NCBI GenBank assembly: GCA_030690305.1 | Contig: JAUYHB010000006.1 | Span: forward strand, 5,668-69,667 | Direction: 5' to 3' | DNA: 64,000 nucleotides | DNA from: a bacterium | GTDB taxonomy: Bacteria; Patescibacteriota; Minisyncoccia; Phycocordibacterales; JAGLPS01 | Shown here: positions 1-64,000 of the stretch, one piece after another | Position numbering within the stretch: the first letter of the stretch is position 1 | How the letters are laid out: the number at the start of each line of letters is the position of its first letter | Notes under the pieces: model-generated | What the model was told of the DNA's origin: nothing | Databases searched by the model: none | What the model saw: only the letters and a program-made list of their open reading frames with translations | Position numbers and translations under genes: made by a program

Positions 1-245
1 GTAACTCTTCCAAGGGTGAAGATATGTATGTGAATCCCACTAAAGGCAAACAGCTTACCAACATGCGGGCTTCCGGCTCGGACGAAGGCATTTTCCTAGT
101 ACCTGCTTTCAAGCTCGACATCGAACGGGCTATGGAAATTATGAACGATGATGAATACATTGAGATTACACCTACCGCTGTCCGTCTGCGAAAAATTTTC
201 CTCACCCAGCAAGCACGTTCAAAAGCTCAGAAAAAAGCTGTATAA
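1..245 (+). CDS. typA: GTP-binding protein TypA/BipA, C-terminal part (5' end outside window)
   Basis: VNPTKGKQLTNMRASGSDE...DDEYIEITPTAVRLRK is the BipA C-terminal signature. Confidence 0.93.
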   Translation, partial: NSSKGEDMYVNPTKGKQLTNMRASGSDEGIFLVPAFKLDIERAMEIMNDDEYIEITPTAVRLRKIFLTQQARSKAQKKAV

Positions 246-252
246 TGGCCCT

Positions 253-1119
253 ATGTCAAAACTTGGAACCGACCCGTACAAGGGCGTGCAGGACTTCTAT
301 CCAGAAGATATGGCCGTTCAGAACTATATCTTTAACACATGGCGTAAAACTGTAGAAAGTAAAGGATACCTTGAATACAGTGCCTCTATTCTCGAGCCGG
401 CTGAACTTTATAAAAGCAAAACCAGCGAGGAAATAGTAAACGAGCAGACTTTCACTTTCGTCGACCGAGGAGGCCGAGAAGTGGTCTTGCGCCCGGAGAT
501 GACTCCGACACTAGCTCGTATGGTCGCGGCACGTCGTAAGTCTCTTAAATTTCCCCTCCGTTGGTATTCCATACCGAATGTTTTCCGTTATGAACGCCCT
601 CAGCGCGGGCGCAGGCGCGAACACTGGCAACTGAATTGTGACCTTATGGGAATTGCGGGAGTGGAGGCAGAGGTAGAAATCATTCTCTTGGCACACACGA
701 TAATGAAAGCATTCGGAGCGAAGGATGAGGACTTCGACATACGAATAAATAGCAGAAAGGCATTGCCGGAGGGCGCCAGTATGGAAACAGTGAGAAAAAT
801 CGATAAGGGAGAAGAAACAAACATAGAAATAAAAGAAACAGATGAAATACGTGTTCTCCTTGAAAAATTAGAAGAAGCCGGCATCAAGAATGCAAAGTTC
901 GACCCTAAGATCGTGCGCGGATTTGATTACTACACCGGGATGGTATTCGAGGTCTTTGACACACACCAGGATAACAACCGCTCCCTTTTCGGAGGCGGGC
1001 GATATGATAACCTGCTTGAGGTATTCGGTGTCGATCCTGTTCCGACTGTCGGCTTTGGCATGGGAGACATTACTCTTCGAGACTTCTTGGAAACGCACGG
1101 CCTGCCTACACATGCGTAA
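253..1119 (+). CDS. hisS: Histidyl-tRNA synthetase, catalytic domain only (288 aa, no anticodon-binding domain)
   Basis: LRPEMTPTLAR, motif 2 FRYERPQRGRRREHWQ, RGFDYYTG, GGGRYDNL; start at ATG 253, 6 nt after TATAAT. Confidence 0.88.
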   Translation: MSKLGTDPYKGVQDFYPEDMAVQNYIFNTWRKTVESKGYLEYSASILEPAELYKSKTSEEIVNEQTFTFVDRGGREVVLRPEMTPTLARMVAARRKSLKFPLRWYSIPNVFRYERPQRGRRREHWQLNCDLMGIAGVEAEVEIILLAHTIMKAFGAKDEDFDIRINSRKALPEGASMETVRKIDKGEETNIEIKETDEIRVLLEKLEEAGIKNAKFDPKIVRGFDYYTGMVFEVFDTHQDNNRSLFGGGRYDNLLEVFGVDPVPTVGFGMGDITLRDFLETHGLPTHA

Positions 1120-1687
1120 AATAGTTTTCGATATAGAAACTAAGAACTTTTTCCAAGATGTCGGCAAGAACGATCCGGCGCTCTTGGATATTGCCTTGGT
1201 TGCCATTTATGACTCCGAGACTGATTCATATTCATCATACTTGGAAGACGAGTTGGTCAAACTCTGGCCGATCATCGAGCGCACCGACATGCTTATCGGC
1301 TTTACTTCAGACCACTTTGATATTCCACTCTTAAATAAATACTACCCCGGAGACCTGACGAAAATAAAAAGCCTTGATATTTTAAGAGAAATAAAAAATG
1401 TTTACGGCCGCCGAATGCGCCTTGACCAGCTGGCGGAAGGTACGTTGGGGAAAAATAAGTCGGGCCACGGCTCGAAAGTGATGGACTGGTGGAAAGCTGG
1501 CGAAATAGAGAAGATCAGGAGTTACTGCATCGATGACGTCAGATTGACCAAAGAGCTCTACGACTATGCCCGGACCCACAATAAGCTTATTTTCAAAGAA
1601 GGCAAGGCTCTCAATGAGATCAGACTGGACACCTCAGACTGGGAGACGCCAAATAACAATAAACTCACTTTCTCTCTGCCATTTTGA
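1112..1687 (+). CDS. RNase H-like (DEDD/YprB-type) 3'-5' exonuclease domain protein
   Basis: VFDIET, GFTSDHFDIPLL, YCIDDVRLT exonuclease motifs; ATG overlaps the hisS stop region. Confidence 0.8.
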   Translation: MRKIVFDIETKNFFQDVGKNDPALLDIALVAIYDSETDSYSSYLEDELVKLWPIIERTDMLIGFTSDHFDIPLLNKYYPGDLTKIKSLDILREIKNVYGRRMRLDQLAEGTLGKNKSGHGSKVMDWWKAGEIEKIRSYCIDDVRLTKELYDYARTHNKLIFKEGKALNEIRLDTSDWETPNNNKLTFSLPF

Positions 1688-1711
1688 ATGCTACAATAAT
1701 TACCTAATCGT

Positions 1712-2410
1712 ATGGAACAAAGTCCGTTAAACAAACATCTCATCCCGCTTGCGATCATTGTAGCCGGCGGGCTCGTGGCCGGCGCCATCTACTTCGGCGG
1801 AGGCTCACCGAGCAATCTGGCCCTTAACAACAGAAACCCATTGGACAGAAACGATGAGGTCGAAATTACTCCGGTAAAAGACACGGACCACATTCTCGGC
1901 TCAAGGAATGCCGCTCTGGTGATAGTCGAGTATTCGGATACCGAGTGCCCTTTCTGCAAAACTTTCCACAATACTATGAAAGAGGTGGTGAACTCTTACA
2001 GCGGACAAGTTGCCTGGGTTTACAGACATTTCCCTATCGCCCAACTGCATACCAAAGCAATTAAAGAAGCGGAAGCGACCGAATGCGCGGCAGAGCTCGG
2101 CGGCAACCAAGCTTTCTGGAGCTACCTCGACAAAATCTTCGAGACCACCAACTCCAATGATTCGCTTGATCTGGCTCAGTTGCCGAGACTCGCCACGGCA
2201 ATCGGACTCAATGAAACCGACTTCAACGAATGCCTTTCAAGCGGCCGACACAACGCCGCCGTACTCCAAAGCGTGGAAGAAGCGGTTAAGGCTGGCGCCC
2301 GAGGCACACCTTACTCTGTCATCATTGCTAAGAATGGAGAGAAGGTGGTAATCAACGGCGCCGAACCACTTGTAAACATCAAAACGAAAATCGACGCGTT
2401 ACTCAAATAA
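1712..2410 (+). CDS. Membrane-anchored DsbA-family thiol-disulfide oxidoreductase
   Basis: N-terminal TM, EYSDTECPFCK, YRHFP, cis-Pro GTP motif. Confidence 0.9.
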   Translation: MEQSPLNKHLIPLAIIVAGGLVAGAIYFGGGSPSNLALNNRNPLDRNDEVEITPVKDTDHILGSRNAALVIVEYSDTECPFCKTFHNTMKEVVNSYSGQVAWVYRHFPIAQLHTKAIKEAEATECAAELGGNQAFWSYLDKIFETTNSNDSLDLAQLPRLATAIGLNETDFNECLSSGRHNAAVLQSVEEAVKAGARGTPYSVIIAKNGEKVVINGAEPLVNIKTKIDALLK

Positions 2411-3899
2411 ATTCTAGAAGGCGTTTATAAACGGCATACATGGCGTAGGTGTCGAGGGTGCAGTACTTGCGAAGATTGCCCATGATTTCATTTTTGGTTT
2501 CTGAATTTCTGCTTTTCAAAACAGTTTCCATCCAAACTCTTTGAGCCATGCCGCCGTGCGAGACTTCGAGTTCTTTATAACTTAATTCCGGAGCAAGGAC
2601 GGGCAGAACGGCTTTAAGAGATGCCGAGCCGAAGAAATCTTTGTCGACAAACCAGCCCTTTGAGAAAGGAACCATCAGGTCAGCCATCCTGTCGTTTATG
2701 TCGTTGAGAAATGGAGCGAACTCCGGATGCATTAGGGCCATTTCTTCATTCCTCTTCATTTCAAATCTCTTGCTCCAGGAGATTACGGAACCGCGGCTCC
2801 CAAAGTCCTCTCGCATCTGTTTCAAAAGCGGCAAGACGGGGTTGGAATTCTCGGTATGCAAATATTCTTTGTGAGTAAGGCTTCCTCCGGGCTCGTTCTG
2901 GATATGAAGAGAGTACTGGAACGGCACTTGCTGATACGGCCGTGTACCATCAAAGACCGGTATCACTCCGGTCATTGATTCGTAATCGAAGAAATATAGC
3001 GGAAATTCGAAACTAGACAGGAATTCCCTGACCTCTTCCTTATCTATCTCTTGTTCTCCGGATCTCGTCGCCATGACTTGTCTCTCCTGACTTTCCGACA
3101 ACTCAAAATCAAGGGGAATGTCGCTTATAAGTTCGATACCCATATCCTCGAGCATGCCAATCTTCTGCGGTGTAATTCTCGAGAGTTTGTAAATGCTATA
3201 CCTGGGCAGATCTCCTTTGACCATGTTCAATATCTCAAGCCACTCTTCGAGGCTTCCCTGTTTCAAGTATCTCGGTGAGATATCGGGCATCTCTTTCTTC
3301 GAGAGAACGGCAAAAGCTTTTTCTATATTATCGAGCGTTTCAGGTATAGAAGCCCGTACATCACCGGTCACTTCGGTTTTCTTGGCAATTTTGGCCGGAT
3401 CAATGTCTCCGTCTTTGACATATTCGTTGTTGACGTGCAGGACATACATGTTGCGGATAGAAAGTCCGGCCTTCTCAAGCACAATGGTCTGGAAGGCAAG
3501 GTCGGGAATGTGTTCGGGCTTTACGGACGTGGAAGACTTTATTTCATAAAGATCGAAAGTGTTTTCACCTACTTTCTCGAGCACGTCGAAAATAGAGGTA
3601 ATATCACTTACTTCTAACCTCCCTTGCATGACCACTTTTGTCCCTTTTTCTATCTCGGCCTTAGTCAACTCCGGCAAGGCATAATATTTGTTGCCGCTGA
3701 ACTCGCCCCCGTTTTTGTAGCCCAACTTCACTGCGTTCGGGAAAAGCTTTTCGGCATATTCTTCGAACAGTGTACCCTCGTCGAAGCGGGCTTGCAGGTC
3801 TTCGTCCGGTATAGGGATCTTGGACTTGTCGAATTTCTTAAGCCACAGCCACGCCGGATGCTTCAGAAACATCATGAATTCTGATTTGGAGATGACCAT
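2403..3899 (-). CDS. DUF2779-like protein (N-terminal PD-(D/E)XK/Cas4-like nuclease fold plus C-terminal RNase H-like domain)
   Basis: ISKSEF, DVL..YEIKSST, DLAFQ, FFDYES, PYQQVPFQYSLH, SLKAVLP, YCTLDT. Confidence 0.8.
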   Translation of the reverse strand: MVISKSEFMMFLKHPAWLWLKKFDKSKIPIPDEDLQARFDEGTLFEEYAEKLFPNAVKLGYKNGGEFSGNKYYALPELTKAEIEKGTKVVMQGRLEVSDITSIFDVLEKVGENTFDLYEIKSSTSVKPEHIPDLAFQTIVLEKAGLSIRNMYVLHVNNEYVKDGDIDPAKIAKKTEVTGDVRASIPETLDNIEKAFAVLSKKEMPDISPRYLKQGSLEEWLEILNMVKGDLPRYSIYKLSRITPQKIGMLEDMGIELISDIPLDFELSESQERQVMATRSGEQEIDKEEVREFLSSFEFPLYFFDYESMTGVIPVFDGTRPYQQVPFQYSLHIQNEPGGSLTHKEYLHTENSNPVLPLLKQMREDFGSRGSVISWSKRFEMKRNEEMALMHPEFAPFLNDINDRMADLMVPFSKGWFVDKDFFGSASLKAVLPVLAPELSYKELEVSHGGMAQRVWMETVLKSRNSETKNEIMGNLRKYCTLDTYAMYAVYKRLLEFI

Positions 3900-3918
3900 T
3901 CGTCCTAATGTATTGATT

Positions 3919-5175
3919 TTAATACCCTCTCAACCTATTAATCTTCTCATGTTGCCTAATCTTCTCGTGAGCCTTGGCTTCGATTTGGCGGATGCGTTCG
4001 CGGGTGACGCCGAAGACTTTACCCACTTCTTCAAGCGTATGAGTGTAACCATCCAAGAGGCCGTGGCGCATTTCCAAAATCTTTCGCTCCTTGGGAGGCA
4101 GATCACCTAAAATCTCTTTCACTTGGTCGGAGACAATGCGCCTTGAGGATTCCTGATCCGGAGAAAGAATTTTATCATCAGCGAGGAAGTCGCCCAGCTT
4201 GCTTTTATCATCAGACTCATCGCCGACTGGAGTCTCAAGAGAGACGGTAGACTGGTCGATTTTCTCGATTTGATAAATTTTATCGACATCGAGATTCATT
4301 TCGAGTGCGATCTCTTCTTGCAAGGGTTCGCGGCCAAGGTCCTGAGTCAGGCGACGGACCACTTGCTTGTACTTGGCAATAGTCTCGACCATGTGTACCG
4401 GCACACGAATCGTCCTAGACTGGTCAGCCAGAGCGCGGGTGATAGCCTGCCTGATCCACCAAGTGGCATAAGTAGAGAATTTAAAGCCTTTGGTCCAGTC
4501 GAATTTCTCCACCGCTTTATGTAGTCCAAGATTCCCTTCCTGAATCAGGTCAAGCAGAGTAAGGTCGGGGCTTCTATTGGCGTATTTCTTGGCGATAGAA
4601 ACCACCAAGCGGAGATTGGCCTTCATAAGCAGATTTTTGGCGTCCATATCTCCGGCCTCAATCCTCTTGGCAAGCTCTTTTTCCATAGCGCCGGCAATGA
4701 GAGGATACTGACCGATTTCCCGCAGATACATTTGGATAGAATCGTAAGATGAATCCCCTCTTGAGTAGGCGTAGTGCTTACCGGTTTCTTCTTCCGGCAT
4801 CTCTAAAAGGCCGCCTCCCTCGAGGATATCGACACCGAGAGTGTGAAGCTTCTCATAAAGCTCATCAAGGAAGACGATATTGGTCTCAATGGTCGGAAAT
4901 TCTTTCAGAATCTCATCGTAAGTGACGAAGCCACGTCCTTTACCTCGAGAGATGAGACGCTCCATCTTGAGCACTTCGTCTACTTTCTTTTTAGTGATTC
5001 TTACCTTAGATCTAGCTTTTGAGACTTTCCTTGTTTTTCGTCCCGACGCTTTCCGTCGGGATCCTCGATTTGCTTTAGCAAATCGGGACTTTTTGGCAGT
5101 TTTTTTGGCTGGGCTATTCTTTTTCCGCCTTTTCGGCGGATCGCCGATGAGGCGATTTTGTTTTACTTTTTTCAC
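3919..5175 (-). CDS. rpoD: Primary sigma factor sigma70 with Lys/Arg-rich N-terminal extension
   Basis: [50 protein letters not shown]...TRERIRQIE. Confidence 0.95.
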
Positions 5176-5188
5176 GGTGTCTTATATT

Positions 5189-6814
5189 CTACAATATTTT
5201 TTTATTCTCTTCGACGACTCTCATACGATTATGCACTTCTTGAATCTCGCGAGTCAGGCTCTCAACAAGCTTGTCCTCCTTGGACGCTTCCGCGCGTGAG
5301 AGTTCTGCCCGCAACCGACCAAGGTCCTCACGCAAGGAAACAGTGGCCAAATTATGCGTGAGCTCGGATTCCTCTCTCCTTAGTAAAACGAATTCGGGGC
5401 GGGACTCTGGCAACTCTTTCTGCCAGAGCTTGATTTCTGCCAGGCGTTCCTCAATCTGTTCCCGCTGGGAGATAGACTCAACTTCACTCGAATCAAGGTC
5501 TGGCCTTTTTGAATCCCCAAGGTCTGACCTCTGGGAAACATCCGCTCTCGGTACTTTTTTCAGATCTTCCCAAAGCACCTCTTCTTTTATCCCCGTGCGC
5601 TTGGCTATCATGGAGATAAAGTGGGACTGCTCGATCGCGCTTCCTATAAGCTTCACCATCGGTAAGATCCTTTTTTCTATCTCTTTGCCAAGCTTTCGCG
5701 GATCCTTTTCCCTTTCTTCAGCTCTGTTGAAGAAAAACTCAACCGCTGGCAGTGAATGTCTCAGAATATCTTTCCATTTTTCTGGATCTTTTTTCGCCAC
5801 TTCCGCCGGATCAAGGCCGGCCGGTAGGCCGGCCACTTTCACTTCGAACCCCATGGCGATCCCGAGCTCACTTGCCTTCTCTGAAGCCTTTTCTCCGGCA
5901 GGATCCCCGTCAAAAGCCAGAATGATCCGAGAGGACAGATGCCTTAAACGCTCCAGGTGGGCGCGGGTGAAGGCAGTGCCGGAAGAAGCCACACTGTTTC
6001 TAACCCCAGCCTGATGAGAGAGCACCAGATCCATCTGTCCCTCGACGAGCACGGCATAATTTTTCCTGCGGATATCTTCTTTAGCCTTATCGAGACCGTA
6101 GAGAACCTCACTTTTGGTAAATAGGATGGTATCGGGACTATTAAGATACTTGGGTTCTGTTTCCTTTGCTAAAGCTCGGCCGGAGAAAGCGATGATATGG
6201 CCGTTGGCATCCGCCAGAGGAAAGACTACCCTGTCGCGGAAAACATCGTAAGGCTCTTTACCCCGAGCGGGGTCGAGTGGTGACTTAATCAGGCCAGCTT
6301 TCAGAATAAGTGCGCGGTCGTAACCAACACTTCCTAAATACTGATAGAGCAAGCGCCACTCGGCCGGCGCATAACCGATGCGCCAATTTTTAGCAGTCTC
6401 GGCTGTTATCCCGCGGGAAGCGATGTATTTGCGGGCCGCCTTGCTCCCTTCCAACTCTTTTTCAAAGAACGTCGTTGCTGCTTCGAGCACATTGAGAATT
6501 TTATCTTTCTCCGTCTTCGATTCGCTTCTCCCGTATTCTATTTCCACTCCGGCTTTTTCCGCCAGAAGCTTCAGAGCGCCGCGGAAGTCGAGCCCTTCTA
6601 CTTCTTCTATGAAGCTGAAGATGTCACCCTTAGCGCCACAGCCGAAGCAGTAGAAGCTTTGGCGCGCCGGTGAGACGAAGAAAGATGCCGTCTTTTCATT
6701 GTGGAAGGGACAACGCGCCTTATAACTCTGTCCCGCTTTCTCAAGTTTGATATAGCCGGAAACTACTTCGGTTATATCTAACCGTTCTTTGATTGTGTCG
6801 ACATCGCCTCGCAT
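5189..6814 (-). CDS. dnaG: DNA primase
   Basis: CPFHNEKT..CFGC zinc ribbon, KYLNSPDT, TOPRIM VEGQMD and FDGD. Confidence 0.96.
   Translation of the reverse strand: MRGDVDTIKERLDITEVVSGYIKLEKAGQSYKARCPFHNEKTASFFVSPARQSFYCFGCGAKGDIFSFIEEVEGLDFRGALKLLAEKAGVEIEYGRSESKTEKDKILNVLEAATTFFEKELEGSKAARKYIASRGITAETAKNWRIGYAPAEWRLLYQYLGSVGYDRALILKAGLIKSPLDPARGKEPYDVFRDRVVFPLADANGHIIAFSGRALAKETEPKYLNSPDTILFTKSEVLYGLDKAKEDIRRKNYAVLVEGQMDLVLSHQAGVRNSVASSGTAFTRAHLERLRHLSSRIILAFDGDPAGEKASEKASELGIAMGFEVKVAGLPAGLDPAEVAKKDPEKWKDILRHSLPAVEFFFNRAEEREKDPRKLGKEIEKRILPMVKLIGSAIEQSHFISMIAKRTGIKEEVLWEDLKKVPRADVSQRSDLGDSKRPDLDSSEVESISQREQIEERLAEIKLWQKELPESRPEFVLLRREESELTHNLATVSLREDLGRLRAELSRAEASKEDKLVESLTREIQEVHNRMRVVEENKKIL
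5495..5530. repeat. Two tandem short palindromes AAGGTCTG(G/A)CCT inside dnaG
   Basis: AGGTCTGGCCT 5496-5506 and AGGTCTGACCT 5520-5530, 24 bp apart; encode QRSDL and KRPDL. Confidence 0.55.
6259..6283. repeat. REP-like element in frame within dnaG (SPLDPARG)
   Basis: CCCCGAGCGGGGTCGAGTGG resembles CCTGAGCGGAGTCGAAGG-type repeats and lies in a variable DnaG loop. Confidence 0.45.
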
Positions 6815-9800
6815 ATTAATTTTTCTTTGTAGCCATTTTTGAAACCGGTACCGGCTGGGATAAGGCGCCCGATGATGACATTCTCTTTCAGTCCGACCAG
6901 GTTGTCTTCGGCGCCGCGGATGGCAGCTTGGATCAGCACGCGAGGCGTGTGCTGGAATGAAGCGGCGGAGAGGAAGCTCGCGCGGGAGAGCGAGACTTCC
7001 GTAATACCCATCACTATGGCATCCGAAGTCGCCTCCTTCAAACCTTTTTCCTTCAACTGATTATTGGTCTCTATAAATTCGGAAACTTCAATCACATCCC
7101 CGCGAGTGAAACGGCTATCGCCCGCATCCTTGATCTTGCGGCGGCTAAACATTTGGCGAACAATCAGTTCGATGTGCTTATGAGATACTGCCGCGCCCTG
7201 AAGCTCATAGAGCTTCGAGACTTCGTGGATGATATATTTCTCGGTTTTTTCTCTCCCCGCATAGCGGAAGAGTTCGTCGAGATCTGCCGATCCTTCGGTC
7301 AGGACATCACCCTTTTTGACACTCTGGCCAATGCGCACTAAGCTCGTTCGGGAAACCGGCACGGTGTATTCATTATCGAGCTTCTTGCCATCTTTGGACT
7401 CGCCCAATTCCGGCGTGACGGTGATTAATTTATCGTGACCGACGACTTTGATCTCCGTAACTATGCCATCGAGATGGCTGATGACTGCCGGACTTTTTGG
7501 CTTGCGCTTTTCAAATATTTCTTCCACGCGCGGCAAACCGGCAGTGATGTCGCCGCTTGCCGAAGCTGTGCCACCGGCATGGAAGGTACGCATAGTCAGC
7601 TGCGTACCGGGTTCGCCGATAGCTTGTGCGGCCACGGTACCCACCGCTTCTCCGAGCTCAATCGTCTTGTTGTTGCCAAGGTCGACTCCATAACACTTCA
7701 CGCAGAGGCCGTGTACAGACTGACAAGCCAGAGGCGAACGGACATGCGCGGATTCAACCGAAGCTTTGTCTATAGTTTCGGCATCCATTTTGGTAATAAG
7801 ATGCCCGCGTTTGAAGAAGACCTTGCCCTCATTATCGAGAAGATCCGAGGCCAGGAATCTGCCTTTAATATTCTTCGATATCGGTATTTCTATGCCGGAA
7901 GCGGTTTTTTTGTGAATGGTGGTACCTCCCTTGGTATTGCAATCCTCCTCGGTCACAATCTCATCTTGCGCTACGTCGAAAAGGCGACGGGTCAGGTAGC
8001 CAGCCTTGGCAGTGTTGAGAGCTGTGTCGGTCAAACCTTTGCGGCTGCCGTGAGTAGTGATGAAGTATTCAAGCGGAGTCAGACCTTCTTTGTAACAAGA
8101 GAGAATCGGAAACTCGAGAGACTCGCCTGAAATAGAGGCGATAATACCCTTCATGCCGGCCATTTGGTTGAGATTACCAAGAGAACCGCGAGCTTCCGAA
8201 TAAGTCATGTCGTAGACTGAATCTCTGATACCTAAAGTTCCAGGAATAAGCTTCTCGACTTCAGCCTTAACCCCCTGCCAGATTTCAACAGATTTGGCGA
8301 TACGTTCCTGTTCGGAGAGAAGACCTTCCCGGTATTGGACAAGCACTTCGTTGACTGCCACGCGACCTTTATCTATCACCGCCTTCTTACCTCTAGGAAT
8401 TTTGACATCCTCAAGCCCCCACGTCACTCCGGAGTGAGTGGCATAGCGGAAACCGAAAGTTTTGATCCTATCCATGATCGGCGGAATATTCTCAATACCG
8501 TAGCGTTCGATCAGATCGTCGACAAGTTCCGACATTTTCTTACGGCTCATTTCATGATTCAAGAAAGGATAATCTCTCGGCAAAATGCCGTTGAAGAGAA
8601 GTCTGCCAACCGTCGTTTCAAACATCTTGCCGCCAAAGACTTTGTACCTTTCCGTATCGGTCGGCATGACGGAGATCTTGGCGCGAAGGCTGACTACGCC
8701 GAATTCATAGGCGGTAATGGCGCTATTAGGATTGGCGTAATACCGGCCTTCACCTTTCTCGCCTGGCAAAATACGGGTCATCCAGTAAGTGCCGAGCACG
8801 ATGTCTAACAATTTGGCCGAGACTACCGGCTCGCCGTTACCCGGTTTTAAGATATTTCTATCAGCCGCCATAATCAGACGGGCTTCAGCCTGAGCCTCTT
8901 CGGAGAGCGGCACGTGAACGGCCATCTGGTCGCCGTCGAAGTCAGCGTTGAAGGCGGTGCAGACCAGAGGATGAAGCTGAATGGCGTTGCCTTCGATTAG
9001 TACCGGCTGGAAAGCTTGGATACCGAGACGGTGGAGAGTGGGAGCGCGGTTAAGCAGTACATATTTGCCGCGGATAACTTCTTCGAGGATGGCCCAGACT
9101 TCCGGAATAGCATCTTCAATGAGACGGCGGGCTCCGGGAATGTTATAAGATAGTTCACGCTTCAGAAGTTCCGAGATAATGAACGGTTTAAAGAGTTCAA
9201 GAGCCATGTGTTTCGGCAGACCGCACTGATGGAGCTTCAATTCCGGACCGACTACGATAACCGAGCGGCCAGAGTAGTCAACGCGCTTGCCCAAAAGGTT
9301 CTGCCTGAAGAGACCGCGCTTGCCCTTAAGATTGTCCGACAACGATTTGAGCGGTCGGCGCTGGGACTGATTGCCGGAGACGCTTGAGTGCCTGATGGTA
9401 TTGTCTATGAGAGCATCGACGGCTTCTTGAAGAATTCTTTTTTCGTTGCGCAAAATGACATCCGGAGCATCTATTTCTTTAAGTTTTTTGAGACGATTGT
9501 TGCGGTTGATGACTCGGCGATAAAGATCGTTGACGTCTGAAGTGGCATAGCGCCCGCCGTCAAGAGGCACCATCGGGCGAATGGCCGGAGGGATGACCGG
9601 CACCCGGGTCAGAAACATCCATTCCGGCCGAGAACCTGCATTGATCATCCATTGGATAGTCGAGAGACGCTTATTGAGACGGGAGATTTCCGTTGCTGGA
9701 ACGTTTCCAACTTCCGCTTCAAGTTCTTTAAGCAATTTATTAAGATCAATGCCCTTTAAGATATTGTAGATCGCTTCAGCGCCGATACCCGCTTCAAAGA

Positions 9801-10437
9801 TAGTTGGGTATTTGATGCTTGAGCGGTGATACTCGATCTCATTGAGCACGCGTCCGGGCACAAGCGACTCGATATCGCGCTTCGTCGCGAGGGCGAGCTC
9901 TTTGAGAGCCGTTTTACTCTTCTCGTCCTGGAGAGTTTTAACCTTGGCCTTAAATTCAGATTCCAAGTCCTTGAGTACCCGGGTTTTCTCCGTTTCAGAA
10001 ACGCTTGTGACGATATAGCCGGCGAAGTAAACAACCTTCTCAAGATCCGACACTGGAACACCCATGACAAGCGAGATGCGCGAAGGCACGTTTTTCAAAA
10101 ACCAGATGTGGGCGACGGGGCTCGCAAGCTCGATATGACCCATGCGCTCTCGGCGGACGATGGAGCGCGTGATTTCAACACCACACTTCTCACAGACAAT
10201 GCCCTTATACCGGATGCCTCGGTACTTGCCGCAATAACATTCGAAGTCCTTGTCCGGTCCGAAAATCTTTTCGTCGAAAAGGCCGTTGCGCTCGCTTCTT
10301 TGAGTGCGGTAATTGATAGTTTCCGGCTTGGTAACCTCGCCATAAGACCACTCCTTGATGCGTTCAGGTGAAGCGAGTTTAATTGAGATGGCATCGAACT
10401 GGTCAAGTGCCCCTGATTTCATTTTGTAATCATTCAT
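6778..10437 (-). CDS. rpoC: DNA-directed RNA polymerase subunit beta'
   Basis: NADFDGDQMAVHVP, zinc-binding CYCGKY..CEKCG, EPGTQLTMRTFH; likely start 10437 overlapping the rpoB stop. Confidence 0.97.
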   Translation of the reverse strand: MNDYKMKSGALDQFDAISIKLASPERIKEWSYGEVTKPETINYRTQRSERNGLFDEKIFGPDKDFECYCGKYRGIRYKGIVCEKCGVEITRSIVRRERMGHIELASPVAHIWFLKNVPSRISLVMGVPVSDLEKVVYFAGYIVTSVSETEKTRVLKDLESEFKAKVKTLQDEKSKTALKELALATKRDIESLVPGRVLNEIEYHRSSIKYPTIFEAGIGAEAIYNILKGIDLNKLLKELEAEVGNVPATEISRLNKRLSTIQWMINAGSRPEWMFLTRVPVIPPAIRPMVPLDGGRYATSDVNDLYRRVINRNNRLKKLKEIDAPDVILRNEKRILQEAVDALIDNTIRHSSVSGNQSQRRPLKSLSDNLKGKRGLFRQNLLGKRVDYSGRSVIVVGPELKLHQCGLPKHMALELFKPFIISELLKRELSYNIPGARRLIEDAIPEVWAILEEVIRGKYVLLNRAPTLHRLGIQAFQPVLIEGNAIQLHPLVCTAFNADFDGDQMAVHVPLSEEAQAEARLIMAADRNILKPGNGEPVVSAKLLDIVLGTYWMTRILPGEKGEGRYYANPNSAITAYEFGVVSLRAKISVMPTDTERYKVFGGKMFETTVGRLLFNGILPRDYPFLNHEMSRKKMSELVDDLIERYGIENIPPIMDRIKTFGFRYATHSGVTWGLEDVKIPRGKKAVIDKGRVAVNEVLVQYREGLLSEQERIAKSVEIWQGVKAEVEKLIPGTLGIRDSVYDMTYSEARGSLGNLNQMAGMKGIIASISGESLEFPILSCYKEGLTPLEYFITTHGSRKGLTDTALNTAKAGYLTRRLFDVAQDEIVTEEDCNTKGGTTIHKKTASGIEIPISKNIKGRFLASDLLDNEGKVFFKRGHLITKMDAETIDKASVESAHVRSPLACQSVHGLCVKCYGVDLGNNKTIELGEAVGTVAAQAIGEPGTQLTMRTFHAGGTASASGDITAGLPRVEEIFEKRKPKSPAVISHLDGIVTEIKVVGHDKLITVTPELGESKDGKKLDNEYTVPVSRTSLVRIGQSVKKGDVLTEGSADLDELFRYAGREKTEKYIIHEVSKLYELQGAAVSHKHIELIVRQMFSRRKIKDAGDSRFTRGDVIEVSEFIETNNQLKEKGLKEATSDAIVMGITEVSLSRASFLSAASFQHTPRVLIQAAIRGAEDNLVGLKENVIIGRLIPAGTGFKNGYKEKLICEAMSTQSKNG

Positions 10438-13400
10438 TGTTGTTTTGAGAATTATCCATCTTCTTCCCACCCTCTTTTGATGACTTCAAATCCACGTCAA
10501 GCGAGAGACCGCGCAAGTTGTTGAGAAGAACGTTGAAGGAGGCTGGCAGGTGCGGATCGGGAATCTTCTCACCTTTGACGATAGCGTCGAAAGCGGCCGA
10601 GCGACCGAGAATATCATCAGATTTTATCGTCAGCATTTCTCGCAAAGTGTAACCGGCGCCATGGCCAAGAAGCGCCCAAACTTCCATTTCTCCGAAACGC
10701 TGGCCTCCGCTTTGTGCTTTTCCTCCCAGAGGCTGCTGGGTAATAAGGGAGTACGGACCGATTGCGCGCATGTGGATTTTGTCTTCAACCATGTGATGAA
10801 GTTTCATAATGTACATAAAGCCCACGGCGATATCCTGACCGAATGTTTCTCCCGTGCGTCCGTCAAAAAGAGGCATTTTGCCGTTTTCTTTAAAGCCTGC
10901 GGTTTTCAATTCTTCCTTAATTTCTTCCGATGTGGCGCCTGCAAACGGAGGAACGATGGCTTGATAGTTGAGCGTATGCGCCGCAAGACCCAAATGCATT
11001 TCAAGGATCTGTCCAAGGTTCATACGGGAAGGCACACCAAGAGGAGTGAGAATAACGTCAATCGGAGTACCGTCGGCCATGTATGGCATATCTTCTTCGG
11101 GAAGAATTTTTGAAATAACGCCTTTATTTCCGTGTCGGCCGGCAAGCTTGTCACCGACTGACACGTTTCTCAACTGTGCGACTTCAATGTGAATTCTTTT
11201 TATGATTCCCGATTCAAGCTTGTCTCCTTTTTCGCGGGAGAACACTTGCACTTTGATAATGCGGCCGCGCTTCCCTCCTTCCACTCTCATTGAGGTATCT
11301 TTAACATCGCGCGCCTTTTCACCAAACAGGGACCGTAGGAGTCTTTCTTCGGGAGTAAGCTGGGTTTCGCCTTTTGGCGTAATCTTTCCCACCAATATGT
11401 CACCGGGATGGACTTCCGCTCCAACGCGGATAATGCCGTCCTCGGCAAGGTTTTTAAGTTTTGATTCACCGACGTTGGGGATATCGCATGTCGTTACTTC
11501 GGGACCGAGTTTCGTATCGCGAACGTTAACGACAAATTCTTCTATATGAATGCTTGAAAATTTACTGTTGCGGACAAGTCGTTCGGAAATAATAATGGCA
11601 TCTTCGTAGTTTGCCCCTGACCAGGACATGAAAGCGACAAGTACATTCTGGCCGAGTGCCAATTGTCCGCGGTCGGACGTCGATGTGTCCGCCAAAATAT
11701 CACCCTTTTTCACCTTATCTCCCAAATTAACGTTTGGTCGCTGGTGGAATGCGGTAAAACCGTTTGTTCGGGCGAAGTTGATGAGTGTGTATTCGGTTTC
11801 TTTTCCTTTGCTGTTTTTTACGGAAATTTTTCTTCCGCCTACATGAGTTACGGTTCCGTCTTCCTTGGCGATAATCACGCGGCCAGTATCAAGAACAGCT
11901 TTTCCTTCAACTCCAGTGGCAACAAGCGGAGCCTCCGGAACGATACAAGGCGTTGCTTGCTTCTGCATGTTTGAACCCATGAGAGAACGGTTTGCGTCGT
12001 CGTGTTCAAGAAAAGGAATACAGGATGTCGCCACGGAAAACGCTTGGTTTGTCGCGACGTCAATAAATGCCACCTTATCTTTTGAGGCAAGGTCAGGCTG
12101 ACCGTTGAGGCGCACTTCAATTTGGTCTTCAGTAAGATTACCGTTCTCGTCGTGTTTTGCCGCGGCATGGGCAATCGGATATTGTTCTTCCTCCAAAGCG
12201 TTAAGATAAACGATTTCTCCGGTAATTTTCCCGTCTTTAACTCTCACATACGGAGTTTCAATCATTCCGAATTCGTTCAAGCGTGCGTACATTGAGAGAC
12301 GCAAAATAAGACCGATGTTCGGACCTTCAGGGGTATGAATCGGACACAAGCGGCCATAGTGGGACGGATGAACGTCGCGCACCTCAAAGCCGGCGCGGGC
12401 ACGGGACAGTCCTCCGGGGCCCAGGGCCGAAAGCGTGCGAAGATGTTCGATTTCGGTAAGCGCGTTTTCCTGTTGCATGAATTGCGACAGCTGGTTCGTA
12501 GTGAAAAATTCTTTGATGCGCGCCTGCAAAGGTTTGGGACTGATGAATTGTATCGGCAACGTTACATCGGTTTCAATCGTCGACATTCTGTTTTGAATGT
12601 TTCGCTTTATCTGCGACATACCGACGCGGATTTTTTGCTGTAACAATTCTCCGACGTATCGGACACGGCGGGAACCGAGGTGGTCAATATCGTCTTCCGT
12701 CGCCTCGGGAGTGTTGTTGAGGGTAATGATTTGCCTGAGAATAGTCGTGATATCGTCGAGAGAAACCGTACGTCTGTTGAGTTGCTTTTCTTCAAGGCCT
12801 TTATTAAAACGCTGGTTGAAACGGAAGCGTCCGACGCGGGAAAGGTCGTAGCGCTCGTCGTTGAATATCGAATCAATGAATTCCTTGGCATTTTCGGCAG
12901 TGGCCAGGTCTCCGTCACGCAAACGCTTGTGCATTTCAATATAGGCGTCGTTTGCCGTCTTTGCGTGGTCTTTGGCGAGAGTTTTTTCAAGCACTTCTCT
13001 TTGCTCGTCGTTTTCGGCAAGAGCAAGAATATCTTTATCCGTAGCGGCACCCAATATACGCAAGAACGAGGTGGCCGGAAATTTTCTTTTTCTGTCGATG
13101 CGGATGTGCAAGACGCCGTCGGCATCGGATTCGATTTCAATCCACGCTCCACGGGAAGGGATGACTTTTGCACCAAATAATTTTCGTCCGCGAAGTTCTG
13201 CAGCGGTGAAAAAGACACCGAAAGAACGCGCGAGCTGGGGAACAATAACGCGTTCAATACCTGTGATGACAAACGTCCCGTGAGAAGTCATCAACGGAAA
13301 ATCCGCCATAAAAATTTCCTGCTCGCGGGTAGAACCGAGGATTTTGTTCGTGAGTTTTACTCTCGCCTTGAGGGGGGCTTCATAGGAGAGTTTCTGGTCT

Positions 13401-13684
13401 TTTGCATAATATTCGTCATATTTCGGAGCTCCGAGCTCAAATCCGGTAAAATCAAGCTGGAATTTCTTTTCGGAATAGTCCCGGATGGACGAAAACTCTT
13501 TAAAAACCTCTTTGAGGCCTTCTTTGACAAGCCAGTCAAACGACTGAACTTGCGACTCCACCAAATTGGGTGCTTCCGCAAGCGGAGCACTGAAACGGCT
13601 GAAGTATTTTTTCTTTTTTCCGGCGCCGGTAACGGCACTGGAAGAAGAAAGAAGCGGTACACGCGTGTTTTCTTGCATAGACAT
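10430..13684 (-). CDS. rpoB: DNA-directed RNA polymerase subunit beta
   Basis: GDKLAGRHGNKG, RFGEMEVWAL, HPSHYGRLCP. Confidence 0.97.
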   Translation of the reverse strand: MSMQENTRVPLLSSSSAVTGAGKKKKYFSRFSAPLAEAPNLVESQVQSFDWLVKEGLKEVFKEFSSIRDYSEKKFQLDFTGFELGAPKYDEYYAKDQKLSYEAPLKARVKLTNKILGSTREQEIFMADFPLMTSHGTFVITGIERVIVPQLARSFGVFFTAAELRGRKLFGAKVIPSRGAWIEIESDADGVLHIRIDRKRKFPATSFLRILGAATDKDILALAENDEQREVLEKTLAKDHAKTANDAYIEMHKRLRDGDLATAENAKEFIDSIFNDERYDLSRVGRFRFNQRFNKGLEEKQLNRRTVSLDDITTILRQIITLNNTPEATEDDIDHLGSRRVRYVGELLQQKIRVGMSQIKRNIQNRMSTIETDVTLPIQFISPKPLQARIKEFFTTNQLSQFMQQENALTEIEHLRTLSALGPGGLSRARAGFEVRDVHPSHYGRLCPIHTPEGPNIGLILRLSMYARLNEFGMIETPYVRVKDGKITGEIVYLNALEEEQYPIAHAAAKHDENGNLTEDQIEVRLNGQPDLASKDKVAFIDVATNQAFSVATSCIPFLEHDDANRSLMGSNMQKQATPCIVPEAPLVATGVEGKAVLDTGRVIIAKEDGTVTHVGGRKISVKNSKGKETEYTLINFARTNGFTAFHQRPNVNLGDKVKKGDILADTSTSDRGQLALGQNVLVAFMSWSGANYEDAIIISERLVRNSKFSSIHIEEFVVNVRDTKLGPEVTTCDIPNVGESKLKNLAEDGIIRVGAEVHPGDILVGKITPKGETQLTPEERLLRSLFGEKARDVKDTSMRVEGGKRGRIIKVQVFSREKGDKLESGIIKRIHIEVAQLRNVSVGDKLAGRHGNKGVISKILPEEDMPYMADGTPIDVILTPLGVPSRMNLGQILEMHLGLAAHTLNYQAIVPPFAGATSEEIKEELKTAGFKENGKMPLFDGRTGETFGQDIAVGFMYIMKLHHMVEDKIHMRAIGPYSLITQQPLGGKAQSGGQRFGEMEVWALLGHGAGYTLREMLTIKSDDILGRSAAFDAIVKGEKIPDPHLPASFNVLLNNLRGLSLDVDLKSSKEGGKKMDNSQNNNE

Positions 13685-13960
13685 TAATAAGTGACCTTAC
13701 CAATTATTAAAATGCGAACAAAACCTCTCTCCCAAAAACAAAAAATGGCCTTTCTGTAAAGAAAGGTCTTATGTTTTTTGTTTATTTATGAATATAGATG
13801 AGGCAAGATTATTTTCTCCCGAAAACCCTCTCCCGCGAGTCGACGGCGCGAAAAGAAGCATCTCAAAGAAAAAACTAAGTTTCTAAGCCACTCTCTTTAG
13901 CCACAACCCAATCTTGCGAGTGTCAAGGGTAGAGTATATAGGAATATAAAAAAGAGTCAA
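13685..13960 (-). promoter_or_regulatory. rpoB promoter and long structured 5' leader
   Basis: TTGACT-N16-TATACT on minus strand (13960-13933); GCAAGATT...AATCTTGC closing stem; later hairpin CCTTTC-TTTACA-GAAAGG followed by a U-tract. Confidence 0.55.
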
Positions 13961-13982
13961 GGAAGTTATGAACAGGTATCTG

Positions 13983-14171
13983 TTAGTCTCTTAAGAGGCA
14001 TCTTAGACACAGTCTTTGGTACTTCCTTGTTTTGATATATTTGTTCCCGCATTCGCACACCAAAATAGCCGTAGTCGAGGGTTTTTCCACCCAATGTCCG
14101 TCCACTTGGTACGTTTTTTTGCTCCTCTGGAGCAATTTTTTTGAATTACTTCTTAAAATTTCTTTTTTCAT
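13983..14171 (-). CDS. Small basic Cys-rich (CxC...CxxC) putative zinc-binding protein, 62 aa
   Basis: MKKEIL...VCECGNKYIKTR...CLRC; ATG lies in the 3' end of the helicase gene, preceded by GAAGGA. Confidence 0.65.
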   Translation of the reverse strand: MKKEILRSNSKKLLQRSKKTYQVDGHWVEKPSTTAILVCECGNKYIKTRKYQRLCLRCLLRD

Positions 14172-15399
14172 GATTTCCTTCAACAAAAGTAAGGGCTTTG
14201 CCACGCTTGCCCGCTCTGCCTGTTCTGCCGATACGATGAACGTAATCGTCGTACGTTGCGGGCACATCAAAATTAATGACATGACTTACGCCTTCAATAT
14301 CGATTCCTCTGGCCGCAACGTCGGTTGCGACAAGCACTTGCACATGGTCACGTTTGAATAAATCGAGCGCTTTTTGGCGTCTTGTTTGATTTTTATTTCC
14401 GTGAATTGATTCTGCTTTGAATCCCCTTTCGACAAGAGTCTTGGCAAGTTTTTCAACACCGTGTTTTGTTTTCCCAAATACGAGCACCTTGTTGAATCCT
14501 TTTTGAACCAAAAGTTCCTGGAGAATTTCAATCTTGTTTCTTCCGCCGATGCTTACAATGTCCTGCTCGACGCTTTCGGGTGTTTCTTTTGTTTTTACGG
14601 AAATAGTTACGGGCTCTTTGAGAAATTCCTTGATAAGTTTCTTGATTTCTTCCGAAATAGTTGCCGAAAAGAAAAGCGTGTGACGAGTTGCGGGCATCCG
14701 GGAGAGCATATATCTCATGTCATTGATAAAGCCCATATCGAGCATTCGGTCAGCCTCGTCGAGAACAACGGTATCAAACAGCGCAAGTTTGATATTTCCT
14801 CTTTCTACAAGGTCTTTGAGACGTCCGGGCGTTCCAATGACGAAATTATTTTTGAGCCGAAGCTGACCCATTTGACGGCCGATGTTTGAGCCTCCGATGC
14901 ATGATACGGAGTAAATACCCAAACCTCTGGCAAAGTCCTTGAACTCCTGTTCTATCTGGAGAGCAAGTTCGCGTGTAGGAACAATGACAAGTACGTTCTC
15001 TTTCGGATTAAGAGATATTTTGTTGATAAGCGGGATGAGAAAAGCGGCGGTTTTGCCCGTTCCGGTGTTTGCAATACCGACAACATCTTCCCTTCTTAGG
15101 ATATGCGGGATAATTCTGTCTTGAATAGGAGTAGGTAGAACGTATCCTTTGGCGATAATATTTCCTTTTAGTTTTTCTCCCACAGCAAAATCCGCGAATT
15201 TGTGTTCGGGTACAAAATGAGGCGCGTCTTCGGTAATAACCGCTTTATTGATAAAACGCGAGATGTCTATGTTCTGTCCGTGTGACGCAAAACCTCCGCG
15301 TCGGGGACCTCGAGAGGCTCCTCTGAAACGGGGTCTGAAGGCACTTCGTCCACCAAAAGACTTTCTAGGGAAATTTCCTTTATACATATTTCGTATCAT
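14146..15399 (-). CDS. DEAD-box ATP-dependent RNA helicase
   Basis: ANTGTGKT, PTRELA, DEAD, SAT, HRIGRTGRAG; RG-rich N-terminus. Confidence 0.95.
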   Translation of the reverse strand: MIRNMYKGNFPRKSFGGRSAFRPRFRGASRGPRRGGFASHGQNIDISRFINKAVITEDAPHFVPEHKFADFAVGEKLKGNIIAKGYVLPTPIQDRIIPHILRREDVVGIANTGTGKTAAFLIPLINKISLNPKENVLVIVPTRELALQIEQEFKDFARGLGIYSVSCIGGSNIGRQMGQLRLKNNFVIGTPGRLKDLVERGNIKLALFDTVVLDEADRMLDMGFINDMRYMLSRMPATRHTLFFSATISEEIKKLIKEFLKEPVTISVKTKETPESVEQDIVSIGGRNKIEILQELLVQKGFNKVLVFGKTKHGVEKLAKTLVERGFKAESIHGNKNQTRRQKALDLFKRDHVQVLVATDVAARGIDIEGVSHVINFDVPATYDDYVHRIGRTGRAGKRGKALTFVEGNHEKRNFKK

Positions 15400-15541
15400 T
15401 GCTCCCGCTGTCAGTATTTCAAAAGGAAATTCCTCCTAAAACAAAAAACTAGTGAGAATAGTGACAGTCAGTATTCTATATAAAAAAACACATTTTGTCA
15501 AATCACGAGCGGAGATGTTATGGAACAGACATTTCCGATAC

Positions 15542-15614
15542 TGGACACTGAAAATCTGGTCCTGTATAGTCCCCTACAGAAGCACGTTCCAAAAACATAA
15601 CAAAGGAGGTGAAT
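15542..15614 (+). promoter_or_regulatory. Cassette promoter plus strong SD for the orphan kinase-like gene
   Basis: TGGACA-N17-TATAGT (15542-15570); AAAGGAGGT at 15602-15610. Confidence 0.7.
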
Positions 15615-16160
15615 ATGCGTTTTGCGTATGGCTGGAGCCGATGGGTGTTTCTTGTCGGCAATGTTGCAATAAAAATACCGCGTTTAAGACCGCTTCATTG
15701 GATTTCCCGTTTCTTTTTCTGGAAATCTCAGGGAAAATTCACAGAACGGTTTGAGACGCACTTCAAGTGTAATCCCGTTGTAGGAGTATGGAGATACCTG
15801 TGCAACGGTATCATCGCAAACATTGTTGAGCACAGGATTTATCAAAAGCATCCTGACTTACCCATCGCCCCCACGCTCTTTTCTTTTCTCGGTCTTGTAA
15901 ATATTCAAGTCCGGGGAAAACCGCTAGCGGAAAGTTCTCTTCCCAATTGTCCGTTCAGAACCATCGCAAAATTGCATCCCCAATTTGTTGACTTGGCGGA
16001 TATAAGAAATTTTGCGGAGATAAACGGTAAAATTGTCCTTGTAGACTGCGGACCCCAGCACGGATTTCCAACTTTTGAGCAGATACTCCTGACATATAAG
16101 GAACAGGCGCCCGTTTTGTTTTTATCCGGGATAGAACTCCAAAAAAGCCCGCTGTTTTAA
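15615..16160 (+). CDS. Orphan protein with minimal protein-kinase-like motifs
   Basis: VAIKIP (VAIK-like), N..E helix, DL..RNF, LVDCG (DFG-like). Confidence 0.55.
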   Translation: MRFAYGWSRWVFLVGNVAIKIPRLRPLHWISRFFFWKSQGKFTERFETHFKCNPVVGVWRYLCNGIIANIVEHRIYQKHPDLPIAPTLFSFLGLVNIQVRGKPLAESSLPNCPFRTIAKLHPQFVDLADIRNFAEINGKIVLVDCGPQHGFPTFEQILLTYKEQAPVLFLSGIELQKSPLF

Positions 16161-16176
16161 ACAACGGGCTTTTTTT
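16141..16176. terminator. Bidirectional intrinsic terminator
   Basis: AAAAAAGCCCG...CGGGCTTTTTTT between convergent genes. Confidence 0.85.
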
Positions 16177-16189
16177 GTGCGTAATTCGG

Positions 16190-16960
16190 CTATCTGATGT
16201 TACCGATAGAGTTTTTTGCCGTATCGTGCTTTGTTTTCAAAACATTACTTATCGTCTGAAACTTTCCGGCCTGTACCTGAATGGAATTTTCCGCGGTTAC
16301 TTCAATACTTTCTTGCAAGTCGGCTTCGATTGATAACTCAGTGAGTTCCTCGGGAACATAGAAAAAGACGCGATACCAGGGGAATTTCACTTTCACTTTC
16401 GCATCGCTTGAAACGGACACGTTGGTTTTGATTGTTGTGGCAAAAATTCCCAAGAATTTTACAGGTTGTCTGTACTCAACTTCTATGTTGTCTTCGCTTA
16501 CAGTTGCAGATTCCATATTTTCATCCTGAAGAAGCACTCCGCGGGCAAAGTTTTCAAGGTCTTGGCCCGAAGTCAGTTCCACCCTTTCCTTGAGCTGTAA
16601 AAGAAATTCCTCTTTTTGCTTGGGGTCCCATCCTCGGACTTCTATGGCTCGCACACCGACTGATACTGACGTGGTGGATTGATTTGATGAACGCGACGCA
16701 AAATCAATGTCACTTTCATTGTTTTGAAATACCGAGTCGTCGTTTGATTTTTCGGATTCCGTTTCTGTTTCGTTTTCAAACTCCGATTTGCTGGAGACGG
16801 AGGTATTGGCGGATGCTCCGGCACCTGCTCCCGTGTTTGAGGTTTTGACTTGGACCGAACCTGTGCTTGAAACATCAAGCGTCTCCGCTTCCTTTGCCCC
16901 GACGGCACCGGTAAAAGCGACCAGAGATACGATTCCCAAAAATGCGACTAAGTTTTTCAT
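16190..16960 (-). CDS. Secreted protein with embedded VgrG-like and T3SS needle-like peptide motifs
   Basis: Signal peptide, Ser/Thr/Glu-rich linker, motifs VFQNNESDIDFASR, IEVRGWDPKQKE, VKVKFPW, TISNVLKTKHDTAKNSIGNIR. Confidence 0.7.
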   Translation of the reverse strand: MKNLVAFLGIVSLVAFTGAVGAKEAETLDVSSTGSVQVKTSNTGAGAGASANTSVSSKSEFENETETESEKSNDDSVFQNNESDIDFASRSSNQSTTSVSVGVRAIEVRGWDPKQKEEFLLQLKERVELTSGQDLENFARGVLLQDENMESATVSEDNIEVEYRQPVKFLGIFATTIKTNVSVSSDAKVKVKFPWYRVFFYVPEELTELSIEADLQESIEVTAENSIQVQAGKFQTISNVLKTKHDTAKNSIGNIR

Positions 16961-16983
16961 ATTGTCCTTATATTATTTTTAAA

Positions 16984-17139
16984 TTAATTTCTTTTAAAAT
17001 CCCCCCAAAGAAAAACAGAACCGATCGCGACCCAGAAAGCGACCATGAGCCAGTTTTGGGTCTGGACTGCTTGCACGGCTGCTACTCCGAAAAACAGAAC
17101 GAAGATGGTGAAGTTGGTTCCTAATTTTAAGTTTTTCAT
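16984..17139 (-). CDS. Small two-helix membrane protein, 51 aa (absent from ORF track)
   Basis: MKNLKLGTNFTIFVLFFGVAAVQAVQTQNWLMVAFWVAIGSVFLWGDFKRN; translated by hand, co-oriented just upstream of 16190..16960. Confidence 0.7.
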   Translation of the reverse strand: MKNLKLGTNFTIFVLFFGVAAVQAVQTQNWLMVAFWVAIGSVFLWGDFKRN

Positions 17140-17239
17140 ATCTTTTTATTTTAACATTTCTAAACAATGATGAGTACGACGAATCGTCTACGGATATTTG
17201 CCCAAAATTGTTTTCCCTAGCATACTGTTTCCAACTGCT

Positions 17240-18376
17240 ATGTTTGAATTCAAAATTCTTAAACGTTCCAAGAAGTCCCGCGCACGGCTCGGCGTCATCA
17301 AAACCCCTCACGGAGAAATAGAAACTCCGGCTTTTATTCCCGTGGCAACGCGCGCGACAGTGCGCACTCTTTCAAGCGACGAAGTGGAAGCGGTGCAATC
17401 CCCCGCTCTCATTTGCAATACATACCACCTCCACACAACTCCAGGAGAAAAAATCGTCAAAAAAGCGGGCGGACTGCATAAGTTCATGAATTGGAACAAA
17501 CCTTTAATGACGGATTCGGGAGGTTTCCAGGTATTTAGCCTTGGTTTCGGTTCCGACCACGGAATGGGGAAAATACTCAAGAACAAGCAAGATAAAACCC
17601 TTGCGGAAGGAACTCAGCCTCAGAAAGTGAAAATTACCGAGGACGGCGTGCACTTTCAATCATTTGTCGACGGAAGCTGGCTTTTCTTGGGACCTAAAGA
17701 ATCCGTAAAAATCCAGGAAGCGCTTGGCGCGGACATTATGTTCGCGTTCGACGAATGCCCTTCCCCGCTCGCAGACGAAAAATATATGCTCGAGTCGCTT
17801 GAAAAAACACATCGATGGGCACGAGTCTGCCTTGATGCGCGAACTTCCAAACAGGCACTGTACGGCATTGTGCAAGGCGGGGCGTTCAAGCACTTGCGCA
17901 CCAAAAGCGCGCGTCTTATCGGCGCTCTGCCATTCGAGGGTTTCGGCATCGGAGGCGAGTTCGGCTATAACAAGCAATCACTGAAGCGAATGATAAGCCA
18001 GGTTACTGACGAGCTTCCCGAGAACAAACCCAAACACGTCCTCGGCGTTGGACATCCCGAAGATTTTGAAATTGTGGCACTTGCGGGAGGAGACACGTTT
18101 GATTGCATTGCGCCCACTCACTACGCCCGCCGCGGTACGGTGTTTACATCTCAAGGAAAGCTGAATTTGAATAAAAAAACTCTCGCATTGCTCGACAAAC
18201 CCCTTGACCCGAAATGCAAATGCGATGTCTGTGTTTCTTACTCGCGCGGTTATATTTCACACCTTATTCGCTCACAGGAAATAACCGGCATGAAACTCGC
18301 CTCATACCATAACCTTTATTTCTTCAACAACCTCGCAAAAGAAGTCCGAAGACGTATCAAGAATGACGAATTGTAG
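17240..18376 (+). CDS. tgt: tRNA-guanine transglycosylase
   Basis: TPAFIPVAT, NTYHL, TDSGGFQVFSL, GIVQGG, CKCDVC zinc site, HNL. Confidence 0.95.
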   Translation: MFEFKILKRSKKSRARLGVIKTPHGEIETPAFIPVATRATVRTLSSDEVEAVQSPALICNTYHLHTTPGEKIVKKAGGLHKFMNWNKPLMTDSGGFQVFSLGFGSDHGMGKILKNKQDKTLAEGTQPQKVKITEDGVHFQSFVDGSWLFLGPKESVKIQEALGADIMFAFDECPSPLADEKYMLESLEKTHRWARVCLDARTSKQALYGIVQGGAFKHLRTKSARLIGALPFEGFGIGGEFGYNKQSLKRMISQVTDELPENKPKHVLGVGHPEDFEIVALAGGDTFDCIAPTHYARRGTVFTSQGKLNLNKKTLALLDKPLDPKCKCDVCVSYSRGYISHLIRSQEITGMKLASYHNLYFFNNLAKEVRRRIKNDEL

Positions 18377-18384
18377 AACAAGAG

Positions 18385-19029
18385 TTACCCGATTCGTTTC
18401 CCGTAAAAATACACTGACACGGCATTCCCGAATATTTTTGAAAAAACCATCTCTTTTTGGCTTGAGAGCAACGTAAATCCTTGTTTAGTGAAAAAATCTC
18501 CCGCTTTGGCAGACATCGTCCGCAGATGCACGCCTTGTACTTTTTCCTTGGAAAGATAATCCAGGTAAGCGGCCATCAGTTTTGTTCCTGCGTCCCCTCC
18601 CCTAAAATTTTTATCAATATTTATGTGGAGCACTGCGGGATAGTCGGACAAGTTGGGAGCGCTATACCCGCCTTTGAGAGACACCAGGAGTGAAAGCCAA
18701 ATGAAAGAAGAGTTTTTCTTTTTAAAAAATGTTCCTCGTACGAGTGCTTGCATAAACAGCCGAGGGAAAATCCGCAGAAGGAGCGCCGTTTTCATAGCCG
18801 CGGTATCTTTCGCGCCCAAAAGATAGCCAATAACTTCTCCCTTATGCTCCGCTACGAAACAAGACTGCGGTTCATAGTCGGTAAAATAACGGCTCAAAAA
18901 ATCGGCAAGAACTCCCCTGTCTTCAAAAAATAATTCCGCCGGTTCTCCGATTGCCGCCGTATCGCACACAATACGCCGCACGGAAGGACGGTCTTCCTTT
19001 TTGTATTTCCTGACAACAACTCCTTCCAT
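18385..19029 (-). CDS. GNAT family N-acetyltransferase
   Basis: YPAVLHINIDKNFRGGDAG acetyl-CoA binding motif, GVHL, FFTKQGF. Confidence 0.85.
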   Translation of the reverse strand: MEGVVVRKYKKEDRPSVRRIVCDTAAIGEPAELFFEDRGVLADFLSRYFTDYEPQSCFVAEHKGEVIGYLLGAKDTAAMKTALLLRIFPRLFMQALVRGTFFKKKNSSFIWLSLLVSLKGGYSAPNLSDYPAVLHINIDKNFRGGDAGTKLMAAYLDYLSKEKVQGVHLRTMSAKAGDFFTKQGFTLLSSQKEMVFSKIFGNAVSVYFYGKRIG

Positions 19030-19034
19030 ACAAA

Positions 19035-19340
19035 CTATCGAAGAGTGGAAAGCAAAAGTATGGCAATAAAGGCAGCCACGAAACAAGCAAAGAAACCGAT
19101 GGTTTTTATAAGAAAAAGCAGTGCTTCTTTCTTTTGACTTTCAAAATAGAGACGGAGCGGCTCGTAAGCGAACAAGAGTCCCATAACGGCAACCGAGAGA
19201 ACAAGGAGACTGAGCATAATCATGGGAATAAGAACACTTTCTTTCCCCCCATCAAACGGCGCGATTGCTCTGATAGTAAAAACGATAAGAATAATGTACA
19301 AGGCCGCAAGAGCGGCATTTTTAAACGGGTGCATGGTCAT
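19035..19340 (-). CDS. Small three-TM membrane protein
   Basis: Three hydrophobic segments; TAAAAT 6 nt upstream of ATG. Confidence 0.7.
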   Translation of the reverse strand: MTMHPFKNAALAALYIILIVFTIRAIAPFDGGKESVLIPMIMLSLLVLSVAVMGLLFAYEPLRLYFESQKKEALLFLIKTIGFFACFVAAFIAILLLSTLR

Positions 19341-19441
19341 GGTTACATTTTATAATATTGTGTCTGTAAACAAAACCCGCCAGGTACGAAGTTTCGGCAC
19401 GGGATGCTATGATAAGATTTCGACTGATACGCACCTAAATT

Positions 19442-20452
19442 ATGATTAAATCGAGAAATGAGGGGGTGATAATAGAAAAATCCGACCTGGCCTTCGAACG
19501 CCAGGCTGTTCTTAACCCGGCCTATATTGAGGTTGACGGAGTAGGACATCTCTTTTACAGAGCCGTCAGCGACGAGAATGTTTCAACGATAGGTTATTGC
19601 CAGCTCAAAGGGAACAAGGTGGTCAAACGCCTTACCCATCCCCTGCTTGTCCCCGAACATGACTATGAAAAGCAAGGCTTGGAAGACCCGAGAATCGTCT
19701 GCCTTGGCGGAACCTATTACCTTTTCTATACGGCTTTTGACGGCAAGAATGCCGTGGTTGCGTATGCCACAAGTACCGACTTGGTCAGTTTTGAAAAACA
19801 TGGCGTCATTTCACCGCGCATAAATTACCAGGAAGTTATGAATTCCCTGCATGATTTTGAAAAAAGAGCACTATATCGGTCGTTTGCTGAAAGCACGGCC
19901 CAGATGCGGGGAACGGATGTTTTTTTGTGGGAAAAAGACAGCTTCATTTTTCCCAAAAAAATAGGTGGGAGATATGCCCTCGTTCACCGTGTCCTCCCCG
20001 GAATTCAGATAATTTACTTTGATAATTTTTCCGACTTGGTCGACAAATACTGGCAAGATTATTTCCCCAGTTTCAGCAAATCAATTCTCCTTGAGCCGGA
20101 ACAGGAAGATGAAATTTTTATCGGTGGCGGTTGCCCCCCGATTGAAACACCCGACGGCTGGCTTCTCATTTATCACACCGTAACAAAAAAGAACGGGGAG
20201 AAAGTTTATAGTGCTTCGGCCGCTTTGCTTGATCTTAATGACCCGCACAAAGTTTTAGGCCGCCTTAATGACCCGCTTTTTTCGCCCGAAGAGACATGGG
20301 AGCTCGTCGGAATGGTAAACAACGTCGTCTTTCCTACCGGAGCGACAGTGAGGAACGGCCGTCTGTATATTTTCTACGGTGCAGCCGATCAGGTTATCGC
20401 CTCCCGGTCCTTTGATTTGGCCGAACTCATCACCGAGTTGAAAAAACGCTGA
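19442..20452 (+). CDS. Glycoside hydrolase family 130-like (beta-mannoside phosphorylase/hydrolase)
   Basis: VLNPA, GLEDPR, YYLFYTA, EKD, HR, IGGGCPPI, NVVFPTG, YGAAD. Confidence 0.88.
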   Translation: MIKSRNEGVIIEKSDLAFERQAVLNPAYIEVDGVGHLFYRAVSDENVSTIGYCQLKGNKVVKRLTHPLLVPEHDYEKQGLEDPRIVCLGGTYYLFYTAFDGKNAVVAYATSTDLVSFEKHGVISPRINYQEVMNSLHDFEKRALYRSFAESTAQMRGTDVFLWEKDSFIFPKKIGGRYALVHRVLPGIQIIYFDNFSDLVDKYWQDYFPSFSKSILLEPEQEDEIFIGGGCPPIETPDGWLLIYHTVTKKNGEKVYSASAALLDLNDPHKVLGRLNDPLFSPEETWELVGMVNNVVFPTGATVRNGRLYIFYGAADQVIASRSFDLAELITELKKR

Positions 20453-20476
20453 GAACAAAGAGATTGCAAGATTTTT

Positions 20477-22714
20477 ATGCAAAAAATCAAACCGGATAAA
20501 AAGAAAAATTGGATAGTATATGTGTCGACTTTCCCGCCGCGTGAATGCGGCATCGCCACATTCACCGATGATTTGTCGCGCGCGTTCGGCGAACTTTTCT
20601 CCCCCGGAATAGAGTCGAAGGTGGTGGCACTAAACGTCAATGAGGTCAGCCATTTAAACTACCCGCCGAAAGTTATCGCGCAAATAAGCCAGGACAAAGC
20701 AAGCGACTACCTTCGGGTTGCCAAAGAATTAAACAACTTACCGCAAGTCAAACTGGTAAGTGTTCAGCACGAATTTGGCATTTTCGGCGGCCTGTGGGGT
20801 TCGTATCTGTTGGCCTTTTTGGAAACGATAAAAAAACCGGTAGTTGTCACTTTTCACAGCGTTTTGCCCGCTCCGGACGACAAACTGAAAGTGCTCGTTA
20901 AGGCAATCGCCGACAATTCTTTCGGCATCGTGGTAATGACCAGGCGTTCGAAAGAAATTCTTGAAAAGGATTACGGCATCGTCAAGAAAAAAATCCAGGT
21001 CGTACCGCATGGCATCCACCCTATGACATTTCAGAGTTCGGAAAAATCAAAGCGCCCGCTTGGCCTTTCAAAAAAAATCGTTTTGTCGACGTTCGGACTT
21101 TTAAGCAAAGACAAAGGAATAGAGTATGTCATTGAAAGTTTGCCGGAAGTGGTAAAAAAACATCCCGAGGTTGTTTACCTCGTTATCGGAGCCACCCACC
21201 CGACAGTCATACAGCGCGAGGGCGAAAAATACAGAAATACATTGATAAAAAAAGTTGACGCGCTTGGTCTCTCCGGCCATGTAAAATTCTATAACCGCTA
21301 CATGGCTCTTCATGAACTTCTCGCTTTTCTCGATGCTACAGACATATACATTTCCCCTTCCCTTAACCCAAACCAGGCTGTTTCCGGCACGCTTACATAC
21401 GCTATGGGAGCGGGACGTCCGGTAATCTCCACGGCATTTGCTCAGGCCAAAGAAGACGTACCTGCAAGCGTCGGCATGCTTGTGGATTTCAAGAAACCTC
21501 TGGAGTACCGCGATGCGATTTTGCATCTCCTCGCGGACACGAAGCGTCGGGAAAAGATGGGAGAGGTGGCGTACTTTATTACCCGCAACATGACATGGCC
21601 GAACGTTGCCATTGCTTACATGAAAGTCTTCAGCCGCGCCGTTCCGTCGTTTTCGTTTCAGGAAAAAAATCTGCCAAGAATAAAGATGGCTCACATTCTC
21701 AAACTGACGGACGATTTTGGGATATTTCAGTTCGCAAAATTGACCGAAGTGGATAAATTCTTCGGCTATACGACCGATGACAATGCAAGAGCACTCATCG
21801 CCGCGTGTCTGCACTTCGAAAAATTCAAATCCCACACTTCCCTTAATCTGATGTTGAATTACTTGAATTTTCTGGAGTATACCGTGCGTCCTGACGGCTA
21901 TTTCAACAATTACGTGAACCAAGACAGGACGTTGAACTCAAAAGCAAACAACGTAGAAAGCATGGAAGACCCGACCGGACGCGCGATTCAAGCCCTGGCA
22001 AAAGTAGCAGCGTCGGAATCGGTGCCCTACCCTCTGAGAGAAAAAAGCCGTCAGTTGCTATTCCGAAGTTTGGACCAAAATCTGAAATTTACCCATCTTC
22101 GGGCAATGGCTTTTTTTATAAAAGGTTTGTGCACCTGGCTTTCGGGCGCCGAACACAATGGGTCCGTGTATGACCGACTTGAAGCAGTCATGGTGGCCTA
22201 TTGCGACCAGTTGGTTTCCGCTTTCAAGAAAAATGAAAATGAAAATTGGAAATGGTTTGAACCGCATCTCACCTACGCCAACGCCATCTTGCCTGACGCT
22301 TTGTTTTCGGGCTACTTGGTCAGGCGCGGACAGAACATTGAGTGGCTGGAGGTGGGAACATCGGCGCTTGAGTTTTTAATATCAAAAACTTTTATCAAAA
22401 ACGTGTATGTGCCGATAGGCCAGAGAGGTTGGCACCGCCAGGGCGGCCATCGGGCCCTCTACGACCAACAACCGGAAGAACCGGCGGCAATGGTAAAAGC
22501 TCTTGGAACCGCGTACATGGCAACCAAAAATGATAAATATCGGAAGCTTATGCATCGTACGTTCTACTGGTTTCTCGGCGATAATTTGGCCGACCGGATT
22601 ATGTACGATGCCTCGACCGGCGGCTGTTACGACGGCTTGGCAAGACAGCACGTTAATCTCAATCAGGGAGCGGAATCTACCCTCTCCTATCTCATCGCCA
22701 GACTGATTTTGTGA
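20477..22714 (+). CDS. GT4 glycosyltransferase fused to a C-terminal alpha-helical glycosidase-like domain
   Basis: PPRECGIATF, QHEFGIFGG, SGTLTYAMG; C-terminal GYTTDDNARAL, DQQP, NQGAES. Confidence 0.85.
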   Translation: MQKIKPDKKKNWIVYVSTFPPRECGIATFTDDLSRAFGELFSPGIESKVVALNVNEVSHLNYPPKVIAQISQDKASDYLRVAKELNNLPQVKLVSVQHEFGIFGGLWGSYLLAFLETIKKPVVVTFHSVLPAPDDKLKVLVKAIADNSFGIVVMTRRSKEILEKDYGIVKKKIQVVPHGIHPMTFQSSEKSKRPLGLSKKIVLSTFGLLSKDKGIEYVIESLPEVVKKHPEVVYLVIGATHPTVIQREGEKYRNTLIKKVDALGLSGHVKFYNRYMALHELLAFLDATDIYISPSLNPNQAVSGTLTYAMGAGRPVISTAFAQAKEDVPASVGMLVDFKKPLEYRDAILHLLADTKRREKMGEVAYFITRNMTWPNVAIAYMKVFSRAVPSFSFQEKNLPRIKMAHILKLTDDFGIFQFAKLTEVDKFFGYTTDDNARALIAACLHFEKFKSHTSLNLMLNYLNFLEYTVRPDGYFNNYVNQDRTLNSKANNVESMEDPTGRAIQALAKVAASESVPYPLREKSRQLLFRSLDQNLKFTHLRAMAFFIKGLCTWLSGAEHNGSVYDRLEAVMVAYCDQLVSAFKKNENENWKWFEPHLTYANAILPDALFSGYLVRRGQNIEWLEVGTSALEFLISKTFIKNVYVPIGQRGWHRQGGHRALYDQQPEEPAAMVKALGTAYMATKNDKYRKLMHRTFYWFLGDNLADRIMYDASTGGCYDGLARQHVNLNQGAESTLSYLIARLIL

Positions 22715-22747
22715 AGTTTCAATCCAAAATCGGCAATTTAGATTGTG

Positions 22748-22784
22748 AAATAAAAAATCACCACAGTGTGGTAATTTTTTATTT
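22748..22784. terminator. AT-rich inverted repeat between convergent genes
   Basis: AAATAAAAAATCACCAC-AGT-GTGGTAATTTTTTATTT. Confidence 0.6.
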
Positions 22785-22813
22785 AATGTATGAAAAAATA
22801 TCTTTTTTTAGAG

Positions 22814-23905
22814 TTATATCTCCTTTTCGGAAAGGAAGGGTATGCCTTCTCCTTCTACCACAGTAAATGTCGTCCGCCCAATAAGAGTGCCTCGATGGGT
22901 CTCAACGGAGCAGCGGTAGCGGCCGAAAAGAAGATTTGTTTTTTGAGTATACCCTCGATATCCTTCCAAACGCCCTCCCGCAATCGGAAAAGGAATACGC
23001 GCCACTGTCTCCCAGTTTCCAGTCTTTTCATTAAAATGCTCCCATCGATGGTAGATGTTTGTTGAAATCCTCACGGGCGCAAATACGGAACTGAAACAAT
23101 ATGCGCTGTCTCCCTCTACATACGTGAATATGTCATCTGTACTTCGAAGGAATTCGTACCATGAGGGCTTTTCGTATACGACTTGATAGTTTCCGTTTGG
23201 TAAACGCGCGACACTGTGATACACGCCAATCTCGCGGATTGACAAAGGAACCGGTGGGATAATATTTAAAAAGTAAAAAGAGTTAAAAAGAATAAATATC
23301 GTGCCAATGGAAAAAATGCTGCTTTTGAGAGCCCCCGTAACGCGCTCGGGCGACGTCATATACAGAAGAGACAAAAAAACAAAAACAATAAGGAGACTGA
23401 TTATCGTACTTGCAAAAAAGATACCGTCCCCTATCTGCCGTACGATAATCGGAAAAATAAGGGCGCAATAAGAAACAAAAAGAAAATACCACGCCGAAAT
23501 ATGAAAATTCAGGCGCGCGTAGTGCGTGCGCAAAAACTCATTGCCGACAAGAAATGCGCCAAATATCAAAAAGAAAAGAAAACTTCCAACGAGAGTGCCG
23601 CTTCGCGCATACAACACGATAAAGCCCCCCGCGAGGTTACCGAAAGCGAATTGCACTATGGCAAGAAGAATAGTCGGTGTAAAATCGCCTTTCTTGCCAT
23701 ATATCGTCAGAAGGAGAATTCCGCAGGCAGAAACCAAGATGTACCACAATAAAACAATATTCGTGTACAACTGGTCGGGACGGACAAGCGTGAATGAATC
23801 CCAGATAAATCCGGTAAAAATGGAAATCGTCCCCACATGCCGTTCGTGTTTTTTTACAAATTCCCGAACGGGAGCAGGAACAAGTGCAAACGGGTTAGTT
23901 ATCAT
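22814..23905 (-). CDS. DUF2914-like multi-pass membrane protein
   Basis: About 7 TM helices, NIIPPVPL, YCFSSVFAP, IYHRW, GGRLEGYRGYT. Confidence 0.8.
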   Translation of the reverse strand: MITNPFALVPAPVREFVKKHERHVGTISIFTGFIWDSFTLVRPDQLYTNIVLLWYILVSACGILLLTIYGKKGDFTPTILLAIVQFAFGNLAGGFIVLYARSGTLVGSFLFFLIFGAFLVGNEFLRTHYARLNFHISAWYFLFVSYCALIFPIIVRQIGDGIFFASTIISLLIVFVFLSLLYMTSPERVTGALKSSIFSIGTIFILFNSFYFLNIIPPVPLSIREIGVYHSVARLPNGNYQVVYEKPSWYEFLRSTDDIFTYVEGDSAYCFSSVFAPVRISTNIYHRWEHFNEKTGNWETVARIPFPIAGGRLEGYRGYTQKTNLLFGRYRCSVETHRGTLIGRTTFTVVEGEGIPFLSEKEI

Positions 23906-24434
23906 GGAAATAGAAAGTCTTTTGAATCTCCCAATGATTATCCTGATGCACAAAAAGTGTCAGGTTATTGAATTGTAGGTCAAAATGCGGCGCGGGTAGA
24001 GAAGAAACATAATCCCACACGTTTTGTGATTGCTCCGGTGACAAGTAACGGGCAATGGAGGCGTGCAGTTTGAGGGGCAACGGTATAGGTTTTTGATAAT
24101 TACCAAAGCCGGAAAGAAGATGGAGAAGTTTTTCGGCTTTTTCCTGCACACGCACGTTGTCTTTGATGCCAAGAAAGATTGTTCTAGATTGGGAGCCAAA
24201 TCGTTCAAAGCCGTCGATAACCAAAGGAGATGTTTCTTCCTTCACTGCTGTGTCTTCAAGGACTTTTTCGATTACAGAAATATCTCCGGTTTCAAAAGGT
24301 GCTTTAAGTGTCAGGTGCAGGGGTATGTATTCGCTTAAATTTTTAATGCCAAAACGTTCCGACAAATCAGCAGTGATTTTTTTGTAGTATTCACCCGCCT
24401 CTCCCTCTATTAAATATCCGATGAAATATCTCAT
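23895..24434 (-). CDS. 2H phosphoesterase (2'-5' RNA ligase-like) family protein
   Basis: Two HxT/S motifs: PLHLTLKAP and LHASIAR. Confidence 0.85.
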   Translation of the reverse strand: MRYFIGYLIEGEAGEYYKKITADLSERFGIKNLSEYIPLHLTLKAPFETGDISVIEKVLEDTAVKEETSPLVIDGFERFGSQSRTIFLGIKDNVRVQEKAEKLLHLLSGFGNYQKPIPLPLKLHASIARYLSPEQSQNVWDYVSSLPAPHFDLQFNNLTLFVHQDNHWEIQKTFYFHDN

Positions 24435-24466
24435 TTTTATTTAAACTCGATATACAGTTACATAAA

Positions 24467-24994
24467 TTAAATAGTATATTTTTTGTGCCAAGAGACAGGA
24501 AGCCCGCTTTTTAAGGCTTTATCGATTGTGTCTTGAGTGCCTGTACTGTTATTTACCTGAAAGGCATACACTTCGTCCGAGATTTTGATTTCTTCGTCGT
24601 GACGAAGATTGTAATGCTCTTGGGTAATGGTGTCATATGGCATTTCTATAAGAGCGCTAGGATTAACATCTTTTATTTTCTGCAGAAGTCTTTCGAGATT
24701 ATCTATAGTTTCCTCTGTTACGGGTTCTTGGCACCAGTTCGTGTGATAATCGTGTATATAACTTTTCAAGACAGCGGGAATAACTACCTTCAAGCGTGAA
24801 GCGTCAGGGAAAAGTGCCATTGCTTCGTCCATAGCAAAATAATCAACTCCCGTCGTTCCACCCGTCACAATTCCATCTCCACGGGAAAGCACTTCGCAAA
24901 CAGCTGTCCGCACATCGTTTTCTACGATGTCATTCGTCAGCCTCCATGTTCCTGTAAACAAAATCCATTTCACCACAGTAGTAGCCAGCATCAA
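24467..24994 (-). CDS. SLOG (Smf/DprA-LOG) superfamily nucleotide-binding protein
   Basis: FTG, IVTGGTTGVD, NSTGTQDTI..A motifs. Confidence 0.7.
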   Translation of the reverse strand: MMLATTVVKWILFTGTWRLTNDIVENDVRTAVCEVLSRGDGIVTGGTTGVDYFAMDEAMALFPDASRLKVVIPAVLKSYIHDYHTNWCQEPVTEETIDNLERLLQKIKDVNPSALIEMPYDTITQEHYNLRHDEEIKISDEVYAFQVNNSTGTQDTIDKALKSGLPVSWHKKYTI

Positions 24995-25023
24995 AATTCT
25001 TGCTTAATTGAGATTAATGAACA

Positions 25024-25776
25024 CTAATAACCCTTTTTCTTCCTTCTTGTATTATAGAAATCTTCCCTCTGTTCTTTTGTAATAAAACCATTTTTCTCAA
25101 GATTTTTTATAATAAAAGGTATTTCTTCTACTTCTTTTTTCCAAGTTTTATACAAATCCAAGACTTCAGCATACATAGAGTTTCCCGACTGTATATCACG
25201 CATAAAAAGTAATGCTAAGGCATTGTATTCTACCATTTCCACAAAAGCATAATGGATCGACTTAAGAGCAGAACTTTCTTTTGTTTGGAGATGTATAACT
25301 TTTAGTGCGAGTTCTTCTAACATATTTAATAAAAAAACCTGTTGATTTAAAATGTCTATTTCAAAATAAACATCAGGGTATTTCTTTGAAACATCAATAA
25401 GAATTGATTGTTGACGTTTAAAATTTTCTGAATACTTATCCCTAAGATAGTTAATATCAGGGTTTATTAAGTCAATTTTTGAAAAAACAAAATCTGGGTA
25501 CGCTTTCATAATAGCTTTTTTAACTTCATTAGAATAAGGAATTATTTTTTCCCGAAAAAAAACTATTTGATCTATTGTTGCTGATAACTCATCTTGTCTT
25601 TTTTTGTAAAAATAGGTAACCAAGGCTACCCCTAAAGAAAGCGAGCCAACTATACTGGATATTTTTTGGAGTGTATCCAGACTATAATTTACAACAATCG
25701 AGGAAGCGACCAAAAGAGCACTAAAGATTATAGAGACTGTTAGAAGATTTTTATTTAGATAATTTTTCATTTGCAA
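25024..25776 (-). CDS. AT-rich hypothetical protein with two N-terminal TM helices
   Basis: Long ORF, visibly lower GC than flanks, N-terminal hydrophobic segments. Confidence 0.65.
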   Translation of the reverse strand: MQMKNYLNKNLLTVSIIFSALLVASSIVVNYSLDTLQKISSIVGSLSLGVALVTYFYKKRQDELSATIDQIVFFREKIIPYSNEVKKAIMKAYPDFVFSKIDLINPDINYLRDKYSENFKRQQSILIDVSKKYPDVYFEIDILNQQVFLLNMLEELALKVIHLQTKESSALKSIHYAFVEMVEYNALALLFMRDIQSGNSMYAEVLDLYKTWKKEVEEIPFIIKNLEKNGFITKEQREDFYNTRRKKKGY

Positions 25777-25813
25777 ACCAATTTAATGTGACAGTTTTTG
25801 ATTCAAAATACTT

Positions 25814-26443
25814 TTATTTACCCTTTCTCCACTTCTCTATCTCCCCATGATGTCCTGAAACAAGCACTTTCGGCACACTGTATTTTTTCTTTTTGTAGAC
25901 AAGGGTTTCAGGGCGGGTGTACGTTTCCCCCGAGGCAACACGGCTTTCTTCAACCGAGGATTGATTTCCAAGCACGCCGGGAATGTGGCGGGAAATCGCG
26001 TCAATCAAAACCATGGCGGGCAACTCCCCTCCCGTGAGCGTATAGGGGCCAACAGAAATCTCCTCTGCTTTCAGAATTTTTTTGACACGGGCATCAATGC
26101 CTTCGTATCGTCCTGAAATCAAAACAATATCGCCTTTGAAAGATGAGAGTTTCTGCGCATCCGCATTTGTAAATTGTTTGCCTCGTGGAGAAAGGATTAT
26201 GACTTTGGCTTTTTTAGCTTTCACTTTCTCCACCGCTTTCAAAATCGGCAACGCCTGCATGACCATGCCAGGGCCTCCGCCATACGGCTTATCATCCACT
26301 CGTCGGTGCTTATCTTCGGTAAAATCACGCGGATTATAGAGTTTTATTTTTATTTTTTTCTTTTCCTGTGCGCGCTTAATGATGGACTCATTGAGGTATG
26401 AATCAAAAGCGTCGGGAAATAATGTGACTATATGGAATTGCAT
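25814..26443 (-). CDS. trmD: tRNA (guanine37-N1)-methyltransferase
   Basis: TLFP, VDDKPYGGGPGMV, GRYEGID, LTGGELPA, SGHH. Confidence 0.96.
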   Translation of the reverse strand: MQFHIVTLFPDAFDSYLNESIIKRAQEKKKIKIKLYNPRDFTEDKHRRVDDKPYGGGPGMVMQALPILKAVEKVKAKKAKVIILSPRGKQFTNADAQKLSSFKGDIVLISGRYEGIDARVKKILKAEEISVGPYTLTGGELPAMVLIDAISRHIPGVLGNQSSVEESRVASGETYTRPETLVYKKKKYSVPKVLVSGHHGEIEKWRKGK

Positions 26444-26484
26444 AAGTAAGAAAACGATACAATATTTTCCCTGTTTTGTAAAAG

Positions 26485-26514
26485 AAAAGCCCGGGCGAAA
26501 TTCGCTCGGGCTTT
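26485..26514 (-). terminator. Intrinsic terminator of the beta-barrel cassette
   Basis: AAAAGCCCGGGCGAA-A-TTCGCTCGGGCTTT. Confidence 0.8.
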
Positions 26515-26541
26515 AATCTTAAAAGGACTGTATTAAAGGAA

Positions 26542-27114
26542 TTAGAACGAATATCCGACGTTGAGCATTACTTCCCAGCCTGCCAAATTGTTTTCAGGTT
26601 GAGCATACGGCCCGCGTATCTCCCAATTGCCGAATGTGGAGCGAACAGCCGCATCAATGTTCAAGGAATTCGCGACGTGCTTCCTGTATGAGAAACCTGC
26701 AACTCCGCCAGGCTGCGCGGGCATAGTGAGACGATTGCCTAAATCGTTCTTGGCATCATCTGTGCACCGAAAGAAAGTGACTGCGGGCCCGATATCCAAC
26801 CAGAAGTCATTGAATAGGTTGTAGCCGAAAAGTGCCATGTACCTGACCATATCAATGTCGGTGTTCGTCTGGAAATCTTCTCCATATATTCTCTGTTGCA
26901 TATAGAGAACCGCCAGGCCCAATGAACCTTTCCCCTCCCGATGTCTTACCCCGACCTCATAGGCAACCGGGTCTGATGCATATTTCATATTGGAGTGGTG
27001 ATACCCGGTTCCGGCATATACTTCCCATTTTTCCTCGGCGCTTTCCGCAAATGCAGAGGGAGCGCGGACGAACAGTACTGCAACAACACACACGATGAAA
27101 GCGATTGTTCTCAT
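26542..27114 (-). CDS. Putative 8-stranded outer-membrane beta-barrel protein (OmpW/OmpA-TM-like)
   Basis: Signal peptide ending SAFA, alternating amphipathic strands, C-terminal LNVGYSF beta-signal; own promoter TTGACT..TAGTGT and SD AAAGGAGGT. Confidence 0.7.
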   Translation of the reverse strand: MRTIAFIVCVVAVLFVRAPSAFAESAEEKWEVYAGTGYHHSNMKYASDPVAYEVGVRHREGKGSLGLAVLYMQQRIYGEDFQTNTDIDMVRYMALFGYNLFNDFWLDIGPAVTFFRCTDDAKNDLGNRLTMPAQPGGVAGFSYRKHVANSLNIDAAVRSTFGNWEIRGPYAQPENNLAGWEVMLNVGYSF

Positions 27115-27254
27115 CTTACAGACCTCCTTTCTAGGAACATGTTTCCCGCCACACTACAGCAAATTCCCCTTAAGTCAATGAATGTGAGAGCCTCGTTGTA
27201 AAATAAAAAAAAGACCTACTTACCATTATGGTTTTCGGTCTTTTGGAAAAAATC

Positions 27255-27614
27255 TTAAACCGGTTGCGGTTCCCGCAATGCTTTAAGAGGACGCAACTCC
27301 TTGTACTTGCAAAACTCTGCAAGGGACACTTCTTTGACAACGTGGCTTTTTTCGAGATGGTTGAAACCACCGCTTAGTCCACTGAACCCACTTGCATGTT
27401 CTTCGAGTGCGCAACAAAGGCAAATTCGTTTGGGCAGATGGCTCTTAGACTCATCACTCCCTTGAATCGGGGTTTCCACCACCTCTTCATGCGGACATTT
27501 TTTCCTCAGCGAGCGCATGAGGTCATTTATCCGATTACAGACGAGGTCACGTTTTTTGACTTGAGAAATAATTTTATTTCTTAAGCCATCGAGATGTATG
27601 TGGTTTGACGGCAT
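27255..27614 (-). CDS. Orphan protein with N-terminal coiled coil and CxH...CxxC putative zinc site
   Basis: CPHEEVVE...RICLCC; SD AAAGGAGG upstream. Confidence 0.65.
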   Translation of the reverse strand: MPSNHIHLDGLRNKIISQVKKRDLVCNRINDLMRSLRKKCPHEEVVETPIQGSDESKSHLPKRICLCCALEEHASGFSGLSGGFNHLEKSHVVKEVSLAEFCKYKELRPLKALREPQPV

Positions 27615-27736
27615 TTTCGGCCTCCTTTCTTTTGGTTTAGAGATTTATCAAAGACAGATATCTGAAAGTAACCCTATACCAGCAGAAGAAAAAGTAAAGA
27701 ACCCTTAAAGTGTAAGAAAAAAGGGTCGTCAGTAAA

Positions 27737-28153
27737 TTACTGAGCGACCCTTATTATGTCCTCTTCAGACAGAAACTCGAGCAAGATAGGATTACGCTCC
27801 TCTTTCTCCTTTCGCTTTGTCCGTGCCTTTTCTCTTTGCTGAACAATTTTTATCATATCTTCCCGCCCGGATATCCGACGCTCACTGCATTTCAGCACCT
27901 CTTCCTTAAGAGACGCGAGAGCAGTTCTTACAGTCGGTTCAAAACCATTAATTGAACATTGCCCTTTCGCGCATGTCAGCCGTAAACATGGAATATGCGG
28001 TGAGATTGTCCATCCCAAACGGAGTTCTCGCTTGTTCCACATGCCATAGTACGACAATTCCTTAATCCCCAGAATCCATGAAATATTTCCTTCTTTGGTT
28101 ACAGAGTGAATGTGGTGTATTACCTTCAGACGAACGTCAGAAATTGGCATCAC
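27737..28153 (-). CDS. Orphan protein, divergent paralog 1 of a tandem family
   Basis: IHSVTKEGNISW motif; leader GTTCTTTATATGAAAGGAGGT. Confidence 0.65.
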   Translation of the reverse strand: MMPISDVRLKVIHHIHSVTKEGNISWILGIKELSYYGMWNKRELRLGWTISPHIPCLRLTCAKGQCSINGFEPTVRTALASLKEEVLKCSERRISGREDMIKIVQQREKARTKRKEKEERNPILLEFLSEEDIIRVAQ

Positions 28154-28228
28154 GACCTCCTTTCATATAAAGAACATTATTTTAAGCAAGATTAACAGTA
28201 AGCCCGAGAAAAAGCAAAAATGGAAAAG

Positions 28229-28259
28229 AAAAGAGAGCTCGGGCGGAGCTCTCTTTTTT
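28229..28259. terminator. Intrinsic terminator
   Basis: AAAAGAGAGCTC-GGGCG-GAGCTCTCTTTT. Confidence 0.8.
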
Positions 28260-28269
28260 GTTGCAAAAG

Positions 28270-28629
28270 TCAGACTTTTGCCGTTTCCTGTTTATTCGGA
28301 AACTTTTTCATTTTTTTGAGGTATATATATTCCACCCGGGCAAAAAGACTGTTGAGGGACGGGTCGGTCGAAGCATTATACGTTTCCGTCTTGCCATCGG
28401 GAAAAAAGATGCGCAGATACAAATACCCGCGTTCCTCCCCCATCTCAAGTTCAAGCTTCGCGCTTTCCCGCCTCCAGTAGGCGAGAAAGAAACATTTACC
28501 CGGCTTGTGGCGGGAGACGTCCGCTTTCCAACGAATTTTCCGACGCTTCATGTCCTGTTCTATTTCGGCAATGCGTACCGCCCCCTTCCCAAATTCGGGC
28601 TTTTCAAAGATAATTTCATCTTTTTTCAT
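28270..28629 (-). CDS. Orphan protein, divergent paralog 2
   Basis: IEQDMKRRKIRW motif; GGAGG SD lies within the upstream gene's 3' end. Confidence 0.6.
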   Translation of the reverse strand: MKKDEIIFEKPEFGKGAVRIAEIEQDMKRRKIRWKADVSRHKPGKCFFLAYWRRESAKLELEMGEERGYLYLRIFFPDGKTETYNASTDPSLNSLFARVEYIYLKKMKKFPNKQETAKV

Positions 28630-28978
28630 TTGCATCCTCCATTTTTCTCGCATTAATGTTGAAAAATAGAGCGAGTTTTTCATCCCAACGGGGTGGCGTA
28701 TGATTTGAGATTTCCCCCCAGAGTTCTATGAATTCTTCGGAAGACTCAAGGTACCCCCCTTCCATGGATAGCGAATATCCGAACCGAAGTGATATCCTCT
28801 GCACTTGGATGTAAAAGCCCGTCCAGAAAGAATGGCCGATAAGAACAACATCATCCTCATAGAACGCAAGGAAATATCTGTCGAATATTCCCCGCACATT
28901 CCATTTCAGATTTCTGTCTCTCGTCTCAATGAGCAACGTTCTGATGATTGCGTCTTTTTCCTCCGTGGAAAATAGCAT
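28616..28978 (-). CDS. Orphan protein, divergent paralog 3
   Basis: LLIETRDRNLKW motif; leader GTTTCTTTATATAACAAAGGAGGT. Confidence 0.65.
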   Translation of the reverse strand: MLFSTEEKDAIIRTLLIETRDRNLKWNVRGIFDRYFLAFYEDDVVLIGHSFWTGFYIQVQRISLRFGYSLSMEGGYLESSEEFIELWGEISNHTPPRWDEKLALFFNINARKMEDANEKR

Positions 28979-29042
28979 AAAACCTCCTTTGTTATATAAA
29001 GAAACTTTTCTGCCCTGAATCTACAATAAAAACGAGGTAAAA

Positions 29043-29070
29043 GCAAAACCCGCCTTTCGGCGGGTTTTGC
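29043..29070. terminator. Intrinsic terminator downstream of khpA
   Basis: GCAAAACCCGCC-TTTC-GGCGGGTTTTGC. Confidence 0.85.
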
Positions 29071-29088
29071 AAAAAATCTAAAGAAATA

Positions 29089-29406
29089 TTAGAGCTTGAG
29101 GTCTTCCATTACTTGGTCAACCGTCTTTGAAGCGCTCATTACGGGAGCTTCGCGCTTTCCTCCTTCCGGTTCGTTGATTTTGAGGTTAACGCGGGCATTG
29201 TTTTTCATGCCAACGACTCTCAAAAGGGTTCGGATGGCTTTGGCGGTATTTCCGCTTCTGCCGATAACCTTGCCCATATCCTCCGGTCCGACGTCGAGTG
29301 TCAAAAGAACACCCATTTCATCAACCTTGCGGTTGATTTTCACCGCGTCCGGATTATCAACGAGAGCCTTTATGACATACTCAAGAAACTGTGCGTCTCG
29401 TTCCAT
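29089..29406 (-). CDS. khpA: KH-domain RNA-binding protein KhpA
   Basis: LVDNPD, DMGKVIGRSGNTAKAIRTLL; canonical position after rpsP. Confidence 0.92.
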   Translation of the reverse strand: MERDAQFLEYVIKALVDNPDAVKINRKVDEMGVLLTLDVGPEDMGKVIGRSGNTAKAIRTLLRVVGMKNNARVNLKINEPEGGKREAPVMSASKTVDQVMEDLKL

Positions 29407-29565
29407 GCTAGTTCAGAAAAATTAACTTATGTTCAGAATTCGACCGTTTTACAAACCACGCGGGACAATAAAATCACCCGCGGTATTGCTGTTTTCAGAG
29501 TAGCAATTTTTGAGATGGACGTCAAAAAGACATCCACAAAGAAAGAAACCAAAAGAAAAAGAGGC

Positions 29566-29958
29566 CTATTTCGCGGCCCCTTCTTTGGTTTCTTCTTTTT
29601 CTTCTTTGGGAGTTTCCGCGGGGGCCTCGGCAGGAGCTTCAGCTTTAGGAGCGGCTTCTTCGGCTTTCGCTTCTTCTTTAAGAATCGGGCTTTTCTTGGG
29701 AAGAACGTTTATCTTTTTGCCTTTTACGATTTTGAGGTCAACAAGCATATTGTGGACCGTACCCGACATTTGAGCGCCTTTTGAAATCCAGTGTGTGATG
29801 CGTTCCGTTTTGAAATCATTTGAGGGGCGGCGCATATCGTGTGAGCCCAAGATTTCAAGGAAACGTCCGCTTTTTGTGGAGTTTTTTGAATCAGTCAAAA
29901 CGAGCCGAAAAACCGGTTCGTGCTTGCGTCCAACTCTCTGCAATCTGATTTTTAACAT
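29566..29958 (-). CDS. rpsP: 30S ribosomal protein S16 with acidic C-terminal tail
   Basis: MLKIRLQRVGRKHEP, WISKGAQ. Confidence 0.95.
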   Translation of the reverse strand: MLKIRLQRVGRKHEPVFRLVLTDSKNSTKSGRFLEILGSHDMRRPSNDFKTERITHWISKGAQMSGTVHNMLVDLKIVKGKKINVLPKKSPILKEEAKAEEAAPKAEAPAEAPAETPKEEKEETKEGAAK

Positions 29959-30051
29959 GAAGGGTATATTAACAGAAGAATACATGACGGTCAACAAGGA
30001 CAAAATGGCGAGACAACCGCATGTTTGCTATAGTGTCTAAGTATTACATCT

Positions 30052-31995
30052 ATGAAACACAAATCAGGCAAGAGCGAAACGGAAGCGCGAATAGTGGGAC
30101 AGATAAGCATCAATAGTAAAGGTGTCGGATTCGTCTCATTTCCCGGGCTCTCGGAAGACGTCGAAATACCCGAGAGTTCCCTTAAAACAGCTCTCAATAA
30201 AGACACGGTGGAAGTGCTCCTCCATCCCGCTTTTGCAAAAAAACGCAGAAGCGGAGAAGTCATAAAAATCGTAGCGCGGGCAAAAACCCGCTTTGTCGGC
30301 ATAGTCAAAAAACAAAATGACTTATGGATTCTTGTGCCCGATGACAGACGAGTCTACCGTGACATCATCATCTCCGAAAAAGATTCTCCACTTACGGAAG
30401 GGGTCAAAGTCGTGGTTGAAATGACCGAGTGGCGACACCACAAAGAAAATCCGCAGGGAAAAGTTGTTGCCGTGCTCGGCGCCCCCGGAGAACACAACGT
30501 GGAGATGGAATCCATTGTCCTTGAAAAAGGCTTTGACCTGCGTTTTCCGAAGGAAGTTGAGGAAGCCGCGGAACAGGTAAAAAAAGACACATATCCCATA
30601 CGCCCCGAGGAATTGGCGAAACGCCGTGACATCCGGGAAATTACGACATTCACAATCGACCCCGCCGATGCCAAGGACTTTGACGACGCCCTCTCATTCC
30701 GCACAATTGGCGACAATCTTTATGAAATCGGAGTGCATATCGCCGACGTGTCCCACTACGTAACCGAGGGAAGCGCCATAGACAAAGAAGCAAAAAAACG
30801 CGGCACATCCATTTATCTTGTGGACCGCACAGTGCCTATGTTGCCCCCCGTACTTTCAAACGACCTGTGCAGTCTAAACCCCAATGAAGACAAGTGTTCT
30901 TTTTCGGCCATCTTTGAAATGACCGGAGAAGGAAAGGTACAAAAACGCTGGTTCGGAAAAACAGTTATGAATTCCGACAAACGTTTTGACTACGAAGAGG
31001 CCCAGGGAATTATTGAGAAAGGCGGAATATTTGAAAATGAGCTTCGCACATTGAATGCCATAGCAAAAAAACTTACGGAAAAAAGATTCAGAGAAGGTTC
31101 GATTGATTTTGAAACTGTTGAAGTTAAATTCAAACTCGATGAAAACGGTGTTCCGTTGAGCGTGTACAAAAAACCTCGTTTGGATACCAACCGTCTCATT
31201 GAGGAATTCATGCTGCTTGCAAACCGCGAGGTCGCGGAATTCATGTACCGCGCTCAAAAATCGCAAGGAAACAAGATCGGCTCTTTTATTTTCCGCATTC
31301 ACGATGTGCCGGACAAAGAAAGAATCGAATCGCTTGCGGTGTTCGCACGGGCGCTCGGATACGTACTTCCCATCAAAAACGGGAAGGTGACATCAAAAGA
31401 TATGAATGCGCTCCTCAAAAAAATAGAAGGAAAAACGGAAGAGTCTTTGATAAGCACCGCCGCTGTCCGCTCGATGGCCAAGGCGGTATATTCCACCAAA
31501 AATATCGGCCATTTCGGACTGGCGTTCAATTACTACACGCACTTCACCTCCCCTATCCGCCGCTATCCTGACCTTATCGTTCACCGCCTTCTCGAACAAT
31601 ATCTTCAGAACAAAGCAATTCCCCTCAATGAATACGCCAAATACGAAAAGATAGCCGAGGAGGCGTCGGCACGGGAAAAAAGCGCGGCGGAAGCGGAGCG
31701 TGATTCCGTCAAATACAAGCAGGTTGAGTATATGACTAAATTTGTCGGCAAAGACTTTAAGGGAATCATTTCCGGCGTAACCGAATGGGGCATCTACATT
31801 GAGGAAATGGAGACCCGTTCCGAAGGGATGGCGAAATTGCGCGATATGAATGACGATTTCTATACTCTCGACGAAAAAACATATTCTCTTGTCGGAAGAA
31901 GAACAGGAAAACGGTTTAGCCTGGGCGAAGAGGTGTCCTTCCGCGTTGCGGGCACCGACCTTGAAAAGAAAACGATTGATTACAGACTCTTATAA
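30052..31995 (+). CDS. rnr: Ribonuclease R
   Basis: TIDPADAKDFDDA, HIADVSHYV, HFTSPIRRYPDL, C-terminal S1 domain. Confidence 0.95.
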   Translation: MKHKSGKSETEARIVGQISINSKGVGFVSFPGLSEDVEIPESSLKTALNKDTVEVLLHPAFAKKRRSGEVIKIVARAKTRFVGIVKKQNDLWILVPDDRRVYRDIIISEKDSPLTEGVKVVVEMTEWRHHKENPQGKVVAVLGAPGEHNVEMESIVLEKGFDLRFPKEVEEAAEQVKKDTYPIRPEELAKRRDIREITTFTIDPADAKDFDDALSFRTIGDNLYEIGVHIADVSHYVTEGSAIDKEAKKRGTSIYLVDRTVPMLPPVLSNDLCSLNPNEDKCSFSAIFEMTGEGKVQKRWFGKTVMNSDKRFDYEEAQGIIEKGGIFENELRTLNAIAKKLTEKRFREGSIDFETVEVKFKLDENGVPLSVYKKPRLDTNRLIEEFMLLANREVAEFMYRAQKSQGNKIGSFIFRIHDVPDKERIESLAVFARALGYVLPIKNGKVTSKDMNALLKKIEGKTEESLISTAAVRSMAKAVYSTKNIGHFGLAFNYYTHFTSPIRRYPDLIVHRLLEQYLQNKAIPLNEYAKYEKIAEEASAREKSAAEAERDSVKYKQVEYMTKFVGKDFKGIISGVTEWGIYIEEMETRSEGMAKLRDMNDDFYTLDEKTYSLVGRRTGKRFSLGEEVSFRVAGTDLEKKTIDYRLL

Positions 31996-32007
31996 GTTGT
32001 GCTAGAC

Positions 32008-32041
32008 AAAAAAGAGCCGCTGTAAGAAATTACAGCGGCTC
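32008..32041. terminator. Terminator between rnr and the YadA-like gene
   Basis: AAAAAAGAGCCGCTGTAA-GAAA-TTACAGCGGCTC. Confidence 0.8.
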
Positions 32042-32053
32042 CGGAGTATAGCA

Positions 32054-32566
32054 TTACCATTGCAAAGTGAGTGTGGCTTTTCCTGCCACCGTTTCATTGT
32101 CGCCAACAGCAACGGAACCGCCGGCTTGCAATGAATCGTTGAAACGCATGGCGAATCCGAGACCGCCCGCTTGACCATCCCGAAGAAAACCACCGCTTAA
32201 AGAGGTGGCGAATTTTTTGTCGAAATCGACATGAGGAACATCAAGCGCGGCAACAGTCGCGAGACCTTTCTCGAGTTTCTCCGAGTCGTAATCCTGACCG
32301 GGAGTCCCTTGGGGACCCTGTATGCTTTGGCCGTCCTTGCCGTCCTTTCCGTCGGCACCCTGGACAATAATGACCGTCTTTTGGTCATGGTTGTTGTGCC
32401 CGTAATTTTTGTCGTTGTGACTGTTTTTGTTTTCATGGGAATTGTAGTGCGAATTCCCCCCTTTGAAATTTCCGCCCGGCGCAGAATTGCCGCCGGCAAA
32501 TGCGGGATTCCCGACACACAACGCGACTGCAAGAGCAAAAGCGAAAACAACGGATACCTTCTTCAT
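32054..32566 (-). CDS. Minimal YadA-like trimeric autotransporter with collagen-like Gly-X-Y repeat
   Basis: Signal peptide (AFA), His/Asn-rich head, GADGKDGKDGQSIQGPQGTPGQD, linker KGLATVAAL, four-strand anchor ending LTLQW. Confidence 0.72.
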   Translation of the reverse strand: MKKVSVVFAFALAVALCVGNPAFAGGNSAPGGNFKGGNSHYNSHENKNSHNDKNYGHNNHDQKTVIIVQGADGKDGKDGQSIQGPQGTPGQDYDSEKLEKGLATVAALDVPHVDFDKKFATSLSGGFLRDGQAGGLGFAMRFNDSLQAGGSVAVGDNETVAGKATLTLQW

Positions 32567-32719
32567 ACCTTCCCCCTTTTTGGTATTGGTTTTTTCAATC
32601 GTGCGAATGCCTCCTTCATCCGACACGCGGTAAGCGACTCCTGTCGCATGTGAATGTACAAAAAGCTTCCTGCTATTGATAGCATAGTAAGTGTCTTTGT
32701 CAATAAAATCGCGGAGATT

Positions 32720-34993
32720 CTATTTCGCTACCACGACCGCCTCGTCGAATTTTACCGAAAGGAGTTTTGACATTCCTCCGGAATCCATTGTCACGCCATA
32801 GAGAACGCCGGCACGAGACATTGTCTCGCGGTTATGCGTGATTAAAATCAGCTGGCTTTTCTTTGAAAGATTTTCAATCATATCGCCGTATTTTCTCGAG
32901 TTCGCTTCGTCAAGTGCGGCATCGGTCTCGTCGAGAATGACAAAAGGTGGCGGATTAACCTGAGAAACGGCAAAAAGAAGGGCGATTGAGGTAAGCGCGC
33001 GCTCCCCGCCCGAGAGCATCATAAGACCTTTGATTTTCTTCCGCGGAAGAGAAACGGAAATTTCTATTCCTTCCTCAATTTCTTCTTCCACGGACATTGA
33101 GGATTCTTCGTCCTCGGACAATATGATATCGGTATCGGATCGTTTTCGTTTTTTCTCTTCGACAACGGAAAGCGAGGCGGTGCCTCCGCCAAACATCAAA
33201 GTGAAAAAATCTTTAAACTGATGATTGATCCGGGAAACGCCGTCTTTGAATTCCACATTCAATTTTTCTTCCAATTCTTCAATAAGCGTTTTGAGGTCCA
33301 TCGCGGACTTTTCCAAGTCCGTTAATTCCCGCGCCAAAAATTCATCGCGCTCGCTTGTCTCTTTGAATTCTTTCAGCGTTTCCTCACCTCCTCCGCCCAT
33401 GTCTTCAAGGCGAATTTTCAGTTTTTCGATTGCACGACGCCTGTCTTCCTGGATATCGCGCGGTTCTTCCATCACCGTCTTTGCGGCGATTTCTTTCCCG
33501 TCTTCGTCCTTTAAAACAAAGGTCTTGTATTCCAGGATGGCGGCACCGATAAGCACTCCCGCTTCGGTAAGTTCGCGTTTAAAATCCTCATCCGCGCGTC
33601 GAAACGTCATTTCATCGTTTGAAACCATTGTAAGCTCGGAGCGCACCTCTCTTTCTTGGGCCATTATCCTGAACACTTCTTTCTCCGCATCGCGGCTCGT
33701 ATCTTTTTCTTTTTCGATTCCTTCTTTGAGTATTCGGTATTCTTTTTCAAACCCTTCTTCGTTATTTTTCAGAGAAACAATTCGTTTTTCTATTTCCCTT
33801 TTCTTGTCATTAAGCAATTCGATTTCCTTTTGCGAATCGGAAACAATGGGAGATACCGTTTGCCTGTGCGAAGAAATAAAATCACGGACGGAATGGAGAA
33901 TAGTTTTAATGATTTCCCTCAGAGAAGCGGGGTCCGAGGAAGCCGTTTCCGCCTTCGATTCAAGGTCTCCCGCAAGTACTTCAACGTCGCGCAGCGAAAC
34001 GCTTCCCTCTCCTTTCTCACGTTCAATGGTTTTTTGTCTCTCAATAACACGCTCGTTGGAAGCAATTTCCCCTTCTATACGGCCAAGGTCGCGCGTGAGG
34101 GCATCTTTTTCTTCCCGGGTTTTCTTTATATTTTGTTCAAGCGAAAAAATGCGTTCGGTTTTTTCGTCCCGCGAGTGCGAGCCTTCGAGAATTTTCTTGG
34201 CTTTCACGAGTTCCCCTTCAAGCCGTTTCAAATCGTTTTCCGGCCCGCGGCGTCTGTCTTCAAGTTCTTTTCTGGTTATTGAGAGATATGTGTGCTCGCG
34301 GTTGAGGTAGCGCAAGTAGAGCACGCGCAATTCTTCCTTCGTTGAACGTGCTTTCTCGATTTTTTCAATTTGTTTTTTCAGAAAACGCAGATGTGGGGCA
34401 ATTTCCCTTCGCAGGGATTCTACGGATTTTATATTTTCCTGCGTTTTTTCAAGTTTTCGTTCGCTTTCAAGCCGTTTATATTGATAGATTTTAAGTCCCA
34501 AAGCGTCCTCTATCATCTCTTTACGCTCTTTGGGATTCGTATTTAAAATTTTGTCAGCTTCGCCTTGGGAAATAATGTGGTGGCCCGATGCGCCAATGTG
34601 AGCGGAGGCAAGCAGCTCCAAAATATCCTTTAGGCGCACACGGCTGCCGTTTAGAAAATATTCGTTTACGGAATCACGGTAGACGGTGCGTTCAAGAATA
34701 ACCTCTTCAAAATCAATCGGAAGAGCCCGCCCTCGATTATCAAACGTCACCTTAACCGAAGCACGGCTTGCTCTTGGCACGGTTTGAGAGCCGTTCCAAA
34801 TAAGGTCTTCACCCCGTTTGCCGCGCATTGATTTGATGGACTGTTCGCCCAATACAAACCGAAATGCCTCGGCGATATTTGATTTCCCCGAGCCGTTTGG
34901 GCCTACAATAGCCGTTATCGGTGAAGAAAATTCAAGAGAATCTTTTTTTCCGAACGATTTGAAACCGGAAATTTCGAGGTTTTTCAAATACAT
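32720..34993 (-). CDS. smc: SMC-family ATPase, short (757 aa), no recognisable hinge
   Basis: GFKSF, Walker A GPNGSGKSN, IISQG, LSGGE, Walker B ILDETDAALD; start 7 nt after TAAGAT. Confidence 0.88.
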   Translation of the reverse strand: MYLKNLEISGFKSFGKKDSLEFSSPITAIVGPNGSGKSNIAEAFRFVLGEQSIKSMRGKRGEDLIWNGSQTVPRASRASVKVTFDNRGRALPIDFEEVILERTVYRDSVNEYFLNGSRVRLKDILELLASAHIGASGHHIISQGEADKILNTNPKERKEMIEDALGLKIYQYKRLESERKLEKTQENIKSVESLRREIAPHLRFLKKQIEKIEKARSTKEELRVLYLRYLNREHTYLSITRKELEDRRRGPENDLKRLEGELVKAKKILEGSHSRDEKTERIFSLEQNIKKTREEKDALTRDLGRIEGEIASNERVIERQKTIEREKGEGSVSLRDVEVLAGDLESKAETASSDPASLREIIKTILHSVRDFISSHRQTVSPIVSDSQKEIELLNDKKREIEKRIVSLKNNEEGFEKEYRILKEGIEKEKDTSRDAEKEVFRIMAQEREVRSELTMVSNDEMTFRRADEDFKRELTEAGVLIGAAILEYKTFVLKDEDGKEIAAKTVMEEPRDIQEDRRRAIEKLKIRLEDMGGGGEETLKEFKETSERDEFLARELTDLEKSAMDLKTLIEELEEKLNVEFKDGVSRINHQFKDFFTLMFGGGTASLSVVEEKKRKRSDTDIILSEDEESSMSVEEEIEEGIEISVSLPRKKIKGLMMLSGGERALTSIALLFAVSQVNPPPFVILDETDAALDEANSRKYGDMIENLSKKSQLILITHNRETMSRAGVLYGVTMDSGGMSKLLSVKFDEAVVVAK

Positions 34994-35086
34994 GTTTACC
35001 ATCTTAACACGTTTACTTATCTGGCTAAAAATGGTTGACTGGATGACAGATAGAAGCACTCTCAAAACAAAAAGGAGGCGATATTT

Positions 35087-35515
35087 ATGGCTATTATATC
35101 GTTGGTACTCAGTACGCTTATGTTCGTCAGTCCACTTGTAGAAAACAGACCCAAGCACCTTCTCGTCAAAGAGAGACAAGAGATTGGGTACAAACTGGTA
35201 GTCTCAGAACCTTTTCAGTCTGGAATGAAAAATGTATGGTGCATTAAATTTATTCTTGCAGGAGAAAAAAACGAGACAGGTGAGGTGGGCGTATACGAAA
35301 AGGTCAAGAACGGTACGGGAGAAGTAAGTGTTTTTAAAGCGTTGAGTACTCAAGAAATAGAGCAGTACACGCGGGTAGCCTTTTATAGCGAAAAGGAAAC
35401 ACGTGAGTCGATTATAGAATCGATTAACGGCGGGAAAATTTTTATTACAGCCGTTCACCTTGTCTATATTGAGAATGGTAAAGAGGCGCTTCTGTACATT
35501 GCGCACACAAACTAA
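35087..35515 (+). CDS. Orphan protein with N-terminal signal/TM segment
   Basis: SD AAAGGAGG, hydrophobic N-terminus, own terminator. Confidence 0.65.
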   Translation: MAIISLVLSTLMFVSPLVENRPKHLLVKERQEIGYKLVVSEPFQSGMKNVWCIKFILAGEKNETGEVGVYEKVKNGTGEVSVFKALSTQEIEQYTRVAFYSEKETRESIIESINGGKIFITAVHLVYIENGKEALLYIAHTN

Positions 35516-35552
35516 AAAGACCCTCATATATTTTATTGTTGAGGGTCTTTTT
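35514..35552. terminator. Bidirectional intrinsic terminator
   Basis: AAAAAGACCCTCA...TGAGGGTCTTTTT. Confidence 0.8.
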
Positions 35553-36245
35553 CTATTTCCAGCCGCTTTTTTGGAGAGCGTTCTTGGCAGCCTCCTGCTC
35601 GGCGATTTGTTTTGAGCTTCCTTCGCCAGAAGCAATCATGGTTTCATTTAAAAATACTCCGACGACAAACTGTTTGTCGTGGTCCGGGCCGGTTTCTCTC
35701 AATATTTGATATGCCGGCGTAATTCCTTTTTGTTCCTGGGCGCGTTCCTGGAATAAGCTTTTCGCGTCAATAAGAGCGCCACTTTCAATAATTGCGTCAA
35801 TCAAAGGCCTGACGTGTTTGAGGACAAACATTTTTGCCGACTCGTAACCTTGGTCAAGATATATCGCACCGATAATCGCTTCAACCGCGTTTGCGATAAT
35901 GAACTGCCGCGCGCGTCCAACGTCTTTCGCTTCTCCCTTGGATAACAAAAGGAAATCATTGATTCCGACATCGATACCGACTTGGGAGAGACTGTTTGCA
36001 TTTACAAGCGCCGCTCTGTAAGCGGTAAGGTCGCCCTCGGTCTTCTCCGGATACTCTTCAAAAAGATAATGGGTGATAGCGAGCTCAAGCACCGCGTCAC
36101 CCAAAAACTCGAGGCGTTCGTTATGGGCCAAGGAAAGGTCGCGGTGCTCGTTGATGAAGGAACGGTGAATAAAGGCCTGCTTGAGAAGGTCCTTGTTTTT
36201 AAAGGTTATTCCTATTTTTTGTTCAAAATTTGAAAAATCCGTCAT
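35553..36245 (-). CDS. rnc: Ribonuclease III
   Basis: HNERLEFLGDAVL, EAIIGAIYLD, dsRBD GPDHDKQF. Confidence 0.97.
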   Translation of the reverse strand: MTDFSNFEQKIGITFKNKDLLKQAFIHRSFINEHRDLSLAHNERLEFLGDAVLELAITHYLFEEYPEKTEGDLTAYRAALVNANSLSQVGIDVGINDFLLLSKGEAKDVGRARQFIIANAVEAIIGAIYLDQGYESAKMFVLKHVRPLIDAIIESGALIDAKSLFQERAQEQKGITPAYQILRETGPDHDKQFVVGVFLNETMIASGEGSSKQIAEQEAAKNALQKSGWK

Positions 36246-36250
36246 TTGTT

Positions 36251-37168
36251 CTATTTCTTCTGCTGTGGATGCTTTTGCAAGAGTATGTTAATCGCTTTTG
36301 TGACCAATGGCAAGATGTCGTTGTAAAAATTGAGTGTGATAATGTCGCTCAGTTTAAACCACTTTACGTCATCAAGGCCCCCCTCTTTCATAAGTTTTAC
36401 ATCGTCAAAAGGAGACGACGCAAGAAAATATACGACTTGTTTTTTTATTTTACCCTTTTCCGGGTCAAAGGTCGTGTATGAATTTTCACCCAATTTTTCT
36501 TCCGGAGAGATGGTAAGGCCGATTTCCTCTTTGATAACGCGTACAACACCCTCCTCTTCCGATTCTTTCTCGTTGAGGTGACCTTTGGAGAGGGTCCAGT
36601 ACCCGAATACGTCATGCACAAGCGCGAGGTAAATTTGTTTCTTTTCAACGGCATAGACAATGGCACCCGCGAGCCGTTCCACCGGCAATTGGCTGTCAGG
36701 CACATCGGGTGAAAACTTTTTACGTTTGGAAATCTCGTCTTTCCCCGGTTCCCCCATTTCTTTGTACACGGCGCCAAGTACCCCGTTTATAAATTTTCCG
36801 CTCGTTTCTCCTCCAAACGTTTTCGCCAGTTCAATCGCTTCGTTAATGGCGACTTTGGGTGGCACTTCTTTTCTGTCCGAGAAAAGCAATTCCGAAAGTC
36901 CGATGCGTAAAATATTCCGGTCGATGATTGAGATACGGTCAATCGGCCAGTCGGGAGCGGCTTTCTCGATAATGCGGTCAAGGTCCTTTGACTTCTTGAT
37001 AACCGTGTCCAGGAGTCCCTCCATAAACGAAAAATCTCCCATGCCGGGAGCAAATTCCTCTACATTCCTCTTAAGGATTTCTTTGACCTCACTGCTATTT
37101 TTGGACGCAAAATCCCACTCGAATAGGGTTTGCATCACAATTGATCGTGAAAGGTGCCGATTAGCCAT
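36251..37168 (-). CDS. nusB: Transcription antitermination factor NusB fused to a C-terminal Nudix domain
   Basis: NusB: RHLSR, DRNILR, VAINEAIELAKTFG..FINGVLG; Nudix: WTLSKGHLNEKE...RVIKEEIGL. Confidence 0.9.
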   Translation of the reverse strand: MANRHLSRSIVMQTLFEWDFASKNSSEVKEILKRNVEEFAPGMGDFSFMEGLLDTVIKKSKDLDRIIEKAAPDWPIDRISIIDRNILRIGLSELLFSDRKEVPPKVAINEAIELAKTFGGETSGKFINGVLGAVYKEMGEPGKDEISKRKKFSPDVPDSQLPVERLAGAIVYAVEKKQIYLALVHDVFGYWTLSKGHLNEKESEEEGVVRVIKEEIGLTISPEEKLGENSYTTFDPEKGKIKKQVVYFLASSPFDDVKLMKEGGLDDVKWFKLSDIITLNFYNDILPLVTKAINILLQKHPQQKK

Positions 37169-37272
37169 ATTTTACAACGTGCATATGTAACTTCTCATCC
37201 TCAATCTTATCAAAAAACAAAACCTGCTACAAACTTCTTTTATTGCCTGGCACAACGAGAGGGTTCCGCCTC

Positions 37273-37512
37273 TTATTTCTTCTCCGTTTCTTTTTTCTCT
37301 TCGGTCTTTTTAAGTTTTTTGGCCTTTTTTTCTATAGCCGCGGACACGTTAACAATTTTCCTGCCGCGGTATTCTCCACAATTTTTACATACGGTGTGGC
37401 GTGATACGGGAGATTTGCAATTCGGGCATATAGACAAAGCCTCCGCCTTAAGGGCGTGGTGAGAACGGCGGTTCGCCGTGTGGGATCTCGTGTGTCGCAT
37501 TCGTACAACCAT
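37273..37512 (-). CDS. rpmF: 50S ribosomal protein L32
   Basis: RRSHHAL, CPNC...HTVCKNCGEYRGR. Confidence 0.93.
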   Translation of the reverse strand: MVVRMRHTRSHTANRRSHHALKAEALSICPNCKSPVSRHTVCKNCGEYRGRKIVNVSAAIEKKAKKLKKTEEKKETEKK

Positions 37513-37550
37513 ATCTGGGCAAGTATAAAACATTTTAAAGAAAAAGCAAG

Positions 37551-37582
37551 AAAAAACCCGCAACATTGCGTTGCGGGTTTTT
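37551..37582. terminator. Intrinsic terminator
   Basis: AAAAAACCCGCAAC-ATTGC-GTTGCGGGTTTTT. Confidence 0.85.
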
Positions 37583-37599
37583 GAAAAACTTAAGGAAGA

Positions 37600-38229
37600 T
37601 TATCCGTTGCAGCATGCCTGCATACCAAAGAATCCTCTGAACGTTTTCACAAAAGGAATGTTCTTGTGAGAACGAACCATCGTGAGACGATCAAAAGAAA
37701 GGAACTTCCGGTAAGAAGGCTTTAATCTTTGGATGATTGGAAGTGACAAGGTGAGAAACGCCTTATGCGTAGGAAAAAGATTTTCCATCGCGAAACACAG
37801 CGGTACCCACTCAGGCGCTTTCCATTCTTCCTTCCGCACCTTCCCCCCGACTGATTCGGTGAAGGTTCGCATTTCCTTTCTCAAAAACAATTCTCTGCCT
37901 GTAGCGTCAACGAAAAAAATCTTCTGCGAGTAACCAAACATTGTACCAATGTCTTGAAGCTGCTCGCATTCGTTCGGTTTAAGCGTGACGCCAATTTTTT
38001 CTCTGCATGCGCGACACAGGGTTGATACGGGTTCCTCACCCGACAATTGCCTGCTTCCCGGAAGACGAAACATCCACTTCCCTGACCCCCTTCTTGCCGA
38101 ATACGCAAGAATGTAGGGTATCTCGTTCACTTCTTTGCTAATGATGCCCAGAGCATAATGTTCGCTTCTGTAGCCCACTATCTTTCGAATTGAAGAGCGA
38201 TACGGAAAAAGTGAACTGCGTTTTTCCAT
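37600..38229 (-). CDS. Orphan with degenerate Nudix fold
   Basis: FRLPGSRQLSGEEPVSTLCRACREKIGV (degenerate Nudix box); own TTGACA-N17-TATTGT promoter and GTTCTTTACAAC leader. Confidence 0.6.
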   Translation of the reverse strand: MEKRSSLFPYRSSIRKIVGYRSEHYALGIISKEVNEIPYILAYSARRGSGKWMFRLPGSRQLSGEEPVSTLCRACREKIGVTLKPNECEQLQDIGTMFGYSQKIFFVDATGRELFLRKEMRTFTESVGGKVRKEEWKAPEWVPLCFAMENLFPTHKAFLTLSLPIIQRLKPSYRKFLSFDRLTMVRSHKNIPFVKTFRGFFGMQACCNG

Positions 38230-38354
38230 AGATATCACCATCCTTTTTGTTTTTCGGTTGTAAAGAACTTTACACTGACAAACTGGGCAAACAATAACAA
38301 AAATTGGGTAGTTTGTCAATTATCTGTTCACACAGTTTTTGGCTTATTACAAAG

Positions 38355-38387
38355 AAAAAGCCCCGTTCACTTGAAAGTGAACGGGGC
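38355..38387 (-). terminator. Intrinsic terminator
   Basis: AAAAAGCCCCGTTCACT-TGAA-AGTGAACGGGGC. Confidence 0.8.
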
Positions 38388-38408
38388 GGAAGCGGGTTTT
38401 GCTTACTC

Positions 38409-38723
38409 TTACGAGGAGGCAAAACAATTGCAAGTGAGGCGGCGGAAGAAGGCGATAGTTACAAGAAAACCGAGAAAAACAATCGCCGCAACCAACAACA
38501 GGCCTCCCGCAGTCATGCCTGGAGGCAACAGAGACAGCGTACAGGCCGTATCACATCCCCCAGGACCGGCTTTGTGGAGAATTCCTGTCAGATTCCCCCA
38601 CTGGTGCACAATTGCCGGCCACAGCGTTCTGAGAATCTGCCAGAATATATACACATAGGCAAACAGTACAACTAAAAAGATACCGTAGGCGGTTTTATCC
38701 AAACCCTTTTCCGTCTTAGTCAT
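38409..38723 (-). CDS. Orphan two-TM membrane protein
   Basis: Two hydrophobic segments; TTGACA..TATGAT promoter, leader GTTCTTTCAAACAAAAAGGAGG. Confidence 0.7.
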   Translation of the reverse strand: MTKTEKGLDKTAYGIFLVVLFAYVYIFWQILRTLWPAIVHQWGNLTGILHKAGPGGCDTACTLSLLPPGMTAGGLLLVAAIVFLGFLVTIAFFRRLTCNCFASS

Positions 38724-38798
38724 TTCTCCTCCTTTTTGTTTGAAAGAACCTATATTTACTTTTCTTAATCATAACAAAAAAAAGAGGTTCTGTCAAAT

Positions 38799-38829
38799 AA
38801 AAACCCGCGCCTTTCGCAAAGCGCGGGTT
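38799..38829 (-). terminator. Intrinsic terminator
   Basis: AAAAACCCGCGC...GCGCGGGTT. Confidence 0.8.
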
Positions 38830-38838
38830 AAGATGTTC

Positions 38839-39162
38839 TTACAGTTCATCCAGTCTGTTATTTAAAAAAAGGTACAAAAACCTACCGACCGCATAGGCAC
38901 ACGTGAGACAGAAGCCCAATAGCGAAAGGAGTCCTACCCCCATCATCAAACCTTCAGCGGTTGCTAGGTTAACTCCCCAACCGCGCGACACGTTAATTGA
39001 AAACGTGATATGGGTTCCAAAAAGCCGGCTCAGGCAGAAATAGGAACCCCAGAGAAACAAAATGACAACAACCAGGCACAGAGAGACGAAAATATTCTGT
39101 ATAAACCTGATACGCTGTCTTTCTGCCCATTCTTTGTCGTCCAGTATATATTTGGTTATCAC
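38839..39162 (-). CDS. Orphan two-TM membrane protein, probable paralog of 38409..38723
   Basis: TAEGLMM..LLGFCLT versus TAGGLLL..FLGFLVT; TTGACA..GATAAT promoter, SD AAAGGAGG, GTG start. Confidence 0.68.
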   Translation of the reverse strand: MITKYILDDKEWAERQRIRFIQNIFVSLCLVVVILFLWGSYFCLSRLFGTHITFSINVSRGWGVNLATAEGLMMGVGLLSLLGFCLTCAYAVGRFLYLFLNNRLDEL

Positions 39163-39231
39163 ACAACCCTCCTTTTTGAATTTTTAAAATACGGGAATCT
39201 GGTGAAAATTATCAACATAAAAATCTTTCTG

Positions 39232-39816
39232 TCAAATAATATTTTTTAGAAAACTTCTTCGGTGCAATAAAGAAGGTCCGTGTTTTTTGATGCGCTTTAT
39301 GTGAAGAGAAGTTCCATAACCTTTATGGATTTCGAAAGAGTAATTCGGGTATAGTTTTGCATAACGCACCATCCTGCGGTCGCGCAGGACTTTCGCGATA
39401 ATTGATGCAAGACTGATAATCGGTTCTTTTTCGTCTCCTCCGATAATCGTTTTTTGAAAAGAAAATGATGGGGGCGCTTTCAGGCTTCCATCAAGAAGCA
39501 CAAGTGAGCGTTTTGGATTAACTTTTAATCGTTTCAGAAGACGTGCAATGCATAACCTCACTGCCTTTGCTATCCCTTTTTTGTCTATGGTAACCGATGA
39601 TGAAAAAGACACACTGTATAAAATTTTTTGTTTTTTGAGTTTAGAGAACCATTCTTCCCGTTTGGCCAAAGAAAGCGCCTTTGAGTTGCGGATATGTTTA
39701 AAAAAGGCTTTGGGAAATCCGACAGGAACAACAACCGCTCCCACGGAAACAGGACCGGCAAGCGGTCCTCTTCCTGCTTCGTCGATACCGACAATATATT
39801 GGATTTCTTTTCTCAT
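39232..39816 (-). CDS. rnhB: Ribonuclease HII
   Basis: GIDEAGRGPLAGPV, ASIIAKVLRD, HKGYGT, HRRSF. Confidence 0.96.
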   Translation of the reverse strand: MRKEIQYIVGIDEAGRGPLAGPVSVGAVVVPVGFPKAFFKHIRNSKALSLAKREEWFSKLKKQKILYSVSFSSSVTIDKKGIAKAVRLCIARLLKRLKVNPKRSLVLLDGSLKAPPSFSFQKTIIGGDEKEPIISLASIIAKVLRDRRMVRYAKLYPNYSFEIHKGYGTSLHIKRIKKHGPSLLHRRSFLKNII

Positions 39817-39864
39817 ACGCCCATCGTATCACGAACCCGCCGACGGTCTGATATAATTTCCTCA

Positions 39865-42800
39865 ATGTCATCTTTCGTCCATCTCCACACGCACAGCCAT
39901 TACAGCCTTCTCACCGGTTTGCCCAAGATTAAAAACCTTGTTTCGGAGACAAAAAAGCTTGGGATGGATGCCATCGCCCTGACGGATAACGGAAACCTAT
40001 ACGGAGCGGTTGAGTTTTACAAGGAATGCAAAAAAGCGGGAATAAAACCGATTATCGGAGTTGACACCTACGTTGCGGCGAGAAGCCGTCACGACAAGGA
40101 AGCAACTCTGGATTCGGTGCGGACACGCATCGTGCTTCTTGCAAAAAATCTTACCGGATACAAAAATCTTCTTAAACTCGTCACTCTTTCCTACCTTGAA
40201 GGTTTTTATTACAAGCCTCGTCTCGACAGAGAATTGATGGAGCGGTATGCGGAAGGCCTTATCTGCATTTCTCCTTCTTTCAGAGGAGATATCGCTCTTT
40301 CCGCAATTTCAAAAAATTTCGACAAAGCCAAGAAAAGCGCGGCATGGCATATAAAAACATTCGGAAAAGAAAACTTTTTTATAGAAATCACTCACCATCC
40401 TGAGATTGATGGGCACGCGGAAAAAATGAAATTTCTTCAGATATTCGCGAAAGAATTGGGTATACCCCTCGTGGCCGCCCACGATGTTTATTACCTCAAA
40501 GCTCAGGATAAAAAAGTGCGTGATACGATGATGTCGATTCAGATGAATAAGGAAACGCACTTCAACGATGTTGAAGATTTTTCCCTTATCGATTCCGATA
40601 CCGCGGCACGATACTTTGCGGACATTCCTGAGGCGGTCATCAACACGAAAAAAATAAGCGAGATGTGCAATCTTGAACTTGAGCTCGGGAAATGGGTGTT
40701 TCCCGCGGTACAACTCCCCGAGGGAAAAACTCACGATGATATGCTCCGCGATATTGTGGTAGAAGGACTTGAGCGGAAAAAAATGGAGAAAACGAAAGAG
40801 GTTGAAGAAAGAATCGAGTATGAGCTCGGAATTATTAGAAAAAAAGGTTACGCGCCGTATTTTCTTGTCGTCTGGGACCTGATGGAATATGCGCACGAAA
40901 AAAATATCCTTACCACCATCAGAGGTTCCGTCGCGGGGTCTTTGGTAACGTTTCTTGCAGGAATTACAAACGTCAATCCTCTTGAATACAAACTTCCGTT
41001 TGAACGTTTCCTCAATCCGGAGCGTCCGTCCCCGCCCGATATCGACATGGATTTCGCCGACAACCGGCGTGATGAGATGATTGATTACGCGAGACGCAAA
41101 TATGGCGAGGATAAAGTGGCGCAGATAGGTACGTTTGGAACAATGATGGCCAGAGCCGCCGTCCGCGATGTAGCGCGTGCCTTGGGCTACTCATACGGCG
41201 TCGGAGACCGTATCGCTAAACTTATTCCGTTCGGCTCGCAAGGTTTTCCCATGACCATAGACCACGCCCTTGAGATTACGCCGGAACTCAAATCCTCATA
41301 CGGCAACGATGCCGACACAAGAACCATTTTGGACATGGCGCGCGCGATTGAAGGATGCGCACGGCACATTTCCGTTCATGCCGCGGGCGTTGTTATTTCC
41401 CCCACTCCGCTTACCGACTTCGTGCCGCTCCAGTTTGACCCCAAAGGAGGAAAGCTGATCACCCAGTACGACATGCATTCCGTTGAAGACGCGGGACTTT
41501 TGAAATTCGATTTTCTCGGCATCAGAAACCTGTCCATTCTTGCGTACGCGGTTGAACTCGTGGCGGAGCTTAAGGGTGTGAAAGTCGATATTGAAAATAT
41601 TCCCCTTGATGACAAAAAAACTTTTGAAATGCTTGCGCGCGGAGAAACCATCGGCCTGTTCCAGCTCAACGGCGCCGGAATGACGCGTTATCTAAAAGAG
41701 CTCAGGGCAACGACAATTCACGATATAAACGCCATGGTTGCCTTGTATCGCCCCGGACCCCTTGAATCCATTCCGCTTTATATTGAGCGCAAACACAACT
41801 CAAAACTGGTTTCGTATCTGGACCCGCGCCTTAAGGATATCCTTTCCCAGTCGCACGGAGTTATTACGTATCAGGACGACGTTTTGTTGATTGCCATCAA
41901 TCTCGCCGGGTACTCTTGGCTTGAAGCGGATAAATTGCGCAAAGCGATGGGAAAGAAAATTCCGGCAGAAATGGAGGCGCAAAAAGAAAAATTACTTTCG
42001 GGCTTTATCAAAAACGGCATGACCAAGGAAAAAGCCGAGAAGCTTTGGAAACTTATTGAGCCATTTGCCGCGTACGGGTTCAACAAAGCTCACGCGGCAA
42101 GTTACGGAAAAGTCGCGTATCAGACTTCGTATATGAAGGCCAACTTCCCTGTCATTTATATGGCGGCGGTGCTCACCGCGGACGCGGGAGATGTGGAAAA
42201 AATCGCCGAAACCATCAACGAATGCAAGCGGATGGGCCTTGCCGTGCTTCCGCCGGACATCAACGAAAGTTTTAGAGACTTCACCGTTGTCGGAGGCGGC
42301 ACGGAAAATGAAAAAATACGTTTCGGCCTTTTGACTATCAAAAACCTCGGCGAAGGCGTGGCGCACAGTATCATTGACGAAAGAAAAGCGAACGGAAAAT
42401 ACACGTCGCTTAAAAATTTTCTTGACCGTATTACAGACAGGAATTTGAATAAAAAATCACTTGAGGCGCTTATCAAATCCGGTGCCCTTGATGAATTCGG
42501 GGAACGCGGGGAACTTATTCATAATCTCGAAAATATTCTTGAATATAACAAGCAGAAAAACCACGGGCCCAAAAACCAGGATTCTTTGTTCGGAAGCGTT
42601 CACGAAGAAAGCGCACCTCTTACGCTTGAAAAAGCAGGCGCCGCGGGGACGGAAGAAAAATTGACGTGGGAAAAAGAACTGCTCGGTTTATACGTTTCGG
42701 GACATCCATTGGATAAATTCAGAGAAAAACTTGAAAGCAGAGATTTCCCGATTTCAAAAATTAAGGACGGAATGAAAGAAGGTATGGAAGCGGTTGCGGC

Positions 42801-43026
42801 GGGGATTATTGAGGAAGCAAAAAGTATTCTTACCAAGCGCGGAGAACGGATGATGTTTCTTAAAATTACCGATTTTACGGGAAGCATCGAGGCTGTTGTC
42901 TTTCCCCGCGTATATGAGGAATACAAAGACATTCTTGTGCTTGATAAATGCGTCGCCCTGAAGGGAAAAATATCGAAACGCGACGGAGAGTCTAGTCTCG
43001 TCGTTGAGAAGGCAAAAATCTTGTAA
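39865..43026 (+). CDS. dnaE: DNA polymerase III subunit alpha
   Basis: PHP HLHTHSHYS, FERFLNPERPSPPDIDMDF, HAAGVVI, YGFNKAHA; ATG 7 nt after TATAAT. Confidence 0.97.
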   Translation: MSSFVHLHTHSHYSLLTGLPKIKNLVSETKKLGMDAIALTDNGNLYGAVEFYKECKKAGIKPIIGVDTYVAARSRHDKEATLDSVRTRIVLLAKNLTGYKNLLKLVTLSYLEGFYYKPRLDRELMERYAEGLICISPSFRGDIALSAISKNFDKAKKSAAWHIKTFGKENFFIEITHHPEIDGHAEKMKFLQIFAKELGIPLVAAHDVYYLKAQDKKVRDTMMSIQMNKETHFNDVEDFSLIDSDTAARYFADIPEAVINTKKISEMCNLELELGKWVFPAVQLPEGKTHDDMLRDIVVEGLERKKMEKTKEVEERIEYELGIIRKKGYAPYFLVVWDLMEYAHEKNILTTIRGSVAGSLVTFLAGITNVNPLEYKLPFERFLNPERPSPPDIDMDFADNRRDEMIDYARRKYGEDKVAQIGTFGTMMARAAVRDVARALGYSYGVGDRIAKLIPFGSQGFPMTIDHALEITPELKSSYGNDADTRTILDMARAIEGCARHISVHAAGVVISPTPLTDFVPLQFDPKGGKLITQYDMHSVEDAGLLKFDFLGIRNLSILAYAVELVAELKGVKVDIENIPLDDKKTFEMLARGETIGLFQLNGAGMTRYLKELRATTIHDINAMVALYRPGPLESIPLYIERKHNSKLVSYLDPRLKDILSQSHGVITYQDDVLLIAINLAGYSWLEADKLRKAMGKKIPAEMEAQKEKLLSGFIKNGMTKEKAEKLWKLIEPFAAYGFNKAHAASYGKVAYQTSYMKANFPVIYMAAVLTADAGDVEKIAETINECKRMGLAVLPPDINESFRDFTVVGGGTENEKIRFGLLTIKNLGEGVAHSIIDERKANGKYTSLKNFLDRITDRNLNKKSLEALIKSGALDEFGERGELIHNLENILEYNKQKNHGPKNQDSLFGSVHEESAPLTLEKAGAAGTEEKLTWEKELLGLYVSGHPLDKFREKLESRDFPISKIKDGMKEGMEAVAAGIIEEAKSILTKRGERMMFLKITDFTGSIEAVVFPRVYEEYKDILVLDKCVALKGKISKRDGESSLVVEKAKIL

Positions 43027-43037
43027 GAAGTGGATAT

Positions 43038-43071
43038 AAAAAAGAAGCGAGTTTAAATCTCGCTTCTTTTT
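43038..43071. terminator. Bidirectional intrinsic terminator
   Basis: AAAAAAGAAGCGAG...CTCGCTTCTTTTT. Confidence 0.85.
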
Positions 43072-43089
43072 AGTTGATCTTGCTCGTGC

Positions 43090-43476
43090 CTATGCTTCCA
43101 ATATTGCACAAGGTGCAAGAGTTTCCTTGTTAAGAAATGTCACAGAGACCTTTCTTCCTTTTCCGCTCAGAAGGAGGGCCGACTGGAATCTTTCATTATC
43201 TATCAAAGGTTTAAAGTTAAGATAACGAGAGTATGGACTAAGATACGAGCGTAGTTCATTTTCGTGCTCTTTCATGAAAGAAACTAATTTTTCCATCGCC
43301 TTTCTATCTTCATGTAAAGGACGCAAATTGAAGGCAAAACTGATTATGGCATGAGCAACTTCCCTTTGAAGGAAAAGGTGCTGGGATACAAGGTCATCCT
43401 TTTCTTTATCGAGTCGAAACCTAAAAGGATACCCCCGCCACCAAATCAAAAATCTGTTCAACACGTTTAAAATCAT
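43090..43476 (-). CDS. Orphan hypothetical protein
   Basis: TTGACT promoter and SD AAAGGAGGT upstream, terminator downstream. Confidence 0.65.
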   Translation of the reverse strand: MILNVLNRFLIWWRGYPFRFRLDKEKDDLVSQHLFLQREVAHAIISFAFNLRPLHEDRKAMEKLVSFMKEHENELRSYLSPYSRYLNFKPLIDNERFQSALLLSGKGRKVSVTFLNKETLAPCAILEA

Positions 43477-43588
43477 AAAGAACCTCCTTTCCGTTTAAGA
43501 TTATTTAAAAGTAAATTGGTACAAAAGTCAAGATTCCCTACAAAACAATGCATGGATATTTCTTGTAATAATTGCTAGTATTTTCAAC

Positions 43589-45313
43589 ATGGACTCGAAA
43601 AAACTAGAACACCTGCGACACTCTCTTGCCCATCTCTTGGCAGCAGCAGTCCTGAAGTTATACCCCGATGCAAAGCCTACCCTCGGGCCCGCCATTGATA
43701 ACGGTTTTTATTACGACTTTGACTTTCCCACCCCGGTTGCGGAAACCGACCTTCCGAAAATTCAAAATGTAATGCGGGAGATTTTAAAAACGTGGGATTC
43801 TTTCGAAGGAGAAGAGGTTCCTCCGGAAGAAGCAAGAAAACGATTTCAACACAATCCGTACAAACTTGAACTTATAGATGAAATAGTCGGGAAAAAAGAA
43901 CCCCTGACTTTGTATACATCGGGAACATTCACCGATTTGTGCCGCGGTGGGCACGTTGAAGACATAAAAGAAATAAAGCCCGACGCATTCGAGCTTTCTC
44001 GCCTTGCCGGAGCATATTGGCGTGGTGATGAAAAAAATAAAATGCTTACTCGTATTTATGGCCTTGCGTTTCCAGATAAAAAGGAACTCGAAGAATACAA
44101 AAAAATGATGGCGGAGGCGGAAAAACGCGACCATCGAAAATTGGGCAAGGATCTGAAGTTTTTTACTTTTGACGATGATGTTGGTCCGGGACTTCCGCTG
44201 TGGTTACCGAATGGCACGGTGGTGATTGAGGAATTAGAAAAATTAGCAAAAAAAACCGAGAAGGATGCCGGCTATAAACAGGTACGTACCCCGCATATTG
44301 CCAAAGAGTCCATGTATAAGAAAAGCGGACATCTTCCCTATTACGAGGAAACCATGTTCCCTCCGATGGAGTATGAGGGCGGAAGATATTACTTGAGAGC
44401 GATGAATTGCCCTCATCACCACAAGATTTTCGCGTCAGAAAAACGCAGTTATAAAGATTTGCCATTGCGCCTGTCGGAATATGGCACGGTATACCGTCAC
44501 GAAAAATCCGGGGAATTGTTCGGCCTTATGAGAGTGCGTATGCTTCAGATGAACGACGCACATATTTACTGCAGCGAGGAACAGTTCGCCGATGAATTCA
44601 GGAAAGTGAATGACATGTATCTTCATTATTTTAAAATTTTCGGTTTGGGAAAATATGTGATGCGTTTTTCCACGCATGACCCAAAAAAACTCGGGGAGAA
44701 GTATGTTGATGAGCCGGAATTGTGGGAAAAAACCGAGAATATGGTGCGAAATGTTCTTGTTGAATCAAAGATTCCCTACGTGGAAGTTCCCAATGAAGCG
44801 GCTTTTTACGGACCCAAAATCGACGTGCAAGTATGGAGCGCGATTGGCAGAGAATTTACCCTTGCTACGAATCAAGTTGATTTTGCCGTACCAAAACGAT
44901 TCAACCTTACGTACACCACAAAGGAGGGACGGGAAGAAACTCCTTTATGTATCCATCGTGCACCGCTTGGAACTCATGAACGTTTCATCGGCTTTCTAAT
45001 TGAGCACTACGCCGGAGCATTCCCCTACTGGCTTTCTCCCGTGCAGGTAAAAGTGCTTTCTATAGGAGAAAATCACAAGAAATTCTCCAAAAAAGTTTCC
45101 GAATTTCTGAATGAAAATAATGTGCGCGTAGAGCTTGATGACACTGATGAGGGACTCGGCAAAAAAATACGCGCTGCAAAAGTAAGCAAGGTTCCGTATA
45201 TTTTTGTCATTGGAGATAAAGAAGTTGAAGCGGAAAGCGTCACTATTGAAAGCAGGGACAAGGGAAACATCGGCGTTCACCCACTTGATAAGATAATTCC
45301 GGAACTCAAATAA
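43589..45313 (+). CDS. thrS: Threonyl-tRNA synthetase (lacks TGS/N1 domain)
   Basis: RHSLAH, DLCRGGH, RDHRKLG, MNCPHH, FYGPKID, HRAPLGTHERF. Confidence 0.97.
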   Translation: MDSKKLEHLRHSLAHLLAAAVLKLYPDAKPTLGPAIDNGFYYDFDFPTPVAETDLPKIQNVMREILKTWDSFEGEEVPPEEARKRFQHNPYKLELIDEIVGKKEPLTLYTSGTFTDLCRGGHVEDIKEIKPDAFELSRLAGAYWRGDEKNKMLTRIYGLAFPDKKELEEYKKMMAEAEKRDHRKLGKDLKFFTFDDDVGPGLPLWLPNGTVVIEELEKLAKKTEKDAGYKQVRTPHIAKESMYKKSGHLPYYEETMFPPMEYEGGRYYLRAMNCPHHHKIFASEKRSYKDLPLRLSEYGTVYRHEKSGELFGLMRVRMLQMNDAHIYCSEEQFADEFRKVNDMYLHYFKIFGLGKYVMRFSTHDPKKLGEKYVDEPELWEKTENMVRNVLVESKIPYVEVPNEAAFYGPKIDVQVWSAIGREFTLATNQVDFAVPKRFNLTYTTKEGREETPLCIHRAPLGTHERFIGFLIEHYAGAFPYWLSPVQVKVLSIGENHKKFSKKVSEFLNENNVRVELDDTDEGLGKKIRAAKVSKVPYIFVIGDKEVEAESVTIESRDKGNIGVHPLDKIIPELK

Positions 45314-45348
45314 AAAACCCGCTTCAAGCGGATTTTTTATTTGAGTTC
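45302..45348 (+). terminator. thrS terminator hairpin
   Basis: GAACTCAAATAAAAAACCCGC-TTCAA-GCGGATTTTTTATTTGAGTTC. Confidence 0.8.
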
Positions 45349-45374
45349 TTGTTTTCTCTTCACGTTAGAGTGAA

Positions 45375-45546
45375 AATTTATTTTTGCCAAACCTTGCGGA
45401 GTCCGAAGAGGGCGTGAGAAAGAGAATACTTGAAGCTTCCGCAAGACCTTGTGAGGTTTTTTCTTAAAAACCCACAAGGTGTACAGCTCCTGTAAGGAGC
45501 AGAGAAAAATTCAGCAGAATTTTATCGTGTTTGGGAAAAATAAATT
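45375..45546. ncRNA. Candidate multi-branched structured RNA or MITE-like element
   Basis: 18-bp terminal inverted repeat with 1 mismatch enclosing four hairpins. Confidence 0.45.
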
Positions 45547-45557
45547 GGAACGGGTTT

Positions 45558-47642
45558 TTAAATGTCGAGGTTGGCTTTATGGGCGTTGGATTGGATAAAT
45601 GATTTTCGGGAAGCCACATCGTCGCCCATGAGAATTTCAAATATTTTATCCGCCTCGCGGGCATCGTCAATTGTCACCTGTTTTAAAATGCGTCTTTTGG
45701 GATCCATAGTCGTTTCCCACAATTCTTCGGCGTTCATTTCTCCGAGACCTTTGTAGCGCTGAATATTTACTTTAGGAACTCTTTTTGCCTTCTCCTCTTC
45801 AACTTCCACAGTTTCGGGCTCGGCGCCTTCTTCCTGCACCTCTTCAACTTCTTCCGCTTCTTTGGCGTCTACACCAAGGTCTTTGAGAGACTTGAGTTTT
45901 TCATTATCGGAATATGCATAGCGGACTTCTTTGCCTTTGGAAATCTTGTACAACGGGGGCTGGGCAATATAAATAAATCCGCCGTCAAGAAGACCTCGCA
46001 GAAAACGATAAAACATAGTAAGAAGAAGCGTTCTGATATGCGCACCGTCAACATCGGCATCTGTTGCGATAATGACTTTGTGGTAACGAAGATTGGTAAT
46101 ATCAAAACTGTCACCGATTGACGCTCCGAGAGCAACGACGAGATTTTTGATTTGTTCGGATGCAAGCGCTTTGTCCAAACGGGCACGTTCAATATTTAAA
46201 ATTTTTCCACGAAGCGGCAAAATTGCCTGAATACGGCGGTCACGTCCGCTTTTCGCCGTTCCTCCGGCGGAATCCCCCTCGACAATAAACAGTTCGGATT
46301 CTTCCGCGGACTTGCTTTGGCAGTCGGCAAGTTTCCCTGGAAGCATCATTCCCTCAAGCGCTCCCTTGCGCAAAACGCTGTCCTTGGCCGCTTTTGCGGC
46401 TTTTCGCGCCTTAAGAGCAAGAAGCACTTTGTTTATGATTGAACGTGCTTCGTCCGGATGTTCTTCCAAAAAAGCGGTAAATCCTTCAGAAAAAACGCTT
46501 TCAACCATTCCGCGCGCTTCAAGACTCCCCAACTTTGCTTTTGTCTGTCCTTCGAACTGGATTTCACGCAGTTTAACCGCCACAACCGCGGTAAGGCCTT
46601 CCAAGACGTCTTCTCCTGTCAGGCTTTCTTCTTTTTCTTTAATCAGATTATTGTTGCGGGCGTAGTTGTTTATGGTGCGGGTAAGAGCGGTTTTAAAACC
46701 GGTAACGTGCATACCGCCTTCCGAGTTATAAATGTTGTTTGCGAACGGTAATACACGGGAAGAAATATCATCCACATACTGAAGAGCGATTTCAACACTT
46801 TCGTATTCATTCGTATGTTTTTCGGTATAAAAAATATTTTTGTGAATCGGTTTGAAAAATTTGTTGTAAAAACTTACAAGCGACACAAGGCCGCCTTCAA
46901 AACAGAAGGTGTACGAAGGGGCTTCAAGATGAATGTCTTCAAGGAAAAATATTTCAGAATCGTCAATTTCTTTTTCCCCACGGGCATCAATAACAACAAT
47001 ACGCAGACCACGCACAAGATACGCCTGCTGACGCATATGGTCCATAACTTTATTCAAATCAAAAGAAATTTCTTTGAAAATTTCTTCATCGGGTTCAAAG
47101 GTGACGATAGTTCCCGTCATTTTTGATGAACCGATTTTTTTGACCGCGTGCTTTTTCTTTCCTTTAGCATATTCCTGAACATATTGCCCTCCGTCACGAT
47201 GCACCGAAACTTTCATGTGTATAGACAAGGCGTTGACTACCGAACCCCCGACACCGTGAAGACCTCCGGAAACTTTGTATCCTTCCCCGCCGAATTTTCC
47301 TCCGGCGTGCAACGTGGTCATTATTGTTTCAAGCGCGGAGACTTTCGTTTGTTTGTGAACGTCAACCGGAATCCCGCGGCCATTATCCGCTACGCGTACG
47401 CGATTCCCGGACAATAACGCCACTTCAATACGATTGGAAAAACCGCCCATCGCTTCATCCCGCGAGTTATCAAAAATTTCCCAAATAAGGTGGTGAAGCC
47501 CCTCGGAACTTGTGGTCCCGATATACATTCCCGGACGTCTTCTTACAGGCTCAAGACCCTCCAGAACGGTAATATCCTGGGCGCTGTAACTTCCCTTTTT
47601 GGAAGCTGGTTTTTCCTTTTTTTCCTCCTCTTTTTTCGGCAT
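45558..47642 (-). CDS. gyrB: DNA gyrase subunit B
   Basis: RRRPGMYIG, GGLHGVG, EGDSAGG, PLRGKILN, DADVDG, QRYKGLGEMN. Confidence 0.95.
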   Translation of the reverse strand: MPKKEEEKKEKPASKKGSYSAQDITVLEGLEPVRRRPGMYIGTTSSEGLHHLIWEIFDNSRDEAMGGFSNRIEVALLSGNRVRVADNGRGIPVDVHKQTKVSALETIMTTLHAGGKFGGEGYKVSGGLHGVGGSVVNALSIHMKVSVHRDGGQYVQEYAKGKKKHAVKKIGSSKMTGTIVTFEPDEEIFKEISFDLNKVMDHMRQQAYLVRGLRIVVIDARGEKEIDDSEIFFLEDIHLEAPSYTFCFEGGLVSLVSFYNKFFKPIHKNIFYTEKHTNEYESVEIALQYVDDISSRVLPFANNIYNSEGGMHVTGFKTALTRTINNYARNNNLIKEKEESLTGEDVLEGLTAVVAVKLREIQFEGQTKAKLGSLEARGMVESVFSEGFTAFLEEHPDEARSIINKVLLALKARKAAKAAKDSVLRKGALEGMMLPGKLADCQSKSAEESELFIVEGDSAGGTAKSGRDRRIQAILPLRGKILNIERARLDKALASEQIKNLVVALGASIGDSFDITNLRYHKVIIATDADVDGAHIRTLLLTMFYRFLRGLLDGGFIYIAQPPLYKISKGKEVRYAYSDNEKLKSLKDLGVDAKEAEEVEEVQEEGAEPETVEVEEEKAKRVPKVNIQRYKGLGEMNAEELWETTMDPKRRILKQVTIDDAREADKIFEILMGDDVASRKSFIQSNAHKANLDI

Positions 47643-47846
47643 AAAGAAAAATACTTTGTTGCTGTCTCTCGCTCGGAAAAGGGAGAAAATGCTCTCCCTT
47701 TTCACTCGCTCGTTGAGCAGTAAAAACAAAAAAACGAACTGATTTCGTACCCTCTATTATACCAAAAAACGGCCTCAAAATAAAGCTGTTTTGGACATTT
47801 GAACATGTTTTTCCCCTCCCTCGGGAAAAACGATAAAAACTGAAAA

Positions 47847-48371
47847 TTACCCTAAGAATATGGCTAATTTACGCCATTTTTTTAGAAAGTCTGGCAAAGT
47901 CATCTTTTGAAATGAGGAACCTCCGTCTTTTGTGTCAGGGTCATGAAAAATAATATGGGTAGGGCTTGCTGTTTCCCCCTCAAAACCCACAGCTAAAATG
48001 GCATGGAAAGAATCATTCGGCTTGGTAACTGACAGAAGAACCGGACGGTTTTCAGCAAGTTTTTTTATTATTTTACTAAGCCCAACTGTTTCCAGTCTCT
48101 CTTTAAACAAATCACTCGCGGAACGGAACTCCTCTTTGTATGAGGGAACTCCATGATTGTGGGCGAGAAAAACAAGTGAGTCGTGAGACCACCCATGTGG
48201 AGTATAACCACTTATGGAAACTCCTTCTTCAATAAGAGAATCAATTGAAGGAATATCCGAGGATAGAAAATCCAGACCCATCTTCAGACATGTAACGGCA
48301 CAGGCCTTTGAACGCCATGACTCATCGGTCACATTGTCGTACTGAGAATAAAAAGGTGCATCAAGAGTCAT
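47847..48371 (-). CDS. Peptidase C39-like (papain-fold) protein
   Basis: PFYSQ..W..ACAVTCLKM (Gln and Cys), GW.H, FHAILAVG (His), FHDP (Asp). Confidence 0.8.
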   Translation of the reverse strand: MTLDAPFYSQYDNVTDESWRSKACAVTCLKMGLDFLSSDIPSIDSLIEEGVSISGYTPHGWSHDSLVFLAHNHGVPSYKEEFRSASDLFKERLETVGLSKIIKKLAENRPVLLSVTKPNDSFHAILAVGFEGETASPTHIIFHDPDTKDGGSSFQKMTLPDFLKKWRKLAIFLG

Positions 48372-48375
48372 CGTA

Positions 48376-50739
48376 TTATCTTACTTTCCAATTTTTTTCT
48401 TTTTCCAGAGCATCGGACACGCGTTTCATAACGACATTAATTTCTTCGTCGGAAAGAGTCTTTTCAAAGGATTGGAATACGAGGCGAAAGGCATATGAAG
48501 TTTGTTTGCCACCTTCGGCATTTGTTTTTTCGAACACGTCAAACAGCCTGCTTTGGACAAGAAGGTCTCCCGCCTCTTTTGCAATAACGGAAAGAACAGT
48601 GTACGAGGTAATGCCGGATGGAACAAAAAGCGAAATGTCGCGAAGCATGAATGGATATGCAGAAATTTTCTCTACTTGTTTGGGGTGCTCATTGATACTT
48701 TCTTTTTCATAGGCTTTCGGTTCGGGAAGGGAGTCTATGATGTCGCCAAGGTCGATTTCATAACAAGTTTCGGAAACGGGAGGCAACTGCACGCCAAGAT
48801 GTTTCCCAAGATTTTCAACTGTCTCTGCCAGTTCCTCTATTTCCTTTTTCTCTTTTGATTTTTGTCCTTTTAACGCAAGAGTGAAAGAAAGTATTTCTCC
48901 TTTCATGGAAAAAACCGTCCCGATTTCAAAAATTTTAACCGCATCCAATCCAAGTAGGTCCGCATTTCGAAGATTTTCTTCAAGCGCTTTTTTGACCCCT
49001 CCTTGCAAATTTGGTCTCAAAAAATTTTTGTCCTCGGCAAGCGGATTGGCAATTTCAATGTCTCCGTGAGAAATAAGTGAATATGTGTACGTTTCGGAAA
49101 AGCCTTTCTCTATAAGGAAATGCCGAATGACACTCGTGTAATAAAAACGTTTGTGCACGGGCGGTTTGGAGGCCTTAGGAGGCATCACTGAGGCAATTTT
49201 GGAATATCCATAGACCCGTCCGATTTCCTCAGCAAGGTCTTCCTTGATACGGACATCAAGGCGTGTAAAAGGCACAGTAACAACAAAGCGTTCTTCCTCG
49301 GAGGGTATGTGGCGGCGGTAGCCGGCAATGTGCTTAAATCTGTCGCTTTCTTTTATTTTTTCAATCACAACCTTTCCCGCTTTCTGCGTAGCGTGGGCGA
49401 CTTCTCCGTCGCCAATATATACTCCACAATGGTCAACTCCTTCAGGGACCTTTGTCCCTTTTAAAAATTCTTTTGTTTCGTAGTGAACGCCATGCTCTCC
49501 AACTCCGGTATTTGCGTAAATAACATCCCCCGGTTTGGTTTCTTTCTCGGAAACCGGAGAACCCCACACATATTGGTCAACGGAAATACGTGGAATGCCT
49601 ACACCGGCGCTAACGTAAAGATATGCAACAAAAGAGGAACAATCAAAGGCCTGTCCACCTTCCCTGCCAACACTTGCTCCGCGTTTGTATGGGGTACCGA
49701 TATACTTTTTCGCGTCTTCAACTATTTTTTTTCTCGGAGAAACTATTTCATAAGAAAAACCCGCGCGGGTTAAGATATTTTCGATGTCTTTTTTCTGAAG
49801 TGCAATGCCCAGTATTTGTTCAATTTCATTTTTTGAAATTCCCACTTTGTATTGAACCTCATGATTCGGATATATATCAACAACGCCCTCCACGCTTGTT
49901 TTGTCTCCATGGGCTATGTCGAGAATGAGGGTGACAACCGATTGCATCGCTTCCATAGCGAGAGTGGCGGAAATTTCGTTTTCAAAACGAAGTGACGCAT
50001 CGGTACGCAGGTTGAGATCTTTGGAAAATTTTCTTACAAGAATCGGGTCGAAATTTGCGGCTTCAAGAACAATATTTTTTGTCTGAGAAGAAATTTCTGC
50101 TGCCCTGCCGCCCTTAATGCCCGCTATGCCGAGAATTGCACCTGAGTTTCCGTCCCGTATCAACGGAGTGCCCTGGGGAAGGTCGTATGTTTTTTCATCA
50201 AGTGCTTCCATCTTCTCTCCTTTCTTGGAGATATCAAGACTGATAGAAATTTTATCCGCCTTCTTTTCGAATTTGTCGGCATCAAAAGCATGAAGGGGCT
50301 GACCCAAAGAAAACATAACGTAGTTTGTTGCGTCAACAATATTATTGATTGAACGCTGGCCGATTGCTTCAAGACGCTTTTTAAGCCACTCGGGGCTTTG
50401 ACCCACTTTTATATCCCTGACCAAAGCTCCGACATATCGTCTGCAAAACGGATGCGCGAGAGAAATGGAAAGAGTTTTCGAGATGGGATATTTTTCAGTT
50501 TTTTCTTCTTTTTTAAGTGGAAGGTTCAGAAGCAGCGCCGCCTCCCGCGCAATTCCGCGATGTGAAAGACAGTCGTGATTCCTGTTTGGCAGAACGGCAA
50601 GATCAAAAATCACATCCTCCCCTTTCTCCTCAACCGATTCAACTTCAAAAGCCGACATTTCAATCGCTTCCGTGAACACGTCGGGCTTGGGAAGACTCCC
50701 CAAAATATAATCTGCAAGCCAGTGGTAACTTATTTTCAT
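48376..50739 (-). CDS. pheT: Phenylalanyl-tRNA synthetase beta subunit with inserted NlpC/P60 domain
   Basis: PNRNHDCLSHRGIARE, B3/4 NNIVDATNYVM..GQPLHAFD, TDASLRFE, RLDV..KEDLAEEIGRVYGY, FDX-ACB RDIS..FDVF..TLSDEEI; NlpC/P60 at about aa 334-480. Confidence 0.93.
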   Translation of the reverse strand: MKISYHWLADYILGSLPKPDVFTEAIEMSAFEVESVEEKGEDVIFDLAVLPNRNHDCLSHRGIAREAALLLNLPLKKEEKTEKYPISKTLSISLAHPFCRRYVGALVRDIKVGQSPEWLKKRLEAIGQRSINNIVDATNYVMFSLGQPLHAFDADKFEKKADKISISLDISKKGEKMEALDEKTYDLPQGTPLIRDGNSGAILGIAGIKGGRAAEISSQTKNIVLEAANFDPILVRKFSKDLNLRTDASLRFENEISATLAMEAMQSVVTLILDIAHGDKTSVEGVVDIYPNHEVQYKVGISKNEIEQILGIALQKKDIENILTRAGFSYEIVSPRKKIVEDAKKYIGTPYKRGASVGREGGQAFDCSSFVAYLYVSAGVGIPRISVDQYVWGSPVSEKETKPGDVIYANTGVGEHGVHYETKEFLKGTKVPEGVDHCGVYIGDGEVAHATQKAGKVVIEKIKESDRFKHIAGYRRHIPSEEERFVVTVPFTRLDVRIKEDLAEEIGRVYGYSKIASVMPPKASKPPVHKRFYYTSVIRHFLIEKGFSETYTYSLISHGDIEIANPLAEDKNFLRPNLQGGVKKALEENLRNADLLGLDAVKIFEIGTVFSMKGEILSFTLALKGQKSKEKKEIEELAETVENLGKHLGVQLPPVSETCYEIDLGDIIDSLPEPKAYEKESINEHPKQVEKISAYPFMLRDISLFVPSGITSYTVLSVIAKEAGDLLVQSRLFDVFEKTNAEGGKQTSYAFRLVFQSFEKTLSDEEINVVMKRVSDALEKEKNWKVR

Positions 50740-50741
50740 AA

Positions 50742-51437
50742 TTAAAACTGATTGATAAGGCGCATGTCTCCGTTATACAAAAGCCGCACATCGGGAATAC
50801 CGTATTTAAGCATTGCAAGACGGTCAAGCCCGCCCCCAAATGCAAAACCACTCCATTGCCCGGGGTGAATACCCGCCGCTTGAAGTGCGTGTGGGTGAAC
50901 CATGCCCGCGCCCATGACTTCAAGCCATTTACCTTGAAACTCAATATCTATTTCAACTCCCGGTTCAACAAACGGAAAATAACTCGGACGGAAACGGATT
51001 ATTATATCTTTTGAAAGAATTTTTCTGAAATACGCTTCAAGAATTGCCTTGAGATGTGCAAGAGAAACGTTCCGGTCTATCATCAGGCCCTCAAGTTGGT
51101 AAAACTGCGATTCGTGGGTCGCATCCGTTGCCTCGTGACGGAAAACCTTTCCTGGTGAAATAATCCGCAACGGCGGCGTATGCGTTTCCATGTAGCGAAT
51201 CTGCACCGGAGAAGTGTGCGTGCGGAGCAATTTTCTGTCTTCAAGCGGCTTAAGCCAGAACGTGTCCCACATGTCACGGGAAGGATGGTGGGCGGGAATG
51301 TTAAGTGCGTCAAAGTTGTAACGCTCGGTTTCTATCTCCGGACCGGTCGCTACGGCAAAACCAAGCTCGTTGAAAATCGCATTGGATTCTTCAATAAGAA
51401 TGCTGATAGGATGCAGATGTCCTTTGCCCGGTTCCAT
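50742..51437 (-). CDS. pheS: Phenylalanyl-tRNA synthetase alpha subunit, catalytic core only
   Basis: GHLHP, NFDALN, LRTHTSPVQIR, FRPSYFPFVEP, GFAFGGGLDR; start placed at the ATG 7 nt after TATAAT. Confidence 0.95.
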   Translation of the reverse strand: MEPGKGHLHPISILIEESNAIFNELGFAVATGPEIETERYNFDALNIPAHHPSRDMWDTFWLKPLEDRKLLRTHTSPVQIRYMETHTPPLRIISPGKVFRHEATDATHESQFYQLEGLMIDRNVSLAHLKAILEAYFRKILSKDIIIRFRPSYFPFVEPGVEIDIEFQGKWLEVMGAGMVHPHALQAAGIHPGQWSGFAFGGGLDRLAMLKYGIPDVRLLYNGDMRLINQF

Positions 51438-51469
51438 ACCCGCCATTATATAGAAAAGAAGGCTTTATT

Positions 51470-51518
51470 GTAAGCGCTTAGAACGCCCCCCGCCTTAGGC
51501 GGGTGGATGAATGAGCGC
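51470..51518. mobile_element. Isolated IS200/IS605-like terminal palindrome (no transposase)
   Basis: GTAAGCGCTTAGAACGCCCCCCGCC-TTA-GGCGGGTGGATGAATGAGCGC resembles the layout of IS605-type ends. Confidence 0.45.
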
Positions 51519-51681
51519 ATAAAGTTATGGGCGAGCGGTGGCTCGCACTTTAACAACAAAAAACCCACGGTCTCGTGCCAACACCCTGTGCTCTTGGCAG
51601 GAGGTTTTTTATTTCAAAGTTTTTTCCCGAAGAAAATTTGTAAAATAGCCAAAGAGGGGTATAATCAGGGAAAATTGAGAG

Positions 51682-52923
51682 ATGAATGACGCACAGACGG
51701 TGGTAATTTATATGCTTCTTTTTGTTTCCCTCTATTTTGAGGTTTTTTTGCTTGTAACGTATCTCGAAAAAAGAATTCAGATTAAATACGAGACGTCGCG
51801 TAAAAACACTTTTTTCCCTTCGGTTTCAATCATTGTTCCCTGTTTTAACGAGGAACACACCGTGGTAAAAACCATTCAATCACTTCTGCGTCTCGATTAT
51901 CCGGAAGAAAAAATTGAAATTATTGTCGTGAATGACGGAAGCCGCGATAAAACAGCGCAAATACTGAAGGAAAATTTTTCAACCGAAAAAAGAATCACCG
52001 TGCTCCATAAAGAAAATGGAGGAAAGTACACCGCCCTAAATTACGGCCTAACACATTCACACGGAGAATTTGTCGGTTGTCTGGATGCGGATTCTTTTGT
52101 TGAGCCGAGCACCCTTTCCAATATCATCTCGTATTTTGAAGATAAGACGATAATGTCGGTAGTTCCATCAATCATCGTTCACAGCCCGTCGACCGTCATC
52201 CAGTCGTTTCAGCAAGTCGAGTACCAATGGGGTATATTTTTGCGTAAAGTTCTTTCATATCTTGGAGCGTTATATGTTACTCCGGGTCCATTTTCTATTT
52301 TTCGCAGAGAAATATTCAATGTAATAGGAACATATACGGAAGGACACAAAACGGAAGACCTTGAGTTTGCTCTTCGTCTGCAAAAAAATCATTACAGAAT
52401 CGCAAATGCTCATAGTGCGTATGTTCATACTGTGGCTCCGAAAACGCTCAAGACCCTGTATGCCCAACGTCTCCGATGGACGTATGGATTTCTTAAAAAC
52501 GCTTTTGATTATCGGGAACTGTTCTTCAAGAAAGAATACGGTCACTTAGGGCTCTTTGTTCTTCCAATGGCAGCGGGAACTATTTTTACAACTCTGTATA
52601 CGGTAGGAAACGTCATTTTTGAAATGCTTATGAAGGGCGTTGAAAAGTGGGTTGAAATCGCCACGGTAGGAGTGGATATCTCCTGGAAAGGCTTTCATTT
52701 TGATTGGTTTTTTCTCAATACCGACGGGATTTTATTCCTCAGTACGATATTGTCGGTCATAACCGTATTGCTTATCCTTATTGGGAAAAAGCTTGCTGTT
52801 GGAAAGATGACTTTCTCAAGAGACCTTGTTTACTTTTTTCTCCTCTTCCCTTTTATTACACCTTTATGGCTTGGAACAGCGATTTACCGCGTCGCCTTTT
52901 CAAAAAAGGTAAGTTGGAGATAG
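51682..52923 (+). CDS. Family 2 glycosyltransferase (processive, PgaC/cellulose-synthase-like)
   Basis: SIIVPCFNEE, NDGSRD, LDADS, TED, QRLRW, C-terminal TM helices. Confidence 0.92.
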   Translation: MNDAQTVVIYMLLFVSLYFEVFLLVTYLEKRIQIKYETSRKNTFFPSVSIIVPCFNEEHTVVKTIQSLLRLDYPEEKIEIIVVNDGSRDKTAQILKENFSTEKRITVLHKENGGKYTALNYGLTHSHGEFVGCLDADSFVEPSTLSNIISYFEDKTIMSVVPSIIVHSPSTVIQSFQQVEYQWGIFLRKVLSYLGALYVTPGPFSIFRREIFNVIGTYTEGHKTEDLEFALRLQKNHYRIANAHSAYVHTVAPKTLKTLYAQRLRWTYGFLKNAFDYRELFFKKEYGHLGLFVLPMAAGTIFTTLYTVGNVIFEMLMKGVEKWVEIATVGVDISWKGFHFDWFFLNTDGILFLSTILSVITVLLILIGKKLAVGKMTFSRDLVYFFLLFPFITPLWLGTAIYRVAFSKKVSWR

Positions 52924-52927
52924 AATC

Positions 52928-53608
52928 ATGCGAGAAGGGATTGAAATAAAAAAATATTTCTTTGTGTTGCTTATAACCACGGCAATTTTTTTTACTGCTT
53001 TTTATATTTCAAACTACCTCAATGACAAGAAACTGACCGAACTGAAAACCATTGAAAACAGAATCGCCATAGATATTCTCTCCTCCGAAACTCAGTATTC
53101 ACTCCTTGCCGAGTCGTCATGTCAAAATATAGGAGCGTCTGTTCTTTCCGAGGAGCTTGGTCCTCTCGGGGAAAAACTGGCCTTCGCGGAAGAAAGCCGC
53201 GGGACAGATAATCCGGAAGTGATCGCTCTCAAAAAATCCTACTCTCTTCTTCTGATCAAAGACTACTTGCTCATGAACAAAATCAGCGAAAAATGTAAAC
53301 TTGACCCTGTTTTTATTCTTTATTTCTATTCAAACGAAGGCGATTGTCCGGACTGTGTACGGGAAGGATACGTGCTTACCCGTTTGCGGGAAAAATATCC
53401 GACCCTTCGTATTTACGCGTTTGACTACAATCTCCCTCTTTCAGCGGTAAAAACACTTGTTTCGATCAAACGTATTGGCAAGGACTTGCCTGCCCTTGTT
53501 ATCAACGATAAGGCCTATTATGGGCTCAGGAGTGTTGAAGAAATTGAAGCCATCATACCGGAAATCAAGGCGCTGGCGGAAACCGCCTCATCGACTCCGG
53601 GAAGATAG
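52928..53608 (+). CDS. Membrane-anchored protein with thioredoxin-like CxxC domain
   Basis: N-terminal TM, ILYFYS..CPDC..EGYVL, PALVIN. Confidence 0.65.
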   Translation: MREGIEIKKYFFVLLITTAIFFTAFYISNYLNDKKLTELKTIENRIAIDILSSETQYSLLAESSCQNIGASVLSEELGPLGEKLAFAEESRGTDNPEVIALKKSYSLLLIKDYLLMNKISEKCKLDPVFILYFYSNEGDCPDCVREGYVLTRLREKYPTLRIYAFDYNLPLSAVKTLVSIKRIGKDLPALVINDKAYYGLRSVEEIEAIIPEIKALAETASSTPGR

Positions 53609-53633
53609 CATTTTGACCGGTTCACTTTCAGTG

Positions 53634-53706
53634 AGCCGCCTCCCAGACTTGAACTGGGGACCTTCGCTTTACAAAAGCGTTGCTCTACCAACTGAGCTAA
53701 GGCGGC
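53634..53706 (-). tRNA. tRNA-Thr(UGU), CCA not encoded
   Basis: GCCGCCTTAGCTCAGTTGGTAGAGCAACGCTT-TTGT-AAAGCGAAGGTCCCCAGTTCAAGTCTGGGAGGCGGCT forms a cloverleaf with anticodon TGT. Confidence 0.96.
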
Positions 53707-53735
53707 GTGTTCTAAACAGTACCAAAAAGAAAAGC

Positions 53736-54158
53736 TTATTTCAAAGTTTCCGTTTCTTTCTCAACATTTTTCTCACTTCTCCCCTCATTCCCGTTCTTAT
53801 ATTCGGAAACCTGTTTCAAAAAGTCGGAATTTGTTCCGTTGTTTTTGAGGGGGTATTGCCCCCGGGAAGATTCTTTGAATGTATTATATTTTTTTTGAAG
53901 ATTGTTGAGAAAATTCAAAGCGGAATTTTTTATTCTTTGAAACGCCAACTTCAGTTGGTGTTTCAAACTCCCCTCCCCTTCTCCCCGAAAAAAGAAAAAG
54001 AACGCGCTGATTTTCGGAGCAAAATAGTTATCGAAGTTTGCCAACCACAGAGAAAGCCCGAACGAGCGGCCTTGTCTGCGTTCAAACTCTTTTAGAACAA
54101 ACAACCCGACAAGACATGTAAGGGAGAAAACGAAGAGTGTAAAAACTATTTTCTCCAT
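53736..54158 (-). CDS. Hypothetical protein with N-terminal TM helix
   Basis: Overlaps the tsf stop; hydrophobic N-terminus. Confidence 0.65.
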   Translation of the reverse strand: MEKIVFTLFVFSLTCLVGLFVLKEFERRQGRSFGLSLWLANFDNYFAPKISAFFFFFRGEGEGSLKHQLKLAFQRIKNSALNFLNNLQKKYNTFKESSRGQYPLKNNGTNSDFLKQVSEYKNGNEGRSEKNVEKETETLK

Positions 54159-54739
54159 TAGTCGATGGAAAAACGCGTAAAACGGACGACTTCCGTTTTT
54201 TCTCCGAATTTCTGAACCGCTTCTTCAATAAGATTTTGAATCGTTACTTCAGGGTTTTTAATAAATGCCTGGGCAAGCAGAACTCTTTCATTGAAATACG
54301 CATCAAGTTTCCCGGAAAGAATTTTTTCCTGAATTTCTTTCGGTTTTCCCGAAACCTCCTCGGAAAATACTTCCGTTGCCTTTGCCTTTGCGGCTTCGGG
54401 AATATCTTCTTTTTTCAAATATTCAGGATTAAGTGCCGCAACATGCATGGCAATATCATACGCAAGACGCTTGAATTCCTCGTTTCGGGCAACAAAGTCC
54501 GTTTCACAGGCAAGTTCAACAAGCACCCCCACCATTCCCGTATTGTGGATGTAAGCGGCAACGGTACCCGATTTAAGCTCGCGCGTCGCCTTTTTATCGG
54601 CAACAGCTTTGCTCTTTTTACGCAGGATGATAATCGCCTTTTCCTTGTCTCCTTGAGCTTCCTCAAGAGCCTTTTTGCATTCCATAACGGACACTCCGGT
54701 AATGTCTCGTAATTCTTTTATTTGTTCCGTAGTAATCAT
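54158..54739 (-). CDS. tsf: Elongation factor Ts (short form)
   Basis: IKELRDITG..MECKKAL, ELACETDFVA. Confidence 0.96.
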   Translation of the reverse strand: MITTEQIKELRDITGVSVMECKKALEEAQGDKEKAIIILRKKSKAVADKKATRELKSGTVAAYIHNTGMVGVLVELACETDFVARNEEFKRLAYDIAMHVAALNPEYLKKEDIPEAAKAKATEVFSEEVSGKPKEIQEKILSGKLDAYFNERVLLAQAFIKNPEVTIQNLIEEAVQKFGEKTEVVRFTRFSID

Positions 54740-54786
54740 AGTTATTTGCCTAAAGAACCAAAAAACGTGCGCGGAAGATTAAAGAT

Positions 54787-55494
54787 TTATTGAGATTTGA
54801 CGCTTTTACCTTCCTTAAACGCTTTAATAATAGTGTCTACAAAGAAAGAGATACTTGCGATCGATGCATCGTTACCCGGCATTGCGTGTTCAACATCTTT
54901 AAGATTACAGTCGGAACCGCATAGGGCGATGACAGGAATTTTTTTGGCCTGAGCCTCAGAAACGGCAATATGCTCGCGGCGAGGATCTATTACAAAAAGC
55001 GCTGCAGGCATGTCCTTGAGAGGAACAAGTCCCGAAAACAGTTTATGCATTCGTTCGATTTTTCGGTCGAGAAGAAGCCGTTCCATTTTTGTATATTTCA
55101 CAAATTCCCCTTTTTCCCTTTTGGAAAGGTGGTCTTCATACGCGGATACCTGTTTTCTTATTTGGCTGAAATTGGTAAGAATACCCCCGAGCCAACGGCC
55201 AGCGATATACGGCATTTCGATTGATTCCGCCGCTTTTCTCACAATGTCTTGTGACTCCTGTTTTCCGCCTACAAACAAAATGACACCTCCATTTCGGGCA
55301 ATGTCTTTTACAAAAAGACCCGCTTCCTCGAGAGACTCGCTTGTTTTTTCAAGATTGAAAATTTCTATTTTGTTTTTAACTCCCCAAAGATATGGCTTGA
55401 CCGAAGGATGACGACGAGAGCGCGTATAACCGAAATGCGCGCCGGCTTTAAACATCGCTTCAATCAAAGGATTTGGTTTTGTTGTTGTTTCCAT
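54787..55494 (-). CDS. rpsB: 30S ribosomal protein S2
   Basis: AGAHFG, RWLGGILTN, PGND. Confidence 0.96.
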   Translation of the reverse strand: METTTKPNPLIEAMFKAGAHFGYTRSRRHPSVKPYLWGVKNKIEIFNLEKTSESLEEAGLFVKDIARNGGVILFVGGKQESQDIVRKAAESIEMPYIAGRWLGGILTNFSQIRKQVSAYEDHLSKREKGEFVKYTKMERLLLDRKIERMHKLFSGLVPLKDMPAALFVIDPRREHIAVSEAQAKKIPVIALCGSDCNLKDVEHAMPGNDASIASISFFVDTIIKAFKEGKSVKSQ

Positions 55495-55508
55495 AAGGGA
55501 TTTTAATT

Positions 55509-55587
55509 TCTTGCTTTAGTTTTGTTGAGGATGGAATGTCGATTAAAAACTATCGGCACCCACTTCATTCACCAAAATAAAACAAGA
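55509..55587 (-). promoter_or_regulatory. Long hairpin in the rpsB 5' UTR (candidate autoregulatory leader)
   Basis: UCUUGUUUU...AAAGCAAGA outer stem with inner GGGUGCCGAU/AUCGACAUUC pairing, downstream of a TACACT -10. Confidence 0.5.
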
Positions 55588-55616
55588 TATGGGCAAGTGT
55601 AACAGATTGTTTTTCC

Positions 55617-56600
55617 TTATGCAACCTGCGACTCGGGCGCGTCTTCAGGCGCGTCCAACACTTCCCTGTTACGCAATGATTCAATAATCGGACTGATATT
55701 TCCGGCGAGAATCAAGGCGATATTGTGCCATGATTCCTTTATTCGATGGTCGGTAATACGGTCCTGCAGAATATTATAGGTGCGGATTTTTTCCGACCTG
55801 TCAGCCGTCCCAACCTGGCTTTTTCTGTCTGAAGAAAATTGGGAACGCTGTTTTTCTTCTTCCATCAGGACAATCTTTGCCGCTAAAATACTCATCGCTT
55901 TTTCGCGGTTCTTAAGCTGAGTCCTTTCGGAGGTGCATCGCACGTCGATTCCGGTTGGCTTGTGTATAAGACGGACGGCCGTTTCCACCTTGTTAACATT
56001 TTGACCACCCGCACCGCCTGAACGTGAGAACTCCATTTCCAGGTCAGAAGGGTTTATTTCAATAGTCACTTTCTTCGGTATCGGCAAAATGGCAACCGAA
56101 GCGGTTGAGGTGTGAACACGTCCGGATTTTTCTGTTTCGGGAACTCTTTGGATTCGGTGAACCCCCGTCTCGAAACGTAAATCTTTGTAGGAGTTTTTCC
56201 CCTTGATTTCGAAAGATGCTTCTTTGTATCCGTTAAGCGCGCTTTTTGATTCGTCAATTACCCTGACTTCCCACCCCTGAAGTTCGGCATATTTTCTATA
56301 CATTGAGGCGAGTTCAAAGGCAAACAAGGCAGCTTCTTCGCCGCCCGCACCGGCTCTAACCTCAAGAATAATCTCGTCAGGAAACGCTTCCGTTTTCTTT
56401 TCAACAAAAAGAATGTCTTCCATTTGTTTCCAGAGATTATTTTTCTGTTCCCGTATCTTTTTCAGTTCCTCATCGGCAAGCTCCTTCATGGATCCGTCTT
56501 CTGAAAGGACCTCCATTTCCTTCTCCTCTTTTTCAAAGGAAAGGAACATATCTGCAAGATATTTCGTTTTTTCGTTTGATTTGAATGCGTCTATATCCAT
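55617..56600 (-). CDS. prfA: Peptide chain release factor 1 (N-terminally short)
   Basis: [17 protein letters not shown] (PxT motif), GGQNVNK, RTYN. Confidence 0.95.
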
Positions 56601-56642
56601 AGCACGGACAAAACACCCGCTTGGGAGCGGGCGTGTAGTGAG

Positions 56643-56927
56643 TTATTTTTTCCCCGAAGAAGCTTTCTTTGTCTTCTTTTCTGATGCGGCAACACGGGCT
56701 TTGAATCGTTCCACGCGCCCTGCGATGTCTAGAACTTTTTCTTGGCCGGTATAGAACGGATGGGAAGCGCTTGAAATTTCAACTTCGTATAGGGGATATT
56801 CCTTTTTGTCATCCCACGTTCCTTTTTTGTCGGTTTGCACAGTGGAAGAAACAAGGAAACGCGTTCCGCTTGAAACGTCTAAAAAGATGACGGGTCGGTA
56901 ATTTTTCGCGTGAATATCCTTTTTCAT
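56643..56927 (-). CDS. rpmE: 50S ribosomal protein L31 type B (zinc-free)
   Basis: MKKDIH..YRPVIF, EISSASHPFYTG, GRVERF; no Cys. Confidence 0.95.
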   Translation of the reverse strand: MKKDIHAKNYRPVIFLDVSSGTRFLVSSTVQTDKKGTWDDKKEYPLYEVEISSASHPFYTGQEKVLDIAGRVERFKARVAASEKKTKKASSGKK

Positions 56928-56968
56928 AAGGCCTCACTATATCAAAGAAAAGAATGGCTCGCAACCCG

Positions 56969-58309
56969 CTAAAGATTAAGCGGGTCTATCATGGTTTCCT
57001 GGATATTTTGGGCCTTTTGCATAACACCGTCGCCATAAAAGGCGTTTTGAGGTTTGTTCCAGTTTCCGCCCGCATAATATTTGAGAGCGGCTCTGCGCTC
57101 GGCGGTATACCCGCCTTCGGAAGCCCCCAAATCGGAAAGAAAGATTGCCGATGCCATAAAAGCATCACGGGGATCCCATGGATTAGGCACGCTTTTGCCA
57201 ATGGCAGCCGCTATGCGTGATTTATACATACTCCACGTAGAAGGAATAAACTGTGCCGGACCCATTGCTCCTCCCCACCCTCCTTGCCACGGACAAGATA
57301 AAGGCATCGAATCAGGGTCCAAACCGAGTTCTGCGGTAATTTGAAGAAACTTCGTTTCATCGTCGCGGTTTGATTTATCATTCGGTCCCGGCATAATCGC
57401 CCGCCAGTTTTTTTCAGGCGGGTCGCCGGGACGGTTGCACGTTCCGACATTTTGACCAAGGTTCGATTCCTGCGTCAGGATGGCAAGAAGAAAAGCAGGA
57501 CGGACACCGGTTTTTGCATATGCTTCGTTCGCATAATTGAGAGCTGTCCCGAACGGAATGGCTGCGGTATCACGCAGACTGAACAAGGCGGAACGGATTT
57601 GGGCGGCCCTTTTTTCACGCTCTTTAAGAACCGTTTCATAGGCCTTTTCCTGGTTTTTACTGATTGAGAGGAGGGCTTGTTTTTCGTTCTCTTTTTTCTC
57701 CACCAAGCGTTTGTCTGCTTCTATACCGGCTCTAATGTCTGTCTCTTTATCACGCCGGCTGCTTAATGTGTTTTTTTCGGTTTCCTGGATTATTTTTGTT
57801 GTCCGCAATTCCTCAAATCGTTCACTGAGAGACCGTTTAACCGAAGAATAGGCGTCGAGGTCTGAAAAAAAATCTGAGAAATTTTCTCCCGCAAGTATCA
57901 CCTCTGCAAGGGAAAAAGAATCTATTTCGTTTGTTTTTCTGACAAGTTCGGCAAGAGACTCTCGTCCTTGTTCAAGATGCTCTTCAAGCTCTTTTATCGT
58001 TGCTGTTTTGACAGTGATGTCTTTGCCTAATTGCTGAATAAGAATATTCTGCGCTCGTATGTTCAATTGCGCCTTTGTGATTTCGGCATTAAGAATGGCA
58101 ACATCACGTTCCAAAGAAACAGACTCTTTTTGTTTTTCACTCAAAATCCCCTGTTGTGCTTTGATCTCCGCCTCAAGAGAGGCCAGTTCCGCTCGCAACT
58201 TCGCCTCTTGGGCGGCAACCGCTTCGTCTACGGAAGTCTGCGCGGATGCCGGAAAAACAATTGCCAGGGAAAGAAACAGTGAAATAGAAATTAAACGAAA
58301 AAAATACAT
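56969..58309 (-). CDS. Secreted coiled-coil protein with C-terminal lytic murein transglycosylase domain
   Basis: Signal peptide, long coiled coil, ILTQESNLG, GAMGPAQFIPSTW, DAFMASA..L. Confidence 0.85.
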   Translation of the reverse strand: MYFFRLISISLFLSLAIVFPASAQTSVDEAVAAQEAKLRAELASLEAEIKAQQGILSEKQKESVSLERDVAILNAEITKAQLNIRAQNILIQQLGKDITVKTATIKELEEHLEQGRESLAELVRKTNEIDSFSLAEVILAGENFSDFFSDLDAYSSVKRSLSERFEELRTTKIIQETEKNTLSSRRDKETDIRAGIEADKRLVEKKENEKQALLSISKNQEKAYETVLKEREKRAAQIRSALFSLRDTAAIPFGTALNYANEAYAKTGVRPAFLLAILTQESNLGQNVGTCNRPGDPPEKNWRAIMPGPNDKSNRDDETKFLQITAELGLDPDSMPLSCPWQGGWGGAMGPAQFIPSTWSMYKSRIAAAIGKSVPNPWDPRDAFMASAIFLSDLGASEGGYTAERRAALKYYAGGNWNKPQNAFYGDGVMQKAQNIQETMIDPLNL

Positions 58310-58351
58310 AGACGTATGCCTATGTATTATACCGTATGGGAAAGAGAAAAC

Positions 58352-59050
58352 TTACCCTTTTTTGTCAGACTTTTTTTCGGACTTTTCGGCAACAGCCGGG
58401 GTTTCACCTTCAACGGCTTCTTCCTCGCCTTCCTTGGCTTCCTTTCCTTTCTTTTCAACTTCAATTTCTGAAATATCCATCGGGGTTTCTTCAATCACCT
58501 CTTCCTTGGGTTCATCCACGAGAACAATCACTTCTTCCGGGTTTTCTTGAAGGGTGACTCCGGCGGGAAGAACGATGTCTTTCGCGGTTATTTGGCTTCC
58601 AAAATTCGAAAGAGAAGAAATGTCGACTTCTATACTGTGCGGCAAATCTTTCGGAAGAGCTTCAATATGTACCTCATATAAGACCTTAACCAAGACGCCT
58701 CCGAGTTCCTTAACGGCAGTGGAAGTACCGACAAATTCAAGCGGTACATCAACGTCGATTTTTTTGCCTTTTTCAAAAACGTAAAAATCGGCGTGGCGGG
58801 GTAAGTCCGTTACCGGATCTATATCAATATCGTGTATGAGAGCTTCAAATTCCCCTTCGGGAGTTTTCACGGACACAACAGTGGACTCACCAGCATCCTT
58901 CCAAATGGAAAGAAATTGTTTCTGGGAAAGGGTAATTGGTGTTGAGGGTGTTTTCTTACCATACAGGACAGCCGGAATAAAACCCTTTTCTCTGAGAGTT
59001 TCATTTTTATCCGTTTTGATATTTCTTTTTTGTGCTTCCAACGTCAACAT
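58352..59050 (-). CDS. rplY: 50S ribosomal protein L25 (long Ctc type)
   Basis: LREKGFIPAVLYG, HADF, VPLEFVG, LPKDLPHSIEVDISSL. Confidence 0.95.
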   Translation of the reverse strand: MLTLEAQKRNIKTDKNETLREKGFIPAVLYGKKTPSTPITLSQKQFLSIWKDAGESTVVSVKTPEGEFEALIHDIDIDPVTDLPRHADFYVFEKGKKIDVDVPLEFVGTSTAVKELGGVLVKVLYEVHIEALPKDLPHSIEVDISSLSNFGSQITAKDIVLPAGVTLQENPEEVIVLVDEPKEEVIEETPMDISEIEVEKKGKEAKEGEEEAVEGETPAVAEKSEKKSDKKG

Positions 59051-59070
59051 AAATAAAAGATATGAATTTT

Positions 59071-59130
59071 TGCTGCCGTTACTCGCTTGGTCCGCCTTAA
59101 GCGGATTTCGCTGCGCTAGGCAATAATGGG
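59071..59130 (-). promoter_or_regulatory. Structured rplY leader with loop-E-like internal loop
   Basis: Follows TTTACA..TATAAT; UUGCC-UAG-CGC...UCCGCUUAAGGCGGA...GCG-AGUAAC-GGCAG hairpin. Confidence 0.45.
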
Positions 59131-59170
59131 GTTATTATAACGGGGAAATTGGAAATGTAAAGGACGTTCA

Positions 59171-59335
59171 CAGTCTCTTTTCCAGAGTACGAATATTTTC
59201 CTACTGGAAAATTCCTCGAGCTCCCGCCAGCCGCAGTCGCTAGTCTCTGAAAAAGAAACTGCTCACTCTCACGAAAAGAGAGATTGCGTAAGATTTTCCA
59301 AAAGAGAATACTTACTTTGACTGGGAGGAAGACTG
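59171..59335 (+). ncRNA. Candidate rod-shaped ncRNA (6S RNA-like), about 165 nt
   Basis: Nested stems CAGUCUCUUUUCCAG/CUGGGAGGAAGACUG, UAUUUUC/GAGAAUA, UGGAAAAUU/GAUUUUCCA, CGCAGUC/GAUUGCG; G-U pairs favour the + strand. Confidence 0.5.
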
Positions 59336-59342
59336 ACAAAGA

Positions 59343-60986
59343 CTATATGTATACCAAATGCTGTTTGAGGTATTTGATTTCCCGCGCACCTTTTTTGCCG
59401 GGATTGAAAATATCAAGCGGGTCAAAGATAAGATTTGTCTCCTGAAAGAGCGCAAGTATCTTTTCGCCAAACATTTTTTTGAGATACGGCGTCCGTATGA
59501 TGCCATCGTTGTGCTCGGCCGTAATCGAACCCCCATACGCAAGGACCAAGTCATACACTTTTTCAGAAAGTTCAATCACAATTTTGTGATTTTCTTCCTT
59601 TTTCATATCCATTAAAGGGATGACGTGGAAGTTCCCGCTTCCCGCATGACCGGCAACGGTGTAGACAAGTTTGTAGTCATCGAGCAGTTTCATCAACTTA
59701 GGCCAAAATTCTGGAAGATGTTCCGGATTTACAACTATATCGTCAATAAATGCTGCGGTGCGTCTGCCATGGACATGCTGGCGTAAAAGATTGAAACTTT
59801 CCCGACGAATGGTCCAGTACTTCGATGCTTCTTCGGGAGAGCGGGTAATGTGGGTTTTGAGATGGAATTTTTTTATTTGCTCCTCGACTTTTTTAAGAGT
59901 TTCCTCAAGCTGGTCTTTATCATTGCCTGCAAATTCGGCCAGTACGACAAGTTTTGGCAGACCACCCGTTAAAACCATTCCGACTTCGGGAAGGAAACTT
60001 AATATAAACTTTAAGAAATTTTTTGCCTTCATTGATTTCCAGATTCCGGGAAGAAATCTGATTGCCAATTTAAGGGTGTGGTCGTCGTAGGATTCAAGGC
60101 TTTCAGGTTGGAATTTCAAAAGTTCATTTACCAGAGGCGCTACCGGTTTTAAATCGTTGAGGAAAATGACATAGAGAAGCGAGTGTTTTTTTGTCGGTAC
60201 GAGATTTAATGTCGCCTCCGTTACAATACCAAGTGTTCCTTGGGAACCGACAATTAAACGACAGAGATTGAATTTTTCTCCTTGCCACACATTCCACAGG
60301 TACAGACCCGAGGAATTTTTTTTAACCTTCGGTTTCGCCGCCATTATTGCTTCTTTATTCTGCTCAATCAGTTCATATATTTTTTTATATACATCGCCCT
60401 CAAAATCCCCCTGGCTCATTTTTCTTTGCAGTTCGTCTCTGGACAGTGGCCGCACTTCGTACTCATTGCCGTCCGCAAACACGACTTTAAGCGACTCTAT
60501 GTAATCTTCCATTTTTCCGTATACAAGTGTTTTCTCACCGGCACAATTATTCCCTATCATCCCGCCGATGGCGCAAAGATTTTTTGAGGCTGGGTAGCAC
60601 GGAAGCAACAAACCATGCTTAAAAGTTTCTTTTTCGAAGTCCCTATAAAATGTCCCTGGCAATACTTTAACCGTCCGAGTCACCGTATTAACCGAGGGGA
60701 CACCCGATATGTGTTTACTCACATCGGCGATAATCGATTCATTGAGCGGCCCGCCCGACATATCGGTCCCGGCCGCACGGACGGTTATTGAAAGGGTTGG
60801 GTCCTCTTTTCTGTGTTCGTTTACGAATCGCACAAGATTCTTTATGTCCTCCGTGTCTTTGGGAAATACGACCAGTTTTGGCCGTACATTGATAAGGCTT
60901 GTGTCTACACTGTACGTGGCGAGTGTTGCTTCATCCTGCAACACCTCTCCTTTAAAAAATTCTTTTATCTGTTTGGAATAATCCAT
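59343..60986 (-). CDS. FAD-binding oxidoreductase (GlcD/D-lactate dehydrogenase-like)
   Basis: RAAGTDMSG, GGMIGNN, GSQGTLG, GHAGSGNFH, GGSITAEHNDG, FDPLDIFNPGK. Confidence 0.9.
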   Translation of the reverse strand: MDYSKQIKEFFKGEVLQDEATLATYSVDTSLINVRPKLVVFPKDTEDIKNLVRFVNEHRKEDPTLSITVRAAGTDMSGGPLNESIIADVSKHISGVPSVNTVTRTVKVLPGTFYRDFEKETFKHGLLLPCYPASKNLCAIGGMIGNNCAGEKTLVYGKMEDYIESLKVVFADGNEYEVRPLSRDELQRKMSQGDFEGDVYKKIYELIEQNKEAIMAAKPKVKKNSSGLYLWNVWQGEKFNLCRLIVGSQGTLGIVTEATLNLVPTKKHSLLYVIFLNDLKPVAPLVNELLKFQPESLESYDDHTLKLAIRFLPGIWKSMKAKNFLKFILSFLPEVGMVLTGGLPKLVVLAEFAGNDKDQLEETLKKVEEQIKKFHLKTHITRSPEEASKYWTIRRESFNLLRQHVHGRRTAAFIDDIVVNPEHLPEFWPKLMKLLDDYKLVYTVAGHAGSGNFHVIPLMDMKKEENHKIVIELSEKVYDLVLAYGGSITAEHNDGIIRTPYLKKMFGEKILALFQETNLIFDPLDIFNPGKKGAREIKYLKQHLVYI

Positions 60987-61055
60987 ATTATTTTGCTGTT
61001 AACGGTTCTCTTATTTTACCACGCATCCGCGCACCACCATGCTATAATTTTTTAT

Positions 61056-62054
61056 ATGTCAAAATCCTTTGACCTCATTGCTATCGGTGACGTGGTATCC
61101 GACGCGTTCATACGCATCAGGGACGCATCCGTCAATTGCGACCTCAACACAGAGCACTGCCTTCTTTCGTTTCGCTTCGGAGACAAGATTCCGTATGAAT
61201 TCGTGGAAGTTGTGCGAGCCGTGGGAAATAGCGCCAATGCCGTGGTGTCCGCCTCGCGGCTTGGTTTAAAAACCGCCTTTATATCCGATATCGGAAGCGA
61301 TGAGAACGGCGAAGGATGCCTTGAGGAGTTGAAGCAAAATGCCGTTGACACGACATATATCACCACTCACTCAGGAAGAGAAACAAATTACCACTATGTA
61401 CTATGGTACGAAGATGAACGAACCATCCTTGTTAAACACCAGGAGTATGAGTACGTTTTGCCGCAGTTTGAAACACCGAAATGGATTTATTTGAGTTCTC
61501 TTGCCGAAAATTCCCTGCCCTACCAGGAAGAAATTGCCGAATACCTTAAGGGACACCCTGAGGTTAAGCTTGTTTTTCAGCCCGGGACGTTTCAAATAAG
61601 ACTTGGATATAAAAAACTTCAAGAGTTGTATTCATTATCATATCTCTTTTTCTGCAACGTCGATGAAGCAAAACGAATACTGTCGCTTACGGAAGAAATC
61701 GAAATCTTTCCCCTATTGAAAAAAATGCGCGAATTGGGGCCAAAAATTATGGTAATCACCGACGGACGCAAGGGTGCATACGTTTATGATGGAGAGACCG
61801 CCTGGTTTATGCCCACCTACCCGGATCCCAAACCAGCCTACGAAAGAACCGGCGCGGGGGATGCATTCGCTTCTACATTCACAAGCGCTATGATATTGGG
61901 GAAAACTATACCGGAAGCGCTTTCATGGGCTCCTATAAATTCAATGTCGGTTGTGCAGGAAATCGGAGCTCAAAAAGGACTCTTGACCCGAGAGACTCTT
62001 GAAAATTATCTGAAAATTGCCCCCCCCGATTACGCACCCCGAAAAATCTCGTAA
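61056..62054 (+). CDS. PfkB-family carbohydrate kinase
   Basis: GNSANAVVSASRLG, NVDEA, TDGRKGA, RTGAGDAF; ATG 7 nt after TATAAT. Confidence 0.92.
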   Translation: MSKSFDLIAIGDVVSDAFIRIRDASVNCDLNTEHCLLSFRFGDKIPYEFVEVVRAVGNSANAVVSASRLGLKTAFISDIGSDENGEGCLEELKQNAVDTTYITTHSGRETNYHYVLWYEDERTILVKHQEYEYVLPQFETPKWIYLSSLAENSLPYQEEIAEYLKGHPEVKLVFQPGTFQIRLGYKKLQELYSLSYLFFCNVDEAKRILSLTEEIEIFPLLKKMRELGPKIMVITDGRKGAYVYDGETAWFMPTYPDPKPAYERTGAGDAFASTFTSAMILGKTIPEALSWAPINSMSVVQEIGAQKGLLTRETLENYLKIAPPDYAPRKIS

Positions 62055-62152
62055 AGAGAAAAACACTGCTTGACTCTACGTGTAAAATCTGTTTGTATAT
62101 ACATAGATTTCAATATCTTGGCTTGTTTAATTTGTAAAAAAGGAGGAGCGAA

Positions 62153-62506
62153 ATGTCGTTATCGTTTTTCTTGTGCTGTACAGGTGTAGTGATAGCCACT
62201 ATGGGTTTGTTGATAATGAAACTGTCTGACTTTATTGCAGAGAAAATAGAGTCTCGAAGCAATCTGAAGGGATTAGGGGAAGAAAGAATTAAAAAACTGC
62301 AAGACTATGTTGACTTTTGGGAAATTGATGTAAGGTCCGTAGTTGGAGCTCCTTTGTTCATTATAGGTGTCTTTTTGAGTTTAGGTGTTCTAATTGTAGT
62401 AGGCCGGGATGTTTTAGGACTTATAAGTTTTGTATTAGTGTCTTGTTTTTCTCCATTTCTTCTCGTTGGTCTTCTCGTTAGAAAGAAGTTAGCCGAGAAA
62501 ACATGA
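62153..62506 (+). CDS. Orphan three-TM membrane protein
   Basis: TTGACT upstream, SD AAAGGAGGAG, AT-rich, own terminator. Confidence 0.65.
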   Translation: MSLSFFLCCTGVVIATMGLLIMKLSDFIAEKIESRSNLKGLGEERIKKLQDYVDFWEIDVRSVVGAPLFIIGVFLSLGVLIVVGRDVLGLISFVLVSCFSPFLLVGLLVRKKLAEKT

Positions 62507-62513
62507 TGTGTCA

Positions 62514-62549
62514 GACGACCTTTGCAAGTATTGCAAAGGTCGTTTTTTT
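62514..62549 (+). terminator. Intrinsic terminator
   Basis: GACGACCTTTGCAA-GTA-TTGCAAAGGTCGTTTTTTT. Confidence 0.85.
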
Positions 62550-62718
62550 AGTCATTACAATTAGTAATCAGTTATTCCGTGGACAACAAACTCATAACAA
62601 TTCTTACACAAGTGAAATTTTTTCACTTTGTTTTGTTCATCAGGTGGGCTCAAAAGAATTCCTCCAAACTCTTTAAGTTCTTGTTTGCACCTGTCGCAAC
62701 GAGGAGTGATTACCATTA

Positions 62719-63723
62719 TTATTTTTTACGCTTAATCACTTTGCGGACGGCTTTTATTATCGATTCGGTATCCATCCCATAATGCTTAATCAGCTCTTCG
62801 GGAGTGCCCGATTGACCGAAATGATCGTCGACGCCCACGAATTCAATAGGGACGGGATGATGTTTTGAAACGGATTCCGCAACAGCGCTCCCCATACCCC
62901 CGCGTATCTGGTGTTCTTCAACGGTAACAAGTGCGCCCGTTTCCTCAGCCAAAAGAGCGATACTGTCCTCATCAAGCGGTTTAACGGTTGAGAGGTTTAT
63001 TACTTTTACGTCAGCCCCCTCTTTCTCTTCAAGAAATTTTGCCGCCTGCAGCACGCTATGCAAAAGTGCTCCCGTCGCAACGATTCCGACAACGGCATCG
63101 TTTCCGTGTTTGGGGACAAAATAAGTTTGAGCGCGCCCAAGAATAAAGGGGGTTTCCTTGGTGGTGATAACGGGAGTTTTTTCGCGCGCAAGACGGATAT
63201 ACACCGGACCGTCAATCTGCGCCGCAATCAAAGTGGCCTTTTTCGCTTCCAGCGCATCGCACGGAGAAATAACGGTAAGACGAGGAATAACACGCGTTAA
63301 GGCAATGTCTTCTATTGCCTGGTGCGTACCGCCATCAGGACCCACCGATATGCCCGCGTGCGAGCCGGCAATTTTTACGTTGCGGTCGTTATAGCAGATA
63401 GTCGTTCTGATTTGTTCCCAATTTCGTCCAGGTGAAAACATTGCGTAGGAACTTATAAAAGGAATTTTTCCCATAGCCGCCATACCCGATGCGACGGTGG
63501 CAAGGTTTTGCTCCGCAACACCGATCTGAACAAATCGTTCGGGAAATTTATTTCTGAAAAAATGCATTTGAGTTGATTCCGTGAGGTCCGCGCACAAACC
63601 GACCACACGAGTGTCGGCTTCTCCCGCGGCTAAAAGTCCCTCTCCAAATCCTTTTCGGATGGGAATTTGTTCGACATCTTTATCGAACATTTTTACATTA
63701 AGTTTTAAATCGGGATTAAGCAT
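62719..63723 (-). CDS. Transketolase, C-terminal subunit
   Basis: ADLTEST, GVAEQN, GPDGGTHQ, EEHQ..GGMGSAVAE, FGQSG. Confidence 0.93.
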   Translation of the reverse strand: MLNPDLKLNVKMFDKDVEQIPIRKGFGEGLLAAGEADTRVVGLCADLTESTQMHFFRNKFPERFVQIGVAEQNLATVASGMAAMGKIPFISSYAMFSPGRNWEQIRTTICYNDRNVKIAGSHAGISVGPDGGTHQAIEDIALTRVIPRLTVISPCDALEAKKATLIAAQIDGPVYIRLAREKTPVITTKETPFILGRAQTYFVPKHGNDAVVGIVATGALLHSVLQAAKFLEEKEGADVKVINLSTVKPLDEDSIALLAEETGALVTVEEHQIRGGMGSAVAESVSKHHPVPIEFVGVDDHFGQSGTPEELIKHYGMDTESIIKAVRKVIKRKK

Positions 63724-63749
63724 TTTTATTTATAGTAAGCATAGCCGAA

Positions 63750-64000
63750 CTATTCGTGTTCACTGCGAATGCGCCCGCCGAGAGTACGAAGTTCCGCCAG
63801 CGCTTTTTGCGCCTCTTCTTTATTCGGCGGTTTTCCGTGCCATTCATACTTTCGTTCAAATTCGGCAACACCTTTTCCTGGAATTGTGTGAGCAATAATC
63901 ACACTGGGTTTTTCAAAAATGGCTTTGGCTTCGTTAACCGCGTCAATAATTTCTTCAAAGTTATGTCCATCGATTTCCAATACGTGCCAGTTCCACGCTT
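63750..64000 (-). CDS. Transketolase, N-terminal subunit (3' part only; 5' end outside window)
   Basis: IDGHN, HTIPGKGV, WHGKPP. Confidence 0.9.
   Translation of the reverse strand, partial: AWNWHVLEIDGHNFEEIIDAVNEAKAIFEKPSVIIAHTIPGKGVAEFERKYEWHGKPPNKEEAQKALAELRTLGGRIRSEHE

Follow-up and report, generated by a model that had tools for sequence, protein, structure and literature searches.

The VgrG-related spike hubs of eCIS (NF033848; PF05954, PF04717) are proteins of about 350-600 aa whose signature peptides keep a fixed spacing. The 'evolved' Hcp and VgrG fusions of T6SS retain entire domains, and the machine of the same cell loads them. The peptide elf18 is the N-terminus of EF-Tu. NAIP reads the C-termini of needle and rod proteins as linear ligands (PMC13413690), and a non-immunogenic variant of the cold-shock segment csp22 blocks perception in plants (PMC11161748).

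The protein P0001, encoded in the 64,000-nucleotide stretch of DNA analysed here (the window), resembles each of these systems in part. With the VgrG-related hubs it shares three signature peptides in the same order, and the hub peptides PEV-x-DEV and GDPDRP also occur in its relatives. However, P0001 has 256 aa, a spacing unlike that of hubs and a signal-like N-terminus, and no machine genes were detected. With the needle and inner-rod subunits of T3SS (PF09392, PF17001), here the needle-like protein of the myxobacterial T3SS* cluster, it has the C-terminal 22 residues in common, which are always terminal, but in P0001 this tail alone is present, fused to an unrelated folded core, and no T3SS ring gene was detected in the genome. 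As in the 'evolved' Hcp and VgrG fusions, machine-derived sequence is joined to other domains, whereas the P0001 family has only pieces of 6-22 aa and no detected machine. In the NAIP and csp22 cases short conserved needle, rod and cold-shock segments are receptor ligands, as is proposed for the P0001 family; in contrast, these are single epitopes in native proteins with animal or plant receptors, and the P0001 family carries many foreign epitopes on one scaffold. The parallel with plant epitopes is partial, because the EF-Tu peptides found are not the elf18 one. P0001 would act in the manner of a multi-epitope mimic; it belongs neither to VgrG nor to SctF. No description of the family or of multi-epitope mimic proteins was found in the literature searched.

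The features of the locus are collected in Table 1. A contig in two runs that may be the source of the DNA spans the stretch without a break. All four peptides, the signal-like N-terminus and the low-complexity linker described in the sequence-only reading were recovered in the 256-aa ORF, the peptides where that reading had placed them. Residues 4-15 are hydrophobic and no membrane-like segment follows them; the cleavage site of the signal peptide was placed by eye. Residues ~22-100 have low confidence in the predicted model and are largely disordered, and the linker (aa 23-100) is poorly conserved in alignment A1, its content varying between homologues. Behind it the model gives a compact alpha/beta domain with pLDDT 84-97 over aa 131-250.

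Table 1. Features of the P0001 locus, with positions in the window.
Feature	Position	Strand	Evidence
Strong hairpin between A and T runs	16141..16176	.	-22.3 kcal/mol, z -5.2, 1/200 shuffles
P0001 gene, 256-aa predicted exported multi-peptide display protein	16190..16960	-	ORF
Motif 4, aa 235-256, C-terminal helix like that of myxobacterial T3SS-cluster needle-like protein	16193..16258	-	donor match
Native alpha/beta core, aa 121-232, helices and four-strand meander; scaffold	16265..16600	-	predicted model
Motif 3, aa 188-195, VgrG OB-fold-type peptide on native core strand	16376..16399	-	16.8 bits, 8/1000 shuffles
Motif 2, aa 106-118, hub VRGWD peptide	16607..16645	-	22.1 bits, 0/1000 shuffles
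Low-complexity, largely disordered linker, aa 23-100; variable display region	16661..16894	-	block pLDDT 40-52
Motif 1, aa 76-90, hub Q-x-N-E-S/T-D-x-x-F peptide	16691..16735	-	23.1 bits, 0/1000 shuffles
Predicted Sec signal peptide, aa 1-22	16895..16960	-	hydropathy 2.8 at aa 4-15
Gene for a small membrane protein, 51 aa	16984..17139	-	neighbour of P0001 gene

The hairpin downstream of the gene is likely a bidirectional terminator shared with the convergent ORF 15609-16160, and a simple scan did not list it. This convergent ORF (plus strand, 183 aa) has no Pfam or NCBIfam match. On the other side, the gene for a 51-aa membrane protein had been put forward as a partner of P0001. None of the 42 other loci of the family, each covering 1.2-11 kb and some of them short, has this gene, and in the closest homologue, P0002, only the first 12 residues of the 51-aa protein survive, fused in frame. 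The 51-aa protein has weak look-alikes in the Atlas (0.87-0.89). It is taken as an incidental neighbour, and a partnership with P0001 is not supported. More generally, no neighbour family recurs in more than 5 of 43 loci, antisense shadow frames excepted. The surroundings of the P0001 gene, judged by eye, include a tgt-like gene, a DEAD-box helicase-like gene and rpoBC-like genes.

The host genome has 0.79 Mb, with 100% completeness and 3.57% contamination. Models of Hcp, the GPD hub, VgrG_rel, SctJ and sheath gave no match over the whole of this genome, and NF033848 gave none at E up to 1, so that, for these models, the absence of injection-machine genes from the window, reported earlier, extends to the genome. 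P0001 alone among its ORFs combines two or more of the tested vocabulary patterns. One contig of this genome (C30) has a second, divergent EF-Tu gene at its start, where contamination of the bin is possible.

It was asked how well the resemblance to hub proteins holds outside the patterns by which it was noticed. The whole of P0001 found nothing informative in Pfam, NCBIfam and PDB. The gp27-like hub models (PF05954, NF033848, TIGR01646) did not match it at E up to 10, the gp5 OB-fold model PF04717 had no match in P0001 and only fragments in relatives, and PF09392 did not match it either. Searched singly, the peptides found nothing of use in Pfam and PDB: five sub-stretches gave no Pfam match (0 of 5; ESAT-6-like matches at E about 0.5 were judged to be chance), and two gave nothing meaningful in PDB. 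A search for longer proteins with aa 76-120 of P0001, which is a weak test, found none at E up to 10.

Profile comparison was more informative. The first donor set had been selected by motif 2, and therefore a second, independent donor profile was built. It comprises 42 ORFs of 30 Myxococcota loci, which a search with NF033848 had retrieved without use of the motifs. When P0001 is scored against this profile in windows of 12 residues, the top three are motifs 1-3, in donor order, and the earlier assignment of motifs 1 and 2 to VgrG hubs is borne out (0 of 1000 shuffles for each). Shuffled controls reach the scores of the peptides rarely or never (0, 0 and 8 of 1000 for motifs 1-3, 0 of 500 for the tail). 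Among 680 other ORFs of the host genome, the window scores of motifs 1, 2 and 3 were reached by 0, 0 and 10, respectively; against the other donor set motif 3 scored 21.2 bits, with 0 of 1000 shuffles. Motif 2 shares up to 10 of 12 residues with a hub, and motif 3 is identical to hub L153 at 8 of 8. Judged by these scores, motifs 1-3 are signatures of VgrG-related spike-hub proteins of the NF033848 type. Among 45 windows of the independent donor profile motif 1 ranks first in conservation, motif 3 fourth and motif 2 14th, a ranking biased towards the 'most conserved' because only conserved donor windows are recognisable as borrowed.

For motif 3 the earlier assignment to the VgrG OB-fold stands in its identity with the hub peptide but not as a purely borrowed piece: the motif overlays a V-x-V-x-x-PW element, a native strand also present in motif-free cores. 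By this comparison motif 3 is in part the core's own sequence.

A metagenome scan for motif 2 covered 120 loci of about 190, and by BLASTP it returned 101 hubs, 13 members of the P0001 family and 6 others, five of which resemble other patchworks while one is a hub fragment. Ten of the motif-2 hubs were checked: NF033848 was the best match in all ten and above cut-off in six. A loose motif-2 pattern also matches unrelated proteins in 14 of 14 viral and 3 of 5 Myxococcota loci. The 14 viral loci (L112-L125) represent one unrelated protein family, which we take to be glycosyltransferase-like, with a chance look-alike of motif 2.

The fourth peptide leads to a different donor. A genome scan with the tail pattern, in the best 80 of 315 stretches, gave 29 members of the P0001 family, 38 Myxococcota and 13 labelled as other groups. 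A donor search made without the motif, with the first 140 donor residues only, had 35 matches, 30 of which were fetched as loci, and 29 of these 30 end in motif 4. The tail of P0001 is identical to those donors at a median of 15 of 22 residues and at up to 19 of 22; it scores 33.2 bits against them. In three motif-poor relatives the tail scores were not above chance. The Myxococcota donor, of about 180 aa, lies upstream of genes for a TPR protein, a FliA-like sigma factor and SctJ, in a cluster which also has an export ATPase, SctU and a rod-like gene; the TPR protein has weak SycD, SctY and CdsG matches.

Of what had been read into motif 4, the match to a gene of myxobacterial T3SS clusters holds, while the needle identity is weak by HMM. 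Ten of 22 donor tails have a PF09392 match with E no higher than 1 (best 4.6e-4). Over five Myxococcota genomes PF09392 placed the donor gene first in one and second in one and missed it in three, and at the threshold of that genome search 6 of 14 controls matched as well. That the donor is a needle protein is weakly supported by these HMM matches. No PDB match was obtained with the donor-tail profile. The corresponding model consists of one helix only, and for this reason no fold search was made with it. The TPR profile retrieved generic TPR proteins in the best 60 of 167 PDB matches.

In a complex prediction, aa 225-256 of P0001 with the myxobacterial TPR protein scored 0.74 and the best of three controls 0.02; the runs agreed in 100% of contacts, with a partner pLDDT of at least 83. 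The prediction used our own alignments, and its mark is reached by 116 of 157 solved complexes and by 2 of 215 mismatched pairs. The tail is thus predicted to bind a needle-chaperone-like TPR protein. The score may come from likeness to solved needle-chaperone complexes, and it therefore speaks for a preserved surface, not for binding. In the monomer model a helix of high confidence forms the tail (pLDDT 94-95 over aa 231-250), so that its binding face may be packed on the core. Moreover, the T3SS TPR chaperone would be cytoplasmic in its owner, so that an exported P0001 may never meet it.

The myxobacterial T3SS* is described as having no needle homologue (PMC10433427, PMC12075869). In Archangium gephyra (L348:17526-20000 with L349:1-303), as well as in L053 and L290-L319, a gene with the needle-like tail stands directly before a CdsG/SctY-like TPR gene. 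The two genes may belong to the counterpart of the M. xanthus T3SS* cluster. At the end of the A. gephyra T3SS cluster lie two tandem small helical genes (L348:3403-4074); some members of the family end instead in a C-terminus that matches the tail of these genes (0 of 200 shuffles). There are also ORFs of 57-82 aa which hold barely more than a leader and a needle-like tail (L043:4905-5078, P0134, P0145, P0149, P0164); where named, they come from Verrucomicrobiota, Devosia and Flavobacterium.

A protein search with P0001 returned 105 homologues, and all those with both the core and a taxon name belong to Patescibacteria. The distribution is patchy: 8 of 60 relatives match, two of the eight weakly, and the core profile matches 21 of 300 genomes of the class. 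A signal-like hydrophobic N-terminus is found in 92 of 101 Met-initiated members and a later membrane-like segment in none, and the family layout is a hydrophobic N-terminus, then a variable disordered linker, then a confident alpha/beta core. The nearest Atlas models to the P0001 core are hypothetical proteins of Minisyncoccota (TM 0.79 and 0.71). Foldseek with the P0001 model found nothing at E up to 0.001. The best VIA matches (Z 7.5, rmsd 5.7, 115 aligned) are RWD-type domains, which lies within the range of common arrangements, and no VgrG, gp27 or Hcp chain is among the 50 VIA matches listed for P0001. The protein P0043 found nothing in PDB.

Motif-free cores exist (L287/L324 and L332). 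In the class search, 11 of 13 other distinct full-core matches carry motifs and 2 do not, the count excluding the window's own gene and one duplicate and the share of motif-bearing matches being biased upward because the core profile was built mostly from such members. Ten weaker matches to the core profile are without any pattern tested; two of them have EF-Tu- or HU-like peptides. In two distant scaffold relatives (L333:964-1755, L341:1-1635) EF-Tu and HU peptides replace the machine peptides. Resolution in the core tree is poor, with strong support for 29 of 86 branches, and because of this no origin or order of gains is claimed for the motifs.

How freely are the peptides arranged on this scaffold? 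As had been suggested, alignment of the homologues gave variable motif slots around a constant core, and 50 motif combinations were counted in 89 proteins. Motifs 1 and 2 are 65-78 aa apart in hubs; in the family the distance is 20-123 aa or the order is inverted, and in P0001 it is about 29 aa. Between motifs 2 and 3 there are 159-177 aa in hubs, 64-91 in the family and about 81 in P0001. Relatives swap in Hcp, tube, inner-rod and EF-Tu peptides; of 16 homologues scanned, 6 have Hcp fragments that exceed the cut-off of Pfam, and the order of these fragments is scrambled. Alternative needle-like tails occur in relatives, as do rod-like ones, for which the signal is weak (in 90 tests, 1-2 of 200 shuffles reached it). 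Certain peptides take the place of core strands or occupy loops, and motif 3 and the Hcp- and tube-like strands replace core strands in place. PKD and FG-GAP-like pieces co-occur, and several recurrent family motifs have no donor among 234 donor loci. The tail motif is fixed in position: in 81 of 84 members of the family its start lies precisely 19 residues before the C-terminus.

At identical residues, codon identity is 0.41 in the tail (28 genes), 0.44 in motif 2 (12 genes) and 0.37 in a core segment, and at the motifs serines switch codon families between genes of Patescibacteria. The motifs are conserved as protein, not as DNA. An explanation by DNA cassettes was rejected, since the codon identity of the motifs is near that of the core at identical residues. 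In L020 an internal repeat has copies differing at 3 of 51 bases, which points to a recent duplicate.

The same vocabulary was met in other phyla. In 11 non-Patescibacteria proteins, chosen for holding a motif, exact peptides in common with the P0001 family were found, and three of them (L031, L036, L039) share further motifs beyond the recruiting motif and acidic repeats. L031 and L036 are Rhs-type proteins of Verrucomicrobiota, and L039 and L030 have Ig-like scaffolds and come from Bacteroidota; motif 2 is also present in L030. The proteins of other phyla add Hcp and EF-Tu pieces (0 of 200 shuffles); for the EF-Tu peptides this result was obtained in L333, L341 and L036. Cold-shock and HU peptides in the wider vocabulary have Pfam E-values of 0.006 and 0.0007, and the cold-shock and tube pieces of the other-phylum proteins are weak Pfam matches on 28-aa stretches. 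In L036 the peptide string fills the C-terminal region behind the Rhs-repeat body.

Both Verrucomicrobiota proteins (L031:3-5321, L036:2826-5084) have a C-terminal string of cold-shock, tube, hub, EF-Tu and needle-like-tail peptides, with more inside the body. A set of Bacteroidota proteins, mostly of 700-1100 aa (L030, L033, L034, L039, L042, L077), holds many peptides of Hcp and of the T3SS cluster, together with unexplained repeated ones; among them are long pieces from the N-terminal part of the needle-like protein of myxobacteria. The carrier genomes tested are mostly without the donor machines: sheath was found in 0 of 12 Patescibacteria carriers and VgrG_rel in 0 of 5 carriers outside Patescibacteria, one of which has a T3SS or flagellar ATPase.

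Several explanations can be weighed against this material. That the resemblance is due to chance is scarcely credible. Loose motif-2 patterns do match unrelated viral and Myxococcota proteins, and the peptides alone find nothing in Pfam or PDB, but the shuffle and proteome controls, the derivation of several motifs from one donor family and the recurrence over about 100 homologues speak against it; chance is refuted for motifs 1, 2 and 4 and stays partly open for motif 3. Equally improbable to a very high degree is a degenerate VgrG or another remnant of an injection machine, in spite of the native order of the three hub motifs and of the family member L167, which matches positions 390-441 of NF033848 with E 2.5e-9. 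None of the VgrG, GPD or OB-fold HMMs matches P0001 at E up to 10, the spacing of its motifs is halved, and in the family variable or inverted, the sequence between the motifs forms a family of its own in which motif-free members exist, the N-terminus is signal-like and no machine genes were found in the genome. A genuine degenerate VgrG, named earlier as the alternative that would overturn the mimicry reading, is thus not what spacing, motif-free cores and HMM searches describe; free spacing, inverted order, swapped peptides and motif-free cores largely refute it. The peptides could also serve an intrinsic property such as folding, metal or surface binding or adhesion, with the scaffold as a sink for captured DNA scraps and no foreign reader. 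The in-place replacement of native core strands by motif 3 and the Hcp- and tube-like strands agrees with this, as do the recent internal duplications (L020) and the co-occurring PKD and FG-GAP-like pieces. However, near-invariant peptides occur both within disordered linkers and, across several phyla, on folds that are unrelated, synonymous sites are saturated and the terminal position is fixed, whereas neutral scraps would decay, and we regard this explanation as distinctly improbable.

Two further possibilities accept a foreign target. The peptides might enter a host or predator and act there as assembly poisons, that is, as dominant-negative spike, tube or needle fragments, or by titrating chaperones. 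They derive from conserved machine segments, and the tail is predicted to fit a CdsG/SctY-like TPR protein, but the signal peptide would route the protein away from cytoplasmic assembly sites, the segments have only 6-22 aa in free order, and the peptides of EF-Tu, HU and cold-shock proteins do not come from machines, so that the wider vocabulary speaks against assembly poisoning as the sole function. This possibility appears improbable to us. Alternatively, the peptide string might be an elicitor raising a false alarm: it would trigger, and not block, the danger sensors or immune sensors of a host, predator or grazer and lead to retreat, self-killing or nutrient release. The vocabulary includes the abundant cytoplasmic proteins EF-Tu, cold-shock and HU, the string of L036 lies in the C-terminal region after an Rhs-repeat body, and needle, rod and cold-shock segments are immune ligands, as cited above. 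Yet P0001 itself has machine-derived peptides only, and the family loci have no conserved partner or immunity gene nearby; we consider an elicitor unlikely, though it deserves to be kept in mind. Decoy and elicitor are not separable from sequence.

The reading which we prefer, and to which we give about an even chance, is that P0001 is a multi-epitope mimic, a decoy occupying foreign peptide-reading proteins of predators, competitors or hosts. The simplest explanation of peptides that are short and invariant, lie in disordered regions and are reused on unrelated folds would be that another organism reads them as ligands. DNA scraps would have been captured into tolerant slots and then duplicated and shuffled. 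The native scaffold, predicted to be exported, would display short copies of injection-machine peptides, and these would occupy foreign readers, chaperones or sensors, whose existence we infer. The binding of such a reader would blunt or misdirect an attack.

A wider proposal is more tentative and in our opinion has rather less than an even chance. Spike, tube, Hcp, needle, rod, EF-Tu and cold-shock peptides may form a weapon and danger vocabulary shared across phyla and read by undiscovered pattern receptors in predatory bacteria, in hosts or in protists, which unarmed bacteria would jam or spoof with shuffled multi-epitope strings borne by unrelated scaffolds, so that microbes would have a natural system of poly-epitope mimicry. 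If these views are true, the proteins list the peptides by which microbes recognise each other's weapons, and they would be ready baits for finding the readers. A needle-like subunit with its chaperone would be indicated in the myxobacterial T3SS*, described as needleless, and Patescibacteria would gain a tangible candidate for a means of manipulating hosts or of defending themselves from predators.

Follow-up and report, generated by a model that had tools for sequence, protein, structure and literature searches.

Several described systems resemble parts of the locus reported here. Its central domain has the fold of the NlpC/P60 (C40) peptidoglycan DL-endopeptidases (C. difficile Acd24020, 7cfl; T. 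thermophilus P60, 4xcm; B. subtilis CwlO and LytE; E. coli MepS; Z 17-20, rmsd 1.4-2.0 Å), the nearest solved structures, with which it shares the Cys-His-His triad, the Tyr, the Asp-Cys-Ser and the Pro-Arg motif. It differs from them in being internal to a synthetase, nested in the B5 domain of the phenylalanyl-tRNA synthetase (PheRS) beta subunit, in having no export signal or wall-binding domain, in carrying a loop of about 22 extra residues, and in lacking the conserved Trp228. Mycobacterial LysX and fungal ErdS are also synthetases with a second catalytic domain; these use charged tRNA and have other folds, whereas the second domain here is papain-like, internal, and persists apart from the synthetase.

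The YkfC / DPP VI / AvPCP enzymes (3h41, 2hbw, 3pvq; chlamydial YkfC) likewise join NlpC/P60 to an accessory domain, which is N-terminal, and include cytosolic members, according to excerpts of two sources (PMC2954226; bioRxiv 2022.11.17.516864). Our insert lacks their SH3b domain (carrier of Tyr118) and Asp256, its accessory being the split B5 of PheT with a Tyr, Gly and Arg of its own; by analogy the module may work like YkfC, but would not be a member of that subfamily. Bacterial PheRS beta subunits (1pys_B, 3pco_B, 7k98) have the same B1, B3/4, B5, CLM and FDX-ACB domains and the conserved editing-domain and B5 acidic residues, and the protein outside the insert matches PheT structures at Z 40-46; our protein differs from them in giving no hit for the B2 OB-fold and in the 150-aa catalytic domain in its B5 hairpin. 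A partner gene encodes a protein with the fold and Gln/Cys/His/Asp residues of Peptidase_C39_2 proteins (3erv; endolysin domains), a family counted among lysin catalytic domains in the excerpted PMC8223927; unlike the endolysin domains it is stand-alone, has no wall-binding domain and is bound to the pheT::NlpC locus.

The fused pheT gene and its neighbours

The window, the whole 64,000-nucleotide stretch that was analysed, contains a run of genes all on the minus strand in the order pheS-pheT-c39-gyrB, pheS first. Its features are:

50742..51446, minus strand: pheS, PheRS alpha subunit, 234 aa, catalytic core only (tRNA-synt_2d, E 1e-90)
48376..50739, minus strand: pheT, PheRS beta subunit, with B1, B3/4, B5 split by NlpC/P60, CLM and FDX-ACB (Pfam and structure match)
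49912..50445, minus strand: B3/4 editing domain, aa 99-276 (Pfam B3_4)
49741..49863, minus strand: N-terminal half of B5, aa 293-333, with insert-linked Y297 (49849-51) and G300 (49840-42)
49291..49740, minus strand: NlpC/P60 (C40) insert, aa 334-483, with Y351, D366-C367-S368, R384, S386, D388, H437 and H449
49204..49290, minus strand: C-terminal half of B5, aa 484-512, with insert-linked R484 and intact PheRS-type R493, D495, D501, E504 and E505
within pheT: CLM domain, aa 517-650 (Pfam)
48379..48663, minus strand: FDX-ACB anticodon-binding domain, aa 693-787 (Pfam)
47847..48371, minus strand: C39-like cysteine peptidase (Peptidase_C39_2, Pfam 37 bits), 174 aa, with Q10, C24, H123 and D144
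45558..47729, minus strand: ORF that we take from its sequence motifs to be gyrB-like, a conserved downstream marker of the locus, outside the module

Only 2 nt separate the pheS stop from the pheT start, and the C39-like gene begins 4 nt past the pheT stop. Promoter and terminator scans gave results at chance level. Because this pheS and this pheT are the genome's only copies, PheRS function is expected, and the subunits would aminoacylate as an (alpha-beta)2 complex. The PheRS beta residues are kept in the 77 sampled insert alleles (R493 and D495 in all, E504 in 76, D501 and E505 in 75 each). The B3/4 residues N139, P148, H150 and D153 are invariant in these and in 56 insert-less alleles; we rejected the idea that the insert compensates for a broken editing domain, since both allele types are the same there.

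The preliminary description had reported an intact NlpC/P60 domain of about 145 aa interrupting B5 in a continuous frame, and this is borne out by Pfam, superposition and homologues. The 787-aa ORF has no internal stop, NLPC_P60 is called at aa 348-475 (57 bits against a cut-off of 23, E 1.8e-15) with B5 as two stretches, and the AlphaFold model of the fused protein has a mean pLDDT of 94.4. Comparison with the 56 insert-less alleles gives an insert of about 150 aa (aa 333-483, window ~49290-49743), standing in for a B5 turn of 4 residues in most of them. The catalytic residues C367 (49639-41), H437 (49429-31) and H449 (49393-95) lie where they had been placed. Contigs from two groundwater runs span both junctions without differences, although this DNA may itself come from one of those runs and they are not independent evidence. 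Independent support comes from the homologues: each of the 120 listed, of 257 hits, combines NLPC_P60 with B3_4, B5 and FDX-ACB. Of 301 genomes sampled from the order, 73 have the fusion, and other classes carry it at the identical site, covering three taxonomy levels. The fusion is therefore no artefact, and the probability of an assembly or gene-calling error is practically nil. As first claimed, the fusion appears undescribed; searches of the literature found no report of it, nor of monomeric PheRS in this phylum, and nothing informative about B5.

Catalytic pocket and B5 surfaces

Residues 334-478 superpose on the Acd24020 catalytic domain (7cfl) at Z 20.0 and rmsd 1.4 Å over 120 residues. 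Among the top 120 homologues C367 and H437 are present in all and H449 in 118. All three triad residues are present in 72 of 77 genome-sampled fusions and in 26 of 26 stand-alone copies; the decayed fusions have Cys changed to Ser (two) or have lost the third His (three). The insert is under purifying selection, with dN/dS of 0.08-0.29 in the 7 pairs, of 11 compared, that gave a measurable dS.

The S1 residues of YkfC that recognise gamma-D-Glu are given in an excerpt of PMC2954226 as Tyr226, Asp237, Ser239, Arg255 and a small residue at 257. Their equivalents here are Y351, D366, S368, R384 and S386; the first four are kept in 74, 68, 76 and 71 of the 77 fusions, and a small residue occupies position 257 in 119 of the 120 top homologues. 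These residues would suit hydrolysis of gamma-D-Glu-mDAP/Lys bonds. Trp228, which marks strict X-L-Ala-gamma-D-Glu binders, is replaced by R353 here and, among the 120 homologues, by Tyr in 32, Leu in 24, Phe in 16 and Asn in 12. Asp256, the residue that confines YkfC to free peptides, is not retained either: this protein has I385, and the 77 fusions include Met (27), Ile (25), Val (12), Leu (4) and Thr (3). A subfamily loop of about 22 aa lies ahead of H437. At the Arg255 position 7 of 8 fusions from other classes have His or Tyr, so substrates may differ there.

Pfam finds no SH3 domain in the fusion proteins; the flanking domain is B5. Two separable surfaces of B5 are evident from the alleles, one linked to the insert and one acidic and specific to PheRS. 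Y297, G300 and R484 occur in 58, 68 and 65 of 77 insert alleles versus 3, 5 and 4 of 56 insert-less ones. Twenty free B5::NlpC proteins have them in 20, 19 and 19 cases, while D501 and E504 remain in only two each. Rigid superpositions on SH3b enzymes (2hbw, 2evr, 6bim, 3h41) begin in the B5 strand 292-301, and those on most single catalytic domains at 332-334, a weak hint from the model of an SH3b-like role for B5 as a cap over the S2 site; RipB (3pbi) also reaches residue 297, so the starting point is not specific to SH3b. The co-evolved B5 surface, like the C39-like partner gene, was absent from the preliminary description.

Inheritance, free modules and the C39-like partner

Of the 301 genomes 79 are carriers and 222 are not; the insert is patchy within genera at its fixed site. 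Insert-less alleles nest within insert clades, and the tree suggests that the insert was gained long ago and lost about 20 times; repeated regain by recombination may also fit the FastTree tree. Whole-gene transfer as the sole source of patchiness was rejected, since alleles of the same family with and without the insert cluster together with high FastTree support. Insert and PheT co-diverge (mean identity 44% versus 42%, Spearman 0.61). A recent lateral insertion was rejected on GC3, which is 0.40 in the insert and 0.41 in the rest of pheT.

The B5::NlpC unit stays when the rest of PheT is gone. Four genomes of one family (f66), 99-100% complete, have no PheT match besides B5::NlpC, and in genomes G106 and G246 the unit is far from pheS/pheT, G106 having both a PheT without the insert and, separately, a B5::NlpC-C39 fusion. 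Covalent coupling to PheRS is thus dispensable. The free form is 200-230 aa. For a free family of 580 members, support for a B5 origin comes from its joined flanks: hhalign matches them to insert-less B5 across the junction at 63% (E 7e-5), and none of ten control windows exceeded 5%. In 80 of its loci no PheRS gene is directly adjacent and no neighbour is conserved, the commonest neighbour family appearing in 7. In 18 of 30 loci NlpC is bare, which shows that some lineages do without B5; most bare copies are basic, with pI ~10.

The C39-like gene depends on the insert. At 46 of 70 insert loci it comes after pheT, versus 1 of 50 insert-less loci, and an orthologue occurs in 48 of 79 carriers (absent from 31) versus 4 of 222 others; independent pairs are about 8:0 (median p 0.008). 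It is the only C39_2 hit in this genome, C24 and H123 are present in 41 of 42 such proteins, and in three proteins the peptidase is fused to the module. C39_2 structural neighbours have PG_binding_1, Amidase_3/SH3_3 and phage lysozyme as fusion partners.

Candidate functions

We give an even chance to the proposal that B5::NlpC/P60 is an autonomous cytoplasmic cysteine hydrolase of peptidoglycan peptides, with PheRS as carrier. The NlpC/P60 domain would have inserted into PheT at the B5 hairpin early in the history of Patescibacteria, and the B5 face with Y297, G300 and R484 would have been co-opted as an accessory domain, filling the place that SH3b has in YkfC-type enzymes, with the opposite face still serving PheRS. 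Through a Cys367 acyl-enzyme, assisted by His437 and His449, it would cut the gamma-D-Glu-diamino acid bond, or a similar gamma-glutamyl amide, in peptidoglycan-derived peptides, the cell's own or scavenged. The neighbouring C39-like peptidase would share in the process, and PheRS would provide steady expression and a folded carrier, unneeded for the chemistry. The genome has four Mur ligases. A weak point of the model is that, without Asp256, UDP-MurNAc-peptides and lipid II would be guarded only if B5 caps the site.

Salvage of D-Glu was considered through racemase co-occurrence and dropped for want of association: carriage does not fall with Glu/Asp racemase (9 of 43, p 0.46). In this genome no hit was obtained for racemases of Glu or Ala, for DAP epimerase or for dipeptide epimerase families. 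None of 9 genomes without Mur ligase hits is a carrier, which is not significant (p 0.12).

The evidence for autonomy serves equally a somewhat unlikely reading in which the enzyme, again autonomous and cytoplasmic, is an isopeptidase or amidase of a non-peptidoglycan substrate (gamma-glutamylated proteins, cofactors or a protein partner). The departures at Trp228, at Asp256 and, in other classes, at Arg255, the loop before the catalytic His and the missing racemase association favour it, but it is opposed by the nearest solved structures, which are peptidoglycan DL-endopeptidases, and by the cell-wall hydrolase architectures of the partner family. Export as a weapon or attachment enzyme against a host cell wall would suit a phylum reported to be epibiotic and a family that includes lysins and autolysins. 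We consider it very unlikely, with the domain internal to an essential cytoplasmic enzyme, no cell-wall-binding domain, and an N-terminal hydropathy (a crude proxy) below 1.9 in 25 of 26 stand-alone copies versus 2.57 in a lipoprotein-like control. Its fixed site in an essential gene, patchiness within genera and triad decay in some lineages might recall a self-processing, intein-like selfish insert or a neutral passenger, which is highly improbable: Pfam gives no Hint or endonuclease hit, the junctions vary and have no conserved splice residues, and the insert co-diverges with PheT, is under purifying selection and survives as a free gene. An intein or selfish element was dropped on the grounds of domains, junctions and co-divergence.

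Action of the C40 domain and the C39-like enzyme on Phe-tRNA, for instance in aminoacyl transfer by way of a Cys acyl-enzyme or in deacylating N-blocked or mischarged Phe-tRNA, is unlikely in our judgement. Besides being fused to PheRS, the module gene does remain next to unrelated monomeric PheRS genes: free B5::NlpC lies directly after one in 4 of 4 f66 genomes, and bare NlpC directly before one in 7 of 18 bare loci (all in family f128) and in genome G177. Most bare copies are basic, and two f128 loci have a C39-like ORF after their monomeric PheRS, a weak match of 41-44 bits with no Pfam hit. However, the f66 loci and one f128 locus occupy the ancestral pheST-gyrB position, where adjacency reflects replacement in place; monomeric PheRS has no NlpC neighbour in three genomes (G002, G006, G017); and PheRS is not adjacent to the G106 and G246 modules, to 10 of the 18 bare loci or to any of the 80 free-family loci. 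The unaltered B3/4 residues and the gamma-D-Glu signature of the pocket also count against it. An explicit form, in which PheRS makes up a Phe-tRNA-dependent system of Patescibacteria with the C40 domain and the C39-like enzyme, and a papain-fold enzyme inside the synthetase or encoded next to it removes Phe or a blocking group from Phe-tRNA as a Cys acyl-enzyme and hands it to a peptide or envelope acceptor, is quite unlikely, although it would explain persistence beside the monomeric genes.

The preliminary description had proposed a moonlighting synthetase that connects translation with peptidoglycan recycling or remodelling, or else an aminoacyl-tRNA-dependent transferase. A substrate among peptidoglycan peptides agrees with the retained S1 residues and with the C39-like partner. 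As worded, neither moonlighting by the synthetase itself nor the transferase is supported, the B5::NlpC unit outliving the rest of PheT and lying also far from pheS/pheT.

B5, a structural domain of an essential synthetase, has apparently taken a second job within a nested enzyme. Its surfaces decay separately once either job goes, and the module has budded off more than once, including the family of 580 hits. The C40 plus C39-like two-peptidase module is found phylum-wide in host-dependent bacteria that build peptidoglycan, and it opens the question of how these cells obtain or recycle wall peptides to study through a small soluble protein. If the tRNA-linked reading were true, it would be new chemistry for NlpC/P60 enzymes.

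The pheT locus and its inserted domain

The window genome, 791 kb long and 100% complete by marker genes, has a single pheT, a single NLPC_P60 match and a single C39_2 match, in the following arrangement.

Genes at the pheST locus (window coordinates)
50742-51446, - strand: pheS (ORF and Pfam)
48376-50739, - strand: pheT (Pfam: B3/4, split B5, CLM and FDX-ACB, with NLPC_P60 at aa 348-475)
47847-48371, - strand: Peptidase_C39_2 gene, 174 aa, starting 4 nt past the pheT stop (Pfam)
after the C39_2 gene, - strand: gyrB-like ORF (ORF listing)

The preliminary description had placed an NlpC/P60 domain inside B5 of the PheRS beta subunit, and both the Pfam match within the split B5 and the predicted structure bear this out. 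The AlphaFold model of PheT is confident along its whole length (pLDDT 94.4, pTM 0.76); peptidoglycan DL-endopeptidases superpose on the insert with Z 17-20, and PheT structures on the remainder with Z 40-46. At insert as well as insert-less loci, pheS is preceded by a conserved gene pair that encodes a GT2 glycosyltransferase and a 226-aa protein with no Pfam match (51682-53608, +). GyrB frames reach 1150 aa at L148 (genome G177) and 970 aa at L159 (G095), against ~690 in relatives, possibly through inteins or other inserts.

The catalytic residues named at the outset are also kept in homologous inserts, the Cys-His-His triad (C367, H437, H449) being complete in 72/77 aligned fusions and 26/26 stand-alone copies. 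Measured against the YkfC residues in PMC2954226, the S1 equivalents are present in most fusions (Tyr 74, Asp 68, Ser 76 and Arg 71 of 77; the Arg position is His or Tyr in 7/8 fusions from other classes), whereas a hydrophobic residue stands in place of YkfC Asp256, and Trp228 is not conserved. Judged by sequence, this combination argues for a C40 hydrolase that has a pocket of the gamma-D-Glu type and is distinct from YkfC. According to bioRxiv 2022.11.17.516864, the requirement of cytosolic YkfC for a free L-Ala keeps it from cleaving lipid II and UDP-MurNAc-tripeptide; with four Mur ligases in the window genome, a cytoplasmic C40 enzyme would have to be restricted some other way. At L141 (G023) and L049 (G087) the catalytic Cys is Ser in an otherwise conserved insert, and G087 retains its C39 gene.

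Distribution and history of the insert

The survey of architecture and phyletic spread proposed in the preliminary description finds the fusion both within and beyond the class. A search with PheT residues 290-520 matched 257 proteins, the best 120 all fused; named homologues are Patescibacteria (Paceibacterota, Taylorbacteria, Yonathbacteria, Parcubacteria), and named fusions among the matches listed are from Patescibacteria or unclassified bacteria only. Since this set was ranked on the searched region itself, genomes were sampled as well. Among the matches listed for 301 genomes of the order, at least 73 carry the fusion and at least 6 a free B5::NlpC gene lacking the rest of PheT, 91 further matches all being weaker than E 6.5e-7. 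At class level, 46 of 301 genomes matched a bare NlpC query (without B5), and 30 loci examined comprised 12 fusions and 18 bare genes. The 301 genomes at phylum level gave 10 matches outside the class: 8 fusions (922-965 aa), one bare gene and one free B5-like form. Across 77 aligned fused alleles the insert occupies one single site, in place of a short turn between two B5 strands.

A PheT tree was built with FastTree after the insert columns had been taken out; it covers 133 of 136 genomes, without three fragments <580 aa. In f6, f46, f34, f26, f18, f20, f51 and f36, insert-less alleles lie beside or within insert-bearing ones of their own family (support 0.99-1.0). The presence of the insert switches 22 times on the tree, whereas shuffled labels give 43 switches (minimum 33), and a single gain requires 23 losses with midpoint rooting. 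Mean identity is 44% for the insert and 42% for its host, with correlated distances (Spearman 0.61). One old gain with repeated losses is the simplest reading of these sequences, while it is possible that the insert was regained by recombination rather than repeatedly lost. Insert dN/dS is 0.08-0.29 in 7 of 11 allele pairs, dS being saturated in the other 4; the insert outpaces its host in 3/11 pairs, two of which involve alleles without the third His, as expected of decay preceding loss.

The module outside PheT and its C39-like partner

Four genomes of family f66 have a monomeric PheRS of 382-396 aa (catalytic core and FDX-ACB) at the pheST locus, directly followed by B5::NlpC and then gyrB, with C39 between the last two in one genome; no PheT match besides B5::NlpC was found in these four. 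The monomer scores 115-132 bits to window PheS, against ~250-350 for native PheS, which indicates replacement of PheRS. In family f128, bare NlpC stands directly upstream of monomeric PheRS at 7 loci, and the four genomes that were checked yielded no PheT match; G177 has such a pair plus an insert-less PheT, and G106 an insert-less PheT with a B5::NlpC-C39 fusion elsewhere. On the tree of the insert, free B5::NlpC genes branch from among the fusions at three positions, which suggests that they arose by separate fissions.

Several separate Patescibacteria lineages have, in place of the alpha-beta enzyme, a monomeric PheRS (~380 aa, core plus FDX-ACB) that resembles mitochondrial PheRS in layout and in many cases occupies the former pheST-gyrB locus (L032-L035, L045-L047, L072, L074-L079; G154, G068, G218, G269, G002, G017, G006 and f128); no report of it in Patescibacteria was found in the literature searched. 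Shrunken PheT of 411-436 aa occurs at L024 (G039), in G013 and G138, and at G246:C2:200594-201697. In G039, G013 and G246 it matches B1 and then nothing before B5, from which point the match continues; the B3/4 editing domain has apparently been lost.

A more distant free B5-like::NlpC family gave 580 matches (~203 aa, 64% mean column identity, Tyr3 invariant). Profile comparison aligns its flanks with insert-less B5 through the junction (probability 63%, E 7e-5), and with insert-type B5 more weakly (16%; controls <=5%). In 80 loci (L194-L273) it has no conserved neighbors and no adjacent PheRS (pheS is 2.5 kb off in one), and it is scattered over Patescibacteria, with some copies in a few bins that carry other labels, a pattern that suggests frequent transfer.

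Within the 3.5 kb that follow pheT, a C39-like gene is present at 46/70 insert loci versus 1/50 insert-less loci; 16 further loci did not extend far enough and were dropped. C39 orthologues (E <1e-45) occur in 52/301 genomes of the order, 48 of them carriers of the fusion or free B5::NlpC; because the profile was built from carriers' neighbors, the informative count is 4/222 non-carriers. Independent pairs on the PheT tree associate C39 with the insert ~8:0 (median p 0.008, range 0.001-0.07), and ~300 codons of essential pheT separate the two, so that a single deletion cannot take both. C39 and the NlpC module form one protein in G106, P0209 and P0259, and bare NlpC adjoins a C39-like gene in G398. 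Since 31/79 carriers lack the orthologue, dependence is one-way: C39 on the module, not the module on C39. Structural neighbors of the C39 protein carry peptidoglycan-binding, amidase and lysozyme domains, and PMC8223927 counts its family among lysin catalytic domains.

Different C39-like ORFs follow monomeric PheRS in two f128 loci (L074:1-381, -; L078:3070-3447, +), with 41-44 bits to the C39 profile and no Pfam match on partial sequence. In G248 (L124:3237-4286, -) the C39-like gene lies within a 350-aa frame whose N-terminal half we take, from its motif, to resemble a PemK/MazF-type protein.

B5 and the proposed function

Apart from the insert, PheT differs most by allele type at three positions, all in B5: G300 (68/77 insert versus 5/56 insert-less alleles), R484 (65/77 versus 4/56) and Y297 (58/77 versus 3/56). 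Residues of B3/4, which serve in editing, and the acidic residues of B5, which serve in magnesium binding, do not differ between allele types in the alignment. Twenty free B5::NlpC proteins, some related to each other and some perhaps database fragments, keep Y297 (20/20), G300 (19/20), R484 (19/20) and D388 (20/20), but D501 and E504 in just 2/20 each, the opposite of the pattern in PheT. Two faces of B5 can thereby be told apart. Rigid superpositions of SH3b-bearing enzymes on the PheT model start in B5 strand 292-301, as does that of RipB; we infer that B5 packs against the catalytic domain, and it may cap its S2 side.

A tRNA-linked role seems unlikely to us. Export of the enzyme, directed against a host, is improbable, and a selfish or neutral insert is what we credit least of these readings. 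Action on a different cytoplasmic substrate, in place of wall-derived peptides, is unlikely as well, though slightly less so than a tRNA-linked role. The window genome has no match for Glu/Asp racemase, Ala racemase, DAP epimerase or the MR_MLE family, which is consistent with salvage; PF01177 (Glu/Asp racemase) matches just 43/301 genomes of the order, and its presence does not predict carriage (9/43, p 0.46). None of 9 genomes without Mur ligase matches is a carrier (p 0.12, not significant).

The preliminary description knew of no aaRS-NlpC/P60 fusion, and no paper describing one for PheRS was found in the literature searched. Database names of some homologues ('C40 family peptidase', 'PheRS beta subunit-related protein') show that annotation pipelines can see the domain; the constituent families are known, and that literature describes neither the architecture nor the apparent reuse of B5. 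We give about an even chance to the reading in which B5::NlpC/P60 would be an autonomous cytoplasmic hydrolase of gamma-glutamyl peptides derived from the wall, with B5 as its accessory domain, the C39-like enzyme acting in the same process and PheRS serving as its carrier.
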